Below, piece after piece: positions 1 through 64,000 of a stretch of DNA of 64,000 bases (position 1 is the first letter of the stretch; every line of letters begins with the position of its first letter). This stretch comes from a phage. The notes beneath the pieces are model-generated. The model saw only the letters and a list, made by a program, of their open reading frames with translations. It searched no databases and was not told the DNA's origin. The stretch is from sequence record PZ386965.1; one strand, given 5' to 3'. A program made the translations under genes and the position numbers.

Positions 1-73
1 TAATTTCAGGGACAACGAGAAGATGTTGTCCGGTTGAATACTCCGCCATTATAAATCTCCGTGTTTAAAGCAA

Positions 74-81
74 TATAAATA
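74..81 (+). promoter_or_regulatory. T4-type late promoter candidate (TATAAATA)
   Basis: Exact TATAAATA 46 nt upstream of the ATG at 127; SD AAGGA at 113-117. Confidence 0.4.
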
Positions 82-126
82 GGTTTATCAATTTATCTGT
101 TGCTGTATCAAATAAGGATTTAGTAA

Positions 127-843
127 ATGAATTATAACTCAATATACGAAAAGCTTATTACCAATGCTAAATCAAGAAGTTTAGATGGTTATACAGAACG
201 TCATCACATTATACCACAATGTTTAGGTGGAAGTGATGATGCTTCAAACTTAGTAGACTTAACACCAGAAGAACATTATTTGGCACATCAACTGTTGGTA
301 AAAATCTATCCAGATAATGCCTCTTTAATATACGCTGCTCGTATGATGACCATATCATCTCCTAAAGCAGATAGAAGCAAAAACAAATTATTTGGATGGC
401 TTCGTCGTAAGAATCAAGAAGTTCAAAAGAACAAAGAATTCACGGCTGAAACCCGTAAGAAAATGTCCGAGTCTGCAAAAAATAAACCAAAGATTACCTG
501 TCCACATTGTGGTTTAACTGGAACTGAAGGAAACATGCGTCGTTGGCATTTTGATAATTGTAAACAAGGTCCAACGCCTAAAATAGTAAAATTATCTGAT
601 GATGAAAAACAGAGGATAAGTTCTAAACTTAAAACAATAGAGTGGAAACTCCACACATGTGTACACTGTGGTCTAGAAGGAAAAGCTTGCAATATAGTTC
701 CTCATGAGAAAAACTGCAAACTTAATCCTAATAGAATAAAACCTAATGTAACAATAGTGGAATGTCCATACTGCTCTAAAAGTGGTTCTATATCAAATAT
801 GAAAAGATGGCATTTCGATAATTGTAAATATAAGCCTCATTAA
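127..843 (+). CDS. HNH homing endonuclease with three C-terminal zinc-finger-like repeats
   Basis: 238 aa; N-terminal ERHHIIPxxxGG..N..EH..AH HNH signature; three CxxC...(R/K)RWHFDNCK-type repeats; ATG with SD; only plus-strand gene in the early region. Confidence 0.75.
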   Translation: MNYNSIYEKLITNAKSRSLDGYTERHHIIPQCLGGSDDASNLVDLTPEEHYLAHQLLVKIYPDNASLIYAARMMTISSPKADRSKNKLFGWLRRKNQEVQKNKEFTAETRKKMSESAKNKPKITCPHCGLTGTEGNMRRWHFDNCKQGPTPKIVKLSDDEKQRISSKLKTIEWKLHTCVHCGLEGKACNIVPHEKNCKLNPNRIKPNVTIVECPYCSKSGSISNMKRWHFDNCKYKPH

Positions 844-2528
844 GAGGCTTTCATCACAGTAAATCGTCCAACTTTGCTCATTTGAAGATGTTGTCCATAA
901 GCTTGTGGGTCATGGTCTCTGTGACTAATTATAAACACGTTTGCATCGGTTAGAGAGTTAAGAATTGTTGAAATAGCTTTAATACCTTCAGAATCAGTCG
1001 CGGAATCCATGACTTCGTCCATAATTAATGTATTGATTCTAACACCAGAGACCTTTTCAGCAATATCTCGCCATGTAAACAACAATGCGATATCGATACG
1101 TGCCTTTTCACCTTGACTAAATGAAGCATAACTGAACTCTTCACGGCCACGTGATTTTATAGATTCATTGAATTCTTCATCAATAGAAAACACGTAATCA
1201 GCTTCCATGATTTTAAGGTAATGGTTAATCTGCTTGTTGAACAGAGGCACATATTTTTTAATGATAGCACCTTTAATACCAGAATCTTTTAACATATCTG
1301 TGATAATACCACGATGGTATTTTTCAAGAACGATATCTGATTTTGTTTTAATGATTTTATCAAGTTCTTTTTGAAGCAAAGCTATCTCATCGGCATGGTC
1401 GATAAATTCCGCCGAGGCTTGTTCTATTGCAGCTTTAACTTTCTTAGCTTTATCAATAGTGGCAATCATTGCTTGTTTCTTGGTACGAATATCAGATGCA
1501 AGGTCCTGTTTAGTCTTAACATTAGCTCTATATTCGTCCACTAGGACACTCAGATTATCTCTGTGACATGTAAGTTGCTCGAATGAGTGATTACATTCAT
1601 GAAGCTTATCGGTAATCTTAGAGACAATAGGATCACCCTGGTGCAACTGTGATGCACAAGTAGGACATGTACCGCCATCATGATACATCTTAATAACTTT
1701 GTTATATGAGTCAATTTTAGATTTAATCAAGAATGCTTCTTGTCCGATCTTGTTGAATGCCTCAGTAGGGTCTTCGTCAAGAACGATATTAAGTAGACGC
1801 TCATTAGCTTCTTCGATTTCTGCTTTTAATGAACGAGCTTCTTTGGCTAGGTCGTCATACATATTCTGTAGACGCGCTACATTATCACCAGATAATTTCT
1901 TTTGACGTTCGATATTCTCGTTATAAATCTTAATTTGTTGGATAACACCATCTTTCTTGGCATCGAGAACTTGTCCCTGGGAATTAAGTTCTCGAACTTG
2001 AGACTTATTGATTTTATCCATTTCAGCAAGTGTGCCGACTTCTAAAAGGTCTTCGACAAGTTTTCTACGAGCAGGGGTGCTAAGAGCCATGAAAGGGGTA
2101 TACCCTGCCGTCCCAAGCACAACGATCTGTTTAAAAGACGCGTATGACATTCCGATGCTACGTTCAAATTCTTCTTGGAAGTCACGACTGCTGGCAGATT
2201 CATCGAGACGAACACCGTCAACGGAGATTTCGAAAATATTGGGCTTTTGGCCACGTTTAATGAAGTATTTTTTATCATCGAATTCCATCCAAAGCTCAAC
2301 TAAGAGCTCTTTCTTGTTCGTGCTATTAATGATTTGTCCTTTCTTAACATCACGAAATGGTTTACCGAAAAGTCCGAAAGTAATGGCTTCTAACATCGTA
2401 GATTTACCACCGCCATTTTTACCAGTGATTAATGTTTTTTGGACTTTATCTAATTGGATATCAATAGGATTCCCACCTACCGACATGATGTTTTGATAAC
2501 GAACACGATTTAATTTAAATGATTTCAT
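840..2528 (-). CDS. 46: recombination endonuclease subunit gp46 (Rad50/SbcC-like ATPase)
   Basis: 562 aa; Walker A GKNGGGKST; length and sequence match recalled T4 gp46; stop codon overlaps the convergent HNH stop. Confidence 0.93.
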   Translation of the reverse strand: MKSFKLNRVRYQNIMSVGGNPIDIQLDKVQKTLITGKNGGGKSTMLEAITFGLFGKPFRDVKKGQIINSTNKKELLVELWMEFDDKKYFIKRGQKPNIFEISVDGVRLDESASSRDFQEEFERSIGMSYASFKQIVVLGTAGYTPFMALSTPARRKLVEDLLEVGTLAEMDKINKSQVRELNSQGQVLDAKKDGVIQQIKIYNENIERQKKLSGDNVARLQNMYDDLAKEARSLKAEIEEANERLLNIVLDEDPTEAFNKIGQEAFLIKSKIDSYNKVIKMYHDGGTCPTCASQLHQGDPIVSKITDKLHECNHSFEQLTCHRDNLSVLVDEYRANVKTKQDLASDIRTKKQAMIATIDKAKKVKAAIEQASAEFIDHADEIALLQKELDKIIKTKSDIVLEKYHRGIITDMLKDSGIKGAIIKKYVPLFNKQINHYLKIMEADYVFSIDEEFNESIKSRGREEFSYASFSQGEKARIDIALLFTWRDIAEKVSGVRINTLIMDEVMDSATDSEGIKAISTILNSLTDANVFIISHRDHDPQAYGQHLQMSKVGRFTVMKAS

Positions 2529-2764
2529 ATGTATTCTCTTCGAATGAAGTCCTCTACATATTTTAACATGTCATCTCTATCAGCAAAATACTCATCTAGT
2601 TCTGCATACATAACAACACCTGGTGCGTACTCACAGGTAACATACATTGTTCCAAAGAAACGAGGAGTTGTCTCCTCGTAATTCTCAGTCCATTCAACGA
2701 TACCAATATAACCGTCACCAATACTAAATTCGTGACGATGGATTTCATAGTCAGTCTTCGTCAT
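2525..2764 (-). CDS. hypothetical protein (46.1-like position)
   Basis: ORF trimmed to in-frame ATG (MTKTDYEIH) with GAGGA SD 8 nt upstream; overlaps upstream gene by 13 nt. Confidence 0.4.
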   Translation of the reverse strand: MTKTDYEIHRHEFSIGDGYIGIVEWTENYEETTPRFFGTMYVTCEYAPGVVMYAELDEYFADRDDMLKYVEDFIRREYI

Positions 2765-3008
2765 TATACGCATCCTCGATACACGCTTCAGCCATTTTAA
2801 GAATAGAGCCAGGAGTATCATTGTCCATTATATTAAAGCTAAATTCAATAGCCCAGTCGGTACAGACATGAACGGCTTTAACTTCATTGCCTTCAACGCG
2901 TAATGGCTCAATCCAATACTTGATAGTGTTCTCGAATCCATCATCATCTTTAACGTCTATTTCAACTTCAAGCCCGAGCCCAGCATTATTAAATTCATCT
3001 AAAGTCAT
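2751..3008 (-). CDS. hypothetical acidic protein (46.2-like position)
   Basis: 85-aa ORF with ATG start, tightly packed between 47 and 46. Confidence 0.45.
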   Translation of the reverse strand: MTLDEFNNAGLGLEVEIDVKDDDGFENTIKYWIEPLRVEGNEVKAVHVCTDWAIEFSFNIMDNDTPGSILKMAEACIEDAYNDED

Positions 3009-4024
3009 TGTGTTGCCTCAATATAAAGTTCGTTGGAATATTTGACCAGCGCTTCTCTGTCTTCGTCTGAGATATCTGGAATAGCGTCAATATATTCTTT
3101 AATGATATCTTGAAGTGATTTAATCTCGATTTCCTGGTCATCATCAGATTCAACACTGTTATCAACTTTAGAAACCATACGAAGAGAGTGAACTACTTTT
3201 TCAAGTTCAGATTCAAACTTAGTCAACTCTGAATCAATTTCTGATACTATAACACGTACGGCTAGATTAGTATAATCAGAATAATTGATTTTGCCTTTAA
3301 ATGGATAAGTGATTCGTCGATGCCATGTTGTTTCATTAGGAATAAATTCCATACGTTCAACATCAGTGTCAAATACCCAGAATCCACGTGGGTCGTTCTC
3401 GTCACCTGCAGTAAGGGTCCATGGTGTCCCAATATATTTGACGTTAGCAGCTTCAGAGATTGTGTGGAAGTGGCCGGACCAGACTTGTTTATAGGTCTTT
3501 AAGAAATCAGGTTCAAGCCCATGGGACTTCATTCCTTTATAGAAATAAAAGCCGTTCAGTTCCCAGTGACCAACACAATACGCAGCAGAAGAAGTCTTGA
3601 TGTGCTCTAAGATTTCACCTGTATTTTCTTCACACATCCATGGAACGATATCAATCAGACATCCGTCAAAATCTACAGTAGTTGGATGCTCGTAAATAGT
3701 AAAGTTTTCAAATTGAGTTAACAATTCAGAAACAGTGTTAGGTGTTATTGTATTCTTAAACGCCATGTCATGGTTTCCTATCGTGACATGAACGTGAATG
3801 CCTGCTTTAGAAATCATATCAACGATTTCACGATTGAATTCCATTGTACGATGTGTTATTGCTTTACGGACGTCAAACCAATCACCGTACTGAATCCAAG
3901 TTTTAATCCCGTGTTTCTTAGAGTATTCAATTGCTTGTCGAATACCATCACGTTGAATATCTTGAACCCATGGGTCGTCTTGTTTGACTCCGATATGGAA
4001 GTCGCCTAAGTGCAAAATTTTCAT
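3005..4024 (-). CDS. 47: recombination nuclease subunit gp47 (Mre11/SbcD-like phosphoesterase)
   Basis: 339 aa; GDxHxG and GNHD phosphoesterase motifs; matches recalled T4 gp47; GAGGA SD. Confidence 0.93.
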   Translation of the reverse strand: MKILHLGDFHIGVKQDDPWVQDIQRDGIRQAIEYSKKHGIKTWIQYGDWFDVRKAITHRTMEFNREIVDMISKAGIHVHVTIGNHDMAFKNTITPNTVSELLTQFENFTIYEHPTTVDFDGCLIDIVPWMCEENTGEILEHIKTSSAAYCVGHWELNGFYFYKGMKSHGLEPDFLKTYKQVWSGHFHTISEAANVKYIGTPWTLTAGDENDPRGFWVFDTDVERMEFIPNETTWHRRITYPFKGKINYSDYTNLAVRVIVSEIDSELTKFESELEKVVHSLRMVSKVDNSVESDDDQEIEIKSLQDIIKEYIDAIPDISDEDREALVKYSNELYIEATQ

Positions 4025-4070
4025 ATTATTTCCTCATTAGTTAATTCATTCTATCATCCGTTTATAAAGC

Positions 4071-4094
4071 AAAAAAGGAACTCCGAAGAGTTCC
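4071..4094 (-). terminator. intrinsic terminator (GGAACTC-loop-GAGTTCC stem followed by T6 on minus strand)
   Basis: 7-bp GC-containing stem 4077-4094 with U-tract from 4071-4076 on the minus strand, directly after a small ORF. Confidence 0.5.
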
Positions 4095-4267
4095 TATCCA
4101 CATAGTACACCATACAGAGGCTCATTTGAACTTTTAAATCGAATTGGCTTGTATGTAATAGTTCCTTCGGCTTTAGCTTTATCATAAGACTCTTTAAAAC
4201 GTCTCATTCTTTCTGCTTTGCCTTTACGGATTTTATCAAAATTTTCAGAAGTCGGGATGTTCGTCAT
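4094..4267 (-). CDS. small basic protein, 57 aa (below ORF-track cutoff)
   Basis: ATG with GAGGTG SD; MTNIPTSENFDKIRKGKAERMRRFKESYDKAKAEG...; stop abuts terminator. Confidence 0.3.
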   Translation of the reverse strand: MTNIPTSENFDKIRKGKAERMRRFKESYDKAKAEGTITYKPIRFKSSNEPLYGVLCG

Positions 4268-4487
4268 GCATAAGCACCTCTCAGAAAATGCCTAAATCGA
4301 TTTCTCTCATCGTTTCCACCATTTCTTAACTTGAAATGAATCAACCCACACGAGTTGTTTTGGGTCTGCCTTTACAATAGGCGGACAAATTTCTGTAATA
4401 GAACCGTCGTGATATTCCTTTTCGGAAATTTTAACACAAAGAGGACCACCCAATTTAATGGTGAACCCTGCGTTCAGCTTCAGACGT

Positions 4488-4811
4488 TTAAACTTTGTTT
4501 GAACTAGCGCCATTAATGATGTCCTCAATAGCTTGACGAGTAGTAACCCACTGGATTTTAATTAACTTGTCATTATATGGTTGTCGTAGAATATCCCGAG
4601 ATTTCTTAATAGCATATTCGTAAGCTTCGAAGTTGTTTTGAATTGCTGCTTCTTGAGCATGAGCATAAAGACGGTTTAGTTCAAAACGGTTCTTTTTAAG
4701 AATCTTTTCGGATTTTTTACGTGCTTCAGCTTCATTTTTCTTTTGGATTTCTTGTAGCATTTTAGCTACTGCATCTTCTGCTTCTTTATTTTCAATAATC
4801 TCGGTAGTCAT
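4488..4811 (-). CDS. hypothetical protein
   Basis: 107-aa ORF, Lys/Glu-rich helical composition; occupies the position where T4 has a-gt region genes. Confidence 0.4.
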   Translation of the reverse strand: MTTEIIENKEAEDAVAKMLQEIQKKNEAEARKKSEKILKKNRFELNRLYAHAQEAAIQNNFEAYEYAIKKSRDILRQPYNDKLIKIQWVTTRQAIEDIINGASSNKV

Positions 4812-4812
4812 A

Positions 4813-5028
4813 TTATCTCATTAAATTAAAATAAAAACGTCCGTCCTCTTCAATACAGAACTCGTACTCAACTGGAGTCCCATTTATCGAAAATGACACG
4901 TCATGCGGGTTCAAAGGGTCGATGTCAAAATTAATTTTAAATTCTCGACCCAACAGTTTTACCAAATAAGGGATTGCTTCGTCAAAAGGTTCTTCTAAGT
5001 AGTTAGAGATGTCAATTGTCATCCTCAT
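4813..5028 (-). CDS. hypothetical protein
   Basis: ORF trimmed to internal ATG to limit overlap with gp55; start uncertain. Confidence 0.3.
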
Positions 5029-5569
5029 ATAAAAAATCCAAACTAGGCGAATCGCTAACAACTTCCTTCTTTTCAGCCCCAGGAGCTTTATAAGCGGATT
5101 CTTCATAATGCGTCATTTTATCGTAGATGTCTTGAATAAACGTTTCATCTACCAACGCTACCATATCATCGTCATGACTGTCGTAGACATTATGAACGAA
5201 GTAACTATATTTCTTTGCAACTTCCTTACGTTCTTTTTTGATACGTTGGACAAAAGCATTAAAACAAGCTCGAGTTATGTATGCATGTGGGTTATTGTAC
5301 TTAGTTTCGTCGAAATTATGAAGTCCCTTAATAGAGGCTTCAATCCCATCTGCAATCATCTCCTGCTTCCAAGACTGGGTATATCCTGAAAAGTTGAAAC
5401 GTTTGGACAGGCCTTCGGCGATAAGCATAATTGCTAAACCGATGGTATCATTCTGACGAATAATTTTGTTTGGGTCTTTATTATTTAAGAGCTCCTTTTT
5501 CCACTCGATTATAGCGGCGAGAAGCTCTTTATTATTCACATAGTTATTTTTAGGTTTTTGTTCAGTCAT
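5012..5569 (-). CDS. 55: late-transcription sigma factor gp55
   Basis: 185 aa from ATG ([17 protein letters not shown]) with AGAGG SD; matches recalled T4 gp55; ORF-track start is a TTG extension. Confidence 0.9.
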
Positions 5570-5641
5570 AAGTACCTCTTGGCTCAATTCATAGGTCTAT
5601 TATATCATAATATTTAGAGGCCTATCTTAAAGCACGAGATA

Positions 5642-5911
5642 CTATCGGAGCAAACAATACGCCTGGAATACTTTTTCCATTAAACGTTTGAACTCATGTA
5701 TATCAATATAAAGCTCGGTTAATCCAGCTCCATAAAGAAAATCTAAAAAGTTCTCATGTGTTTCGTTATAGTCGCCTTCGTTTAATTGAGATACATGAGT
5801 TTCCCAAAAACCGACACCTTTAACAAATGGAAAATACGTAACTTTCATAAAGTTGTCGACGTAAAATTCGCCCAGCTTTTCTTCAGTTATACTGATTCGA
5901 GTTAATTTCAT
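5642..5911 (-). CDS. hypothetical protein
   Basis: 89-aa ORF in 55.x region. Confidence 0.4.
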   Translation of the reverse strand: MKLTRISITEEKLGEFYVDNFMKVTYFPFVKGVGFWETHVSQLNEGDYNETHENFLDFLYGAGLTELYIDIHEFKRLMEKVFQAYCLLR

Positions 5912-6135
5912 TCTAGTTCCTTTGCCGCTTCAAGAGCAGCATCCAATGAATCAAATTGGTCAACGAAATCAATATTCAACGCATCGTCAACCGTAGCATA
6001 TAACCACCATTGTTTGAATTCGTATTCTAGAATAAATCCAAGCCCTTCAATCTGAGAAAGACCTAGACTATTTGTACCAACTTCGTAACCAGCTAGACGC
6101 AGGTCATTAATCAAAGCTTCTGTTAATACGCTCAT
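5908..6135 (-). CDS. hypothetical acidic protein
   Basis: 75-aa ORF, start overlaps upstream stop. Confidence 0.4.
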   Translation of the reverse strand: MSVLTEALINDLRLAGYEVGTNSLGLSQIEGLGFILEYEFKQWWLYATVDDALNIDFVDQFDSLDAALEAAKELE

Positions 6136-6464
6136 TTTACCGCCTTAACAATTTTCAGGTCAACGAATTTTTTCTTACGTTGATTTTTCATACGACGGAT
6201 AGTCTTTTCAGAGATTTCATGTTTCTGATAAGCTTTAGATTCAACACCAAATGCAGCAACGTCAAATTCAGAAAGAATATATTGTACTAGAATTTCACGA
6301 ATAGAATTACGTCCAATTTTCTGGTCGTGTTTTTGCATGATTTCATAAAGACGGAATTCCCAGGCGTCAAGAACTTGAGGAGTAACAATATTGCCAGATT
6401 CCAGAAGAGCAACAACTTTATCGAAAGCGAAAGAATTAACTACGTTTTTGATTTTAGTAGACAT
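6132..6464 (-). CDS. hypothetical protein
   Basis: Trimmed to ATG (MSTKIKNVV) with GAGGA SD; ORF-track N-terminus overlaps the promoter -10. Confidence 0.45.
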   Translation of the reverse strand: MSTKIKNVVNSFAFDKVVALLESGNIVTPQVLDAWEFRLYEIMQKHDQKIGRNSIREILVQYILSEFDVAAFGVESKAYQKHEISEKTIRRMKNQRKKKFVDLKIVKAVK

Positions 6465-6501
6465 ATTATTTTCCTCGGTTATTTTATTATCCAACGAGAG
6501 A

Positions 6502-6530
6502 ATTATACTCATCTCTCAAGAGTTTGTATA
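6502..6530 (-). promoter_or_regulatory. sigma70-type early promoter with hairpin around -10
   Basis: Minus strand TATACA-N17-TATAAT; GAGAG/CTCTC inverted repeat brackets the -10; near-copy at 36992-37020. Confidence 0.45.
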
Positions 6531-6770
6531 TTATTTTTTAAGCATGAAAAGTAAGTAATTTGTATCACGTGGAGTAATATCAACACCCATATCAAAGATG
6601 CCTTTATAGATTGGGTATTTGTTTTCGGTTGTATCGAAGCTGAAACTATTTCCATCACAACTAACAGTAATAGCATCTGTTAAAATGTCATACTCAATCC
6701 TAACAATTGAATCCCCAATTTTAACGTCGAGGTGTTTTTTGAATTTGATAAAATCTAATTCTTGGGCCAT
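6531..6770 (-). CDS. hypothetical protein
   Basis: 79-aa ORF. Confidence 0.4.
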   Translation of the reverse strand: MAQELDFIKFKKHLDVKIGDSIVRIEYDILTDAITVSCDGNSFSFDTTENKYPIYKGIFDMGVDITPRDTNYLLFMLKK

Positions 6771-6833
6771 GATATTTTCCTCATTTTAAGACGATAGGAA
6801 GATAATAACATGTCTTCCTATCGTTGTACATTA

Positions 6834-7046
6834 TTAACCGAACTTTTTAGCGCCTTTCCAGCCTTCGTACATAACTGCACAAGTCAATAGTACAGCATGT
6901 TGGCATTCTTTGTATTTGTAAATCCAGAACCAGCGTAAGAAGTCTTCATCCTCAACACCATTGAGTTTCATGTTGGCAAAGAATTCGGCACGTTCTTCAC
7001 GAAGCTTTTGCGATAACATAGATTCAGGATTCATTTTATATTCCAT
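6834..7046 (-). CDS. hypothetical protein
   Basis: 70-aa ORF. Confidence 0.4.
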   Translation of the reverse strand: MEYKMNPESMLSQKLREERAEFFANMKLNGVEDEDFLRWFWIYKYKECQHAVLLTCAVMYEGWKGAKKFG

Positions 7047-7165
7047 GCCCCATTTTCATCGATGAACTTAATCCAGTCATTTACAGACCATTTAGTTGTA
7101 TCACCCTTTGGATTAACATTTAAAGTATATAATCCCTGCTTAAAAAGCATTCGTTTGATATTCAT
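7031..7165 (-). CDS. small hypothetical protein (44 aa)
   Basis: Internal ATG with GAGG SD; longer ORF-track version overlaps neighbour. Confidence 0.25.
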   Translation of the reverse strand: MNIKRMLFKQGLYTLNVNPKGDTTKWSVNDWIKFIDENGAWNIK

Positions 7166-7172
7166 AATTTCC

Positions 7173-7466
7173 TCAACTGTAACGATAACATTCGTTAGCT
7201 TTACGTTTGGCTTCAGTATGAGAAGTATTATAATCATACTCTTCTTTACTGTAAACATCTTTTTTCAACTTACGAACTTCTTTGCGGAGTTGTCGATTCA
7301 TTTCATTCTTGACTTCAGAATCAACACCTTTCATACGTTTCCATTTATCTGAGCGGAAGATGTTTTCAACCATGTCTTTGTGGCTAACACCATCAGGAGC
7401 TTTACGCTTACCAAAATAGTCGTAATCGCGAACTTTCAAATCTTTACGACGATATGTTTTACCCAT
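7173..7466 (-). CDS. hypothetical basic protein
   Basis: Trimmed to ATG (MGKTYRRKDLK) with GAGG SD; Lys/Arg-rich. Confidence 0.4.
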   Translation of the reverse strand: MGKTYRRKDLKVRDYDYFGKRKAPDGVSHKDMVENIFRSDKWKRMKGVDSEVKNEMNRQLRKEVRKLKKDVYSKEEYDYNTSHTEAKRKANECYRYS

Positions 7467-7473
7467 AAGTACC

Positions 7474-7722
7474 TCAGAGGTTGATTGATACAATGCGTTT
7501 GATAAAATTCACTTCACTTACTGAAAGGTCTTTAAGACCGATTGATTCTAAACGCTGAGTAAGCGTCAACATCGGGATATAATCCCAATGAGTTTTATTT
7601 GCTTGATAAGTACGAACGCCATTAGCAATTTCAACATGCAAATCTGAAATGGTAACGAATACCAGACGCTCATCATTAACTTTAAGGGTTAGAACAACTT
7701 TCTTTGAATCTAAACTAATCAT
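7474..7722 (-). CDS. hypothetical protein
   Basis: 82-aa ORF. Confidence 0.4.
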   Translation of the reverse strand: MISLDSKKVVLTLKVNDERLVFVTISDLHVEIANGVRTYQANKTHWDYIPMLTLTQRLESIGLKDLSVSEVNFIKRIVSINL

Positions 7723-7901
7723 AGTTTAATTTCCTTCGCGATTGAACAGAAGATACCACGGTCACAAAGCAGTTCACCAATTTCTGGATATTTGATTGAA
7801 CGGTACCAAACATCCAGGCTTGAAATTCTGGTTATCTGTATTGCATTACCGTTGACAGAATAGTACTGGTCAACCTTAATTTCTTTATCTTCAATTGACA
7901 T
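7719..7901 (-). CDS. hypothetical protein
   Basis: Trimmed to ATG (MSIEDKEIK) with GAGGA SD. Confidence 0.4.
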   Translation of the reverse strand: MSIEDKEIKVDQYYSVNGNAIQITRISSLDVWYRSIKYPEIGELLCDRGIFCSIAKEIKL

Positions 7902-8068
7902 TTTGTTTTCCTCTGTGGTAGATGATGCTAATCTTAACATATCTATCGAGGATGTAAACTGTTTTATGAAAATATTTTTGATTTGAGAGGGGCACAAGGA
8001 GATAGTGAAGTGAAGATTCTAATGGATTATATTAGAAATAAGGATAAAGAAGACCAGGCGGCACCTGG

Positions 8069-8392
8069 TCAATCTTCTATGATATCAGAGTCGTATCCTA
8101 ATGAAATCAAGGACTTTTTAAACTCTGCAATATTCTTTTGTTTCTTATCATTTAAAAATATGACAGGATAACGAATATTAAGTGAAGTGAATCCTGCACG
8201 TTTAGCAAGAGATACGATTAAAGGACGATCATATTCAATCTTACCATTATTAGTGAGGACTTTATAAAATGTATAAGGAGCATTGAGCTCCTTTAAAAGT
8301 TTTGTAACGGTATAACATCCTGGACAACGTCCAACTTCTTCAGGGATGCCATAGACTTCAATCTTATTCTTTAAGTTCGAGTTTTGTTCCAC
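8069..8392 (-). CDS. thioredoxin-fold redoxin (NrdH/glutaredoxin-like, CPGC motif)
   Basis: KIEVYGIPEEVGRCPGCYTV redox-active CxxC after beta1; no in-frame ATG near the domain, so GTG start at 8392 is tentative. Confidence 0.5.
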   Translation of the reverse strand: MEQNSNLKNKIEVYGIPEEVGRCPGCYTVTKLLKELNAPYTFYKVLTNNGKIEYDRPLIVSLAKRAGFTSLNIRYPVIFLNDKKQKNIAEFKKSLISLGYDSDIIED

Positions 8393-8675
8393 GAGAAATA
8401 ATTCCTTGGTAAGCCCAATAAGGAGGATTAACAGAATCATCACCAGAATTTTCTTCAGGGAAATAAACCTGGATAACGAAGCCGGATTCATCAAAGGTGA
8501 AATAAGTAGTAGGCAGTTCACCTAACAAATCGGCACGAGCGTTGATTTCTTCGAGGTCTTGTTCACGTCCAGCCCAGAAGCTTGGGTTCAGACTACATTC
8601 ATAGAAATAATAGTCATTACCGAACATATCAAACCCCTTCCAACTCTCTACCACGTACTGCTCAAAACTAATCAT
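8364..8675 (-). CDS. hypothetical protein
   Basis: 103-aa ORF. Confidence 0.4.
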   Translation of the reverse strand: MISFEQYVVESWKGFDMFGNDYYFYECSLNPSFWAGREQDLEEINARADLLGELPTTYFTFDESGFVIQVYFPEENSGDDSVNPPYWAYQGIISRGTKLELKE

Positions 8676-8677
8676 AA

Positions 8678-8893
8678 TTAAGCCTTTTTATCAAGAACAG
8701 AATTCAGTTTGTTAGTAATTTTGTCCAGACGCTCATTGAACTCACTAGAAGATAAGCCCTTTTCTGGAGAAATTAAACTAATCACGAAAAATACACCAGT
8801 AAAAGGAATAAGAAAAATAGCTCCAACTGCCATAAACAAAAAGAACGTTACAGTTGTAAGAAAATCAGCTAAACCTTTACGAAATTTATACAT
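8678..8893 (-). CDS. small membrane protein
   Basis: 71 aa with one long hydrophobic segment. Confidence 0.4.
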   Translation of the reverse strand: MYKFRKGLADFLTTVTFFLFMAVGAIFLIPFTGVFFVISLISPEKGLSSSEFNERLDKITNKLNSVLDKKA

Positions 8894-9004
8894 ATTTACC
8901 CTTAATTAATTAACCAAGCGTTGATAAGCAAACAATATTGCGAATAAAATTCTGGACCAAAATGAAAAATCATATCATTTATAGTGTCCATAATGTAATT
9001 CAAT

Positions 9005-9475
9005 TTAATCATGTTTCCACACCCCATCGGTATTTGACCAAAGTCGCTGATTATCTGATCCTCGCCACAACTTTTTGGTCGGAAGATTTTTCTCATACTT
9101 ACCATCAATAATAACATCAACATATTTAAGCATTTCTAGTTGTTTAATATCTTCAAACTTATATCCTGTCCACAACCAAATGCTTTTACTGGGATAAAGA
9201 TTTTTAATAGTTTGAACCACAGAGTGAATCACATCTCTGTTATCAGGATAGAGAGGGTCACCTCCGGTTATAGTCAATCCTTCTATATAATCATTATTCA
9301 AACATTCAATTAATTGTTCTAGTGTCTCTCCGGTGAATGGAGCACCATTTCTAGCGTTCCATGTTGATTTATTATAACACCCTTCGCATTTATGCAAACA
9401 ACCTGTAACGAAAAGAACGACCCTGCAACCAGGGCCATTAACAAAATCGCAAGGATAAAATCTATCATAATTCAT
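9005..9475 (-). CDS. nrdG: anaerobic ribonucleotide reductase activating protein NrdG
   Basis: 156 aa; CxxxCxxC radical-SAM cluster motif (CLHKCEGC); matches recalled T4 NrdG. Confidence 0.9.
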   Translation of the reverse strand: MNYDRFYPCDFVNGPGCRVVLFVTGCLHKCEGCYNKSTWNARNGAPFTGETLEQLIECLNNDYIEGLTITGGDPLYPDNRDVIHSVVQTIKNLYPSKSIWLWTGYKFEDIKQLEMLKYVDVIIDGKYEKNLPTKKLWRGSDNQRLWSNTDGVWKHD

Positions 9476-11289
9476 TGGTGTTTAACCCTATGCATGATTT
9501 CTTTATTTTTACCGAGATTAAATCCGCGTTCGTTCGGATTTCCAAGATAACCGCATGTTCTTCTTATGGTGTTCATCTTTTTAGGATCAGTTTCTCCACA
9601 AACTGAACAAACAAATCCATTTTCAGTAGGAGTCATTTCATGAGTACTTCCGCATGTAAAACATTTATCCACTGGCATATTAACACCAAAATAATCTAAA
9701 TGTTGCGCAGCATAATCCCAGACAGCCTCAAGTCCCTTTAAATTGTTTTTCATATCTGGAAGTTCAACATAAGAAATGTGACCACCTGTCGCAATGAAAT
9801 GATACGGCGCTTCACGAGAAATCTTTTCAAACGGAGTAATATTTTCTTCTACTGAAACATGGAAACTATTAGTGTACCAGCCTTTATCGGTAACATCTTT
9901 TACGCTTCCATATTTTTCAGTATCAAGTTTACAGAAGCGATAACAAAGGTTTTCAGCAGGAGTAGAATATAAACTAAAAGCAAATCCAGTTCTTTCGGTC
10001 CACTGTTTAAGATGAGCATTCATTTTAGTTAAAATTTCTTGTCCAATATCACGACCAACAAGAATATTCAATTCATGAATACCAATGTATCCTAAAGACA
10101 CTGAACTTCTGCCGTTTTTAAATAACTCAATTATATCGTCATCAGGTTTAAGACGAACCCCGAATGCACCTTCTTGGTAAAGAATAGGAGCAACAGTCGC
10201 TTTAACTCCTTTTAAAGAACTAATTCTACACATCAAGGCTTCAAAACACAGATCCATTCGTTCATTAAATAGCTCAACAAATTTCTGTTCATTGAACTGT
10301 GTTCCAATATAAGAATCTAACGCGATACGAGGAAGATTCAGTGTTACAACACCAAGATTATTACGTCCATCAAGAATTTCATTACCAGTCGAATCTTTCC
10401 ATACGCTCAAGAAACTACGGCAACCCATTGGAGAAACAGGAACTGAAGAACCGGTAATAGCTTTATTATTCTTAACAGAAATAATGTCAGGATACATTCT
10501 TTTGCTTGCACATTCTAACGCAAGTTGTTTAATATCATAGTTTGGATCATCTTTATAAAGATTAACACCTTCTTCAACAAACATAACAAGTTTAGGAAAA
10601 ATAGGAGTTATTCCATCACGACCAAGACCTTTAATGCGGTTTTTAAGAATTGCCTTCTGAATCATTCGTTCAGTCCAGTCGGTTCCTGTTCCAAATGTTA
10701 TAGTAACAAAAGGAGTTTGCCCGTTTGAACTAAAAAGAGTATTTACTTCATATTCATAAGCTTGGAATGCATCGTATACGTCTTTTTCCGTTTTAGATTG
10801 AGCATAATTCAACGCATCAGCGATTTGCCATTTTTCTGCATCCTCAATATGTTTTGCATAGGTGCGTTTAACATAGGGAGAAAGTACTTTATCTACATTA
10901 GCAAAAGTCGTTCCGCCGTATTGATGGGAAGCAACTTGTGCAGTAATTTGTGCCATAATTGCAGTAGCAACACCAATCGATTTAGGCGTTTCGATTTGAG
11001 CATTGCCTAATTTAAAACCATTCTCAAGCATCCCCTTTAAATCGACTAAACAGCAATTAGTAAACGGAAGAGCAGGAGAATAATCAATATCATGCATGTG
11101 GATAATTCCACTTTCATGCGCATTCATAATAAAAGACGGGACCGTATTTTTGGCAATGTGCTTAGACACAATACCAGCCATAAGGTCCCGTTGAGTTGGA
11201 AAAACACGAGAATCTTTATTAGCATTCTCGTTCAAAAGATCTTTATTAGTTTTACGAATTAATCCTTCAATTTCTTTTTCAATTTTCAT
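9472..11289 (-). CDS. nrdD: anaerobic ribonucleoside-triphosphate reductase NrdD (uninterrupted, no intron)
   Basis: 605 aa continuous ORF; C-terminal glycyl-radical motif RRTCGYLG; matches recalled T4 NrdD. Confidence 0.95.
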   Translation of the reverse strand: MKIEKEIEGLIRKTNKDLLNENANKDSRVFPTQRDLMAGIVSKHIAKNTVPSFIMNAHESGIIHMHDIDYSPALPFTNCCLVDLKGMLENGFKLGNAQIETPKSIGVATAIMAQITAQVASHQYGGTTFANVDKVLSPYVKRTYAKHIEDAEKWQIADALNYAQSKTEKDVYDAFQAYEYEVNTLFSSNGQTPFVTITFGTGTDWTERMIQKAILKNRIKGLGRDGITPIFPKLVMFVEEGVNLYKDDPNYDIKQLALECASKRMYPDIISVKNNKAITGSSVPVSPMGCRSFLSVWKDSTGNEILDGRNNLGVVTLNLPRIALDSYIGTQFNEQKFVELFNERMDLCFEALMCRISSLKGVKATVAPILYQEGAFGVRLKPDDDIIELFKNGRSSVSLGYIGIHELNILVGRDIGQEILTKMNAHLKQWTERTGFAFSLYSTPAENLCYRFCKLDTEKYGSVKDVTDKGWYTNSFHVSVEENITPFEKISREAPYHFIATGGHISYVELPDMKNNLKGLEAVWDYAAQHLDYFGVNMPVDKCFTCGSTHEMTPTENGFVCSVCGETDPKKMNTIRRTCGYLGNPNERGFNLGKNKEIMHRVKHQ

Positions 11290-11759
11290 TTTAAACTCTT
11301 TCTAAGCTGCTTTTTGAATGAAGCTATTAATTGTGTTTTAGTATCAGATTCATTATATTCAAATCCTCTTTGAAGCATCTCGGCCATCATTTCCTCTTTA
11401 CCTAGTCTTGAGAACTCTTTAGTTTTGTCTGGAACAAAATTAGGATGGATATTATTATCAGAATAATCTTGTTTCAAATAAGCAAGAAGAGCTTCAAGCC
11501 ATTCTAAGTAGTCAACGTTTTGACCTTTCAAACCGGAACGGTTGAACTTATGCTTCATTTGACCTTCTGCTGCGTTGCACAGATTACAGAGTAATCCACG
11601 AACTCTACCGGCTTTTGGCCCATTTAATTCGTGGTCATGGTCAAGATGGTTACCTTGAACATCAGGGTCTAATTCACGGTGGCAAATAGGACACTTACCG
11701 TTCTGTGCATCATAAAATTTTTGTTTTTCTTCTTTATATTTTGCGCCTGATAATAACAT
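11286..11759 (-). CDS. 49: endonuclease VII (Holliday junction resolvase) gp49
   Basis: 157 aa; zinc-binding CPICHR...HLDHDH...CNLCN; matches recalled T4 endo VII. Confidence 0.95.
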   Translation of the reverse strand: MLLSGAKYKEEKQKFYDAQNGKCPICHRELDPDVQGNHLDHDHELNGPKAGRVRGLLCNLCNAAEGQMKHKFNRSGLKGQNVDYLEWLEALLAYLKQDYSDNNIHPNFVPDKTKEFSRLGKEEMMAEMLQRGFEYNESDTKTQLIASFKKQLRKSLK

Positions 11760-11788
11760 GATAAACCCTTACCTTAAATAGATAAGGG

Positions 11789-11796
11789 TATTTATA
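11789..11796 (-). promoter_or_regulatory. T4-type late promoter (TATAAATA) upstream of gene 49
   Basis: Exact TATAAATA on minus strand 30 nt upstream of the gene 49 ATG; gene 49 is known to have a late promoter in T4. Confidence 0.5.
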
Positions 11797-11798
11797 AT

Positions 11799-11978
11799 TT
11801 AGTAAACGTTATAAAAGTCTCGATGGAAACGCTTATACTGACGAATCATTCTTTTAGTAGGACGAGTTTCTGAAATAATTGAAGTCCTCATATTTGGATT
11901 GTTTGGGGCCCCAATCATAATAAATTTCCAAGATTTTTGACCGTTTGTTCTTTCGCCAAAAAATAACGCAGTTTTCAT
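11799..11978 (-). CDS. small basic protein S1, 59 aa (below ORF-track cutoff)
   Basis: ATG start; MKTALFFGERTNGQKSWKFIMIGAPNNPNMRTSIISETRPTKRMIRQYKRFHRDFYNVY; paralog of 12403..12573. Confidence 0.35.
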   Translation of the reverse strand: MKTALFFGERTNGQKSWKFIMIGAPNNPNMRTSIISETRPTKRMIRQYKRFHRDFYNVY

Positions 11979-11987
11979 AATAAGCCC

Positions 11988-12401
11988 TTAACTTAAACGT
12001 CTTTCTAAATATTCAATGTATTCCGCTGCGGCTTGCATCAGATTGCCTTCATAACCGTCATTATTTTCTTGACCAGCTAATTTAGCTAAAGCATAAGAAA
12101 TACGTTCACCTTCGAATTCGCCAAGTCCACCATCACAAACTACTTGGTCAATTTCTTCGAGTTCGTCTATTGAATGGGATTCCCAGAAGCACCAAAGAGA
12201 AGTATCACGGTCATAGATGCAAAGTTTCTCACCTGTGTTCAACATCACTTCGATAATGCCATGGTCGCCATAACCATCTTCGGTAGTAGTACCAATTACC
12301 TTGATGATTGTTCCTTTCTTTAATTCAGGAAACTTGTCTTGTAGTTCTTCGTCTTCTTTAACAATCTTGAACCATTTACCGCGAGTTTCAGAAATATTCA
12401 T
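11988..12401 (-). CDS. hypothetical protein
   Basis: Trimmed to ATG (MNISETRGKWFK); 137 aa. Confidence 0.45.
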   Translation of the reverse strand: MNISETRGKWFKIVKEDEELQDKFPELKKGTIIKVIGTTTEDGYGDHGIIEVMLNTGEKLCIYDRDTSLWCFWESHSIDELEEIDQVVCDGGLGEFEGERISYALAKLAGQENNDGYEGNLMQAAAEYIEYLERRLS

Positions 12402-12402
12402 A

Positions 12403-12573
12403 TCAATATTCTCTATAAAAGTTACGATGAGAACGTTTAGCTTTGCGAAGCTGACGTTTAGTAGGACGAACTGTAAATGGTTGTCCAGAGAAAAAATTCG
12501 GATCGGTTTTAATAAGCAAACACCAATCATGCTTGCCATTTTTTAATAAACGGTACAATAATTTAACTTGCAT
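12403..12573 (-). CDS. small basic protein S2, 56 aa (paralog of S1)
   Basis: ATG with GAAGAG SD; shares K..W..I....P....RPTKR..R..KR.HR.FY pattern with S1. Confidence 0.35.
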   Translation of the reverse strand: MQVKLLYRLLKNGKHDWCLLIKTDPNFFSGQPFTVRPTKRQLRKAKRSHRNFYREY

Positions 12574-12701
12574 AATAATCTCTTCCCATTTCCATATCAA
12601 TTAATTCATTTATTGAAGGTTCATCATAACATGGTTCTTCGTCGTTGTAAACCGTTTCGACGTCTGGCTCGACAGTCTCCCATCGAGCCGAATACCACGG
12701 T

Positions 12702-13058
12702 TTAACCCCGGAGTTTATTGAGCTCTTCATAATCAATCCAGGATTCTAGCCCTGATGGCAGGTCACATTCAATGTTCCACAGAAGCTCTTCAATGGCTTG
12801 CAGGCGATTATATTCTTCAACGGTAATGGTAACCATTGGTGCAACCGGTTCTGCCTTTTTAACCATCATATCGTTCATCAGGACGTAAAGGTCATCACGA
12901 ACGACAGTGTCGTTCCAACCCCATGATTTGGCTTCGTAAGCTAATGACGAAGGGAGCACATTTAAAACTTCAATAATAGATGGAGATTCAGGACCAAGCT
13001 CTGATACACAAACTTCGTATGCATCTTGGAAATCTTTAAGATTTAATGAATATGTCAT
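12702..13058 (-). CDS. hypothetical protein
   Basis: 118-aa ORF. Confidence 0.45.
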   Translation of the reverse strand: MTYSLNLKDFQDAYEVCVSELGPESPSIIEVLNVLPSSLAYEAKSWGWNDTVVRDDLYVLMNDMMVKKAEPVAPMVTITVEEYNRLQAIEELLWNIECDLPSGLESWIDYEELNKLRG

Positions 13059-13077
13059 TTAAAATATTCTCGCAGTT
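13055..13077. repeat. 23-bp direct repeat copy 1 (TCATTTAAAATATTCTCGCAGTT)
   Basis: Identical to 13370-13392; the pair flanks the single gene 13077..13373. Confidence 0.8.
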
Positions 13078-13373
13078 TATTGTTCTACCCAGGCACAGGA
13101 AACTTCGAAATCAGGACCACCGTATTCCCAGTGATATTCACCAACAGGAATCCAGTCACCGTGCTCGTTTTCTTCGTAGTCTTCAGGTTCAAGACCAACG
13201 AATCGCCATTGAACACCTATGATTCGATTACCCATTAATATACGAAATTCACCCCATGGATTATCGATAGCATATTGGATATCGTTCTTAGCACGAGAAC
13301 ACATTTCTTGATATAACAAAGCTTCTAATTCGCCCTGATCATAAGGGCCCGGGAAAGTTAAATCAATACTCAT
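13077..13373 (-). CDS. hypothetical protein (cassette gene bracketed by direct repeats)
   Basis: 98 aa; ATG overlaps nrdC stop (ATGA). Confidence 0.45.
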   Translation of the reverse strand: MSIDLTFPGPYDQGELEALLYQEMCSRAKNDIQYAIDNPWGEFRILMGNRIIGVQWRFVGLEPEDYEENEHGDWIPVGEYHWEYGGPDFEVSCAWVEQ

Positions 13374-13392
13374 TTAAAATATTCTCGCAGTT
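13370..13392. repeat. 23-bp direct repeat copy 2
   Basis: Identical to 13055-13077; here it encodes the nrdC C-terminus and stop. Confidence 0.8.
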
Positions 13393-13633
13393 GGTCAAAT
13401 CCACCAATATGACTTCCGTCAGGAGCAAATACTTGAGGCATAGTCAATCCAACTTGTGATTCACGTCCAAGCTTAACCAGAAGCTCAGCAATTTTTTCTT
13501 CATCGAATACACCTTTTTCTGGCATAATGTTGATAAATTCAAACGGCTGTTTCTTAACAGTCAGCAATCGTTTCGCATTATCGCAATAAATGCATTTATG
13601 AATAGTAGAGTCATACCCGTACACTTTAAACAT
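13370..13633 (-). CDS. nrdC: thioredoxin NrdC
   Basis: 87 aa from MFKVYGYDS...CIYC; matches recalled T4 thioredoxin; GAAAGG SD. Confidence 0.9.
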   Translation of the reverse strand: MFKVYGYDSTIHKCIYCDNAKRLLTVKKQPFEFINIMPEKGVFDEEKIAELLVKLGRESQVGLTMPQVFAPDGSHIGGFDQLREYFK

Positions 13634-14039
13634 TATTTTTCCTTTCATCGATTAAATATGCAACGCCAAATACAATACATGTAATAAAACCTGTGATACA
13701 GATAGAAACCAACAACACTGTACCAAAGAACCAAATCAAGTTATCTTTAGTAGTTTGTTTGATATCCATCTCACGAATTTCTATAGCTATCGTATCACCT
13801 TTATTCAGAAGCGTATAAAATGACGGTGATACACGCCTGTCAAAAACTCGTCCTTGCTCATCTTTATAGACTGCAATAAATTCTAATTTAGAATATTTTC
13901 CTGTAGATTGGCCTGAGATTAATTCCACTACCTCCACAGGAATTACTTTAGTTTCCATGTAAGTATTCTGGCTGTTCCAAATGAATGGAATAATAGCAAA
14001 AACTAAAGCTGCGATAAAACAACGAAGGCTATATCTCAT
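13626..14039 (-). CDS. membrane protein (two hydrophobic segments)
   Basis: 137 aa; N- and C-terminal hydrophobic stretches. Confidence 0.45.
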   Translation of the reverse strand: MRYSLRCFIAALVFAIIPFIWNSQNTYMETKVIPVEVVELISGQSTGKYSKLEFIAVYKDEQGRVFDRRVSPSFYTLLNKGDTIAIEIREMDIKQTTKDNLIWFFGTVLLVSICITGFITCIVFGVAYLIDERKNNV

Positions 14040-14344
14040 TATAATGTTCTCTCAAATTTGTGGAAGCATTTACGGCATTTCAATTTCAAGTTATCAGTGG
14101 TCCAGTTAACCAGTTGGACTTGGATAGTTCCACATTCCGGGCATGGATGTTTTGCTGCCGATTTGGCAGCATTTTCACGTCGTTCAACCATTTTCATTAT
14201 TTCGTTCCATGCTGGAGGAACGAACTCTTCTTCACCGTGGATTTTATCTCGCTGAACAAATTCAATCTTTGAACTATCGTCAATAAACTTAACCAAGCCA
14301 TGATTAGTGCTCATATCAATATCCTCTAAAAGACGTAGGTTCAT
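14039..14344 (-). CDS. zinc-ribbon protein
   Basis: 101 aa; CPEC...CRKC pair. Confidence 0.45.
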   Translation of the reverse strand: MNLRLLEDIDMSTNHGLVKFIDDSSKIEFVQRDKIHGEEEFVPPAWNEIMKMVERRENAAKSAAKHPCPECGTIQVQLVNWTTDNLKLKCRKCFHKFERTL

Positions 14345-15285
14345 TATAACACCTCAATGGCATTTCGTAAACCGTCCGCTTTCGCATTCAGAGCTTTTAA
14401 CGATTTAGTCTGTTCTTTAATCTGAGCTTCGACTTCTTTCAGACGAGATTTGAGATATTCACGTTCTTCGCTCAGGTTATCAACCTTTTCAACTTTAGGT
14501 TCTTTAGGCTTATACTCGTTAGGATTCTTCAGTTTAATTCGAATTCGAGAACTGAATAACATTGAACCGTTATCTTCGGTTTCGTCGAACATTTCAACAA
14601 CATCCATAGTCTGTAACATCACGCAGAGTTTATAAGACAACGAACGAATAGTTTTGTTGTGCTTATTAATTTCTTCGGCTTTCATGGCACCGAGATTACG
14701 TGAGTAGTAATAAGGAACCTGGATATCAATTGATAATGATGCGTTACCATTACCTGTTGGTTTGAATACTGCAGTAACCCAATCTTTAACATGAACTTTA
14801 TTTGTACGATCATCGCCGCCTGTGAATAATTTACGAGAATGTTTAAAAAGCATATTCACTTGGTTATTGAATTCACAAGCAAATTTATCAGCAAATTTAG
14901 TTTCAGGAATGGTAGATAACCAATCAGCCAAATGAGTCTTTTTAACATCATTAACAATAGTGAATTCAACCAAATCGGTTTTAGATGTCACAGATTTAAT
15001 AAAGCTCGGTTTCATAAAGTTTTTAATGTTATCGCGAGCTACAGTAGAAGATAATAAACGAGAACGTTTGAACCATTGAAGCAGCGTCCCTAATGAATGA
15101 GAATATGCATTTTGAGTATCTTTACAGATATGATTTTCTTGGTCCGTGTATGTACCAAAATCTCGAAGAATACCACTTACTACATCTCGGTGTGGAATAT
15201 CAAATCCTAGTGCACCAGAAGCGCGCTGAGCATGAACGTTAGCGATAAGACCGGCAAAGTATTCAATGTAATGTGAACGTGTCAT
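14344..15285 (-). CDS. hypothetical protein with C-terminal coiled coil
   Basis: 313 aa; ATG with GAGGA SD; preceded by promoter 15314-15342. Confidence 0.5.
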   Translation of the reverse strand: MTRSHYIEYFAGLIANVHAQRASGALGFDIPHRDVVSGILRDFGTYTDQENHICKDTQNAYSHSLGTLLQWFKRSRLLSSTVARDNIKNFMKPSFIKSVTSKTDLVEFTIVNDVKKTHLADWLSTIPETKFADKFACEFNNQVNMLFKHSRKLFTGGDDRTNKVHVKDWVTAVFKPTGNGNASLSIDIQVPYYYSRNLGAMKAEEINKHNKTIRSLSYKLCVMLQTMDVVEMFDETEDNGSMLFSSRIRIKLKNPNEYKPKEPKVEKVDNLSEEREYLKSRLKEVEAQIKEQTKSLKALNAKADGLRNAIEVL

Positions 15286-15313
15286 AATATTTTCCTCTCG
15301 TTAAGATAGAAAG

Positions 15314-15342
15314 ATTATACTCTAACCATCCTTGGTTGTAAA
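15314..15342 (-). promoter_or_regulatory. sigma70-type early promoter (CCAAGGATGG-spacer family)
   Basis: Minus strand TTTACA-N17-TATAAT; spacer contains CCAAGGATGG shared with 16334-16362. Confidence 0.5.
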
Positions 15343-15347
15343 CTGAT

Positions 15348-16307
15348 TTATGATTTTAATGCATTCATTGCGTTAAAAAGTTTAGAGTATTGCAACTGGA
15401 GATTGGTCACCACCTGTTGAGCATCACGAAGCTTAGCTTGTGCCTTATCAAGTTCAGCAGACAGTTGGTCTACAGTAGCCTTGATTTGATTGTAATAATA
15501 ATCTTCAGCCGGAAGAAGGTCATTAGAAACATTTAGTTTTACTGCCGACAGTTTGCACACATTTGGCAAACCTTTAAACATACCAGATTGTGCTGGAGAA
15601 TATGCACCTAGAACCTCTGCATTACCGACTGGTGTTGCTGTAATATTGCCTTCAAACAATGCATTTTCCTTTTTAAGATTTTGATAGTATTCAGAGTCTT
15701 TGTGCCACCATGGTGCAGGAACCTTTTTACCAATAGATACACGAGCTTGGATAGCGATATGGCCCTTATTCTTGATAAGGTCGACAATATTAAGCTCACG
15801 AGAATAAATTGCTTTAATCTGGTGGATATTATCACCTAAAACTTCCAACGCTTGGTGGAATACACGAGCAACGTTATCATTCTTAGGTTTATACGTAAGA
15901 GTGAACTCATTCTCACTGATAACCATGATTTCCAACTTATCGTAAGTATATTTCAAATGTTTCATGTTAATTGCTTGAGGACGAATACGAGAAGCAATGG
16001 CCATCAGATTGTTAAGGTTATTCCGGAACTGCTTAGCGAAATATTGTCCTTCACCGCCAATACAAAAATTACGAAGTTTCTGTTTGGCCAGTAAACGACT
16101 GAACTCGCCATTTTTAATGAACTCTTTAACGGGTGTGTTAGTAACGCATTCAAATTGAGTAAACTTACGAGAATTAATCCCATAATACGAACAGATTTCT
16201 TCAATCTCTTCAGGAGTCTTTACAGGCATACGGATAGGATTAGGTCCTGGGGTATATGCGTTCGAGGTAAATTCTTTGATAAGTTCTCTACGTGTAATAA
16301 AAGCCAT
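15348..16307 (-). CDS. hypothetical protein with C-terminal coiled coil
   Basis: 319 aa; ATG with GAGGA SD. Confidence 0.5.
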   Translation of the reverse strand: MAFITRRELIKEFTSNAYTPGPNPIRMPVKTPEEIEEICSYYGINSRKFTQFECVTNTPVKEFIKNGEFSRLLAKQKLRNFCIGGEGQYFAKQFRNNLNNLMAIASRIRPQAINMKHLKYTYDKLEIMVISENEFTLTYKPKNDNVARVFHQALEVLGDNIHQIKAIYSRELNIVDLIKNKGHIAIQARVSIGKKVPAPWWHKDSEYYQNLKKENALFEGNITATPVGNAEVLGAYSPAQSGMFKGLPNVCKLSAVKLNVSNDLLPAEDYYYNQIKATVDQLSAELDKAQAKLRDAQQVVTNLQLQYSKLFNAMNALKS

Positions 16308-16333
16308 TTTATATTCCTCATGTTGAAAAATTT

Positions 16334-16362
16334 ATTATACTCCAACCATCCTTGGTTGTACA
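16334..16362 (-). promoter_or_regulatory. sigma70-type early promoter (CCAAGGATGG-spacer family)
   Basis: Minus strand TGTACA-N17-TATAAT; near-identical to 15314-15342. Confidence 0.5.
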
Positions 16363-17358
16363 TCATTCCTTAAGAAGTTTTACTACTTGAATAAGATTAG
16401 CTCGTTCTGTTTTATTTTTACCATTTAAGCCTGCTAATCGTGAGATTTCATCGTCAGTCTGTTGAATAGTTACATTAAGTTCGTTAATCAAAGCTTCAAA
16501 GTATTTGATTTGCTCAGCATGTTTTGATTCAAATTTCTGAACCGGAATAACGTCTTGGTTTAGTTCGTCAATAAGGTCTTTAAGAGCATCTTCTTGGTTG
16601 ATATCGTATTCAACTTCTTTTATTTCTTCAACTAGCTCGTCTTTATATCTAACGTCTTTTAGTCCTGGTGCTGGTCCTGAAATCTCTTCTTTAAGAGTAC
16701 AAACATACCCAATACGGTATCCAGTGCCGTCTCGCTTGATATCAACTTCGTCGATAAATCCACAATGTTTGAGACCAGAGCCGATTAGGTCAAAATATCC
16801 TTGACGACGTCCTTCAAACGTTACACGAACTACTAAGACAGTTTTGCCTGCAATCTTTTGAAGCTCACATTTATAAAAGTCAGTTGAACCTGAATAACGT
16901 GGATGAGTTTTAAAGTTCATCTGACGATCTAGGCCCATTTGTAAACGTGCTGTTACGGCCATAAAACGTGTTTGGTTCTCGTTAAGATGAGCAACAATCC
17001 ATTTCAAAGGCATTTTACACTGTTCACGACCGAACAAATCAGTACGTCCTAGATTACGCAGGATGTTGTTAGAGTTAATCATCGACAGAACGTTAAGTTT
17101 ATTCAGCGCGCTGAAGATTCCATCAGCCATTGATTTTCCGTAGCCTTTACACGCTTTAATAAGCGCTCGCGGTAGATTAGTATAGATTTCAGACGGCATA
17201 TGAAAATCAAATTTACTAACCAGTAATTGATGAACTTGGATAGCAATTCGTTCATAATTAAGCGCTCTGCGATCATTATGGTCTTTAAACCACACTTTAA
17301 TCTGTGAAGCACATAAACCGTTAATTTCATGTTTTATCGCATCAGATGTAATGCTCAT
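16363..17358 (-). CDS. hypothetical protein with C-terminal coiled coil
   Basis: 331 aa; ATG with GAGGA SD. Confidence 0.5.
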   Translation of the reverse strand: MSITSDAIKHEINGLCASQIKVWFKDHNDRRALNYERIAIQVHQLLVSKFDFHMPSEIYTNLPRALIKACKGYGKSMADGIFSALNKLNVLSMINSNNILRNLGRTDLFGREQCKMPLKWIVAHLNENQTRFMAVTARLQMGLDRQMNFKTHPRYSGSTDFYKCELQKIAGKTVLVVRVTFEGRRQGYFDLIGSGLKHCGFIDEVDIKRDGTGYRIGYVCTLKEEISGPAPGLKDVRYKDELVEEIKEVEYDINQEDALKDLIDELNQDVIPVQKFESKHAEQIKYFEALINELNVTIQQTDDEISRLAGLNGKNKTERANLIQVVKLLKE

Positions 17359-17420
17359 AACTATTTCCTCAGATTGAATTGGAACTCAAAACCATTATAA
17401 CCCGTCCTTGGGTAAAGCGT

Positions 17421-17948
17421 TTATGCGTGAACCGTCTTTAAACGTTCTTCAAATTTCCGAAGAGTACTAATACGTTCTGCTTTCTGTTTTGTATAGTTTG
17501 CAATACGTTCTGAAGTGAGAGCGTATCGTTCGTTTACTGTTTCTTTCATGAAGTCAGGGATTTCACGAGAAGCTTTAATTTCATCAAACTTGTCGAGTAC
17601 TGCCTGGTCTTCAGCGATTAAATTTTCATACATCTCGATATCTTTCTTGATAAACTCGATATCTTCCTGAGTTACTTTGGATAAACGAGATGCTTTATCC
17701 TTTTTGTACTGCTCGTTAGTTTCACGAGACCAGAATAATGTACGTTTTTTGTTAGTGTTTTTGTAGACTTCCACAATTCCAACTGAATCGATGATAACAA
17801 TCCAATTCCAGCGAGATTTGAAAATCTGACCTCCATCCACAGTAATCTCGTTACCATAAGCAACGTCATTAAAGAACTTGCTCTGTGCTTCAGATTTAAA
17901 TTTACCGTCGTTATAATTTACCAGGTTGAAAATATCTTTAGCGTTCAT
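17421..17948 (-). CDS. hypothetical protein
   Basis: 175 aa; ATG with GGAGG SD. Confidence 0.45.
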   Translation of the reverse strand: MNAKDIFNLVNYNDGKFKSEAQSKFFNDVAYGNEITVDGGQIFKSRWNWIVIIDSVGIVEVYKNTNKKRTLFWSRETNEQYKKDKASRLSKVTQEDIEFIKKDIEMYENLIAEDQAVLDKFDEIKASREIPDFMKETVNERYALTSERIANYTKQKAERISTLRKFEERLKTVHA

Positions 17949-17975
17949 GTTTTACCTCCAGTAGTTGATAGGTCT

Positions 17976-18003
17976 ATAATAACATAACCATAGACCTTGT
18001 AAA
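17976..18003 (-). promoter_or_regulatory. sigma70-type early promoter with stem-loop
   Basis: Minus strand TTTACA-N16-TATTAT with TG extension; AGGTCTAT/ATAGACCT inverted repeat. Confidence 0.45.
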
Positions 18004-18006
18004 CAA

Positions 18007-18294
18007 CTAAAAGAAACTTTTTTCGGTATTTTTTCCACTGAACCAAACAGACTTCGGGATTTTTTGTAATTTTTCAGATTTAAGTTTCTCTTCCTGTTCT
18101 TTCTTATATACACTCTTGTCGTACTGGAGCATCTCTATGGCATTCTTTTGCAAATGATCTAAGGTAATTAAGGCTTTAGTTTTTCCTTTCAAGGAAGAGT
18201 CCTGGCGAACCTCCTCGCTATATTGCATTGTAGAACTAACCATACGATGTGCATAGAGTTCGACTGCGGCTTTAATTTTTTGCATAAAATCCAT
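18007..18294 (-). CDS. hypothetical protein
   Basis: 95-aa ORF. Confidence 0.35.
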   Translation of the reverse strand: MDFMQKIKAAVELYAHRMVSSTMQYSEEVRQDSSLKGKTKALITLDHLQKNAIEMLQYDKSVYKKEQEEKLKSEKLQKIPKSVWFSGKNTEKSFF

Positions 18295-18432
18295 AACATA
18301 TCCTCTTTGATTTGTACATCATTATTTTTAAATATTTCTATGCCCTCAGTAGGTTCCTGGTGTCCTTCTTTGAGGTAAGCCATATGATTATTCATCTTTA
18401 TGGCTTTTGTTACCTCAGAACTTCCTATAAGC

Positions 18433-19413
18433 TTATTTCAGTAAAGTAACTTCCGAGATTTCTTCCCAACCATCTTTATCAGTTGAAATAAAATCTGCTA
18501 CATAAAGAGCCGTACGTAATGATACATTGCGAAGACGAGATACGTTAGCCTTCATCCAGGACAATGCTTTATACGTTTCTGCATCCGTCAGACCACGTTT
18601 CTGCATCATGTCAGTAGATAATATTACATCTTCAACTCGAACCATAATCTCTTCATTAGAGTGTACTCCAAGGTCGAGATACACTGAACGAGATACTAAA
18701 GCTTGAAGGTGTGGAGCAAGTTTCGAACCCCGTTCTAACTCTTTATCGATATCAACGTTTGTAATGAAAACGATAGTACCTTCAAACTCAAATTCTTTAT
18801 CAATACCCTTATCCTCGAGATAAGATGACGCAGTGCTCCAACAAACTTTGCGTTTATCTCCGGTATCTAATGCGGCTTTAAGAAGGTTCAGGATGTCCAT
18901 ATCTGAGAATACGTCAACGTCATCGATTAAGAGAACGCTGTCTGCATCACGGTTGAGCCAAAGTTGTTCGTAAAGGCCAATACCAGAGATTTTACCATTA
19001 ATGCTTTTGTATTTGATGAAACCATTATCATTAGCATTACTAAGTGCTTTATCCAGAGAATACGTCTTACCAATACCAGCTGCACCTGAAATAATGAGTG
19101 AACGAATTTTGCCATCGATAATGCCATTCGTCATCATGTTCATTACTTTAAAGCGTTTGTTGATACGAGTTTTCATATCTTCAGTGCTTTCAACAACTGC
19201 AACTGGTGATGTCTCAACTCCTTCCATTACGATGTCTGATTTGAAGACCCATACTCCACGTTCAGAACCATCAATCATAACGAAAATTTTACCGTCACCT
19301 AAGTGAGAACATTCAGGATTAAGCTTTGCCGGGAACCAGGTCTTTGTGGCAACATAAGAACCAGAGATTTCGTTATTACGATAGATACCTTTTTTGATTT
19401 GAACGTTGAACAT
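18433..19413 (-). CDS. AAA+/P-loop ATPase
   Basis: Walker A GAAGIGKT, Walker B VLLIDDVD, sensor-like FITN; start trimmed to ATG with GGAGA SD. Confidence 0.55.
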   Translation of the reverse strand: MFNVQIKKGIYRNNEISGSYVATKTWFPAKLNPECSHLGDGKIFVMIDGSERGVWVFKSDIVMEGVETSPVAVVESTEDMKTRINKRFKVMNMMTNGIIDGKIRSLIISGAAGIGKTYSLDKALSNANDNGFIKYKSINGKISGIGLYEQLWLNRDADSVLLIDDVDVFSDMDILNLLKAALDTGDKRKVCWSTASSYLEDKGIDKEFEFEGTIVFITNVDIDKELERGSKLAPHLQALVSRSVYLDLGVHSNEEIMVRVEDVILSTDMMQKRGLTDAETYKALSWMKANVSRLRNVSLRTALYVADFISTDKDGWEEISEVTLLK

Positions 19414-19451
19414 TTTATTCTCCAATTTACTCATTTCGTTTCGATAGGTCT

Positions 19452-19479
19452 ATAGTATCATATCCTAAAAGCATGTACA
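19452..19479 (-). promoter_or_regulatory. sigma70-type early promoter
   Basis: Minus strand TGTACA-N16-TACTAT with TG extension; GATAGGTCTATAGTA core. Confidence 0.45.
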
Positions 19480-19531
19480 CTACTTTTTAAAAATATTTTA
19501 ACCCCCTAAAGGGACCCGAAGGTCCCCACAT

Positions 19532-19798
19532 TTACTTATCACACTTAGCAACATAATTAGGCATATCACAGAATACGGAGCGTGTAACTACTCGACCCTT
19601 TGACCATGCTTCAGTTGCTTGTCCGGCCGTGCTATTAATATAGCTTGATTTGATATTCTCAATACCCTGAGAATGTGATGCATTTACCGAACCGTTAGAA
19701 GGCGCAGAAGACTGGTTACCACCAGCTCCTGTACCTGTGGTAGCACCAACAGAGAATGCCATCATTACTGCGAATAAACCAATTACTAATTTTTTCAT
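19532..19798 (-). CDS. small secreted protein (signal peptide)
   Basis: 88 aa; MKKLVIGLFAVMMAFSVGA signal-like N-terminus; Ser/Gly/Asn-rich. Confidence 0.5.
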   Translation of the reverse strand: MKKLVIGLFAVMMAFSVGATTGTGAGGNQSSAPSNGSVNASHSQGIENIKSSYINSTAGQATEAWSKGRVVTRSVFCDMPNYVAKCDK

Positions 19799-19829
19799 AT
19801 TTACCTCAAGTTAATGGTTATTTATCTAC

Positions 19830-20819
19830 TTATTTATAGTAAGAATTATGATTTTCGAGATAGACTTGCTCAAGGAAATCATCCCAGAAACTCATATCTA
19901 CTTTTTGTTGCATACCATTCTTGGCAGCTTGTTCTGACGCATGTTCAACTTGGTCAACGATATCTTCTAGGAATTCTTGTACAGTTTTAAACGTATGTTT
20001 ACCAAGCTTAACATCGAGAATAAATGGAGCATCTTGAAGTGGGTAAACCAGGTCGCCGGTTTTGTAAATTTCCAATAATTGAAGTCCACCACGACATGCA
20101 TGACTCAATGCTTTCCAGTCAATACCTTCGTTAGCTTCTGCCTTACGAGCACGTTCACCATAGTTCTCTTCTAGTTTAACCAGGATGGCATTGAACTCTT
20201 TATTGGTTAACGTGTCTTGGAATTTACGGTCTAACAGATTATAGAATGTTTGCTTACCTGTTTTCTCGTTTTCGGTTTCAACCCACGAAGCAAATTCACC
20301 TACAGGCAGAACATTCTTCATATGTGATAAACGAATTACTGCACCATTATCAAAGTATTGTCCCCATTCATTAGAACGTTTAAGGGCTTGACGAAGAACA
20401 GCCAGTCGAGAACCCTTGACACCGTATTTAGAAGCTTGCTTACGGACATACCCTAAATAAGATTTCATGTTAGTGGTATAGAAACGAGACCTGTTATCTT
20501 GAATATACTTCCATACATCAGGCAAATCAGATTTAACTACTAGACTTGGTGGAGTGTGAAGCATATCTAATGCGACGGTTTCACCATCCGCAGCTAGTTT
20601 AAAGAAATATTTGAGACTATACAACTCATGGTCTACGTCGTCTTTTGTGTTCTTAGAAGATGTGTTATTCGTGTTCTTGCTCATGTGTTCTTTAACGTTA
20701 CCGGTCAAGATATCACGAGCATGAGGGACATAAATTTCTTTAAAATCGACGTCAGATTCAGGAGTAGACGTTCCATAAAGGTGGCTACCAAAGTAGCTTT
20801 TCATAATTGTTTTCATCAT
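19830..20819 (-). CDS. nucleotidyltransferase-fold protein (Pol-beta superfamily signature)
   Basis: 329 aa; FGSHLYGTSTPESDVDF matches [GS]-x10-D-x-D minimal NTase motif; start uncertain among several ATGs. Confidence 0.5.
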   Translation of the reverse strand: MMKTIMKSYFGSHLYGTSTPESDVDFKEIYVPHARDILTGNVKEHMSKNTNNTSSKNTKDDVDHELYSLKYFFKLAADGETVALDMLHTPPSLVVKSDLPDVWKYIQDNRSRFYTTNMKSYLGYVRKQASKYGVKGSRLAVLRQALKRSNEWGQYFDNGAVIRLSHMKNVLPVGEFASWVETENEKTGKQTFYNLLDRKFQDTLTNKEFNAILVKLEENYGERARKAEANEGIDWKALSHACRGGLQLLEIYKTGDLVYPLQDAPFILDVKLGKHTFKTVQEFLEDIVDQVEHASEQAAKNGMQQKVDMSFWDDFLEQVYLENHNSYYK

Positions 20820-21289
20820 TTAGCCTTATATTCAAGAGTAGGACAGACTTTTTCTTTACGAGCTTTAAGGTATTCACCTATTAATGATTTCTTACGTTCA
20901 ATAGGTTCAAGTCCATTTTTAATTCGTTCTTGGTTTTGCGCAATGAGCTCAATTTCTTTATAATATTTTCTGTCGTTATATTTGTCTAATAACCAAGATG
21001 GACCAATTACCGCCCCGACAGCAATAAGAACCATTACTGATATTGTTAAAATGCCTATACCAATTGAAGCAGGAACTAATGTCCATAAACTACTAAAGAC
21101 AAAGAATTTAGTTAAAATTTCTTGGCCAATGATTGCGGCACCTGCTAAAGTTGCAAATCCAACAATTGAAACAGCCAATACCGGAATAAACGTTTTCCAA
21201 AAATAAGCACATAATGTTTTCGGACGATTCCATGTACTATTGAACGTGGCATAAATTTTAAAGTGCCAAGAGTTTTCATTGATAATCAT
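20816..21289 (-). CDS. membrane protein (two TM segments)
   Basis: 157 aa; two long hydrophobic helices; start overlaps NTase stop. Confidence 0.45.
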   Translation of the reverse strand: MIINENSWHFKIYATFNSTWNRPKTLCAYFWKTFIPVLAVSIVGFATLAGAAIIGQEILTKFFVFSSLWTLVPASIGIGILTISVMVLIAVGAVIGPSWLLDKYNDRKYYKEIELIAQNQERIKNGLEPIERKKSLIGEYLKARKEKVCPTLEYKAK

Positions 21290-21298
21290 AATAATTCC

Positions 21299-21829
21299 TT
21301 ATTTCAAAGTCGGGATAATAGAATCGAGATAAGCTTTAAGAGCAACTGCTTCATCTTTGTCTAATGTAATGATATGTTGACGAAGGTCGTCAATTTGACG
21401 AATAACTACAACATCACCGTCTTCATAAGAAGGATTAACGCTCAGGACTGTTGTATAGTCAGGGTTGTCCTGATTTGTAATAAAAGCATTACGACATTTA
21501 GCCCATTGAAGTTTGGCCTTTTTGGCTGTTTCAGATTCCATGAATTCTTTCACTTTAGCGACGAATGTTTTCCAATTATTAATAGAAAAACATTCGTCTT
21601 CTGTTTCGATATTAACCCCACTATAAAGTCCGTGATAAAAACGAACTTGAAGGTCTTCATCAATGTTAATTACAGATGCATGGCCTGGTGGATTGAGTTT
21701 CAAAATCTTGTCCAGTTCCATAGGAAGAATAGTAACAGCATCATCTTCTTGCGTCAGAACGTAAGCATAACCGCGTTTTTCAATACATAAATCACCAAAC
21801 AATTCAGTTGTTTCAATTACAGTTTTCAT
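21299..21829 (-). CDS. hypothetical protein
   Basis: Trimmed to ATG (MKTVIETTE), 1 nt after upstream stop. Confidence 0.5.
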   Translation of the reverse strand: MKTVIETTELFGDLCIEKRGYAYVLTQEDDAVTILPMELDKILKLNPPGHASVINIDEDLQVRFYHGLYSGVNIETEDECFSINNWKTFVAKVKEFMESETAKKAKLQWAKCRNAFITNQDNPDYTTVLSVNPSYEDGDVVVIRQIDDLRQHIITLDKDEAVALKAYLDSIIPTLK

Positions 21830-21830
21830 A

Positions 21831-22010
21831 TTATTCACCAATTAAAGTTTCAACAAAATTCACCAAAGCATTCTGGCAAGCGTCAACCTGATTTTCATAA
21901 AAGTCTCCGTTATCATTTACCGCATGATAAGCTACATCATTCAAATCTGAATCGGCTTCACGTAAGTCATGGATAAGGTCCATCAATTTATTAGCTTGTT
22001 CACGGGTCAT
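21831..22010 (-). CDS. small acidic protein, 59 aa (below ORF-track cutoff)
   Basis: ATG start; MTREQANKLMDLIHDLREADSDLND...; stop 1 nt before next ATG. Confidence 0.3.
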   Translation of the reverse strand: MTREQANKLMDLIHDLREADSDLNDVAYHAVNDNGDFYENQVDACQNALVNFVETLIGE

Positions 22011-22145
22011 TTTACCATACTCGTTTCAATAAGATTCACTATGCCGTTTACCATGTTATAAGTAAACATCGGATAATTGTATTGTACTACAACATAAGCG
22101 ATAAGCAAAAGTTTCATTTTGTTCTCCGTTCGTTTTGATAGGACT

Positions 22146-22174
22146 ACTATAACATAGTCCTATCAAGTTGTAAA
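22146..22174 (-). promoter_or_regulatory. early promoter within 28-bp palindromic promoter-stem-loop element
   Basis: Minus strand TTTACA-N17-TATAGT; perfect 10-bp inverted repeat GATAGGACTA/TAGTCCTATC (22137-22164) spans the -10. Confidence 0.5.
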
Positions 22175-22384
22175 CTACCGATTGTGTTTTAAATGTTGAT
22201 AAAGTTCTTCAACTTGTTTAGGGTCCAAAACAATTAAGTCATTTTCTTGACGAAGATAAATCCATCCCTTATCCCCAGGGCCATTTTTACAAAACATCAC
22301 CGTCGTCATATCGTCATCTTCAGCGCTTTCAGGTAAAAGTTCAAGTACACCATCTTCAGATTTTCCAGTATAATCGTAAAGCAT
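22175..22384 (-). CDS. hypothetical acidic protein
   Basis: Trimmed to ATG (MLYDYTGK) with GAGGA SD. Confidence 0.4.
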   Translation of the reverse strand: MLYDYTGKSEDGVLELLPESAEDDDMTTVMFCKNGPGDKGWIYLRQENDLIVLDPKQVEELYQHLKHNR

Positions 22385-22391
22385 AATATCC

Positions 22392-22571
22392 TCACATAAT
22401 CTCGTTAACATACATTTGCAATTCGGTGTGCGTATCAGCCATCTTTTTCATAGCTCTGTTAATGTCGATGTCTCCATCTTCGCAACCATGAGCATTTTCC
22501 CAATCAGATACCGCATTAGCGTACTCTTCAATCAAAAACATTAACTTAGAAATTTTTTCTTTACGTGACAT
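22392..22571 (-). CDS. hypothetical protein
   Basis: Trimmed to ATG (MSRKEKISK) with AGGAG SD. Confidence 0.4.
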   Translation of the reverse strand: MSRKEKISKLMFLIEEYANAVSDWENAHGCEDGDIDINRAMKKMADTHTELQMYVNEIM

Positions 22572-22598
22572 AACGTTCTCCTCTAGTAAGTAAGGTCT

Positions 22599-22627
22599 AC
22601 TATAACACAACCTGAGGAAAAGTAAAC
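22599..22627 (-). promoter_or_regulatory. sigma70-type early promoter
   Basis: Minus strand GTTTAC/-10 TATAGT with 16-17 nt spacer, immediately downstream of terminator. Confidence 0.45.
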
Positions 22628-22638
22628 TGCTAAATGCC

Positions 22639-22666
22639 AAAAAGCCCCAACCTTTCGGAAGGGGCT
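22639..22666 (-). terminator. intrinsic terminator after rI
   Basis: GC-rich hairpin AGCCCC...GGGGCT followed by T5 on minus strand; same hairpin sequence recurs at 38916-38944. Confidence 0.6.
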
Positions 22667-22672
22667 ATTAAA

Positions 22673-22975
22673 TTAGATAGATGTAGGCTCTAATTTTATT
22701 TTCATGAACTCAGCAAATTGTCTGGCGGTTTTTATGCCTTGTTCATGACATTCAAATGCATCATCACAGGGACTATTTTTGTAATGCTTTGCCATATACT
22801 TATAGAATTTTTCAGAATTCTCGACATTTTGAATTTCAAACAAAGTATATACGTTTTTAATCCCTGATTCCATAAAGTTATCAAAATATGGGTCGATATG
22901 TGCAGTACCAACGATAGGAGTTGTTGCTGCAAAAAACCCCAGCATCGCTATGACAGCTATCGCTCTTAAGGCCAT
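22673..22975 (-). CDS. rI: lysis inhibition regulator rI (periplasmic)
   Basis: 100 aa; signal-anchor N-terminus; DPYFDNFMESGIK... matches recalled T4 RI; AGGAGG SD. Confidence 0.85.
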   Translation of the reverse strand: MALRAIAVIAMLGFFAATTPIVGTAHIDPYFDNFMESGIKNVYTLFEIQNVENSEKFYKYMAKHYKNSPCDDAFECHEQGIKTARQFAEFMKIKLEPTSI

Positions 22976-22987
22976 ATAGGCCTCCTG

Positions 22988-23200
22988 TTAATTTTGGCCA
23001 GTATTTATTTTTCGCCTTTGGACGGCCTTAACATCTGTGAGGTATTTTTCCAGCTTGCGCTTGCGTGTATAATCAGCTTTAGAACCAGTTTGACGGATAT
23101 CCTCATTTAAATGAGAAATAGAATGTCCTAATTCTCTTCGGATTTCATCCAATTGGGTTACAGTAAGATTACGAAGTTGTCTTTCGTTTAATTGCTGCAT
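22988..23200 (-). CDS. hypothetical protein (rI.1 position)
   Basis: 70-aa basic helical ORF between rI and tk. Confidence 0.5.
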
Positions 23201-23227
23201 ATATACCTCTTGGTTAGATATTAGTAT

Positions 23228-23809
23228 TTATAACAACCCTGTCAAATCATTCCAATGCTTCCGGCATAATGACACGTATCTATCAGTATCACCAATTTCA
23301 ATTTGACTGCCATCTGTAATTGGAAGTCCGTCTTCCGTGACTCTAGCTACCATTGTGGCCTTTTTACCACAATGACAGACACCTTTAAGTTCAACAAGCT
23401 TATCGGCAATAGCCATTAATGCTTGAGAACCTTCAAATAGATTACCTTTAAAATCTGTTCGTAGTCCATATGCCATTACTGGCACATTGTATACGTCAAC
23501 AATACGACTAAGTTGATACACCTTTTCAGTAGTTAAGAACTGAGCTTCGTCAACAAATACACAATGAATATCCTTTTGTGCTGCAGCCCATTTATAGAAT
23601 TCAAAGATGTCCATGTCTTTTGTAATTATATTGGCATCCTGACGAATACCAATACGAGAGACTATTTCACCTTTTGAATCACGAGTATCAATAGCCGGTT
23701 TAAGAACTAATACACCCATGCCACGTTCTTTATAGTTATGTGCAGCAGTAAGTAATGAAGCAGACTTACCGGCATTCATAGCGGCATATGTAAAAATTAA
23801 ACTAGCCAT
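23228..23809 (-). CDS. tk: thymidine kinase
   Basis: 193 aa; P-loop YAAMNAGKS; zinc ribbon CHCGKKA...C; matches recalled T4 Tk. Confidence 0.95.
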   Translation of the reverse strand: MASLIFTYAAMNAGKSASLLTAAHNYKERGMGVLVLKPAIDTRDSKGEIVSRIGIRQDANIITKDMDIFEFYKWAAAQKDIHCVFVDEAQFLTTEKVYQLSRIVDVYNVPVMAYGLRTDFKGNLFEGSQALMAIADKLVELKGVCHCGKKATMVARVTEDGLPITDGSQIEIGDTDRYVSLCRKHWNDLTGLL

Positions 23810-23818
23810 AAGAGTCCC

Positions 23819-24001
23819 TTATAGTGAATTCACGTAGTCAATGAGTTCTTGTTCTTTCCTGTCAAATGATTCCATCAATGCGTGATATTCTTCGTCCGTC
23901 AAAGGAGCATATTCATCGTACGCATTGGTGGCTGCTTGTTCATCCAATAGGTCATGGATAAGTTCGAACAGTTTAGCTTTCTCTTCTTTAGTTAATTTCA
24001 T
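23819..24001 (-). CDS. hypothetical acidic protein
   Basis: 60-aa ORF. Confidence 0.4.
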   Translation of the reverse strand: MKLTKEEKAKLFELIHDLLDEQAATNAYDEYAPLTDEEYHALMESFDRKEQELIDYVNSL

Positions 24002-24210
24002 TTAGGTTCACCTTCTTTAACGAAATCTGGGTAAGGGTAAAATCCTGAGTAAAATCCTTCACCTTTATGATTGCTACAACCTTTGTTCGAACAGTAACAC
24101 CAATAATCAAAATCACAAGCCATTTCGTCATTGCATAAAGCAAAAACTACAGGCCATTCGCATTTTTCGCATTTAGCACCTGTAAGAATTTTTGTTTGGC
24201 TCATAACCAT
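23998..24210 (-). CDS. cysteine-rich small protein
   Basis: 70 aa with about 10 Cys (CEKCEW...CNDEMACDFDYWCYCSNKGC). Confidence 0.4.
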   Translation of the reverse strand: MVMSQTKILTGAKCEKCEWPVVFALCNDEMACDFDYWCYCSNKGCSNHKGEGFYSGFYPYPDFVKEGEPK

Positions 24211-24428
24211 GTCACCTTTAAGCAGTATTCTTCTACATGCTGTTTACGACCTTTCTTATCAATAAAGGTATATTCAACGAATGTTCCAATGTAGTCTTTA
24301 TCTACGTCATGTGGACTATTAATTGGACATTTAGTACGACAAATGCGTTCCCATTGACGAATAATTACTGCTTTATTTTTAGGATCAAACGGATGTGGGT
24401 AATGCACATTCATAATAATGGTTCCCAA
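24201..24428 (-). CDS. hypothetical protein
   Basis: 75-aa ORF. Confidence 0.4.
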   Translation of the reverse strand: MGTIIMNVHYPHPFDPKNKAVIIRQWERICRTKCPINSPHDVDKDYIGTFVEYTFIDKKGRKQHVEEYCLKVTWL

Positions 24429-24877
24429 TCAACAATCACAATTTCTAGTTTAGTGGAATATGTATCAAGAATTTCTTCAATGATATCCCAGTTTCCACCA
24501 CCTATACCTGCACCAATTCTTGGCATATAAATTACAGGCTTTGTTATCTTATTTTTTCCGAATTCATTTAATTCTATTATACAATTCATTAAAGCATAGT
24601 ACTCAAAATTAGGTCCCGGCTCAAACTGTGTATAAAGATTAAAGCAATAAGCTTTATGGGTCTTAAAATATTTTTCATAAACCGAATAAGTCCCGAGTTT
24701 AGACTCATCTCCGAATTCGGTTTGAAGTTTATCGGCTTCTAAAATTTTTGGATAAGCCTTTGCCAATTGACCTGCTACACCGGCGCCCATTGTATGAAAA
24801 CAATTGCACCCATGAGCAATATTATTACCTTTAGAAAACAGGGCGATATTGTCGCCCTTGATATAGTTTTTAATCAC
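24410..24877 (-). CDS. macrodomain-like protein (putative ADP-ribose binding/hydrolase)
   Basis: 155 aa; N-terminal GxNxxHGCNC..MGAGVAG and C-terminal RIGAGIGGGNW glycine-rich motifs resemble macrodomain diphosphate-binding loops. Confidence 0.5.
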   Translation of the reverse strand: MIKNYIKGDNIALFSKGNNIAHGCNCFHTMGAGVAGQLAKAYPKILEADKLQTEFGDESKLGTYSVYEKYFKTHKAYCFNLYTQFEPGPNFEYYALMNCIIELNEFGKNKITKPVIYMPRIGAGIGGGNWDIIEEILDTYSTKLEIVIVDWEPLL

Positions 24878-25217
24878 TTGCTACAAGTCCTCTAGTATAA
24901 GAGTCAACTAGACGGTCCACCATAGAATTGCATGCTGCCTTATCTTTAGGTTCCGCCACCGAGCATTCTAATATTTGCCATTTTTTATAGTATCTTTTAA
25001 TTAAAGTAGACGCCTTGAACCTACTAGACGCCCCATCTTTTTCTCCGTCTTTATATGCATATAACAATTTTTGTGAAAAATCTACTTTACACTCTTGACT
25101 TTTACCACAATAATCAGACGCCGTTCTGTTTGTATACTCCGTTACATCAGTATATGTAGTATTAGCAAGAGCGTTAAATGAAACCAAGCCAACTATTAAA
25201 GCCAACATTTTGGTCAT
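24870..25217 (-). CDS. secreted protein (signal peptide)
   Basis: 115 aa; MTKMLALIVGLVSFNALA signal peptide; several Cys. Confidence 0.5.
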   Translation of the reverse strand: MTKMLALIVGLVSFNALANTTYTDVTEYTNRTASDYCGKSQECKVDFSQKLLYAYKDGEKDGASSRFKASTLIKRYYKKWQILECSVAEPKDKAACNSMVDRLVDSYTRGLVASD

Positions 25218-25756
25218 TCTTTTATTTCCAGTAGTTTATTTGATTTAAGGTAATTAGCCTTTTCTAGGACTTCAGAAGCATATTTACTTCCAGCACTTGT
25301 CTTCCATCCCGCATTATATGAGGATATAGCTTTTCTTATATCCCCGTTATGTATATTTAACCAATAAGAAAATTCGATATAAGCCCATCTGGTTGAATTA
25401 GACCGCTTAGATAGCATTTTCTTAATTTGGGCATCAGACATATTATAACCAAGCTGGTTAATTCTTGCCCTCATTGTTGGTAGATAATTTTGGAACATTC
25501 CATACGCATGGTGACCTTTCTTATCTTTAAGATTAATACCGGCAGATGATTCCTGCCATAGTATTGCGGCCATTATGTATCCAAGTCCTTTCTTATGCAT
25601 ATTTTCATGCGTTTTAAATTTTCCATCCTTAGAAAACTGTTCCCCAAACTGATAAGCATAATTCAAGTTATCGAGTTGGACATTACTAAAAGTATGCTCG
25701 GAGCTATGTGCTGATAATGAAAGAGCAAATAGACCAGCGAGTAGTGCTTTTCTCAT
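25214..25756 (-). CDS. secreted lytic transglycosylase-like protein (SLT domain)
   Basis: 180 aa; signal peptide; AILWQESS catalytic Glu-Ser and SSYNAGW motifs typical of SLT family. Confidence 0.65.
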   Translation of the reverse strand: MRKALLAGLFALSLSAHSSEHTFSNVQLDNLNYAYQFGEQFSKDGKFKTHENMHKKGLGYIMAAILWQESSAGINLKDKKGHHAYGMFQNYLPTMRARINQLGYNMSDAQIKKMLSKRSNSTRWAYIEFSYWLNIHNGDIRKAISSYNAGWKTSAGSKYASEVLEKANYLKSNKLLEIKE

Positions 25757-25764
25757 GTTTACCT

Positions 25765-26223
25765 CTAGATTTTAATCACTGCTTTAGAAGCTTTTCCTGG
25801 TAGTCGTTTATTGTTAATAATAGCCATTCTGCATTGAAGAGTCTTCATTTTGAATGCTGGATTTTCGCGACAAACTGTAAGTCCTAACCAAAGATTTCCA
25901 TCAGTTATTTCTAAACGGCCTGGGCGATATTCGACACCTTCGACAAAATCTTCATCAACATCTGGACGTGCCGGCATTGATAAAAATTCTGCAACTTCTT
26001 TAACATGATTTTTTACTTTACGAAATAATTCAAAAACGTAATTCTCATCTATTTCTCTCTGGATGGCACGATCTAAGAGATGTTGAGAATACTTGATATG
26101 AAAGCCCGGTAGTCCAAGAGACTTTGCAGCATCTTTTATACTGGCATTTATTTTGCGGAACTCCGTTTCAAAGATTCGACGGAGTTTATTGCGGCGGATA
26201 AAAACGTCTGAATTGATAGTCAT
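25765..26223 (-). CDS. regB: endoribonuclease RegB
   Basis: 152 aa; MTINSDVFIRRNKLRR...YSQHLLDRAIQREIDE matches recalled T4 RegB; GGAGA SD. Confidence 0.9.
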   Translation of the reverse strand: MTINSDVFIRRNKLRRIFETEFRKINASIKDAAKSLGLPGFHIKYSQHLLDRAIQREIDENYVFELFRKVKNHVKEVAEFLSMPARPDVDEDFVEGVEYRPGRLEITDGNLWLGLTVCRENPAFKMKTLQCRMAIINNKRLPGKASKAVIKI

Positions 26224-26251
26224 TTTGATTTCTCCTCTAGTTGACAGGTCT

Positions 26252-26280
26252 ATAGTAACACAACTAGAGGAGAAGTAAAC
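26252..26280 (-). promoter_or_regulatory. sigma70-type early promoter with 12-bp inverted repeat
   Basis: Minus strand GTTTAC-N16-TACTAT; CTCCTCTAGTTG/CAACTAGAGGAG inverted repeat flanks the -10. Confidence 0.5.
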
Positions 26281-26579
26281 TACTCTTTGAAAGGAATTAA
26301 CTTTTTAACTGCTTTAGATACTTCGTCACGAACCTGGTGGAAGTTCTTGAGCTGTTCAAGGCGTTGTTCGTAATACGCAATCTCATCTTCTTCAAGACAA
26401 TCGTCAGCGTCTTCTTTCAGATATGCCTTGTACTCATTAAAGAGGGCCCATAGGCGATTCTCAAAGTCATCAAGGCTTTGAATTTTCTTGTGCTTCGGAA
26501 CAAGGCCAAAAGGATTGCTTTCAGTTATGCGTCGAGATGCTTCATAATGAGTTCCAAAGCCTGATAGGATTTGAGCCAT
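26280..26579 (-). CDS. hypothetical protein (vs.3-like position)
   Basis: Trimmed to ATG (MAQILSGF); 99 aa. Confidence 0.45.
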
Positions 26580-26824
26580 TAGTATTTTTCCTCTGGTTGA
26601 AATACCGCACGACAAGCCCACATACTAGCTTCCTTTAGGCGTTCTTTAGCACAGTTCAATTGGGACAAAGCCGTCAGAGCTTCAGGAGTATTTGCTGATA
26701 ATGCTTCTTCTGCCAGGGCGTCTAGAATAAGTCCTAAACGAACTTCGGCATCTTTAATAGCGTTCACTTTACCGATTTTATCATCGGTATGCGGCTTGTA
26801 GCCTTTGATGTCTTCAATCGACAT
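26579..26824 (-). CDS. hypothetical helical protein (vs.4-like position)
   Basis: Trimmed to ATG ([12 protein letters not shown]) with GAGGAA SD; 81 aa. Confidence 0.45.
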
Positions 26825-27038
26825 AAGGAATTTCCTCATCTGTGGCAAGGTCATATTCGACCAATTGGATAGGCTCATTAATACCATATCCACGTACAGT
26901 GATATCAGTTGTCGGATAGTTTCCAGTAATATCACCCATTCTAAATGCTTCAATGAATGATTGCTCGCCTGAGCAACTAAACCAGGCGGCAAAACATTTT
27001 AAAACATCTTCAGACCCTTCTATAATCAATTTAGTCAT
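26814..27038 (-). CDS. hypothetical acidic protein
   Basis: 74-aa ORF; start overlaps upstream stop. Confidence 0.45.
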   Translation of the reverse strand: MTKLIIEGSEDVLKCFAAWFSCSGEQSFIEAFRMGDITGNYPTTDITVRGYGINEPIQLVEYDLATDEEIPYVD

Positions 27039-27400
27039 TATAGACTCTCGGTAAAGGTACGAGCGATAACGTCGCGCTGCTGTTCCGGAGTCAGAGAGTT
27101 AAAGCGAACTGCATAACCGGATACACGGATGGTCAGCTGCGGATATTTTTCCGGATGCTTAACTGCATCTTCCAGAGTTTCACGACGCAGAACGTTAACG
27201 TTCAGGTGCTGACCACCTTCAATTTTAACTTTAGGTTGATGTTCAATTTCAATTTCACGAGCATTCAAACCGTAGAAAATTTCTGGATCTACAATAGCGT
27301 CTTCTTTAAAAGTCTTAGAGACAATAATCCGGGCTTGAGTACCGTCTTCAAAATAAATAGTGCCTTTATGTTCACCTTCAAGAATTTGATATGCTTTCAT
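27038..27400 (-). CDS. autonomous glycyl-radical cofactor (GrcA/YfiD-like)
   Basis: 120 aa; C-terminal ...[32 protein letters not shown] identical in pattern to E. coli GrcA glycyl-radical domain. Confidence 0.85.
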
Positions 27401-27406
27401 ATAACC

Positions 27407-27715
27407 TCAATTAGAAAATAAATTTATCCAAGTTTTTTCTTTAATCAAAAATGGGTCGGAATTAAACGCCATTAAACTTTGGGTGATTAATCCTTTAAAT
27501 GGCCCATCAATAAATTCCATTTTGAAATGCGGAATACTAGTCATCAACCGTGCATTAGGAGCGGTACAAAGAACCTGCTGCCCTGCGAACGGACCTTTAG
27601 TCAAACGGTATCGTTTAGGTTTAAAATGGTAAATCTCATAATTTTCTACAAGTGCCCTTTTATTGCATACTGGACTGTTATAACAATATTCAAAAACTTC
27701 AATAGTTGTCATCAT
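27407..27715 (-). CDS. hypothetical protein
   Basis: Trimmed to ATG overlapping upstream stop (ATGA). Confidence 0.4.
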   Translation of the reverse strand: MMTTIEVFEYCYNSPVCNKRALVENYEIYHFKPKRYRLTKGPFAGQQVLCTAPNARLMTSIPHFKMEFIDGPFKGLITQSLMAFNSDPFLIKEKTWINLFSN

Positions 27716-28251
27716 TGCATTCCAATCACAAAAAATTGAGGACGAGCAATACCACCGATGCAATATTTGCTTTTGCAACAGTGTTGGACTGTTTTAATAT
27801 GGATGTCGTAAATCTTATCCATATCAGGAGCTTTAATAGGCTCGTCAATTATGTACAGAATACGAGAAAGTGTTAATCCACGGAATTTATGTCCTTCATT
27901 ACCAATAAAACTACGGACAGAATCAGTAAATAAACGGAATCGAATATCATCGCTAGAATATCGAGAAAATTCTTTTTCAATGTTGCCAGCAGAAATTTTA
28001 GCATAAGCTGAAGTATTAGAAAGAACAATAACCGTTCCGCCATCATACAACCAATTAGCAGCAAAATTAGTCACAGCAATTGATTTACCTGATTGTCGGC
28101 CGCCGTCTAAACGAAGTGTACAGTACTGCTTGAGTACGTCTTCAAATGGTGGGACATAACCGTTCTTACAAATTTCTTCTACTCTAGCATCAGAATGGTG
28201 TGTAAAAGCATTCATCAGGGATAGATAAGGTCCAGTTAAAAATGTTCTCAT
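27712..28251 (-). CDS. P-loop-containing protein
   Basis: Trimmed to ATG (MRTFLTGPYL); GGRQSGKS Walker-A-like motif; ORF-track start is GTG. Confidence 0.45.
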   Translation of the reverse strand: MRTFLTGPYLSLMNAFTHHSDARVEEICKNGYVPPFEDVLKQYCTLRLDGGRQSGKSIAVTNFAANWLYDGGTVIVLSNTSAYAKISAGNIEKEFSRYSSDDIRFRLFTDSVRSFIGNEGHKFRGLTLSRILYIIDEPIKAPDMDKIYDIHIKTVQHCCKSKYCIGGIARPQFFVIGMQ

Positions 28252-28423
28252 ATTATTTCTCTTAAGGTTTGGGCCATTCCGTGGCACATGTTAGGTCCTT
28301 CGACTCGCTATGTAAACCCATTACCGCATTGCGCTCGACCTTATTACAGGTTGGAAAAGGTACATCACTCAGAGGACTCGACGTTCATGAGGAGAGGTTG
28401 CGTTTCCCTTTATTAGGCAAGAA

Positions 28424-28753
28424 TTATACTCTAGGCTTTTGAGCTTGTTTGGTATTGGATTCCCATGCGGCTTTGGTAATTTTGTTAGCGGCATAACCAA
28501 AGGCATTAGATAGAACACCTTTAGAGTTGAATACATCCAATCCAATAAGTACACCGGCTGCGTTAAATTTAGGAGCAAAGTACGCATTAGTTTTAGAAAG
28601 AGCTTTTTTCAATTCAGGGTCTTGAACCAAGCCATCAAAAACGCCTTTACTATTTACTTTATATGTTACTTTGGGATTCTTACCTTCTTCGATAGCAGCT
28701 TTCTGTTCCGCAGATAATGTAACTTCAGTGATAAACTCCTGATATGTTTTCAT
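28424..28753 (-). CDS. internal protein (capsid-targeting sequence MKTYQEFITE)
   Basis: 109 aa; N-terminal MKTYQEFI..E leader typical of T4 IPI/IPII/IPIII precursors processed by the gp21 prohead protease. Confidence 0.6.
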   Translation of the reverse strand: MKTYQEFITEVTLSAEQKAAIEEGKNPKVTYKVNSKGVFDGLVQDPELKKALSKTNAYFAPKFNAAGVLIGLDVFNSKGVLSNAFGYAANKITKAAWESNTKQAQKPRV

Positions 28754-28778
28754 TTTGTTCCTATTGTTTTAATTTATG

Positions 28779-29093
28779 TTATTCTTTAGGGAAGTTTTTA
28801 GAGTATGCATCATAAAGTTTATTACCAATACGACGGAAGACTTTAGCTGCAAAACGGTTTTCAGGGTTTTTAATCATGATTTGCATCATGTAAGTTCCTG
28901 CATCCGAAAGAGCTTCTTCATAGTACCCATTAATTTCTTTAAGAGTCCTACGTTTACCACCAGGACCGTCAACAGTAATTTTCCATTTACCTGTAGAAGT
29001 GCGGCTCGGTGGCTCAACTTGTTCAATCCAAATATAACCACCTTCAACGCGTTGGTTGGCGGATTCTGCAATAAATTCTTTATACGTTTTCAT
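28779..29093 (-). CDS. internal protein (capsid-targeting sequence MKTYKEFIAE)
   Basis: 104 aa; CTS leader; own early promoter at 29125-29154. Confidence 0.6.
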   Translation of the reverse strand: MKTYKEFIAESANQRVEGGYIWIEQVEPPSRTSTGKWKITVDGPGGKRRTLKEINGYYEEALSDAGTYMMQIMIKNPENRFAAKVFRRIGNKLYDAYSKNFPKE

Positions 29094-29124
29094 TTTTTGT
29101 TTCCTTGTTTGTTTTGATAGAGTA

Positions 29125-29154
29125 ATTATACCATATTAATACTTAAGCGTAAAC
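29125..29154 (-). promoter_or_regulatory. sigma70-type early promoter
   Basis: Minus strand GTTTACG-N17-TATAAT upstream of internal-protein gene. Confidence 0.5.
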
Positions 29155-29157
29155 AAT

Positions 29158-29418
29158 TTAAGCTTTACCTCCAGAAATAATTCCGAAGTTGTTAAAATCG
29201 TATCCAATATCGTCAACATCTACTTTAGGACTTACTACAACATAAGCAATTTCACTACGTTTTGCATAGGTGTTGATTTCTTTACCATCGCCACCTAAGA
29301 AAGAATACCCATTACGTTTTAATGAGCCAAAGTCTTCCGCATCACCAATGAAAGCTTTAACTTTAAATTTGGGGTCTTTGGCATCTGCTTCAATGATAAA
29401 TTCTTGATACATTTTCAT
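29158..29418 (-). CDS. internal protein (capsid-targeting sequence MKMYQEFIIE)
   Basis: Trimmed to ATG with AAGGA SD; 86 aa. Confidence 0.55.
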   Translation of the reverse strand: MKMYQEFIIEADAKDPKFKVKAFIGDAEDFGSLKRNGYSFLGGDGKEINTYAKRSEIAYVVVSPKVDVDDIGYDFNNFGIISGGKA

Positions 29419-29425
29419 TTTTTCC

Positions 29426-29839
29426 TTAGTAAATTGATTTACCATAGTATTTGTACCAAGACGGCCGTTGAGCAATTTTTTCATCTAAGCGTGCTTGACT
29501 TATCGCAATGGACGCTTCGGACGGGACGTAATTATTACGAAATTCTACAGGAATGTCGGAAATATCCTGGACAGTCGTGTCCTTGATTTTGAAACCACGT
29601 TTCAAGCATTCAGCGATTAGCTCGATTTGACGTAAACGTAAAAATTCGAGTTTGTCGTAAAAGAATGTTACGTGACCTGTGCCTAAGATAAATGTTGGAG
29701 AGATTTTAAAATCCTTTACACGTTTACCGTTTTGAACATGTTTACGGACTGCACCAAATACGCGTGGTAATTCACGATACTCGGCCATAAGATGTTGGTC
29801 GGCCAGTTCAGAAACAAGTGTTAAATTGATACGGGTCAT
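29426..29839 (-). CDS. denV: endonuclease V (pyrimidine-dimer DNA glycosylase) DenV
   Basis: 137 aa from [29 protein letters not shown]; matches recalled T4 DenV. Confidence 0.95.
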
Positions 29840-29866
29840 AATTTCCTCCAAGTAGTTGATGAATGT

Positions 29867-29896
29867 ATAGTATCAAAACTCTTGGAGGAAGTAAAC
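29867..29896 (-). promoter_or_regulatory. sigma70-type early promoter upstream of denV
   Basis: Minus strand GTTTAC-N18-TACTAT. Confidence 0.4.
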
Positions 29897-29897
29897 A

Positions 29898-30179
29898 CTA
29901 TTTTTCTGAAGCGCCTGAAATATATTTTTCAAGACGTTGTTTCATCAGCGAGCCGTTCTTAGCAATTTCTTCCGGTTTATCGCACATGCGCAACAATGCT
30001 TCAAGCTTAACGATATCACTGGTACGTTCAAATTTGCGAGTATCTATCTTACTAGCAAGTTCAGAAATACGTGCTAATAGACTTTCAGCTTCAACCAAAG
30101 CTGCACCTAGCTTAGTTGCAAATGTGTCAGTAGCTTCGTTAAGAATAGATTCTGATAAAAATTCACTATATGTTTTCAT
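29898..30179 (-). CDS. internal protein (capsid-targeting sequence [10 protein letters not shown])
   Basis: Trimmed to ATG; start codon overlaps lysozyme stop (ATGA); 93 aa. Confidence 0.55.
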
Positions 30180-30664
30180 ATATACGCTTTCCAAGTTCCT
30201 GTTTTAAATGTTGAGATTACGCGTTTCGCTCGATTAGGTGTCTGACGATACCATTTAGATTGGGCTAGATTTACTGCCGCCTCGTCCCAACGTTTCTGTT
30301 GAAGCATACGAAGAGAATTAGTAAAACCGGCAACGCCTGCTACACCCATTTGGAAGACCATATTGATCAATGCACATCGACGAACCGCATCTAAAGAATC
30401 ATATACCGGTTTAAGTTTAGCATTACCCAAGATTCCTCGAACGGCTTTATCAACGTCTTCATTAAATAGCTTTTCAGCCTCATCAAGGGTAATTGTACCG
30501 TTGCATTTACGACCGATCATTCTGTCAAGTTCAGCTTTAGCTACGGCTAAAGACGGGTTCTTTGTTACTAAATGGCCTATGCCAATCGTCCAAAAGCCTT
30601 CAGTGTCTTTATATAAAGTCAGTCTAAGACCTTCGTCATTACGAAGCATTTCAAATATATTCAT
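30176..30664 (-). CDS. e: lysozyme (endolysin, T4 e type)
   Basis: 162 aa from [32 protein letters not shown]; catalytic E11/D20/T26 context conserved; matches recalled T4 lysozyme. Confidence 0.95.
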
Positions 30665-30666
30665 AA

Positions 30667-30690
30667 TACCTCCCACGTTTATAGGAGGTA
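30667..30690 (-). promoter_or_regulatory. RBS-sequestering hairpin of gene e with embedded late-promoter-like sequence
   Basis: Perfect 7-bp stem TACCTCC/GGAGGTA with 10-nt loop; the GGAGG SD of e lies in the 3' arm; AATAAATA and TATAAACG late-promoter-like octamers overlap the 5' arm and loop. Confidence 0.6.
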
Positions 30691-30698
30691 TTTATTAC

Positions 30699-31157
30699 TT
30701 ATAGGATGGTAGTGAGCACCTTATATAACGATTTGCCCATTACATATTCCCATTGAGAAGGTTTAATTAAAGCGAATGCATCAAATTCAGGAATCTGACG
30801 TCCGTCTGGGAATGTATGATAGGAATTACAAACACTGTTTCTGAATTGCTCGTGCTCTACAGGGATGGTATATAGGAACAGATGAATATTCTTATTGTCT
30901 GAGTAATGATGTTCACCTAGGTCTTTCAGGAAGGCAGGGTCATATTGTGTAAACCCAGTTTCTTCTTCGCATTCACGAATAGCGGCTTCGATAGGAGATT
31001 CACCTGGCTCGACACGGCCTTTAGGAATATCCCACCGATGAGCTAAAGAACCTTTAGGACGAGAACCAGTTACACGCCCCATGAATAATTCTTTATCTTC
31101 GGTAAGGAAAATAATACCGGCTGATAGTTCTTTCACTTTATTTTTCTTACTCATCAT
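30699..31157 (-). CDS. nudE: Nudix hydrolase NudE
   Basis: 152 aa; Nudix box GRVEPGESPIEAAIRECEEETGF. Confidence 0.85.
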   Translation of the reverse strand: MMSKKNKVKELSAGIIFLTEDKELFMGRVTGSRPKGSLAHRWDIPKGRVEPGESPIEAAIRECEEETGFTQYDPAFLKDLGEHHYSDNKNIHLFLYTIPVEHEQFRNSVCNSYHTFPDGRQIPEFDAFALIKPSQWEYVMGKSLYKVLTTIL

Positions 31158-31383
31158 CTCGGTCCCATGATTTAGCCATTAATTCGGACATAAATTCTTC
31201 AATGCGCGTTTCTTTAGATGGACTTTCACTATTAGAGACCGCAAGTTTGTAATCTGCAATAGGACAGAACATATCAAGGTCCGTATTAAGGTCGTCTTTG
31301 ATTTTTTCTTCTGACACATCTTTATCGTATGTGTACAGATAACTATCACATGATTCTGATTTAATGTAAATTGCTATACTCAT
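31147..31383 (-). CDS. hypothetical acidic protein
   Basis: Trimmed to ATG (MSIAIYIKSE) overlapping upstream stop. Confidence 0.4.
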   Translation of the reverse strand: MSIAIYIKSESCDSYLYTYDKDVSEEKIKDDLNTDLDMFCPIADYKLAVSNSESPSKETRIEEFMSELMAKSWDRDDE

Positions 31384-31871
31384 CTCAAATTCCTGCATTC
31401 GGTAATAAAACGTTCAACTTCATTATTCTTGGCCTTTATCTTGTCTTTACGTTCCTGTAAACTACTTTTAACAAGATTAATAATGATGGCGGCGGTACCG
31501 CCGCCAATGATGCCACCAACAACACTTATGATACTAGATGCTAATAAGATAGCAATAATATCAACAAAACCGAAAGAACTCACCTTAGTACTGAAAAACC
31601 ATACCGACGGTACAAATATAATCCATCCTGTTATCCATTGGCACTTATTGAAAAACTTTTCAAGCTCAGCTTGAGTTGTTCGTATTACTTCATCGATAGG
31701 TTGATATCCATTAATGTATCTGTTCACGATAATACCTGCTGGCTGGTCGATTTTAAATTCTTGGCAAATACGTTTCACTAAGTAGGATGGACATCCTGTC
31801 CAATCTACTGAATAGTATGAAATACCTTCGTTGCCATCGTCTATATTAGACCAATATGTTTTGTTAATCAT
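31380..31871 (-). CDS. membrane protein with C-terminal ERFITECR motif
   Basis: 163 aa; two hydrophobic helices including Gly-rich IISVVGGIIGGGTAAIIINL; ends ...ERFITECRNLR. Confidence 0.45.
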   Translation of the reverse strand: MINKTYWSNIDDGNEGISYYSVDWTGCPSYLVKRICQEFKIDQPAGIIVNRYINGYQPIDEVIRTTQAELEKFFNKCQWITGWIIFVPSVWFFSTKVSSFGFVDIIAILLASSIISVVGGIIGGGTAAIIINLVKSSLQERKDKIKAKNNEVERFITECRNLR

Positions 31872-32557
31872 TACCAGCCTTCCATAGGGAATTCTAGATA
31901 AACTTGAGCGTTGACACGAATTTCATTGGTAATCTTTTTAACTCGGTCTGTATTACGAGATACACGTCCGAACCAACGCCATCCATTACTAATTGCACGA
32001 GAACCAGTGTGCCATGTTTGCCAATCAAACTGAAGAAGAGTACGGTCTGGAGCTTCCCATTTCTCTAGTTCACCTTTTTCAATTTTTTCGAGGACTTCTT
32101 TGTGCCACTGGCGATAGATAAGTTCGCCATCAGGAATCTGACTGAACTCTGCAGTTCCTGTTGCAAAATGAGTAGGACACACGTCAGCGTTAACAAGACC
32201 AAGAATATGTTCAGAATGGTAACGAGGGTTATCATAGTCAGGTTGTCCTGCAGTAATAAAGTGTTGGCCGACTGGAATATCAGGGCGAGGAACATCGTCA
32301 TGGTGGTATCCAGGAATAGCAGGATACCAACCAGGCATAAGCATATGAACACGTGAATCGAATACTACTTCATTAGTGTTCCAGTCATCAGGCAGATTCA
32401 TGATGAAAGAACGAGTGATAGGACCGCCGTTATCAAAAGCAAACTTCAGGTTGCAGTTGAAGAACATAGGCTCATTTTTAATTTTATCATTACTGATACG
32501 GCCAGCGAAACCACCTACTGCACGAGCTTGACTATTAAACACTTTAGAACTATTCAT
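31871..32557 (-). CDS. hypothetical protein
   Basis: 228 aa; His/Asp-rich central region (HHDDVP, HSEH). Confidence 0.5.
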   Translation of the reverse strand: MNSSKVFNSQARAVGGFAGRISNDKIKNEPMFFNCNLKFAFDNGGPITRSFIMNLPDDWNTNEVVFDSRVHMLMPGWYPAIPGYHHDDVPRPDIPVGQHFITAGQPDYDNPRYHSEHILGLVNADVCPTHFATGTAEFSQIPDGELIYRQWHKEVLEKIEKGELEKWEAPDRTLLQFDWQTWHTGSRAISNGWRWFGRVSRNTDRVKKITNEIRVNAQVYLEFPMEGW

Positions 32558-32558
32558 A

Positions 32559-32864
32559 TTATTTTCCTCGACATTCTTTAATGAAATTTTCTAGATTGGT
32601 AGATTCAATAGCTTTTTTACGAGCTTCAGCGTGTTCTTCTTCAGTTAATCTACGTTTAAACTTGACCCAAACATTATGGTCGAAACCTGTTGTCGCGTAT
32701 AATAACAGAGCACCAACGAATAACAAAAACGGTGATAAAAATACACAACCAGGAACACCATCCATATCGTAAGCCTTTTGTAATACTGCAACAGAAAGAG
32801 CTGCGTAAAAAGGTGATGCAAATATTGTTAAAAGACCAATTCGGTTGGTTTCGCCTAATTTCAT
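32559..32864 (-). CDS. membrane protein with C-terminal ENFIKECR motif
   Basis: 101 aa; two TM segments; ends ...LENFIKECRGK; ATG with GAGGAG SD. Confidence 0.45.
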   Translation of the reverse strand: MKLGETNRIGLLTIFASPFYAALSVAVLQKAYDMDGVPGCVFLSPFLLFVGALLLYATTGFDHNVWVKFKRRLTEEEHAEARKKAIESTNLENFIKECRGK

Positions 32865-32892
32865 AATATTCTCCTCATGTTTTAATAGGACT

Positions 32893-32921
32893 ACTATAAC
32901 ATAGTCCTATCTTGTTGTAAA
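32893..32921 (-). promoter_or_regulatory. early promoter within 28-bp palindromic promoter-stem-loop element
   Basis: Same element as 22137-22164 (ATAGGACTACTATAACATAGTCCTATC); TTTACA-N17-TATAGT. Confidence 0.5.
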
Positions 32922-32934
32922 CAGTTTTGTGAAG

Positions 32935-33891
32935 TTATTTGAAAGGTTTTACCATATGAAAATTTTGTTTGAAACGCTTGACGTAATCGTCGTGTCCTAA
33001 GCTTTGATACATACTTACTACTTTGCCATAGTTCTCCCAGGCATACTCACGGAACCAGCCTGATGTGATTGAAGTACAGACCTTTTCTAATGCCATCATA
33101 AAACTATCACGAGGATGGATTTCAAAGCCATTAGGAATCTGAGAACGTTCTAATGCTAGTACACATGATTCTTCGTATACGCCGGCCAATTTGACCATTT
33201 CCGGTAATGATTCGAACTTCTCGCGTGAGGTCATGACTTCAGAACCATCTTTCATATAAAATGTATACGCTGGACGGTCTGTTAGTGCAATGGCTTCGTG
33301 AATAGTATCATGGTCATACGTATAGATGTCATCTTTAAAGAATGCGCTTTTAGAAGTGTCAAGAACCGGGTGAGCATAGTTCAAGGTTTCTTTCTGGCGT
33401 TTCAGCATAATTTCAGTAAGTTCATCGTCCAGTGTAACACCTTTACCACGAAGATACTGAATATGGTTCATAGTCTTTAAAAAGAATGGATTATTTTTCT
33501 TGAAACGATGAGACATCTTAATTGCAAGACACATCTCAGGAGTTGCCCAGTAAAACCCGTTCAAACGGTCTTTAGTCAAATTTTTCTTGGCGTATTTTAA
33601 AAGGTCATAAGAAGACGTGAAATCTTCAGGAGTGAGTTCACCGACTAATTCACGGACATTAGTGATTGCCGGAACAATGTATGCTTCAAAATGAGTTTCG
33701 CGTCCGTTATGGAAGCATTTGAAAACTTGGACATCAGGGTTATCTTGGTGAACATATACACCCATCATTTGATTTTTGAATACATTCCAAGAACCTTGGT
33801 CCGCAATAAAGTCCCAATCACTATTTTTGATAGCGCTAGAATCAATAAGGCCGTGATAGTGAAGTGCACGAGAACCAATAACCAACATCAT
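32935..33891 (-). CDS. hypothetical protein
   Basis: 318-aa ORF. Confidence 0.5.
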   Translation of the reverse strand: MMLVIGSRALHYHGLIDSSAIKNSDWDFIADQGSWNVFKNQMMGVYVHQDNPDVQVFKCFHNGRETHFEAYIVPAITNVRELVGELTPEDFTSSYDLLKYAKKNLTKDRLNGFYWATPEMCLAIKMSHRFKKNNPFFLKTMNHIQYLRGKGVTLDDELTEIMLKRQKETLNYAHPVLDTSKSAFFKDDIYTYDHDTIHEAIALTDRPAYTFYMKDGSEVMTSREKFESLPEMVKLAGVYEESCVLALERSQIPNGFEIHPRDSFMMALEKVCTSITSGWFREYAWENYGKVVSMYQSLGHDDYVKRFKQNFHMVKPFK

Positions 33892-33916
33892 AATAATTTC
33901 CTCGAATTTAGATTAC

Positions 33917-34168
33917 TTAAATTTCGCGACATGCGATATTATATTCATCCCAGAGGTCGTCATGTGAAGCCTCTACCAATGGAACGATTGTGCCGTTTAT
34001 GTCTTCATTATAAGGGCAAATTGTACAGTGCGCATCTTCGAATCGGATGCCTTTGTGTTCAGATTTTTTATAACGCATATCGAATATCTTTGCAAACTTT
34101 TCACGAGTAATAGTTTTAGCAACTACTTCGGTTCCGATACTTTCGTAATAAATCATTGTAGACTCCAT
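33917..34168 (-). CDS. hypothetical protein
   Basis: 83-aa ORF; CTIC...C pair. Confidence 0.4.
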   Translation of the reverse strand: MESTMIYYESIGTEVVAKTITREKFAKIFDMRYKKSEHKGIRFEDAHCTICPYNEDINGTIVPLVEASHDDLWDEYNIACREI

Positions 34169-34184
34169 TTAATTTGATAGGACT

Positions 34185-34213
34185 ACTATAACATAGCCCT
34201 ATCTTGTTGTAAA
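34185..34213 (-). promoter_or_regulatory. early promoter within 28-bp palindromic promoter-stem-loop element (1 mismatch)
   Basis: GATAGGACTACTATAACATAGCCCTATC; TTTACA-N17-TATAGT. Confidence 0.5.
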
Positions 34214-34218
34214 CTGTT

Positions 34219-34416
34219 TTAGCAAGAATAACTAGATGATACCCAGCCTTGAACAGTAATACTATTATTTGATAACGAGATTGCGTCCTGGAGATTAAGA
34301 CCTGCGTTATCTTCAATCCACAATGTAACTTCTTCACGCTCTTCGGTTGCAATCTGGAACAGGTTTTCTAGGGCAGCTACTGCTGTACGTACAGCACAAT
34401 CTAATTCACGAGACAT
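34219..34416 (-). CDS. small protein, C-terminal GWVSSSYSC (paralog family member 3)
   Basis: 65 aa; shares terminal G-x-W-V-S-S-S-x-x-C with the two genes upstream. Confidence 0.45.
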   Translation of the reverse strand: MSRELDCAVRTAVAALENLFQIATEEREEVTLWIEDNAGLNLQDAISLSNNSITVQGWVSSSYSC

Positions 34417-34425
34417 ATGATTTCC

Positions 34426-34698
34426 TTAACAAGTGTGAGAAGATGCAACCCAACCGCCATCTTCAAGGCTCAAGTTGTAGTCGTATTGGTAAACATCGGC
34501 CCATTCAGCATAACCGTTTTTTGTACAACGTTCAAGATCGGCTTTAAGATGTCCTGGCGAATGATAGGTTCCACCCATGCCATAAGCTGGATACAAGTCG
34601 AATGTTGTGTTTTGTTTATCAGCAATTTCTTTGGCAGCCTCAATAGCTGCATAGATTTTTGCTACGGCTTCAGCCAGTTCGGTTTGTTCTTTAGACAT
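34426..34698 (-). CDS. small protein, C-terminal GGWVASSHTC (paralog family member 2)
   Basis: 90 aa; MSK start; YPAYGMGGTY core; terminal Cys. Confidence 0.45.
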   Translation of the reverse strand: MSKEQTELAEAVAKIYAAIEAAKEIADKQNTTFDLYPAYGMGGTYHSPGHLKADLERCTKNGYAEWADVYQYDYNLSLEDGGWVASSHTC

Positions 34699-34707
34699 AA
34701 TGATTCC

Positions 34708-35013
34708 TTAGCACAACGCAGAAGACGAAACCCAAGCACCTTCAGTAATAACGTAACCATTACCTTCACGCTTAACGTCGCCACCATTATTTTCAATTTC
34801 ATTTTTCATCCACTGGGATACGATTTCACCCTTAGGATAATAAGTACGACCGCTACCATAATCACCTACAGAAAACGATACAGCGTATTGGTCTGCGATC
34901 TTTGTTGCTTCTTCTTCGATACGTTCAGCTTGATTCAGAAGTTTATAAATTGCATCTGAAGCGGATTTGGCATCATTAAACTCTGGTACTTTAATTTCAA
35001 TAATCTTACTCAT
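34708..35013 (-). CDS. small protein, C-terminal GAWVSSSALC (paralog family member 1)
   Basis: 101 aa; MSK start; DYGSGRTYYPKGE core; terminal Cys. Confidence 0.45.
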   Translation of the reverse strand: MSKIIEIKVPEFNDAKSASDAIYKLLNQAERIEEEATKIADQYAVSFSVGDYGSGRTYYPKGEIVSQWMKNEIENNGGDVKREGNGYVITEGAWVSSSALC

Positions 35014-35369
35014 TTTCTACATTCCTTAATAAAGTTTTCGATTGTTTCATTTTCACGTCTAGCTAGGAGTTCATTATAACTAATCATTTGAGAAGCGTAA
35101 ACCTTTTTATTTTTCTTGTTATGGTTTATAAAATCGTAGTAAAAATAGACTACAGTACAAAAGGATGCTATTGATGCAAAGGCTTGGGTATACCGTAAGT
35201 CCTGCCATTGGTCTGTGAATCCACCGGTGTTACCTATAAATCCTAACACAACGCCATCAATAAGAAATCCAACTAATCCAAAGGCAAATCCCATGCCAAT
35301 ACTCATAATAAAAATTAGAATGTTCTCGCCAAGAGAAGGCCATACGGTTAAGAGTTGAGGCTTTTGCAT
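35010..35369 (-). CDS. membrane protein with C-terminal ENFIKECR motif
   Basis: 119 aa; multiple TM segments; ends ...ETIENFIKECRK; stop overlaps next ATG. Confidence 0.45.
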   Translation of the reverse strand: MQKPQLLTVWPSLGENILIFIMSIGMGFAFGLVGFLIDGVVLGFIGNTGGFTDQWQDLRYTQAFASIASFCTVVYFYYDFINHNKKNKKVYASQMISYNELLARRENETIENFIKECRK

Positions 35370-35773
35370 CTTATTTCCTTAACGAATTCCATAGCTTCTT
35401 CATATTCATACTTTTTAACAGCTTCAACATACTGAGCTTGGGCTTTTGCGCACTGAACTTTCCACTCGCGAACTCGAGCTCTGTGATGACGGCCTTGGTG
35501 CCAATATCCTGCCCAATTAATAGGCATTAATAAAAACGGTACAATAAGTGGTGCGACGAACATTAATGAAAACGCTGCATCAGACGATATAACTTTATTG
35601 GAATCTAAAATAGCTCCTATAATCATAAAGATTAAAAATGCTAAAGCTAAAATAGGGCCAAATAGTACTTCGTTTGGGATTAATTTACGTTTGTATTCGT
35701 ATGCCCAGGGCTTAATTGGCATGTACAGGGTTGGCTTTGACATATTCTCTACATTCCATAATAAATTGCTCAA
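35348..35773 (-). CDS. membrane protein with C-terminal EFVKEIRCK motif
   Basis: 141 aa; two TM segments; His/Arg-rich cytoplasmic loop. Confidence 0.45.
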   Translation of the reverse strand: MSNLLWNVENMSKPTLYMPIKPWAYEYKRKLIPNEVLFGPILALAFLIFMIIGAILDSNKVISSDAAFSLMFVAPLIVPFLLMPINWAGYWHQGRHHRARVREWKVQCAKAQAQYVEAVKKYEYEEAMEFVKEIRCKSLNS

Positions 35774-36308
35774 GGATTAAATTGTTAGTGAAATTAGGAC
35801 TAACAACCATAGTTTCATAAAGCGCATCAATAGCACTTAAAGCATCAACTCTTTTAAGCAAAGGCTTGCCTTCATACATAGTTTCAGAATCGATGATTAA
35901 CGTAAAGTAATATTTTTTATTATCGACTAGAACTTCTGTATCGATATAAAACATATTAGACCTCAGAAGCTTATCTCTAAAACCATAATAATCTTCTGAA
36001 CGTTCGCTGATATATTCCCATTCAGTGTTTAAACAACAAACAGACCATGTAGGAGCAACGAAATCAGTGAATCTAATATCATGGTCTGCAACTAGTTTAG
36101 CAATAGCTCCGATATCATGAATCATAATACCTGGGGCTAATAAAGATTTTCGGCGATTTGCGTATTCAGTTGTCTCATAAGAAGCTGACCAGTACCATTT
36201 ACGTCCAGTTGCAACATATCGTAATGAATCAACTAAAGACGTAGGTGGATTTACCTTATCTCGGAACTCTTCGAACATTGAGTCAATATCATTATTTTGG
36301 TTTCGCAT
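35712..36308 (-). CDS. hypothetical protein with EQFIMECR motif
   Basis: Trimmed to ATG (MRNQNNDIDS) with AGGAG SD; soluble; motif 8 aa from C-terminus. Confidence 0.45.
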   Translation of the reverse strand: MRNQNNDIDSMFEEFRDKVNPPTSLVDSLRYVATGRKWYWSASYETTEYANRRKSLLAPGIMIHDIGAIAKLVADHDIRFTDFVAPTWSVCCLNTEWEYISERSEDYYGFRDKLLRSNMFYIDTEVLVDNKKYYFTLIIDSETMYEGKPLLKRVDALSAIDALYETMVVSPNFTNNLILEQFIMECREYVKANPVHAN

Positions 36309-36326
36309 GTTAACTCCTTTATTATC

Positions 36327-36349
36327 CAAAAGGAGGACCGGAGTCCTCC
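36327..36349 (-). terminator. intrinsic terminator candidate
   Basis: 7-bp stem GGAGGAC/GTCCTCC with 4-nt loop followed by T4 on minus strand, just after stop of 36358..36951. Confidence 0.45.
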
Positions 36350-36357
36350 GTATTATT

Positions 36358-36951
36358 TTATTTCAAAGAGTTAATATATTCTTGTACATCAGCAGAAGTG
36401 GTTTCGACACCGGCTGGAGTACCATTGAACGTTTCAACACGAGTCAGAGTGTCTTCGATATCAACCTTGGTCAGTGCAGCAATTTCGATCACATCATCGG
36501 CCGTAGAGATACCAAGGGCATTGGCTGCTCGAGTTTCGCGGATGTATTCAAGTTTGATTGCCAGATTCTGACGAGCATCGTCAAGTTCAACCACCTTACG
36601 AGCAATTTCAATTCGCATAGCGGCATAACCGTCAGCTTTTGTATTAAGTTGTTCGGCAGTTCGACGATACAGAAGACCAAGCTTAGCATGCATGGTAACA
36701 TCTTGTCCTTCAGCCAGGAGCTTACGAATTTCACGTTCCTTAGAAGCGGCTTGCTTGTTCTTTTCATTAACAAGTTCGCGAATACGTTTTTCTTCATTAA
36801 TAGATTTAACAGAAGCCGTTTTTAGTTCTTTGATTTGGGTAATCAACTTATCTGCGGCTGCGTTATACTGTTCTTCGACAGTCAGATTTTTAGCCATAGC
36901 AGTACCCAGTTTAGTGCGGATGAATTCAACAAGTTTCTTCAGTGTGTTCAT
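36358..36951 (-). CDS. coiled-coil protein
   Basis: Trimmed to ATG ([10 protein letters not shown]); 197 aa, heptad-rich Ala/Glu/Lys/Arg composition. Confidence 0.45.
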
Positions 36952-36991
36952 ATTATTACCTTTCAATTGGTGGTTTATTATCCATGAGAGC

Positions 36992-37020
36992 ATTATACTC
37001 TGCTCTCAAGAGTTTGTACA
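36992..37020 (-). promoter_or_regulatory. sigma70-type early promoter with hairpin around -10
   Basis: Minus strand TGTACA-N17-TATAAT; GAGAGC/GCTCTC inverted repeat; near-copy of 6502-6530. Confidence 0.45.
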
Positions 37021-37021
37021 C

Positions 37022-37270
37022 TTATTTGTACGAATTAATAATCTCTTCCATTTTATCCAGAACATGGATATCGATTATACGAGGAAGTGCCGAAAGATTA
37101 GAACCGTCGAAAGATTTAAGGTCTTCCAAAATAATATTTTCAATGGCCTTTAAAGCTTCCGCAGATTCTGATGCAGAATTAAATTCAGGAATTTCTCCAA
37201 AAAGACGTAAGAATGAACCAAAGTATTCTGCGGCGATTTCTTTAGCTTGTTCGATATCAGACTTAAACAT
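37022..37270 (-). CDS. hypothetical acidic protein
   Basis: Trimmed to ATG (MFKSDIEQAK) with GAGGA SD; ORF-track start overlaps promoter. Confidence 0.4.
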   Translation of the reverse strand: MFKSDIEQAKEIAAEYFGSFLRLFGEIPEFNSASESAEALKAIENIILEDLKSFDGSNLSALPRIIDIHVLDKMEEIINSYK

Positions 37271-37298
37271 TTTGTTTTCCTCATTTGTTGGTGGAGTA

Positions 37299-37327
37299 AT
37301 CATATCACCATCCTTGGCGTTTGTACA
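37299..37327 (-). promoter_or_regulatory. sigma70-type early promoter (CCAAGGATGG-spacer family)
   Basis: Minus strand TGTACA-N17-TATGAT; spacer contains CGCCAAGGATGG. Confidence 0.4.
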
Positions 37328-37555
37328 TTATTTTTTAATCAAGTTGACATAAAATTCTGCATCTTCAGGGTGCATGCCTTCGCAGTATTCTTCAACCATG
37401 AACTTCTTAACAGCTTCATAAGGACCGCTCAGATTAAGTTCAGTTGTCCAGAACTTGGAATCTTGAACCGAATCGATACGAACTTCAGGGTGTCGGTTGC
37501 GAATAACTTCTTCGGTGTATTCATAATCAACTACATCAATACTAACTTTAGCCAT
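37328..37555 (-). CDS. hypothetical acidic protein
   Basis: 75-aa ORF with ATG. Confidence 0.4.
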   Translation of the reverse strand: MAKVSIDVVDYEYTEEVIRNRHPEVRIDSVQDSKFWTTELNLSGPYEAVKKFMVEEYCEGMHPEDAEFYVNLIKK

Positions 37556-37601
37556 TTTGTTTTCCTCTTGATTTGATGTGATTACTATAACATAAACTTA
37601 C

Positions 37602-37766
37602 TTAGATGTAAATTATTTCAACGTCACCTTTAGCTGCTTTATAACCTTCAGCCCAAGATACAACAGAGTTTTTATCTGAGGATTCAAATTCAGGCATTGG
37701 ACTTTCACCAATATTCACACAGTATGTTTCTTCATTTTCATCGAACCAAATAATTAAAGTAGTCAT
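37602..37766 (-). CDS. small hypothetical protein
   Basis: Trimmed to ATG (MTTLIIWFDENEE) with GAGGAG SD; ORF-track extension overlaps promoter. Confidence 0.4.
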   Translation of the reverse strand: MTTLIIWFDENEETYCVNIGESPMPEFESSDKNSVVSWAEGYKAAKGDVEIIYI

Positions 37767-37796
37767 TTTGTTTACTCCTCTGTAGTTGATAAGTCT

Positions 37797-37825
37797 ATAG
37801 TAACACCGTCCTTGGTGTTTGTACA
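37797..37825 (-). promoter_or_regulatory. sigma70-type early promoter (CCAAGGACGG-spacer family)
   Basis: Minus strand TGTACA-N17-TACTAT; spacer contains CACCAAGGACGG. Confidence 0.45.
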
Positions 37826-37835
37826 TCATTTATTT

Positions 37836-38141
37836 TTAATTTTTCCAACTTAACAACTTGTAGTGTCCTTCATTCGTACGAGGTTTATCCCAAGAAATAC
37901 TAATATATGATTCGCCATCAATAGAAGTCGCCGGGTTTTTCTCTACTGTAAGACCTTCACTTTCCAGCCATTCAATAGTATTTGCGCATAAATCGGAAGA
38001 ACACCTCATCGGAAACTGGCAAGATTTTTCACCTTTAGCTGCAGTGTTATACATCTTTTCTAAAATACGCTTTTGCACGTTTTTAAAAATAGTTTCAGCA
38101 GATTCTTCAGATTTTTTATTCAGTTCAGTGTAAAGACTCAT
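37836..38141 (-). CDS. hypothetical protein
   Basis: 101 aa; ATG with GAGGA SD. Confidence 0.4.
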   Translation of the reverse strand: MSLYTELNKKSEESAETIFKNVQKRILEKMYNTAAKGEKSCQFPMRCSSDLCANTIEWLESEGLTVEKNPATSIDGESYISISWDKPRTNEGHYKLLSWKN

Positions 38142-38169
38142 AACATTTTCCTCATGTTTTGATAGGTCT

Positions 38170-38198
38170 ATAGTAACACATCTATGGAAGAAGTAAAC
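38170..38198 (-). promoter_or_regulatory. sigma70-type early promoter
   Basis: Minus strand GTTTACT-N16-TACTAT; GATAGGTCTATAGTAACAC core shared with 26252 and 19452 elements. Confidence 0.45.
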
Positions 38199-38250
38199 AA
38201 CTTTTTCAGTAAGTTATAGACCCCCTAATGGGGACCGAAGTCCCCATTCT

Positions 38251-38871
38251 TTACTTACGAGTTTTTGCATACTGAGCAGCGTCAGCAGCCAAACGACCTG
38301 CCTGACGAAGTTTTTCTTTAATCTCATCATGAAGTGGTTGAGTATACTTCAAACCTTCGATAGTCAAATAAAGACGATAAAGGTCTGGGGTGTCAAGGTT
38401 GTTGATATGTTGGCCATTACGAAGAATATTGAATTCACGAACGAGTGAAGATGTATCAGATTCAATATCACGAACAAGCGAAGATAGTTGTTTATATTTT
38501 TTTTCCAGGCTAGAAGTATCAAACTTAAGAGCAGGAGCTTTAGGAGCTGCTTTTACTTCCGGCTTAGGCTCAGGTTTTGCTTTAGGGGTCGCAGGTTTAG
38601 GAATGGTAGGAGCAGGTTTTACTTTAGGCGAACCAGATTTAGCAGAAACACCACCACTAACAATATCTTTGAATGCTTTAGAAGCTCTGTAATATTCTTT
38701 TTGGCTGGAAGTGTCGATACCATACATGGCTTGAACGTTTTTGAAAAACTCTGTACTAGTTTTTGTACCAGAAATAGCATCGTAAGCAGCTTGCCATTTC
38801 TCTTTTGTCATGCGTACACCGGCTTCGGTGATTACTTCCGTTTCGGCTAAAAATTCATTAAAAGTATACAT
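38251..38871 (-). CDS. internal-protein-like protein with CTS-like leader (MYTFNEFLAETE) and Pro/Lys-rich linker
   Basis: 206 aa; AAGGA SD; KPAPTIPKPATPKAKPEPKPEVKAAPKAPA low-complexity linker; late promoter 36 nt upstream. Confidence 0.5.
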   Translation of the reverse strand: MYTFNEFLAETEVITEAGVRMTKEKWQAAYDAISGTKTSTEFFKNVQAMYGIDTSSQKEYYRASKAFKDIVSGGVSAKSGSPKVKPAPTIPKPATPKAKPEPKPEVKAAPKAPALKFDTSSLEKKYKQLSSLVRDIESDTSSLVREFNILRNGQHINNLDTPDLYRLYLTIEGLKYTQPLHDEIKEKLRQAGRLAADAAQYAKTRK

Positions 38872-38906
38872 TGATGGTCCTTAGAAAGTAGGTTTATTGT
38901 TTACTA

Positions 38907-38914
38907 TATTTATA
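38907..38914 (-). promoter_or_regulatory. T4-type late promoter (TATAAATA)
   Basis: Exact TATAAATA on minus strand between terminator and the 206-aa CTS gene. Confidence 0.45.
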
Positions 38915-38915
38915 C

Positions 38916-38944
38916 AAAAAAGCCCCAACCTTTCGGAAGGGGCT
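38916..38944 (-). terminator. intrinsic terminator after tRNA/stable-RNA cluster
   Basis: Same AGCCCC...GGGGCT hairpin as 22639-22666, followed by T5-6 on minus strand. Confidence 0.55.
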
Positions 38945-38986
38945 TTATACCTTGTTGGGGTTTCCACCTACTAGGTAAGTGTTTGT

Positions 38987-39078
38987 ACGAAACGCCGGGA
39001 TTTGAACCCGGTTATTAAGTAGTTGACGCTACTCAATATTTTTAAAAGGCCATATCTCGACCATATCCGAACGTTCCG
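38987..39078 (-). ncRNA. tRNA-like stable RNA (perfect 7-bp acceptor stem and T-arm, non-canonical core)
   Basis: 5' CGGAACG pairs with 3' CGTTTCG; T-arm CCGGG-TTCAAAT-CCCGG; D and anticodon arms do not fold canonically; could correspond to T4 species 1/2 RNA. Confidence 0.35.
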
Positions 39079-39246
39079 TCAAAAACGCTACTCGGCTTAC
39101 GGCAAAGATATTTCCTCGAATCGTTAATTAGGTGCGCCGTTTCTGCTGTGATGTAAGGGGATATTAACAAATCGTAAAGATTTATTAAGACCAGTCCTTA
39201 CTCAGGGAACATCAGTCCGACGACTTGCCGGTAGCGACCCGGCTTC

Positions 39247-39591
39247 TTATTTTGGCATATCATCAATTTGCTCTCGACGCCGACGCCATAGATTAATCGC
39301 TTCATAAACACATTCAGCATTTGGTATATGGCGACAATAGTATAGTGATTCGCGTTTCTGGAACCGATGTTGTAATGGAATTTCGTTTAAAAGGTCTTTA
39401 CGGTCAAAGTATTCAAAACTAGTTAACCCGGAACGGTTTTTAAGAAACTTCCAATGTCCGAATTCATTTTTAAAATAAACGTAATCAGCGTGTTGATATA
39501 ACGAATTAATCAACCGGTCGGAAATAACTGTATCTTGTTCGTTAAAATAAAACGTTAAATCATGAACTACTAAGTAAACATTACCTTTCAT
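39247..39591 (-). CDS. hypothetical protein (tRNA-region ORF)
   Basis: Trimmed to ATG (MKGNVYLVVHD) with GAGGAAAA SD; ORF-track extension would overlap tRNA-Arg. Confidence 0.4.
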   Translation of the reverse strand: MKGNVYLVVHDLTFYFNEQDTVISDRLINSLYQHADYVYFKNEFGHWKFLKNRSGLTSFEYFDRKDLLNEIPLQHRFQKRESLYYCRHIPNAECVYEAINLWRRRREQIDDMPK

Positions 39592-39609
39592 ATTTTCCTC
39601 ACTTAAAGT

Positions 39610-39686
<77 letters not shown>

Positions 39687-39692
39687 AATATA

Positions 39693-39766
39693 TGACCCAG
39701 ACCAGATTCGAACTGGTAACCTTTCCCTTATGAGGGGACTGCTGCTAACCATTGAGCTACAGGGCC
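39693..39766 (-). tRNA. tRNA with CAU anticodon (Met or lysidine-type Ile)
   Basis: Manual fold: acceptor 6/7 bp, T-arm ACCAG-UUCGAAU-CUGGU, anticodon loop CUCAUAA; D-stem only 3 bp; no encoded CCA. Confidence 0.6.
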
Positions 39767-39862
39767 TAAATAACTTTCTATTATGAAAGGCACTTGAGGG
39801 AGCACCTTTGGTAATAGAGGGTAGATTAATAATAACACATAATTCTTAAAGCAAATTACGTT

Positions 39863-40153
39863 TTACCGTACCATATTAATGTAGTTATATTCAATGCAAC
39901 GTAATTTCAAAGGGTTCTTGAAAATATCATATTCAAGAGGGCCTGATTCAGTTTCAATAAAGAAATCAAAGTTCACACTATTAAATTTGCGGTCTTCCCA
40001 AAGTAATTTAACCTGTGAAGATGAACGGTCGACGTAAACCTTTTCAACCTCAAAGTTAGTCAGAATACCGTAGTCATCGACTAGTGCTTTAGCTGCACGT
40101 CGGTCACTTTCATATCCATTCTCAACGGATTTTACCTTAGCATAAAGAATCAT
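39863..40153 (-). CDS. hypothetical protein
   Basis: 96-aa ORF with ATG. Confidence 0.4.
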   Translation of the reverse strand: MILYAKVKSVENGYESDRRAAKALVDDYGILTNFEVEKVYVDRSSSQVKLLWEDRKFNSVNFDFFIETESGPLEYDIFKNPLKLRCIEYNYINMVR

Positions 40154-40512
40154 GAATGTTCCACCACTTCGAAGGTATGAGCATCAACAATATGATACCA
40201 GTCAAAATTTTCTTCTGCGTTTTTATAAATTTCGCGAAGAGCATCCACAGTTTTTCCTGTAGCAACAAGGTCGTCAATACCACCAAGAGGATAACAGTCA
40301 TAACCAGCAAACAGAAGGAAATTAATAGTTTCTGTAGGTTCTGGATGCAGTGTACCATTGTCATCGACTACTTCAAAGAACATATAACCAGGCGATTTAG
40401 TTTTAATCCAAGCCCATGCTTGAGCCGCTGAATCAAATGGTCTGCGTATCAAACGACAATCAGTGTCTTTAGAAGGATTTGCTTCAAAATCCGCATATAC
40501 ATGATATTTCAT
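40150..40512 (-). CDS. hypothetical protein
   Basis: 120-aa ORF with ATG; start overlaps upstream stop. Confidence 0.45.
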   Translation of the reverse strand: MKYHVYADFEANPSKDTDCRLIRRPFDSAAQAWAWIKTKSPGYMFFEVVDDNGTLHPEPTETINFLLFAGYDCYPLGGIDDLVATGKTVDALREIYKNAEENFDWYHIVDAHTFEVVEHS

Positions 40513-40719
40513 TTACTCACCTTTTGCAATTTTATCCATAACGATAGCGATTAAGCCGATTAGAAATGCTACTACCAATGAGATAGAATTTTCGGTTGTT
40601 GTCAGTAGTCCGCAAATGAATCCTACAAACATCGAAAAACTAAAAGCCATTGAAGCAATTACTACAGCAACATTACGAATCAGTTCAGCGCGTTTCATTT
40701 TATTTCTCCATTTACTCAT
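40513..40719 (-). CDS. small membrane protein
   Basis: 68 aa; two TM segments. Confidence 0.4.
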   Translation of the reverse strand: MSKWRNKMKRAELIRNVAVVIASMAFSFSMFVGFICGLLTTTENSISLVVAFLIGLIAIVMDKIAKGE

Positions 40720-40735
40720 TTGTTTTGATAGGACT

Positions 40736-40764
40736 ACTATAACATAGTCCTATCGGCATGTAAA
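40736..40764 (-). promoter_or_regulatory. early promoter within 28-bp palindromic promoter-stem-loop element
   Basis: Exact copy of GATAGGACTACTATAACATAGTCCTATC; TTTACA-N17-TATAGT. Confidence 0.5.
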
Positions 40765-40768
40765 CTAC

Positions 40769-41056
40769 TTACAGAAGAGTTTTTGCAATAATTTTAAGTT
40801 GAGCTACAGAAATATGCTTAGCTTTAAACAGTGCGGTCTCTTCAGCCGGAGAGATAACAATAGTAGCGCCATCTTTCTTAGCAGACCATCCATCCCCTAA
40901 GTAAACAGTACCTTTTACTTCTTCGCCGTCAACCAGACTAATCATTGGTTTACCCTCACGGCCTTTGTTTGCTTTAATAACTTCGGAAGTAAGGGTTGCT
41001 TCGGTCAGAGTAGAAACGTTAGCAACAGGTGATATAAATTCTTTATAGGTTTTCAT
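40769..41056 (-). CDS. internal protein I-like (capsid-targeting sequence MKTYKEFI)
   Basis: 95 aa; CTS leader; position between tRNA region and 57B matches T4 ipI. Confidence 0.6.
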   Translation of the reverse strand: MKTYKEFISPVANVSTLTEATLTSEVIKANKGREGKPMISLVDGEEVKGTVYLGDGWSAKKDGATIVISPAEETALFKAKHISVAQLKIIAKTLL

Positions 41057-41090
41057 TTTATTTCCTTGAGGTTGTTTATTTGATAGGATG

Positions 41091-41120
41091 ATAGTAACAC
41101 ACCATCATCCTTATGTAAAC
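41091..41120 (-). promoter_or_regulatory. sigma70-type early promoter with stem-loop
   Basis: Minus strand GTTTACA-N17-TACTAT; GGATGAT/ATCATCC inverted repeat. Confidence 0.45.
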
Positions 41121-41133
41121 CATTTTGTGAAAA

Positions 41134-41819
<686 letters not shown>

Positions 41820-41823
41820 TTTA

Positions 41824-42558
41824 TTACCTTAAGATTGTTTCAATTTTAGAATAAAGCTCTTCTAAAGAGCCGTCGTTTGTAATAACTAAATCGCCTTCTT
41901 CAATAGGCAACCCAGCTTCTGTAATATGTTTATCAGTGGATTCCGTACCAGAGCGAACCACATGAATAACTGTAGCACCCATCGCTCTAGCGGTTTCCAT
42001 TTCATGGACTTGGCGTGTATCGGTTACAACATAGTAATCGAAATCACTTCCAATATAATCCATATAATTTAATGCAAAAAGTTTAACCCAATACATACGG
42101 TCAAATAAATTAACGACAACATCCGTACCGAGGGCTTGCATAAGACGGCGGATTGACCATGTGTCGTTGATATTATTTATAGCTTCACGCAGGGCTTCAT
42201 ATGGTTTAATATCTAGATACGAATATCCACCTTCTAACGATGATAATACTTTAACATTATTAATTGGTAAATATTGACTTTGTAAATAAATTAACGCTTC
42301 TTCCAATAATTCAATAACATCCAACTTATTGAGATTTAATGGCGTTTCACGGTCGTATCCAATGCCTTCAAAGTATTCGTATTTCAACTCTGTGAATACA
42401 TCAGGATTTTCAGCATGCCTACGTCCCCAGGCTATTGCTAGAGCGTCTTTAATCGGATATGCCAATTGGTATTTTACGGATTTAAAGTTTGAATTGATGT
42501 AATCAGCAGTAGTGTCTTTACCACTACGTTTGATGCCGCTTAAAAAGATTAGCTCCAT
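41824..42558 (-). CDS. 1: deoxynucleoside monophosphate kinase gp1
   Basis: 244 aa; P-loop GIKRSGKDT; position and length as T4 gene 1. Confidence 0.9.
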   Translation of the reverse strand: MELIFLSGIKRSGKDTTADYINSNFKSVKYQLAYPIKDALAIAWGRRHAENPDVFTELKYEYFEGIGYDRETPLNLNKLDVIELLEEALIYLQSQYLPINNVKVLSSLEGGYSYLDIKPYEALREAINNINDTWSIRRLMQALGTDVVVNLFDRMYWVKLFALNYMDYIGSDFDYYVVTDTRQVHEMETARAMGATVIHVVRSGTESTDKHITEAGLPIEEGDLVITNDGSLEELYSKIETILR

Positions 42559-42611
42559 AGGTTTTCCTCATATAATTTATGAGTGATTATAACATACGGA
42601 GCTAGAAGCGA

Positions 42612-43196
42612 TTATCGCAAGGAAGGGTGTCTAGAAATGGATTTAGATTCGACTGCTTGACGTGGTTGTTGAGATACAATGACTTCGCCATCCTTTTCTA
42701 TCGTCATATACGCGTAGTGAATAGTTGCTACGCACGTAACGGCAGGGTCAGAGTCTTCAGTGTAACTAAATTCAATTTCACTCAAATCAGAAATCCATGG
42801 TTTATAGAAATTTGCCGTCAAAACTACTTCGGTCTTATTGTTGTTTAAAATGTGCAAAGTAACAAACTCAGGACCATCTGAGTGGGCCGTATTATGTCCG
42901 GTTATATAGTTATTAGTGCTGAGCATCCATTTATACATGTTCATCCAGGACGTCATGTCTTCATCAACTATAAATCGTACAACAAAAGGGTCATATTCAA
43001 ATGTGGTGCCTGCACGCATTGCACGTCCTAACCCCATTGTGCCTGTCACAGTTTCAACAACAGGAATTCTCACACCTGGCAATGGTGCCGTTTGGGCATT
43101 GAGCACAAAACCTGAAGTTCGTGTACTATCCGGGATATCCACAACAAAGTTTGTTATATTTGTTTGGTTAAAAATCTGTCTCGCTGGACGAGTCAT
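42612..43196 (-). CDS. 3: tail completion / sheath stabiliser gp3
   Basis: Trimmed to ATG (MTRPARQ) with GAGGTG SD; gene order 1-3-2-4 as in T4. Confidence 0.75.
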   Translation of the reverse strand: MTRPARQIFNQTNITNFVVDIPDSTRTSGFVLNAQTAPLPGVRIPVVETVTGTMGLGRAMRAGTTFEYDPFVVRFIVDEDMTSWMNMYKWMLSTNNYITGHNTAHSDGPEFVTLHILNNNKTEVVLTANFYKPWISDLSEIEFSYTEDSDPAVTCVATIHYAYMTIEKDGEVIVSQQPRQAVESKSISRHPSLR

Positions 43197-43298
43197 AAGC
43201 ACCTCAAAAACGCTTTAATAAAAATGCAGTATAATGGTTTTAGGTCTCTTCCATTAATCCGGTTCAACAGAATATCAGAAGAACGGAAGAGAATAGAA

Positions 43299-44120
43299 TT
43301 AAGATTTCCAAACAGTATTCGCGGAGAAACGTTTTCCTTTTGACATAAACTGCTGAGTAGGTAACATGATTATGTTAGCCCAGTCTTTAGGAGCTATTTC
43401 TGTTATTGTTCCTCTAATGTGGCCTGGCAGGTATGCTTTAATCATTTTGTCAGCACCTTGAAATCCTTTCACCTTGCTCCAGTCTATCTTCAACTTCGTG
43501 TTATTAGTAATAGTAGTTGTGCTAGCATATTGCTTCAGCAATTCTTCAAGAAACTGTTGTCGTGCTTTAGGTGGGATATAGTGCAAGTTTAACCCATACA
43601 TCAAATTATGTTTACCCAATCCTAAATAAATAATCAAAGGATATCTGTCCCAATACGGCAGAGTATCTTTATGTTTAGCATCATACACGTAAGTATAAAT
43701 TTTGCCTGGCGTAGGCTTGACTACTTTATGACCTTTTACACTTTTCTTAATTGTTTCAACAAACCACTTAGATGATTTGTTGTTTACTGCTGCGCCTTCA
43801 TTTCTAATCTTTTCTCGTATTGAACTGCGAAACGAGTTTATCATCAGAAGTTGACGTTCTTGCTTATTAAGTTTATTTTTAGGTTTAGATTCAAGCGTTT
43901 CAATTTTCTGTGCAGTCTTAATAGATGATGCATATCTAGACATTGCAGATGTAAACGACGAGTATTTTATTCCTTTTGATTCTGCAAATGCTTTTGCAGT
44001 GATTCCTTTCTCTTTAGCTTTCTTGTATTCTAATCCTATCTCAATCCATTTTCTTTCATTCATAGACTGAGCAATCTTAGGGGCTTGTACGCCTTCAGAT
44101 ATAATTTGGAATATGCTCAT
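43299..44120 (-). CDS. 2: DNA end-protector protein gp2
   Basis: 273 aa; length and position as T4 gp2. Confidence 0.8.
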
Positions 44121-44767
44121 TCAACTTTCCTCATTTTACAATTATCACCATGCCAACGTTTATAAGGCGCAGGTTTACATTCTATACCGCAGTATTGGCA
44201 TATCTTATTAGGAGTATTTAAGTATCCTAATCTCATGTTTTCCTTTTCTTCAGGAGTTCTATTTCGTCCCGTAAGAGTATTTTTTATTTTGTCTCTAATC
44301 TCTTTAGGCATTATCCTGCCTCGGCCTGCTTTACCTATTTTAGCTTTATGCTCTTCGGATAATTTCTTACCCTTCTTAGCTAAACTCATTTTCTTTTTAG
44401 ATTCTTCGGAAATAGGACCTAATTTTCTACCTCTGGATGAATCGCCTATTCTTTTTCGCACATCAATAGAACGGCCTCGTCCTCCCTTTCCTCCTAGGTC
44501 TATATTATATGTATCTTCTCTATCCACAAAAGATTGATCAACTAATTCTGCTTCCTTTTGGAAAGCCATTTCTTCATTTAGTAATTCGTCACCGGTATCA
44601 TACACATATAATACTTCTTTTACAAAATTATCTAATCCGTATTTAGCATGGGCTTTTAAGATAATTTTACCTGTTCCTTTATAAGAATCATCCGGGTTAT
44701 TAGTTTTATGAACACCTATATAAATTTTATTATTTACGATGTTAGTTATTTTATATACAGTATACAT
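44117..44767 (-). CDS. GIY-YIG homing endonuclease (seg-like) with C-terminal zinc-finger module
   Basis: 216 aa; N-terminal [16 protein letters not shown] (GIY...YIG) with conserved R and E; C-terminal CQYCG...KRWHGDNCK module shared with the HNH gene at 127-843; wedged between genes 2 and 4 with overlapping stops and starts. Confidence 0.75.
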
Positions 44768-44768
44768 A

Positions 44769-45218
44769 TCATCCCTTATATCCTAAACGACGTAAACCGT
44801 CTTCTGTGAGAATTCTGAATTTAATATTTCTTTTAGCCGCTAATGCTGACGCAGCTTTCCATTTGTCGCAGTTCACAGACCACACGTAGATCTCGTTCAT
44901 ATAACGTTTCTTTGCTGCAGTAGTAAGATTTGCAGGCTTAATAGGCGGTTGAGTTTCTTTCTTTGGTTTTATTTCTACAAAAAACTCTTGACCTGATGCA
45001 TCTTTCATCCATATGTCCATATAGTATCGACGTTTCTTACCTTCTGCGTTACAGAAATATGGAATTACTGCTGTTTCACTACCCCATGCAATAATTTCTG
45101 GATTTTTATCTAACCATTCGAAAAAGAATTTTTCCCAGTTTGAACGATACGTTATTTTGGTATGGTCTCCACGGTATTTTTTTAAATTTTTCGGGACCCA
45201 TTTACCAGAGTAGGCCAT
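44769..45218 (-). CDS. 4: head completion protein gp4
   Basis: 149 aa from MAYSGKWVPKNLKKYRGD with AAGGAGG SD; ORF-track N-terminal extension rejected. Confidence 0.85.
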   Translation of the reverse strand: MAYSGKWVPKNLKKYRGDHTKITYRSNWEKFFFEWLDKNPEIIAWGSETAVIPYFCNAEGKKRRYYMDIWMKDASGQEFFVEIKPKKETQPPIKPANLTTAAKKRYMNEIYVWSVNCDKWKAASALAAKRNIKFRILTEDGLRRLGYKG

Positions 45219-45229
45219 GTTGTCCTCCT

Positions 45230-45237
45230 TATAAATA
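45230..45237 (+). promoter_or_regulatory. T4-type late promoter (TATAAATA) for gene 53 operon
   Basis: Exact TATAAATA on plus strand 43 nt upstream of gene 53 start. Confidence 0.5.
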
Positions 45238-45244
45238 GTATTAT

Positions 45245-45252
45245 TATTTATA
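45245..45252 (-). promoter_or_regulatory. T4-type late promoter (TATAAATA) for gene 4
   Basis: Exact TATAAATA on minus strand 27 nt upstream of gene 4 ATG; divergent from the gene 53 promoter. Confidence 0.5.
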
Positions 45253-45279
45253 CCAATTTCATATTGGAAGGAGACTATC

Positions 45280-45855
45280 TTGTTATTTACATTCTTCGAC
45301 CCAATAGGATATAGTGCTAAAACAGTTGATAAGAATGCACCTACTATTCCTATGACAGACATATTTCGTAACTATAAAGAGTACTTTAAGCGTGTGGCTG
45401 CCAATTATAGATTACGTTCTTATTACATTAAAGGCTCTCCACGTCCTGAAGAACTAGCAAACATAATTTATGGCAACCCGCAATTATACTGGGTTCTTTT
45501 GATGTGCAACGATAACTACGACCCGTATTATGGTTGGATTACATCTCAGGAAGCAGCGTATCAAGCGTCTATTCAGAAATATGCAAATGCTGGTGGAGAC
45601 CAAATTCTTTACCATATTAACGAGAACCGTGAGAAATTTTACAATTTAGTTTCATATCCGGATGAGCCTTTAGTGTGGTATGATAAAGGTGATGAAGCTC
45701 GTAAGTATCCACAATATAAAGGACCTTTAGCTGCAGTAGATACTTATGAAGCGGCAGTATTAGATAATGAAAAACTTCGTAAAATAAAAATTGTTGCAAA
45801 AGAAGATATAAACTCGTTTATTACTGATTTGATTCGTGAGATGGAGATTGCATAA
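45280..45855 (+). CDS. 53: baseplate wedge protein gp53
   Basis: 191 aa; begins at a TTG codon with AAGGAG SD 6 nt upstream (no in-frame ATG upstream); position before gene 5. Confidence 0.8.
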   Translation: MLFTFFDPIGYSAKTVDKNAPTIPMTDIFRNYKEYFKRVAANYRLRSYYIKGSPRPEELANIIYGNPQLYWVLLMCNDNYDPYYGWITSQEAAYQASIQKYANAGGDQILYHINENREKFYNLVSYPDEPLVWYDKGDEARKYPQYKGPLAAVDTYEAAVLDNEKLRKIKIVAKEDINSFITDLIREMEIA

Positions 45856-47588
45856 TGGAAATGATTAGCAGTAGCCTTAATTGGTTCGTGGGTGTTGTCG
45901 AGGACAGAATGGACCCATTAAAACAAGGACGAGTTCGAGTTCGAGTCGTTGGTCTTCATCCGGCACAGAGAGCACAAGGTGATGTACAAGGTATTCCTAC
46001 AGAAAAACTTCCATGGATGACTGTTATTCAACCTATTACGTCTGCGTCAATGTCAGGTATTGGTGGTTCTGTTACAGGTCCTGTTGAAGGAACTCGAGTA
46101 TATGGTCATTTCTTAGACAAATGGAAAACAAACGGGATTGTACTTGGTACATACGGCGGGATTGTACGTGAAAAGCCTAATAGACTTGAAGGTTTTTCTG
46201 ACCCTACAGGTCAATATCCACGACGTTTAGGTAATGATACGAACGTATTAAACCAAGGTGGTGAAGCTGGTTATTATTCAAACTCTAACGTAATTCAAGA
46301 TAACAACTTGGATTATGGTATAAACCCAGATGATACAGATTTAGCAAATATTCCAGAAGATGACGACCCTAATTTTACAATAACAGAAATGTTACGTCGT
46401 GACGAAGGTCTTCGTGATAAAGTGTATTGGGACCATCTCGGGTATCCTACAGTAGGTATTGGACACCTTATCGTAATGGAAAAGACCCGAGATATGTCTC
46501 GAATTAATAAATTGTTATCCGATCAAGTAGGGCGTGAAGTAACAGGAAATCCCGGGACTATTACATTAGAAGAAGCAACAGCGTTATTTGAGAAAGACCT
46601 TGCTAAGATGCAGAAAGACATTCGTTCTAATTCTAAAGTAGGTCCTGTTTATGCTAAAATGAACAGGTCTCGCCAAATGGCATTAGAAAACATGTGTTTC
46701 CAAATGGGCGTTGGTGGTGTAGCAAAATTCAATACTATGCTTAAAGCAATGGCCACAGGTGATTGGAAAACAGCATACAAATCTGGGCGTGATTCATTAT
46801 GGTTCCAACAGACTAAAGGTCGTGCTTCACGCGTAACAACAATTATTTTAACTGGTAACATGGAATCGTACGGTGTTCCTGTTAAAACACCACCTTCACC
46901 AGGAGTCGGTGCCGATTTAGTTACTAGAAATACCGATTCAGAAGACCCGGCCGGTCCTCCTGTTCCATTAGATTCACGTATCCTTTTTAAAGAACCGGAA
47001 TCAAGTTATCGCGGTGAGTATCCATACGTTCATGCTATGGAAACAGAAAGTGGTCATATCCAAGAATTTGACGATACTCCAGGTAATGAACGTTATCGAT
47101 TAGTTCATCCAACAGGGTCATATGAGGAAGTTTCTCCGTCTGGGCGTCGTACTCGTAAAACTGTAGAAGACCTTTTTGACATCACTAATGGTGATGGGAA
47201 CTTCTTGATTTCCGGTGATAAACTTGTTAACGTTGGTGCTAATGAAATATATTATAACATGGCAGACCGCCTCCATCAAATAGACGGCAATGACACAATC
47301 TTTATTCGTGGTAACCAAACTAAAACTGTTGAAGGCGATGGAACTCTTTACGTTAAGGGCAATATCAAAATAGTTGTTGACGGAAATGCAGATATTCTTG
47401 TTAAAGGTGATGCTAAAACTCAGGTTGAAGGGAACCATGATTACACCGTCAACGGAAACGTTAAATGGACTGTTAATGGTAATGTTGATATGACTGTTGC
47501 CGGGGATTGGGCAGAAACGATGTCCACAATGAGCTCAGTAGCTTCAGGACAATACACTGTTGACGGATCTCGTATTGATATTGGGTAA
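45855..47588 (+). CDS. 5: baseplate hub / cell-puncturing tail lysozyme gp5
   Basis: 577 aa; N-terminal OB domain, central lysozyme domain (DEGLRDKVYWDHLGYPTVGIGHL), C-terminal beta-helix VxGxxxxx repeats. Confidence 0.95.
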   Translation: MEMISSSLNWFVGVVEDRMDPLKQGRVRVRVVGLHPAQRAQGDVQGIPTEKLPWMTVIQPITSASMSGIGGSVTGPVEGTRVYGHFLDKWKTNGIVLGTYGGIVREKPNRLEGFSDPTGQYPRRLGNDTNVLNQGGEAGYYSNSNVIQDNNLDYGINPDDTDLANIPEDDDPNFTITEMLRRDEGLRDKVYWDHLGYPTVGIGHLIVMEKTRDMSRINKLLSDQVGREVTGNPGTITLEEATALFEKDLAKMQKDIRSNSKVGPVYAKMNRSRQMALENMCFQMGVGGVAKFNTMLKAMATGDWKTAYKSGRDSLWFQQTKGRASRVTTIILTGNMESYGVPVKTPPSPGVGADLVTRNTDSEDPAGPPVPLDSRILFKEPESSYRGEYPYVHAMETESGHIQEFDDTPGNERYRLVHPTGSYEEVSPSGRRTRKTVEDLFDITNGDGNFLISGDKLVNVGANEIYYNMADRLHQIDGNDTIFIRGNQTKTVEGDGTLYVKGNIKIVVDGNADILVKGDAKTQVEGNHDYTVNGNVKWTVNGNVDMTVAGDWAETMSTMSSVASGQYTVDGSRIDIG

Positions 47589-47591
47589 TAT

Positions 47592-48107
47592 ATGGCACAA
47601 ATACTTCCTTTAAATACCGACTTAGGAGAAGACATGGAAGGGGCGTCTATTGACGTCCTTTTTACTCCACAGTTAGAAACAACCGAAACTTTAGTGTCAA
47701 TAAATATAACAGATTATGAACCGACACAAGGCATTACGGTAGATGGTAATCGTTTATATGGAACATATGAAAGTGTGTTTAGCTTTTCTTCGGATGCATT
47801 GAAATACCGATTAAATGATGATTTTGAAACCGCATCTTCATGGGATGATTTACCGAAAGATGAATCCACACAGTTATATTTGTGGAGAGCTCCTCAGAAT
47901 CTTCGTAAAGTGTTTAGTTATACGGTTGAAATGATTTATAACTACCAAGAAGAAAGTTCATCAGGCGGCACAAGAAGTGACTCTGGTACAGAACCTCCAC
48001 CGGCTCCAGTACAAAAAACTCTTACTAAGGTTTATACAAAAACTATAGTAGGAAATTGGAGCAAATGGGCACAACAATTACGAAACTATGTTTATATGAG
48101 GCCATAA
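47592..48107 (+). CDS. 5.1: hypothetical protein gp5.1
   Basis: 171-aa ORF immediately after gene 5. Confidence 0.6.
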
Positions 48108-48109
48108 AA

Positions 48110-48403
48110 ATGTCTGGCTTAAGTTACGACCAGTGCGTTACAACAGGTCATGAAGCATGGCCTCCTACGGTAATTAACGCTTCTCAATCTAAAGTATTCA
48201 CCGGTGGTATTCCTGTTCTTGTAGCAGGAGACCAAATAACACCTCATACAGAAATTAAAAAACCATACGAGACTCATGGAGGTGTTACTGAACCTCGTAC
48301 ATCTAAAGTATACGTCACCGGTAAAAAGGCCGTTCAAATGGCTGACCCAATTTCATGCGGGGATACTGTTTCTCAGGCCTCGTCAAAAGTCTTTATAAAA
48401 TAG
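48110..48403 (+). CDS. 5.4: PAAR-repeat spike tip protein gp5.4
   Basis: 97 aa from [19 protein letters not shown]; matches recalled T4 gp5.4. Confidence 0.85.
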
Positions 48404-48411
48404 GAATTAAA

Positions 48412-50385
48412 ATGGCAAACACTCCTGTAAATTATCAATTAACCCGAACAGCGAATGCTATTCCCGAGATTTTTATCGGGGGCACATTTGCCGAAATCAA
48501 ACAAAACATTATCGAATGGCTCCACGGGCAGAATGAATTTCTTGATTATGATTTTGAAGGTTCACGCTTAAACGTATTGTGCGACCTTTTAGCATATAAC
48601 ACTCTTTACATCCAACAGTTCAGTAATAGTGCAGTGTATGAAAGTTTTATGCGTACGGCAAACTTGCGTAGTTCTGTTGTACAAGCGGCTCAAGATAACG
48701 GATATCTGCCTTCATCTAAATCAGCAGCACAAACAGAAATTATGCTCACATGTACGGATGCATTAAATAGAAACTATATCACCATTCCACGTGGCACTCG
48801 TTTCTTAGCATACGCTAAAGATACTTCTGTTAACCCGTATAACTTTGTTTCTACTGAAGATGTCATTGTAGTTAAAGACAAAAATAATCAATATTTCCCA
48901 CGTCTTCGATTAGCTCAGGGTCGTATTGTTCGCACTGAATTAACATTTGATAAATTAAAACCTATCATTATTCGTGATAAGAACATTGACCGTAATTTGG
49001 TTAAGTTGTATGTTGACGGGGCAGAATGGATTAACTGGACTCGTAAGTCGATGGTTCACGCCGGTTCTACATCAACAATCTATTATATGCGTGAAACTGT
49101 TGATGGTAACACCGAATTTTATTTTGGTGAAGGCGAAATCTCTATTAACACATCAGAGGGTGCGTTAACATCTAACTATATTGGTGGCCTTAAACCTGTT
49201 CAGGGTTCTAAAATCGTAATTGAGTATATTTCTACTAATGGTGCAGATGCTAACGGAGCTGTAGGATTTTCTTATGCTGATACATTAGCTAATATCACGG
49301 TAATCGATATTAACGAGAACCCTAGCAATAACCCAGACTTTGTTGGGGCTGACGGTGGTGGTGACCCTGAAGATATTGAACGTATCCGCGAATTAGGCAC
49401 AATTAAACGCGAAACTCAACAACGTTGTGTAACCGCTTCCGACTATGACACATTCGTTTCTGAGCGGTTTGGTTCTATTATTCAAGCAGTTCAAACATTC
49501 ACAGATTCATCTAAACCAGGGTACGCATATATTGCCGCTAAGCCTAAATCTGGATTGTATTTGACTTCTGTCCAACGTGATGATATCAAAAATTATTTGA
49601 ATGATTATAACTTAGGGACTATTACACCTGTTGTTATTTCGCCTGATTATTTGTTTATCAAAATGAATATCAAAGTTACATACGCGTTGAATAAACTTCA
49701 AGAATCAGAGCAATACCTTGAAGGACAGATTATTAATAAAATTGACCGTTATTATATCGAAGATGTAGAAATTTTTAACTCATCGTTTGCAAAATCTAAA
49801 ATGCTAACTTATGTCGATGATGCAGATATTTCTATTATTGGTTCTTCGGCTACTATTCAAATGGTTCGCGAAGTACAGAACTTTTATAAAACGCCTGAGG
49901 CCGGTATTAAATACAATAATCAGATTAAAGATAGATCGATGGAATCTAATATATTCTCGTTTGATTCACACAGACCTAATCCAGAAAATGCAAACGAAAC
50001 TATTAAATACGGCGTTCGCATAGTATCTTCTGACCGTAATGACCGTGGCATAGGTCAAGTTATTATTGGTCCATTTGCAGACGGTGATGTTGTTGAAAAC
50101 GAAAATATACAACCTTATACAGGTAATGATTTTAATAAACTTGCTGTTACTGACGGACGAAACAAATACTATTCAATTGGTGAAGTGAATTATCCTGCCG
50201 ATTCGATTTATTGGAACATTGCTAAAATTGACCTCACTTCAGACCGTTTTGAAGTTCAAACAATTGAACTTTATTCCGACCCTGCAGATGATATTATTTT
50301 TACAAAGGATGGTTCTTTAATCGTATTTGAAAATGACTTACGTCCTCAGTACTTAACTATAGATTTGGAGCCTATTTCACAATGA
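48412..50385 (+). CDS. 6: baseplate wedge protein gp6
   Basis: 657 aa from MANTPVNYQLTRTANAIPEIF; ORF-track extension rejected. Confidence 0.9.
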   Translation: MANTPVNYQLTRTANAIPEIFIGGTFAEIKQNIIEWLHGQNEFLDYDFEGSRLNVLCDLLAYNTLYIQQFSNSAVYESFMRTANLRSSVVQAAQDNGYLPSSKSAAQTEIMLTCTDALNRNYITIPRGTRFLAYAKDTSVNPYNFVSTEDVIVVKDKNNQYFPRLRLAQGRIVRTELTFDKLKPIIIRDKNIDRNLVKLYVDGAEWINWTRKSMVHAGSTSTIYYMRETVDGNTEFYFGEGEISINTSEGALTSNYIGGLKPVQGSKIVIEYISTNGADANGAVGFSYADTLANITVIDINENPSNNPDFVGADGGGDPEDIERIRELGTIKRETQQRCVTASDYDTFVSERFGSIIQAVQTFTDSSKPGYAYIAAKPKSGLYLTSVQRDDIKNYLNDYNLGTITPVVISPDYLFIKMNIKVTYALNKLQESEQYLEGQIINKIDRYYIEDVEIFNSSFAKSKMLTYVDDADISIIGSSATIQMVREVQNFYKTPEAGIKYNNQIKDRSMESNIFSFDSHRPNPENANETIKYGVRIVSSDRNDRGIGQVIIGPFADGDVVENENIQPYTGNDFNKLAVTDGRNKYYSIGEVNYPADSIYWNIAKIDLTSDRFEVQTIELYSDPADDIIFTKDGSLIVFENDLRPQYLTIDLEPISQ

Positions 50386-53300
50386 CAGTAAAAGCGCCAG
50401 CAGTCACAAGTCTCAGAATATCCAAGTTGTCCGCTAACCAAGTTCAAATACGCTGGGATGACGTTGGTGCTAATTTCTACTATTTCGTAGAAATCGCTGA
50501 GACTAAAACGGCAGACGGGGAAACAATTCCTCCTGCCAGCTACAGATGGATAAATTTAGGATATACTCCTAATAGCAACTGGTTCGAAAGTAGCTTAGAC
50601 CCATTAACTTCTTATATTATTCGTGTATCAACTGCCGCTGAAGGCTTCGAGAGATCTGATTGGGTATATACCGAAATATTTGAATCATTTCAGACTAACG
50701 CGTATACATTTCAACATATGATTGAAATGCAATTGGCTAACACTTTTATTAGAGAAAAATTTACAAATAACAACACGGCTTATGTCGATTTTAATAACGA
50801 CACTATAATGGCAGCTCTAATGAATGAATCGTTCCAATTTAGCCCTGCTTATGCGGATATTTCATCTATTAAAAATTTCATTATTGGCGAAAATGAGTAT
50901 CATGAAATTCAAGGTTCGATTCAACAGGTGTGTCATGATATAAACCGTGTTTATTTGATGGAATCTGAAGGAATTCTTTATTTGTTTGAACGGTATCAGC
51001 CTGTGGTTAAAGTCTCTAATGATAAGGGACAAACCTGGAAATCGGTTAAATTGTTTAATGACCGTGTAGGGTACCCTGTATCAAGAACAGTGTATTACCA
51101 AACAGGTTATACCACGTATGTTCTTGGGTATGATAAATTATTTTACGGCCGTAAATCAACTGACGTTCGTTGGTCTGCTGATGATGTGAGATTTAGTTCT
51201 CAAGATATAACATTTGCTAAAATTGGTGACCAGTTAAATTTAGGATTTGATGTAGAAATATTTGGTAACTACGCATCATTACCTGCTAACGTATCACGTA
51301 TTGCAGAAGCTATCGTTTGCAACGACGATTATGTATACGTTGCTGCTCGAGATAAAGTTCGTTTTATTAAAACTAGCAATGCCCCTATTGATTCAGACCC
51401 GTTATCTCCGACATATTCCGAACGTTTGTTTGAACAAGAAACATTTAACATCACAGGTAACCCTAAGGCAGTTTGCTATAAAATGGATTCTGTTGGCGGT
51501 AAAATATTTGCACTGATTATCGGCGAAGTTGTTAATCTTAATGACGACCCGAGGACCACTCCTATTGTTGATTCTGCTGATAAGGGCGTTTACGTTCTAG
51601 ACCATGATGCTGGCACATTTAAACGTGTGTTTGGTAATACTGAAGAAGAACGCCGTCGTATTGAACCTGGGTACACCAGTATGTCTACTGATGGTGTTGA
51701 GTTATCTATTTCATCTAGTAATTTTAAATTTCTAGAATCGGATATTGTTGATGACCCAAAAACACAAATCAAGTACGGTTTAATCGGTGCTGTTAAATAT
51801 GAGTATCCTCGCGAATGGTTGGCTGATAAACATTATCATATGATGGCATTTATTTCAACTGAAGACTCTCAATGGGAATCGTTCACTCCCCAACCAATGG
51901 AATACTACGCTGAGCCATTCTTTAGTTATTCTAGAAAGTCTGGTACTCGTTGTTGGATTAATAACTCGGACAAGGCCGTTGTAATTTATTCTGATTTACT
52001 TTACACTAAGGTTATTGAGAATCATCCACTTAGTTCTTCAGACCGTGAAGTTCATGAATATTGGAAGGACGGTGACTGTACAATAGTGATGCCTAACGTG
52101 GATTTCACCGGATTTAAAAAATATGCATCCGGCATGATTTTCTATAAATCATCGGGTGAGATTATTTCTTATTATGATTTTAGTTATCGTGTTAGAGATA
52201 ATGTTTCTATAATTTGGAAGCCTACTAATATATTCTTAACAGCATCGTTACAAAACCAAGAAAAAGATACCACATGGACTCCTGTAGAAGAGAACGGCAT
52301 TGCGGACCCAGATTTACGACCATTGCTCACTACAATGATGCCGGAGTCTTATCTTTTAGATAATACAAACTTCGAAGCATTCTGCGAGGCTTATATTCAG
52401 TATCTTTCTGACGGTTATGGGACCCATTATAACAACCTTTTGAATCTTATTAAAAATCAATATCCGCGAGAAGAACATGCGTGGGAATATTTATGGTCTG
52501 AGATTTATAAACGAAACATTTACTTAAACGCCGAAAAACGCGATTTAGTGTCTCGTTTCTTTGAATCAAGAAGTTATGACTTCTATTCAACTAAAGGAAC
52601 TGAAGCGTCATATAAATTCTTGTTTAAAGTGCTTTATAATGAAGATGTTGAAATTGAAATTGAATCTAGTTCCGGGACCGAATATGATATCATCATTGAA
52701 TCTGATTCGTTGACAGAAGATTTGGTCGGACAAACCATATACACCGCTACAGGACGTTGTAATGTGACGTATATCGAGAGAAGTTACTCTAAAGGTAAAT
52801 TACAATGGACTGTAACAATTCACAACCTCTTAGGTCGTTTAATCCAAGGACAGGAAGTTAAAGCTGAAAGACTCCCGGGTTTTGAAGGTGAAATTGTTCG
52901 TGGTATTAAAGGTAAAGAGCTTTCTCAGAACAACATCGATTACATAAATCGTGGTAGAGCATACTACGTAATGAAGATTAAATCTAAACTTCCATCATCT
53001 CGTTGGAAATCAGACGTATTACGTTTTGTTCATCCGGTTGGATTTGGATTTATCGCAATTACCCTTCTCACAATGTTTATTAACACCGGATTAACACTTA
53101 AACATGTTGAAACCATTATTAATAAATACAAAAACTATAAGTGGGATTCTGGATTACCGACTAAATATGCAGACCGAGTGGCTAAATTAGACCCACAAGG
53201 AAATGTTGAGTTTGACCCTATTACAGGTAAAGCGATATATGAAATAGGCCCTATGGCCGGTCAAGATTATCCATTGCCTGAAGATTATAACGCTGAAAAC

Positions 53301-53480
53301 AATAACTCCATATTTCAAGGTCAACTTCCATCGGAACGACGTAAACTGATGAGCCCATTATTTGATGCGTCCGGAACAACATTCTCTAGATTTAGAGATT
53401 TGGTTGAACAACGGTTAATCGATAATGTAGGAAATCCAAGAGACCCCGTGAATCCACCACAGGTTAAATTAGATGAATGA
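50382..53480 (+). CDS. 7: baseplate wedge initiator gp7
   Basis: 1032 aa, same length as T4 gp7; start overlaps gene 6 stop. Confidence 0.9.
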   Translation: MTVKAPAVTSLRISKLSANQVQIRWDDVGANFYYFVEIAETKTADGETIPPASYRWINLGYTPNSNWFESSLDPLTSYIIRVSTAAEGFERSDWVYTEIFESFQTNAYTFQHMIEMQLANTFIREKFTNNNTAYVDFNNDTIMAALMNESFQFSPAYADISSIKNFIIGENEYHEIQGSIQQVCHDINRVYLMESEGILYLFERYQPVVKVSNDKGQTWKSVKLFNDRVGYPVSRTVYYQTGYTTYVLGYDKLFYGRKSTDVRWSADDVRFSSQDITFAKIGDQLNLGFDVEIFGNYASLPANVSRIAEAIVCNDDYVYVAARDKVRFIKTSNAPIDSDPLSPTYSERLFEQETFNITGNPKAVCYKMDSVGGKIFALIIGEVVNLNDDPRTTPIVDSADKGVYVLDHDAGTFKRVFGNTEEERRRIEPGYTSMSTDGVELSISSSNFKFLESDIVDDPKTQIKYGLIGAVKYEYPREWLADKHYHMMAFISTEDSQWESFTPQPMEYYAEPFFSYSRKSGTRCWINNSDKAVVIYSDLLYTKVIENHPLSSSDREVHEYWKDGDCTIVMPNVDFTGFKKYASGMIFYKSSGEIISYYDFSYRVRDNVSIIWKPTNIFLTASLQNQEKDTTWTPVEENGIADPDLRPLLTTMMPESYLLDNTNFEAFCEAYIQYLSDGYGTHYNNLLNLIKNQYPREEHAWEYLWSEIYKRNIYLNAEKRDLVSRFFESRSYDFYSTKGTEASYKFLFKVLYNEDVEIEIESSSGTEYDIIIESDSLTEDLVGQTIYTATGRCNVTYIERSYSKGKLQWTVTIHNLLGRLIQGQEVKAERLPGFEGEIVRGIKGKELSQNNIDYINRGRAYYVMKIKSKLPSSRWKSDVLRFVHPVGFGFIAITLLTMFINTGLTLKHVETIINKYKNYKWDSGLPTKYADRVAKLDPQGNVEFDPITGKAIYEIGPMAGQDYPLPEDYNAENNNSIFQGQLPSERRKLMSPLFDASGTTFSRFRDLVEQRLIDNVGNPRDPVNPPQVKLDE

Positions 53481-54477
53481 TTCAAGTGTTATCTATCGTG
53501 CAATAGTTACATCAAAATTTAGAACAGAGAAAATGCTGAATTTTTATAATTCGGTTGGGGATGGAGATGATAAGAACTCCATTTATATTACGTTTGGGCG
53601 TTCAGAGCCTTGGGCGTCAAATGAAAATGAGGTGGGCTTCGCCCCACCTTATCCTACAGATTCTGTTCTTGGTGTTACTGATATGTGGACCCATATGATG
53701 GGTACCGTTAAAGTTTTACCTTCAATGTTAGATTCTGTTATTCCTAGGCGTGATTGGGGAGATGTGCGATATCCAGACCCTTACACGTTTAGAATTAACG
53801 ATATAGTCGCATGTAATACTGCTCCATACAACGCGACAGAAGTTGGAGCCGGTTGGTTAATTTACCGTTGTTTAGACGTCCCTGACGTAGGGCTCTGTTC
53901 AATAGAATCTTTAGATAATAAAGATGAATGTCTTAAATTAGGTGGTAAATGGACCCCGTCTGTTCGTTCTATGTCTCCTCCTGAAGGCAGAGGCGATGCT
54001 AATGGGGTTATCGAAACCGGTGATGGATATATTTGGGAATACCTTTATGAGATTCCTGCCGATGTGTCAATTAACCGTTGCACTAATGAATATCTTGTAG
54101 TTCCATGGCCGGAAGAAATTAAAGAAGACCCTACGCGTTGGGGATACGAAAATAACTTAACTTGGCAACAAGATGACTACGGCTTGATTTACCGTGTTAA
54201 AGCCAATACGATGCGGTTTAAAGCATATTTTGATTCTGTTTATTTCCCTGAGGCAGCTTTGCCTGGTAACAAGGGTTTTAGACAGATATCAATTATCACA
54301 AACCCATTAGAAGCTAAGAAAAATCCAAATGACCCTAATGTTAAAGCAGAAAAGGATTATTACGACCCTAGAGACCTGCAACGTCATTCAGGTGAAATGA
54401 TTTATATGGAAAACCGACCACCTGTTATTATGGCAATGGACCAAACAGAAGAAATTAACATTTTGTTTATGTTTTAA
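53473..54477 (+). CDS. 8: baseplate wedge protein gp8
   Basis: 334 aa, same length as T4 gp8. Confidence 0.9.
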   Translation: MNDSSVIYRAIVTSKFRTEKMLNFYNSVGDGDDKNSIYITFGRSEPWASNENEVGFAPPYPTDSVLGVTDMWTHMMGTVKVLPSMLDSVIPRRDWGDVRYPDPYTFRINDIVACNTAPYNATEVGAGWLIYRCLDVPDVGLCSIESLDNKDECLKLGGKWTPSVRSMSPPEGRGDANGVIETGDGYIWEYLYEIPADVSINRCTNEYLVVPWPEEIKEDPTRWGYENNLTWQQDDYGLIYRVKANTMRFKAYFDSVYFPEAALPGNKGFRQISIITNPLEAKKNPNDPNVKAEKDYYDPRDLQRHSGEMIYMENRPPVIMAMDQTEEINILFMF

Positions 54478-54480
54478 TTA

Positions 54481-54504
54481 GGGAGCCTTCGGGCTCCCAT
54501 TTTT
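54481..54504 (+). terminator. intrinsic terminator after gene 8
   Basis: GGGAGCC-TTCG-GGCTCCC hairpin followed by ATTTTT. Confidence 0.65.
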
Positions 54505-54509
54505 GTATC

Positions 54510-54517
54510 TATAAATA
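54510..54517 (+). promoter_or_regulatory. T4-type late promoter (TATAAATA) for gene 9
   Basis: Exact TATAAATA 33 nt upstream of gene 9 ATG, just after terminator. Confidence 0.55.
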
Positions 54518-54549
54518 GAATATAATATCGGACAACAAAAGGCAGAATT

Positions 54550-55422
54550 ATGGCATTTTTTAAGCAAACTCCTAAACAATTAATCGATACCGGCGAAATT
54601 GGTAATGCCTCAACAGGCGATATCTTATTCGACGGTGGTAATAAAATAAATGACGATATCAATGCTATTTACAATGCATTTGGCGATCAACGTAAAATGG
54701 CCGTAGCAGATGGAACCGGACCTACAGGTCAAACTATTCATGCCACAGGTTATTATCAAAAAGGAAAGGCAGCCGATTATCAAACTCCTATTAAACCAGG
54801 CACTATGCATGATATTGATGCTTCTGATGGTGGTGTGATTGTTATTATTGACCGTCCTGAATTAGGTGACTCTGTAGAATTCATAAACTCTAATGGGTCT
54901 ATTTCTGTTAACAATCCTTTAAGTATCCAAGTAACCGATGGTTCGATTAAAGGTGTTCTTAATAATCTTGTTATTTCCACACCTTATACCCATGTTGTTC
55001 TTCGTTGTGTTGAAATTAATGGGCCAACTTCAGTATGGAATTATTCTACTGATAGCATGTTTGGACAGAAAGAATCTCCTGTTGATGGGACTTGGAGTCT
55101 TACAGGAAACACAGTTTCTATTCCTCTGTTTTATCGCACGGATTATAACATGGCTAAATTGCTTGTTACATGCCAATCTGCTGACGGTAGAAAAATAAAA
55201 ACATGCGAAATAAATATTCTAATAGATACAATTAACTCAGAAGTTCTTTCTACCGAATTTGCAGTAATGCGAGTTGGTAATGTGGATGAAACAGACGAGA
55301 TTGCTAATATTAGCTTTAGTATTATTAACAACTTTGCTACTATGACGATTACATCCGATATTATTGGATTACGTTCAGCAGTTAAAATTATCTCAACTCA
55401 GAAAATTGGGGTCGCTCAATAA
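54550..55422 (+). CDS. 9: baseplate protein gp9 (long tail fibre socket)
   Basis: 290 aa; position and length as T4 gp9. Confidence 0.85.
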   Translation: MAFFKQTPKQLIDTGEIGNASTGDILFDGGNKINDDINAIYNAFGDQRKMAVADGTGPTGQTIHATGYYQKGKAADYQTPIKPGTMHDIDASDGGVIVIIDRPELGDSVEFINSNGSISVNNPLSIQVTDGSIKGVLNNLVISTPYTHVVLRCVEINGPTSVWNYSTDSMFGQKESPVDGTWSLTGNTVSIPLFYRTDYNMAKLLVTCQSADGRKIKTCEINILIDTINSEVLSTEFAVMRVGNVDETDEIANISFSIINNFATMTITSDIIGLRSAVKIISTQKIGVAQ

Positions 55423-57227
55423 TGAAACAAAATATTAAAATTGGTAACGTCGTTGATGACGGACAAGGCGATTACCTTCGTCGAGGTGGTGAAAAGATAA
55501 ATGAGAACTTTGACGAAATCTATTATGAATTAGGTGATGGTGAAGTTCCTTATGCCGCCGGCGCATGGAAGACTTATGATGCGGCTGATGGTCTTAATCT
55601 TAATGCTGCTTGGGGTAAATCTTATGCAATTAATACTACTTCTGGACGAGTTTCAGTAAATCTTCCTAAAGGGACAATTGCAGACTATAATAAAGTTATT
55701 CGTGCTCGTGACGTATTTGCAACTTGGAACATTAACCCTGTTACTTTAATTCCGGCAAACGGAGACACGATTAAAGGTTCTTCATCTCCGGTAGAAATTA
55801 ACGTCCAGTTCTCTGATTTAGAATTAGTTTATTGTGCTCCTGGACGTTGGGAATACATCAAGAACAAACAAATTGATAAAATAGTTAGCTCTGACATTAG
55901 TAATGTTGCTCGTAGAGAATATCTGGTTGAAACCCAAGGTCAGACCGATTTCATGGATGTTTTTAACGGGACATCTTATAACGTTAACAACATTCGCGTA
56001 AAACATCGTGGCAACGAATTGTATTATGGCGATGTATTCAGTGATAATAGTGATTTTGGTTCACCAGGCGATAATCCTGGTGAACTGGTTGCACTTGATG
56101 GATTTAATATTAGATTACGCCAACCATGTAACGTTGGGGATACTGTACAAATTGAGACATTCCTAGATGGTGTTTCTCAGTGGCGTAGTTCATATACTCG
56201 TCGCCAAGTTCGCATTTTAGATAGTAAATTGACCGCTAAAAAGTCTATTGACGGAAGTATTTACGTCACTGATTTGAGTACGTTCAGGTCTATTCCATTT
56301 ACAGCATTTGGTATTAACCCTACAGAACCACCTAACCCGAATTCATTAGAAGTTCGCTTCAATGGTATTCTCCAAGAATTAGCTGGTACTGTTGGAACTC
56401 CTATTTTCCGTTGTGAAGGTGTGGATGCTGATTCTGAAGAGTCATGCACTAATCTCGGTGGGACGTGGACTCAATCGTATACAGATTATGCGATTGAATA
56501 TACTGATAATATCCCTAGCGCAATTCTATTTGACCGTCAATTTGAAGACCAAGACATTATTACCATCACATGGTTTAATAACGATTTAGGAACTCTTCTT
56601 GAAATGGAAGAAATCCTTGATGTCGCTGATGAGAAATATGTTTCTCAAGGGTCTAACATTGAAATTACTGGTGACGTTGCATTAACTGATTTCGATAAAA
56701 TTGGATGGCCTAATGTAGAACCTGTTCCTAAGTATGAACGTGAATTCTCGACTATCTCAGCAATATTTGATACAATTTATCCTGTCGGGACTATTTACGA
56801 AAATGCGGTTAACCCTAATAATCCGGCCACTTATTTAGGTTTTGGTTCGTGGAAAATTTGGGGACAAGGCAAAGTATTAGCCGGTTGGAATGATGACGCA
56901 TCGGATCCTAATTTTGCATTAAATAATAATGACCTTGACATCAATGGTAACCCTACTCATACCGCAGGTGGTACCGTTGGTGTAACAACTATCACATTAG
57001 AAAATGCTGATTTACCAGCTACACAAACCGATGAAAAGGTTCTTATTTCTGATGATAATGGTACAGTAATTATAGGCGGTTGTCAATATGACCCAGATGC
57101 AGAAGGTCCTATTTACACTAAATATCGTGAAGACCATGCAAAGACTAATGGATCTCATGTTCCAGCACGTTCTATAACTAATATTCAGCCATCTATAACT
57201 GTATACCGTTGGGTAAGGATTGCATAA
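55422..57227 (+). CDS. 10: baseplate wedge / short-tail-fibre attachment protein gp10
   Basis: 601 aa; position and length as T4 gp10. Confidence 0.9.
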
Positions 57228-57886
57228 TGACTGTACTTAATACAAAGGCGGGAGTTATTTCCCGTCATGCTGATTTTTTGAATTACAGAAAAAATCCAGC
57301 TCAAATCGATGTTTTAAACAACCAAGCTGTAGGTTCCGTGACTATTTCTCAGTTAGCTCGCGGTTTTTATGATGCTAACGTAGAATCTGCAATAAATGAT
57401 GTCCATAATATGGCACGAGCTGATATTGGTACTGTTGTCACAAACACTTCAGGCGTATCGCCTGAAGGTGCAGCACAAGTTGATTATTGGACTTTTTCCG
57501 GTGATGTTCTCGACGATACTTTGGACACTGGAACGCCAGTCGTTATTAACGTATTTGGACTTGCCGTTAAAGCAACAATCGGTATGACTGATAACGAATT
57601 AACGGCACAAGTTCGTATAGCTTTACAAGAGGCCATTGCTAATCAAATCGCTATTTCTTCTTATAAAGACCATCCAACTGAAGGTAATAAACTTCAGGTG
57701 ACATATTTAGATAACCAACGTCATGTGTTGCCAACATATGCTTCGTTTGGTGTAACAATTTCGCAAGAAATTTTGTCTGAAGCAAAATCCGGATACGGAA
57801 CATGGAATTTATTGGGTGCCCAAACGGTTACTCTTGATAACCATGATACTCCTACCGTTTTCTACCACTTTGTGAGAGCCTCATGA
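57227..57886 (+). CDS. 11: baseplate wedge protein gp11
   Basis: 219 aa from [18 protein letters not shown]; ATG overlaps gene 10 stop (TAATG). Confidence 0.9.
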
Positions 57887-59466
57887 GTAATAACAATACA
57901 TACCAACACGTTTCAAACGAATCCATTTACGTTGAATTCGACCCTACGGGGACGAATTTTCCAGATACAGTCACTAATGTCCAAGCCGCATTAGCTGCTA
58001 TTTCTCCTTCAGGTGTTAATGGTGTACCGGAAGCAACAACTACTACACCAGGAATTATTCAAATAGCTACTCCACAAGAAGTTATTGATGGATTAGATAA
58101 TAATAAAGCTGTTACTCCAGCATCACTGAATGCTCGTCTACAATATCCTAATGCAACCGAAACTCAATATGGCTTAACTCGTTATGCTACTGAAGATGAA
58201 GCAGTAACCGGAACTATTGACGATGCATCAATTACTCCGCTTAAATTGAATCAAAAAATAGACAATGTATTTCAGACAAAAGTGTCAACAGAAGCAACAA
58301 ATGGTGTAATTAAAATTTCAACTTCTGCTGCCGCATTAGCTGGTTCTGATGATACAACGGCAATGACTCCGTTAAAAACGCAACAATTAGCAATTAAACT
58401 TATTTCACAAATTGCTCCAAATAATAGTGACGCCACCGAATCTATTACAGGTGTTGTTCGTTTGGCTACAGTTGCTCAAGCACAACAAGGCACCCTGCGT
58501 GAAGGCTATGCAATTTCGCCTTATACCTTTATGAATTCAGTAGCATCAGAAACTAATAAAGGCGTCGTTAAACTAGGGACACAGACTGAAGTAAATAGTA
58601 ACAACTCTTCAGTTGTAGTGACCGGCGCAACATTAAACGGGCGTGGGGCTACAACTTCTTTACGTGGAGTTGTTCGTTTAACTACACAAGCGGGTAGCCA
58701 ATCAGGTGGTGATGGTTCTTCTGCTCTTGCTTGGAATGCTGATGTTATCCACCAACGAGGCGGACAAACTATTAATGGCACACTTCGCATTAATAATACG
58801 TTGACGGTTGGTTCTGGCGGCGCTAATATAACTGGTAATGTCAATATGACAGGTGGTTATATTCAAGGCAATCGTATTGTGACTCAAAATGAATTAGACC
58901 GAATTCTTCCAGTTGGCGCTATTACAATGTGGGCTGCAGATAGTTTACCGAGTTCCGACTGGCGCTTCTGTCACGGTGGGACTGTTTCTGCTTCAGAATG
59001 TCCAGTATATGCTTCCAGAATTGGGACACGATATGGTGGTAGTTCTTCTAACCCAGGCTTGCCTGATATGCGTGGATTATTTGTTCGTGGCTCAGGTCGT
59101 GGCTCTCACTTAACAAATCCAAATGTTAATGGTAATGACCAGTTTGGTAAGCCTAGATTAGGTGTAGGTTGTACTGGTGGATATGTTGGTGAAGTACAGA
59201 AACAACAGATGTCTTATCATAAACACGCTGGCGGATTTGGTGAGCATGATGATTCTGGAGCATTCGGTAATACCCGTAGATCAAATTTTGTTGGTACACG
59301 TAAAGGACTTGACTGGGATAACCGTTCATACTTCACCAATGACGGATATGAAATTGACCCGGCATCACAACGAAATTCCAAATATACATTAAATCGTCCT
59401 GAATTAATTGGAAATGAAACACGCCCATGGAACATTTCTTTAAACTATATCATTAAGGTAAAATAA
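57883..59466 (+). CDS. 12: short tail fibre protein gp12
   Basis: 527 aa, same length as T4 gp12; N-terminal repeat-rich shaft and C-terminal receptor-binding region with HxH-like motifs. Confidence 0.9.
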
Positions 59467-60914
59467 TGGCTGATATATCTCTGGTAGATTTACCATATGT
59501 TGACGGCCCGCCAGACGCGGGTCAGAGTCGTATTGAATGGATTAAAAACGATGAAGAAATAACAGGTGCCGACACAAAATACGGTTCTGAAGGTGTAATG
59601 AACCGTCCTATTGTTGAAGTTCAACGTAACGTAGAAGCGTTAGATGTTAATATTAAAACTATAGCATCTTCTTTGAATACGGCCAATGAAGATATCAAAG
59701 TTATTCAAGGTATTTTAGATGTTTCTGGGGATGTTGATGCTCTTGCACAGATAGGCCAGAACACCCAAGATATCGATGTCATTAAAGTCACAGTTCAAAC
59801 TCATGCCAGTGAATTGAATGATTTGAATGAACATATTGATGCGAATACTGATGATATTGGTGTTTATAATCAGGAAACAGATTCAGTTTATAGAACGGTT
59901 CGTAATGACCTGCTTTGGATTAAAAATGAATTAGGACAATATACTGGTCAAGATATTAATGGGGTTCCTACTCCAGGAAATGATAGCACTGGTATGAAAC
60001 GCCGTATTATGACTAATAGCTCCGTAATTGTTGACCACGGCGTTCGATTAACTGATTTAGAAACTAAATTTGCTGATTCTGACGTCGGCTCTTTAACTAT
60101 TGAAGTCGAACGCTTACGCGAAGAAATGGGACCTCGTACTTCTTTCACTACTCCAGTGTTTAGTCGTCTTTCCGGTATTGATTTAACCTTGTCGCGTCAA
60201 AATGCTGACTTGGACGGCATTAAACAGTCTATTGGATATCCTAATACGACTTCTATTATTACTACCACTAATGCAAATAGTTCAGCAATAAATGACATTA
60301 ATCTTGAGCTCAATCAATCAGGTGGTATTAAACCTCGTTTGACTACAGTAGAAACTGCCATTGGCGCTGATGATTTGCCTACTACAATCCAAGGTCGTAT
60401 TAAACTCAATACTGATGCTATCGGAGCATTGAACACTGTTGTCGGCTCTGATTCTTCGTCAGGATTGCGTTTTAATGTGTCATGGTTAAATAACGTAGTT
60501 GGTGTTGACGCTTCAGGTGGGAAACCGGAACCAGCCGGCTCTTTGCTTTATCGTACTCGAGAGCTTGAAGGAACTATCAGTGGGATGAGTAATGACATTC
60601 AGAACATTCAAACTGATGTTGGGACTACTACCACAGGAATTAAGGGTTCTGTAAACACATTAAATACTCTTATAAATGGCACCAACCCAAATGGTTCGAC
60701 TGTTGAAGAACGCGGTATATTGCCTACAGTTAAAAGTCATGATACGACAATTAATAGTTTAACTTCTAGAATTGCTACTCTTGAAACTGATTTGGCCGCT
60801 GCAGAAGCTGAAATCCAAACTCTTAAGGAAGCTGGATATATTGAAGATGCTCCTTCAGACGGTAAATTCTATGTTCGCAAAGATGGTGCATGGGTTGAAC
60901 TTCCTACAGCTTAA
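59466..60914 (+). CDS. wac: fibritin (whisker antigen control, neck whiskers)
   Basis: 482 aa coiled-coil; C-terminal foldon-like GYIEDAPSDGKFYVRKDGAWVELPTA. Confidence 0.9.
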   Translation: MADISLVDLPYVDGPPDAGQSRIEWIKNDEEITGADTKYGSEGVMNRPIVEVQRNVEALDVNIKTIASSLNTANEDIKVIQGILDVSGDVDALAQIGQNTQDIDVIKVTVQTHASELNDLNEHIDANTDDIGVYNQETDSVYRTVRNDLLWIKNELGQYTGQDINGVPTPGNDSTGMKRRIMTNSSVIVDHGVRLTDLETKFADSDVGSLTIEVERLREEMGPRTSFTTPVFSRLSGIDLTLSRQNADLDGIKQSIGYPNTTSIITTTNANSSAINDINLELNQSGGIKPRLTTVETAIGADDLPTTIQGRIKLNTDAIGALNTVVGSDSSSGLRFNVSWLNNVVGVDASGGKPEPAGSLLYRTRELEGTISGMSNDIQNIQTDVGTTTTGIKGSVNTLNTLINGTNPNGSTVEERGILPTVKSHDTTINSLTSRIATLETDLAAAEAEIQTLKEAGYIEDAPSDGKFYVRKDGAWVELPTA

Positions 60915-60946
60915 TGAAAAGGGCCTTCGGGCCCTAAAGGATTTAT

Positions 60947-61873
60947 ATGTCAGGTTATAATGCACAAAACCCTAAAGAATTAAAGGACGTAATATTACGT
61001 CGTTTAGGCGCTCCTATTGTAAATGTTGAATTAACTACAGACCAAATTTATGATTGTATTTCACGAGCGTTAGAACTTTATGGCGAATACCATTTTGACG
61101 GGTTGAATAAAGGTTTCCATGTATTTTTTGTTGATGACGAAGAAAAATACCGTCACGGCGTATTTGATATGCGTGGTTCTAATGTATTTGCTGTAACAAG
61201 AATTATAAGAACAAATGTTGGCTCTATTACTTCAATGGATGGTAATGCAACTTATCCATGGTTCACTGATTTCCTTTTAGGAATGGCAGGTGTTTCAGGT
61301 GGTATGGGTAGTAATTGTGGTAAATTCTACGGACCGAACGCTTTTGGCGCTGACCTCGGGTATTATTCTCAATTAGTATCTTATATGGGTATGCTTCAAG
61401 ATATGATTGCTCCTATTCCGGATTTTTGGTTTAACTCTGCAAACGAGCAATTAAAAGTAATGGGTAACTTTAGACAGAAAGATGTCATTATCGTTGAATC
61501 GTACGTTCGCTCTTATATCGAGACCCATAAGATGGTAGGAAATACAGTAGGGTACGGTCAGGTAGGTCCTCGTGATTCATGGTCTATTTCTGAACGTTAT
61601 GATAATCCGGACCATAATTTGGTCGGACGACGAGTTGGTGAAGATCCTGCAACTAAACAAGGCGCATATAACAACCGCTGGGTTAAAGATTATGCAACTG
61701 CATTAGCTAAAGAGCTTAATGGACAAATTCTTGCTAAACATCAAGGTATGATGTTACCGGGTGGCGTCACTGTTGATGGTGTTCGATTAATTGAAGAAGC
61801 TCGTTTAGAGAAAGAAGCTTTACGAGAAGAGTTATATTTACTGGACCCTCCTGCAGGTATTTTGGTAGGTTAA
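60947..61873 (+). CDS. 13: neck protein gp13
   Basis: 308 aa; position and length as T4 gp13. Confidence 0.85.
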
Positions 61874-61874
61874 T

Positions 61875-62639
61875 ATGGCAACTTATGATAAAAATCTTTT
61901 CGCCAAACTAGAAAATCGTGGTGGGTATTCTCAGACAAATGAGACCGAAATCCTCAATCCATTTGTCAATTTTAATAACTATGAGAATAGTCAGACATTA
62001 GCCGATGTTCTAGTGGCAGAAAGCATACAGATGCGCGGTATTGAATGTTTTTATGTTCCACGTGAATATGTTGCCGTGGACCTTATCTTTGGTGAGGACC
62101 TTAAAAATAAATTTACTAAAGCATGGAAATTTGCTGCATATCTGAACTCTTTTGAAGGTTATGAAGGAGCGAAATCGTTCTTCAGCAACTTCGGAATGCA
62201 AGTTCAAGACGAAGTTACATTATCTATTAACCCGGGTCTTTTCAAACACCAGGTCAACAATCAGGAGCCTAAGGAAGGTGATTTAATATACTTCCCAATG
62301 GACAACAGTTTGTTTGAGATTAACTGGGTTGAACCATATGACCCATTCTATCAAGTAGGTAAAAATGCGATTCGTAAAATTACTGCAGGCAAGTTTATTT
62401 ACTCTGGTGAAGAAATCAATCCGGTGCTTCAGAAAAATGAAGGTATCAATATACCTGAATTTAGTGACTTGGAACTTAACCCTGTTAGAAATCTTGACGG
62501 TATCCATGACATTAATATCGATGAATATTCTGAAGTTGAGCAAATCAATTCAGAGGCAAGTGAATACGTTGAGCCGTATGTAGTAGTTAACAACCGTGGT
62601 AGACAAAATTCACCATTTGATGATGGGTTTATGAATTAA
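61875..62639 (+). CDS. 14: neck protein gp14
   Basis: 254 aa; position and length as T4 gp14. Confidence 0.85.
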
Positions 62640-62688
62640 TAAATAGATAAGATAAAGCAAACACCGGTCGAAAGGCCGGTTAGGAGAA

Positions 62689-63513
62689 ATGATGTTTGGT
62701 TATTTTTACAACTCGTCGTTCAGGCGATATATCACAATGATGGGCGATTTGTTTTCAAATATCCAAGTTAACCGTCAATTGTCTACAGGCAATAAATTAA
62801 TTAGAGTTCCTATTACGTATGCATCTAAAGAGCACTTTATGATGAAACTTAATAAATGGACCTCTATAAACTCACAAGAAGATGTGGCTAAAGTCGAAAC
62901 TATTCTACCACGTATAAATCTCCAAATGGTAGATTTCGTTTATAACCCAACGTTTAAAACGAATATATTGAATAACTCTCTTTTGAGTAAATCGACTAAG
63001 GATATTGTAGACCAATACAACCCATCACCAATTAAAATGATTTTTGAACTGAGCATCTTTACTCGTTATGAAGATGATATGTTCCAAATCGTTGAGCAAA
63101 TTATTCCATATTTTCAGCCGCATTTTAATACGACTATGATTGAGCAATATGGGCAGGATATTCCATTTGAAAGGGATATTAAAGTCGTATGGATGGCAGC
63201 AGCAATGGATGAACAAATAGACGGCGATAATTTATCTCGTCGACGTTTAGAGTGGTCATTAACATTTGAAGTAAATGGATGGATGTATCCTCCGGTAGGC
63301 GCAGCTGAAGGCCTTATTAAAACGACTTATCTTGATTTTCATGCTAATGAACGAGACCTTCAAACAGCCGCCAGTGTTTTTGAATCAGTTGATACAGAAA
63401 TTAAACCGAGAGACGTTGAAGCACAAGATTGGAATGGCGAAGTTGAACAAACTTATACTCATGATATTCCAATCCCGACTCCACCAACCCCTCCTGGTCC
63501 TAGAAAACAATAA
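62689..63513 (+). CDS. 15: tail sheath stabiliser / tail terminator gp15
   Basis: 274 aa (possibly from second Met); MFGYFYNSSFRRY; position as T4 gp15. Confidence 0.85.
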   Translation: MMFGYFYNSSFRRYITMMGDLFSNIQVNRQLSTGNKLIRVPITYASKEHFMMKLNKWTSINSQEDVAKVETILPRINLQMVDFVYNPTFKTNILNNSLLSKSTKDIVDQYNPSPIKMIFELSIFTRYEDDMFQIVEQIIPYFQPHFNTTMIEQYGQDIPFERDIKVVWMAAAMDEQIDGDNLSRRRLEWSLTFEVNGWMYPPVGAAEGLIKTTYLDFHANERDLQTAASVFESVDTEIKPRDVEAQDWNGEVEQTYTHDIPIPTPPTPPGPRKQ

Positions 63514-63522
63514 GAGGTAAAT

Positions 63523-64000
63523 ATGGAAGGTCTAGATATTAATAAGCTTTTAGATATCTCTGACCTCCCTGGAATATCTGGGGAGGAAGTAGAGGTATAT
63601 GCTCCTTTACAATTGGTGGAAGTTCAGAGTAATCCTCAAAACCGCACCCCGGATTTGGAAGATGACTATAGCGTTGTTCGTAAGAATATGCACTTCCAAC
63701 AACAAATGTTAATGGACGCTGCCAAGATTTTTCTTGAGACGGCTAAAAATGCCGATTCTCCTCGTCACATGGAAGTATTTGCAACTCTTATGGGGCAAAT
63801 GACTACGACGAACAAAGAAATACTGAAGCTTCATAAAGATATGAAAGAAATCACATCTGAACAGGTTGGCACTAAAAGTACTGCTCCATCTAGTCAGATG
63901 AATATCCAAAATGCTACAGTGTTCATGGGCTCTCCAACAGAATTAATGGAAGAAGTAGGAGATGCTTACGAGGCTCAAGAAGCTCGTGAGAAGGTGATTA
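63523..64000 (+). CDS. 16: terminase small subunit gp16 (3' partial, runs off window)
   Basis: ATG at 63523 with GAGG SD; [22 protein letters not shown]...; ORF continues past window end. Confidence 0.8.

Follow-up and report, generated by a model that had tools for sequence, protein, structure and literature searches.

A probable Seg-type homing endonuclease gene between genes 4 and 2 of a Mosigvirus phage ends in an I-TevIII-type zinc finger

The open reading frame at positions 44117-44767 (minus strand) of the 64,000-nucleotide stretch of phage DNA analyzed here (sequence record PZ386965.1, hereafter the window) most probably represents a free-standing homing endonuclease gene of the Seg type, with a GIY-YIG nuclease domain, which invaded the junction between genes 4 and 2 and which is built from modules that include an old and portable zinc finger. 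Judged from the sequence, we assign a probability of about 0.8 to this reading. An HNH endonuclease gene at positions 127-843 uses fingers of the same family, which is explained by the age and portability of this DNA-binding module; the sharing dates far back and extends across whole families, and does not reflect an exchange within the window genome.

The source of the window is a T4-like phage, an RB69-like member of the genus Mosigvirus, and its positions 43299-45362 are 98.9% identical to Escherichia phage HX01. The seg-like gene encodes 216 amino acids and was recognized from its open reading frame, from a match to PHROG 314 and from annotated relatives. It is flanked upstream by gene 4 (positions 44769-45218, minus strand; head completion/closure, 149 amino acids as in the HX01 annotation, beginning with MAYSGKW) and downstream by gene 2, which encodes the DNA end protector (positions 43299-44120, minus strand). 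The reading frame, the PHROG match and the neighbors thus confirm the placement of a Seg-like GIY-YIG gene between genes 4 and 2 in the preliminary description, and the translation agrees with the C-terminal sequence given there. That description also had stop and start codons overlapping on both sides of the gene, which holds for the seg/gene 2 junction, where the seg stop and the gene 2 start share the nucleotides ATGA (positions 44117-44120, minus strand), but not for the gene 4/seg junction, which reads TGA-T-ATG, with a gap of 1 nt (position 44768) and no overlap.

A match to the T4 late-promoter consensus, TATAAATA, is located 27 nt upstream of gene 4 (positions 45245-45252, minus strand) and is, as far as the motif allows, likely to drive a 4-seg-2 transcript. 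A second match precedes the HNH gene by 46 nt. With 9 matches in the window as compared to 7.8 expected by chance, the motif shows no enrichment. No seg-specific promoter was found, nor was there support (z = -1.24) for an RNA hairpin that would mask the start of seg in the way described for other endonuclease genes of T4.

The best family match of the Seg protein is PHROG 314, "homing endonuclease" (1.7e-50, residues 1-211), and proteins that are 100% identical to it and annotated as homing endonucleases are encoded by phages HX01, p000v, GADS24 and ChristianSchoenbein. The catalytic GIY-YIG domain covers about residues 1-95 (positions 44483-44767, minus strand), as judged from invariant residues, a profile match to I-TevI and a fold match. 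Both GIY...YIG motifs are present in the N-terminus, as TVYKIT (Y5) and KIYIGV (Y16, I17, G18), and residues Y5, Y16, G18, E72, Y87 and N88 are invariant across 42 Seg homologs. [quoted passage not shown] The catalytic pair is also present, with E72 aligned to E75 of I-TevI and N88 aligned to N90, in the segments ErEn and gYNia. In the alignment to the Seg profile, the I-TevI segment with the catalytic R27 falls in an insertion; around this region, Y29 and G31 are invariant and H20 and G33 nearly invariant among the 42 homologs.

The AlphaFold2 model of the Seg protein (pLDDT 91.2) matched 1mk0 and 1ln0_B with a Foldseek probability of 1.00 and 1ln0_A with a probability of 0.98 (TMt 0.53-0.57). 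The GIY-YIG domain was the only part identified when the whole model was searched against the PDB, the finger being too small to score. Scores to the curated nuclease models fell below their cutoffs, with 11.8 bits to PF01541 (cutoff 22.6) and 21.1 bits to PF19835 (cutoff 25) in Pfam, and 44.9 bits to TIGR01453 (cutoff 56.05) in NCBIfam. Five NUMOD3-like helices, which are putative DNA-binding repeats, were identified at positions 44216-44467 (minus strand) from the Pfam NUMOD3 model (PF07460), which matched two stretches with 20.7 bits against a cutoff of 20.4, and from the structure model, which places helices of about 11-13 residues at 101-111, 121-131, 138-148, 155-165 and 172-184, mostly with a pLDDT above 90. 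Local HMMs of both catalytic domains identified no further GIY-YIG or HNH genes of the same types in the window.

The Seg protein ends in a C2HC zinc finger of the I-TevIII type, C190-x2-C193-x12-H206-x3-C210 (positions 44138-44200, minus strand), which was identified by a regular expression, an HMM, BLASTP and the structure model. Searches of all six frames of the 64-kb window with the expression C..C.{6,18}H..[ND]C gave only four hits, of which three are located in the HNH reading frame (positions 499-561, 658-717 and 763-825) and one in the GIY-YIG reading frame (44138-44200). An HMM was built from 196 fingers of HNH homologs, with GIY-YIG sequences excluded, and searched against the 974 stop-to-stop reading frames of the window. 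This HNH-only model scored the C-terminus of Seg at 33.1 bits (domain E-value 2e-9), as compared to 8.6 bits for the next best background reading frame, and the three fingers of the HNH protein itself at 60.7, 34.5 and 58.5 bits. In BLASTP comparisons, the fingers of Seg and of the HNH protein in the window align with an E-value of 1e-6, and the Seg finger is identical at 18 of 32 residues to finger II of I-TevIII from phage RB3 (E-value 1e-8). The HMM score and the BLASTP alignment mean that the similarity survives careful alignment, and the homology between the Seg and HNH fingers proposed in the preliminary description is thereby borne out.

Further comparisons relate the finger to a larger family. 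Both the Seg and the HNH proteins match phrog_655 and phrog_27406, with the Seg finger matching the latter. The four ligand positions (C, C, H and C) are the sole invariant columns among 94 aligned fingers, and the predicted fold of the Seg finger is a beta-hairpin followed by a helix that carries C190, C193, H206 and C210 (AlphaFold2). When the 34 C-terminal residues of Seg were compared by tblastn to approximately 50,000 phage records, the matches comprised Seg-like genes, I-TevIII, MobE and many genes of T4-like phages that are annotated as HNH or homing endonucleases. No dedicated Pfam or NCBIfam family matched the finger, and the fingers of I-TevIII are likewise covered by no Pfam model; the Pfam cross-matches that were obtained are sub-threshold or summed over repeats, and are to unrelated zinc ribbons, zf-nanos, zf_C2H2_6 and the like. 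In I-TevIII, each CX2CX12-13HX3C motif holds one zinc, and Cys-to-Ala substitutions lead to the loss of both DNA binding and cleavage (Robbins 2007, PMC1865063). The Seg finger is of the same family, and by analogy with I-TevIII it would bind zinc and DNA.

The HNH gene (positions 127-843, plus strand) is a free-standing homing endonuclease reading frame of 238 amino acids with three fingers, as identified from PHROG, the regular expression and the HMM. Its product matches PHROG 655 at 3.4e-66, with H26, H27, N41, H50 and H54 invariant. The preliminary description counted the RWH-x-DNCK module three times in this gene, which is correct for fingers 1 and 3, the only ones that carry this motif; finger 2 represents a divergent subtype, CVHCGLEGKACNIVPHEKNCK, with a spacing of 11, no RW, and VPHEKNCK at its end. 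Fingers 2 and 3 are 44% identical over 90 amino acids to fingers I and II of I-TevIII (BLASTP, E-value 1e-14), including the CKLNPNRI linker. For the HNH protein, AlphaFold2 (pLDDT 90.8) predicts three beta-beta-alpha units, whose secondary structure follows the pattern of the Seg finger.

Comparison with classical C2H2 fingers gave a weaker result. The finger spacing and the beta-beta-alpha units predicted for both window proteins fit the classical pattern (C-x2-4-C-x12-H-x3-5-H/C, beta-hairpin plus helix), and the Foldseek matches of the HNH model were dominated by C2H2 arrays, in CTCF, Tramtrack and BCL11A, with E-values of 0.08-1. These matches and those to HNH structures in the PDB are weak, none reaching an E-value of 1e-3, and the idea of a classical zinc finger is therefore unproven. 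Pfam zf-C2H2 matched neither the Seg nor the HNH protein, and was found at E-values of 1e-3 or below in 6 of 150 finger-rich relatives. The likeness of the predicted HNH fingers to eukaryotic C2H2 arrays is thus suggestive only.

Fingers of this family are present in 32 of the 120 best GIY-YIG homologs, some of which have two, and in all of the 120 best HNH homologs, with 1-7 copies in each. A profile of the four fingers in the window was searched against a library of 1.84 billion proteins and retrieved 7062 representative proteins (clusters at 50% identity) at E-values of 1e-3 or below, with up to 9 fingers each. Among the best 150 of these 7062, a GIY-YIG N-terminus of the Seg type is present in 59 and the HNH type found in the window in 38, while the rest includes HNH_3 proteins ("YEIHHIDGN") and other GIY-YIG variants. 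Since I-TevIII is of the HNH_3 type and the N-terminus of the window HNH protein does not align with it, the finger family occurs on at least three or four nuclease scaffolds.

The seg gene itself has the distribution of a mobile cassette. It was found in six records, which correspond to only four phages (HX01, p000v, GADS24 and ChristianSchoenbein, with identical proteins). In many Mosigvirus relatives genes 4 and 2 are present at approximately 97% identity and seg is exactly absent, so that only a single T separates the gene 4 stop TAA from the gene 2 ATG (TAA-T-ATG). Linked to seg is a divergent patch of 75 nt at the 3' end of gene 4 (positions 44770-44844, minus strand), which was delimited by comparison with the seg-less phage PTE-Eco05. 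Within the patch 26 of 75 nt differ, with only four amino-acid changes (mostly synonymous), as compared to 9 of 377 nt (2.4%) in the remainder of gene 4 and 7 of 822 nt in gene 2. The patch, searched as an 86-nt stretch, is 100% identical in the six seg-bearing records and was found nowhere else in the searched collection. From this pattern, the patch is likely to be either a co-converted flank or a cleavage-immunity patch. Comparisons with phage P479 and a metagenomic contig (L012, P0002) did not identify its donor, as neither was a clearly better match than the seg-less allele.

The intronless homing of SegB, SegF and SegG moves the gene together with polymorphisms in its flank (PMC2330249, PMC2988022). 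By analogy, the presence/absence polymorphism and the linked patch correspond to the pattern that is left by intronless homing, and the flank probably protects the target. RB69 is reported to lack homing endonuclease genes (PMC2993671). The check for a seg gene at the corresponding site in T4, which had been proposed along with the preliminary description, was negative: genes 4 and 2 abut in T4, and segC is located approximately 3 kb away.

The 4/2 junction is a recurrent landing site. Seg-like genes are found at the same site and in the same orientation in phages RB16 (RB16p187), P479, vB_YenM_P8, KARL-1, STP4-a and ECO111 5-P. Their products have the same architecture as the Seg protein of the window, with a C-terminal finger that ends in KR[WY]HGD[NK]CK, and are 42-65% identical to it in global alignments. 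The identities are 65% in P479 (Gaprivervirus), 53% in the Acinetobacter phage KARL-1 (Lazarusvirus), 46% in STP4-a (Gelderlandvirus) and 42% in RB16 (Pseudotevenvirus), and 73% in the unclassified contig L012. According to the coordinates, the overlap between seg and gene 2 is 4 nt long in P479, RB16 and KARL-1, whereas in STP4-a it is 1 nt long. Seg divergence roughly tracks the divergence of gp4 and gp2 in P479, RB16, KARL-1 and L012, a pattern consistent with long residence combined with frequent loss. The exception is ECO111 5-P, in which the flanks are 94-99.6% identical to those of the window and the Seg protein, which is of the STP4-a type, is only 43% identical. At least two separate invasions of this site must therefore have taken place in the Mosigvirus backbone. 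Codons 197-206 of the window and ECO111 5-P seg genes are identical at 17 of 30 nt, while codons 207-216 and the stop codon are identical at 33 of 33 nt, in continuity with gene 2, and represent the sole stretch that the two genes have in common. The abrupt start of this identity block at codon 207 indicates a recombination boundary inside the finger, just after His206.

If the gene is an invader of the 4/2 junction, the process may be envisaged as follows. The Seg protein would act as a string of modules, with the N-terminal GIY-YIG nuclease followed by the five NUMOD3-like helices and a single C-terminal C-x2-C-x12-H-x3-C finger, and the gene would be expressed late from the 4-seg-2 message. 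When seg-bearing and seg-less phages infect the same cell, the helices and the finger of Seg would contact an extended site in the seg-less relative, at the end of gene 4 or close to it, and the GIY-YIG domain would cut this seg-less site, a target that is suggested by the polymorphism pattern. Repair from the seg-bearing genome would then transfer both seg and the final 75 nt of gene 4, and the patch, with its many synonymous changes, would probably make the donor immune to its own enzyme.

It is also conceivable, although in our judgment rather unlikely, that seg is no longer active in homing and is either a decaying remnant or a gene that has been domesticated as a DNA-binding regulator or as a nuclease that excludes other phages without mobilizing itself. 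The sub-threshold scores to the curated GIY-YIG models and the unplaced equivalent of Arg27 would fit such a loss of activity, but the reading frame is intact, the protein is 100% identical in four independent isolates, and the 42 homologs without exception have the catalytic Glu and Asn as well as the GIY/YIG residues. Likewise, the position of the gene inside an essential late operon, where it provides gene 2 with a ribosome-binding region and with the ATGA coupling, offers a possible reason for its retention, and the rough tracking of flank divergence by Seg in P479, RB16, KARL-1 and L012 would be expected from long vertical residence. Against this, the sharp presence/absence polymorphism and the linked patch within a lineage of 97-99% identity are the trace expected of recent homing, and the second, unrelated allele in ECO111 5-P (Seg 43%, flanks 94-99.6%) indicates that invasion is ongoing. 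Homing activity is not inferable from sequence alone (PMC10448857), and an active homing endonuclease gene remains the preferred reading.

Two other explanations concern the finger rather than the activity of the gene. The preliminary description took the presence of the same module in two nuclease families of one genome as an indication of domain shuffling among homing endonucleases. In general, the exchange of DNA-binding modules between nuclease families is indeed the right evolutionary account; the co-occurrence in this genome is incidental, and marks no shuffling event here. A recent copying of the finger between the HNH and seg genes in this phage or its immediate ancestors is suggested by the presence of both genes in one genome and by the K/R-R-W-H-x-D-N-C-K motif that they have in common, but the finger DNA of the two genes is identical at just 37-39 of 66 nt (56-59%). 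Furthermore, the Seg finger is closer to finger II of I-TevIII and to the fingers of Seg orthologs from other genera than to the local HNH fingers, and it carries a lineage signature that is common to orthologs from metagenomic contigs and from phages of the genera Gaprivervirus and Lazarusvirus. Among close relatives, gain and loss of the two genes have also been independent of each other: an identical seg is present in HX01, which has no HNH gene, and Mosigvirus mar005p1 has the HNH gene and is not among the seg-bearing records. Recent shuffling within the genome is thus highly improbable and effectively already refuted. Equally improbable is chance or convergence, by which the C-x2-C...H-x3-C resemblance would stem from common metal ligands and not from descent. 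The module is short (about 21-28 amino acids) and gives many spurious sub-threshold Pfam matches to unrelated zinc ribbons; however, non-ligand positions are also kept (K/R-R-[WY]-H-[FG]-D-N-C-K), the spacing is the same, a profile built independently from HNH fingers scores 33 bits against a background of 8.6, BLASTP aligns the Seg finger to I-TevIII at an E-value of 1e-8, the same beta-beta-alpha units are predicted in the Seg and HNH models, and the finger follows NUMOD3 helices in both families. Common descent from an old, portable module therefore remains the explanation that we retain for the finger.

The finger itself, characterized so far only in I-TevIII, is thus very widespread, with approximately 7000 clusters at 50% identity that include both GIY-YIG and HNH proteins, and a curated model of it would improve the annotation of phage homing endonucleases. 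No statement on its abundance or on its missing curated model was found in the literature searched. An explicit description of the I-TevIII-type finger on GIY-YIG Seg proteins was also not found in the open-access literature, which is not proof of absence. The cassette of seg and the 75-nt patch is cleanly delimited in near-identical genomes and offers an easy system for the mapping of target sites and immunity.

As a speculative idea, to which we give only a small chance, the C2HC finger could be the phage counterpart of the beta-beta-alpha finger as a portable reader of DNA, with the 3' half of its reading frame, which is highly conserved and encodes H-G-D-N-C-K, serving as a recombination joint at which different nuclease cassettes are swapped at one locus. 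The finger is tandemly expanded to between 1 and 9 copies and is found on at least four scaffolds (Seg-type GIY-YIG, other GIY-YIG, HNH_3 and the HNH type of the window); the role as a joint was suggested by the window/ECO111 5-P breakpoint after His206, with 17 of 30 nt identical before it and 30 of 30 nt after it. If true, these proteins would be natural zinc-finger nucleases, and the recognition by each finger could perhaps be deciphered.

The finger (described for I-TevIII in 2007), the shuffling of modules between GIY-YIG and HNH enzymes and the annotation of homing endonucleases in the GenBank relatives are all established knowledge, and the current understanding of homing endonuclease evolution is unchanged by this ordinary case of a known mix-and-match design. 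DNA-binding modules common to GIY-YIG, HNH and other homing endonucleases, including repeats, have been described and explained by domain shuffling (PMC1564403, PMC10448857, PMC1865063). The same sharing of modules is expressed in the NUMOD concept and in HNH enzymes of the Mob class with C-terminal zinc fingers, although the I-TevIII-type finger has no dedicated Pfam model. I-TevIII, which is encoded in the nrdB group I intron of RB3 and is a truncated relic in T4, has the same finger motif as Seg, CX2CX12-13HX3C. Its catalytic domain is of the HNH_3 type (PF13392), whereas that of Seg is GIY-YIG, and the window HNH protein belongs to another HNH subtype, with an N-terminus that BLASTP does not align to I-TevIII. 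I-TevIII is also intron-encoded and acts as a dimer with two fingers, whereas Seg is free-standing and has one. In I-TevI, the zinc finger is located in the linker and is a distance determinant rather than a DNA-binding element (PMC1865063), unlike the C-terminal C2HC finger of Seg. The Seg proteins of T4 itself apparently lack the finger, since the tblastn search with the finger matched T4 only at the I-TevIII relic. In other respects, Seg resembles SegA-G of T4 and I-TevI in its N-terminal GIY-YIG domain with the I-TevI fold and in its NUMOD3 helices, and the gene resembles the T4 seg genes in being free-standing and intergenic, with a presence/absence polymorphism and a linked flanking patch.

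The phage ECO111 5-P has a near-identical Mosigvirus backbone and carries a GIY-YIG endonuclease gene at the same site, between genes 4 and 2, but its seg allele is unrelated to the window allele. The counterpart of the window gene (44117-44767, minus strand) is located at 1486-2223 in the ECO111 5-P sequence (L004), is STP4-a-like and shows only 43% identity to the window allele. In a comparison of the two genes, the identity shifts from 17 of 30 nucleotides to 30 of 30 nucleotides, with the switch placed exactly after the codon for the zinc-finger histidine. The Seg finger contains an additional loop cysteine, Cys197 (window 44179-44181, in the context E-C-K-P-A-P), which is conserved among the closest Seg relatives, though not in other fingers; the loop cysteine of the STP4-a/ECO111-type finger is at another position (VRKAC).

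Presence/absence polymorphism was also observed for the free-standing HNH endonuclease gene (127-843, plus strand), which is missing in HX01, ECO111 5-P and many other phages but is carried by others, among them Mosigvirus mar005p1 and a20. The HNH gene is convergent with gene 46 (region 840-860), and the stop codons of the two genes overlap. Phages with and without the HNH gene have different sequences in the final approximately five codons of gene 46, the window version being TVMKAS*.

The mechanically defined open reading frame of gene 4 (44769-45362, minus strand, 197 aa) overlaps gene 53 on the opposite strand. Translation almost certainly begins instead at the ATG at position 45218, which is preceded by AAGGAGG and gives a product of 149 aa with the N-terminus MAYSGKW, a length identical to that annotated in HX01. 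Between the divergent genes 4 and 53, the motif TATAAATA occurs twice on opposite strands, separated by 8 nt (45230-45252), in what looks like a back-to-back pair of late promoters. The gene 4 product, a head-completion protein, matches the Pfam domain Tn7_TnsA-like_N (1.1e-19), indicative of an endonuclease-like fold.

Phage P479 contains another "putative mobile endonuclease" immediately downstream of gene 2 (L003 2969-3628), and its late-gene block thus holds two homing-type genes. Residues 74-114 of I-TevIII from RB3 (L010) match the Pfam domain FlgM barely above the cutoff (26.2 versus 25 bits), a probably spurious match to a segment of helical linker. Some metagenomic proteins (P0177, P0253, P0241, P0249, P0379) contain 7-9 tandem fingers, as exemplified by P0177, in which seven fingers spaced by approximately 33-42 residues follow a GIY-YIG-like N-terminus.
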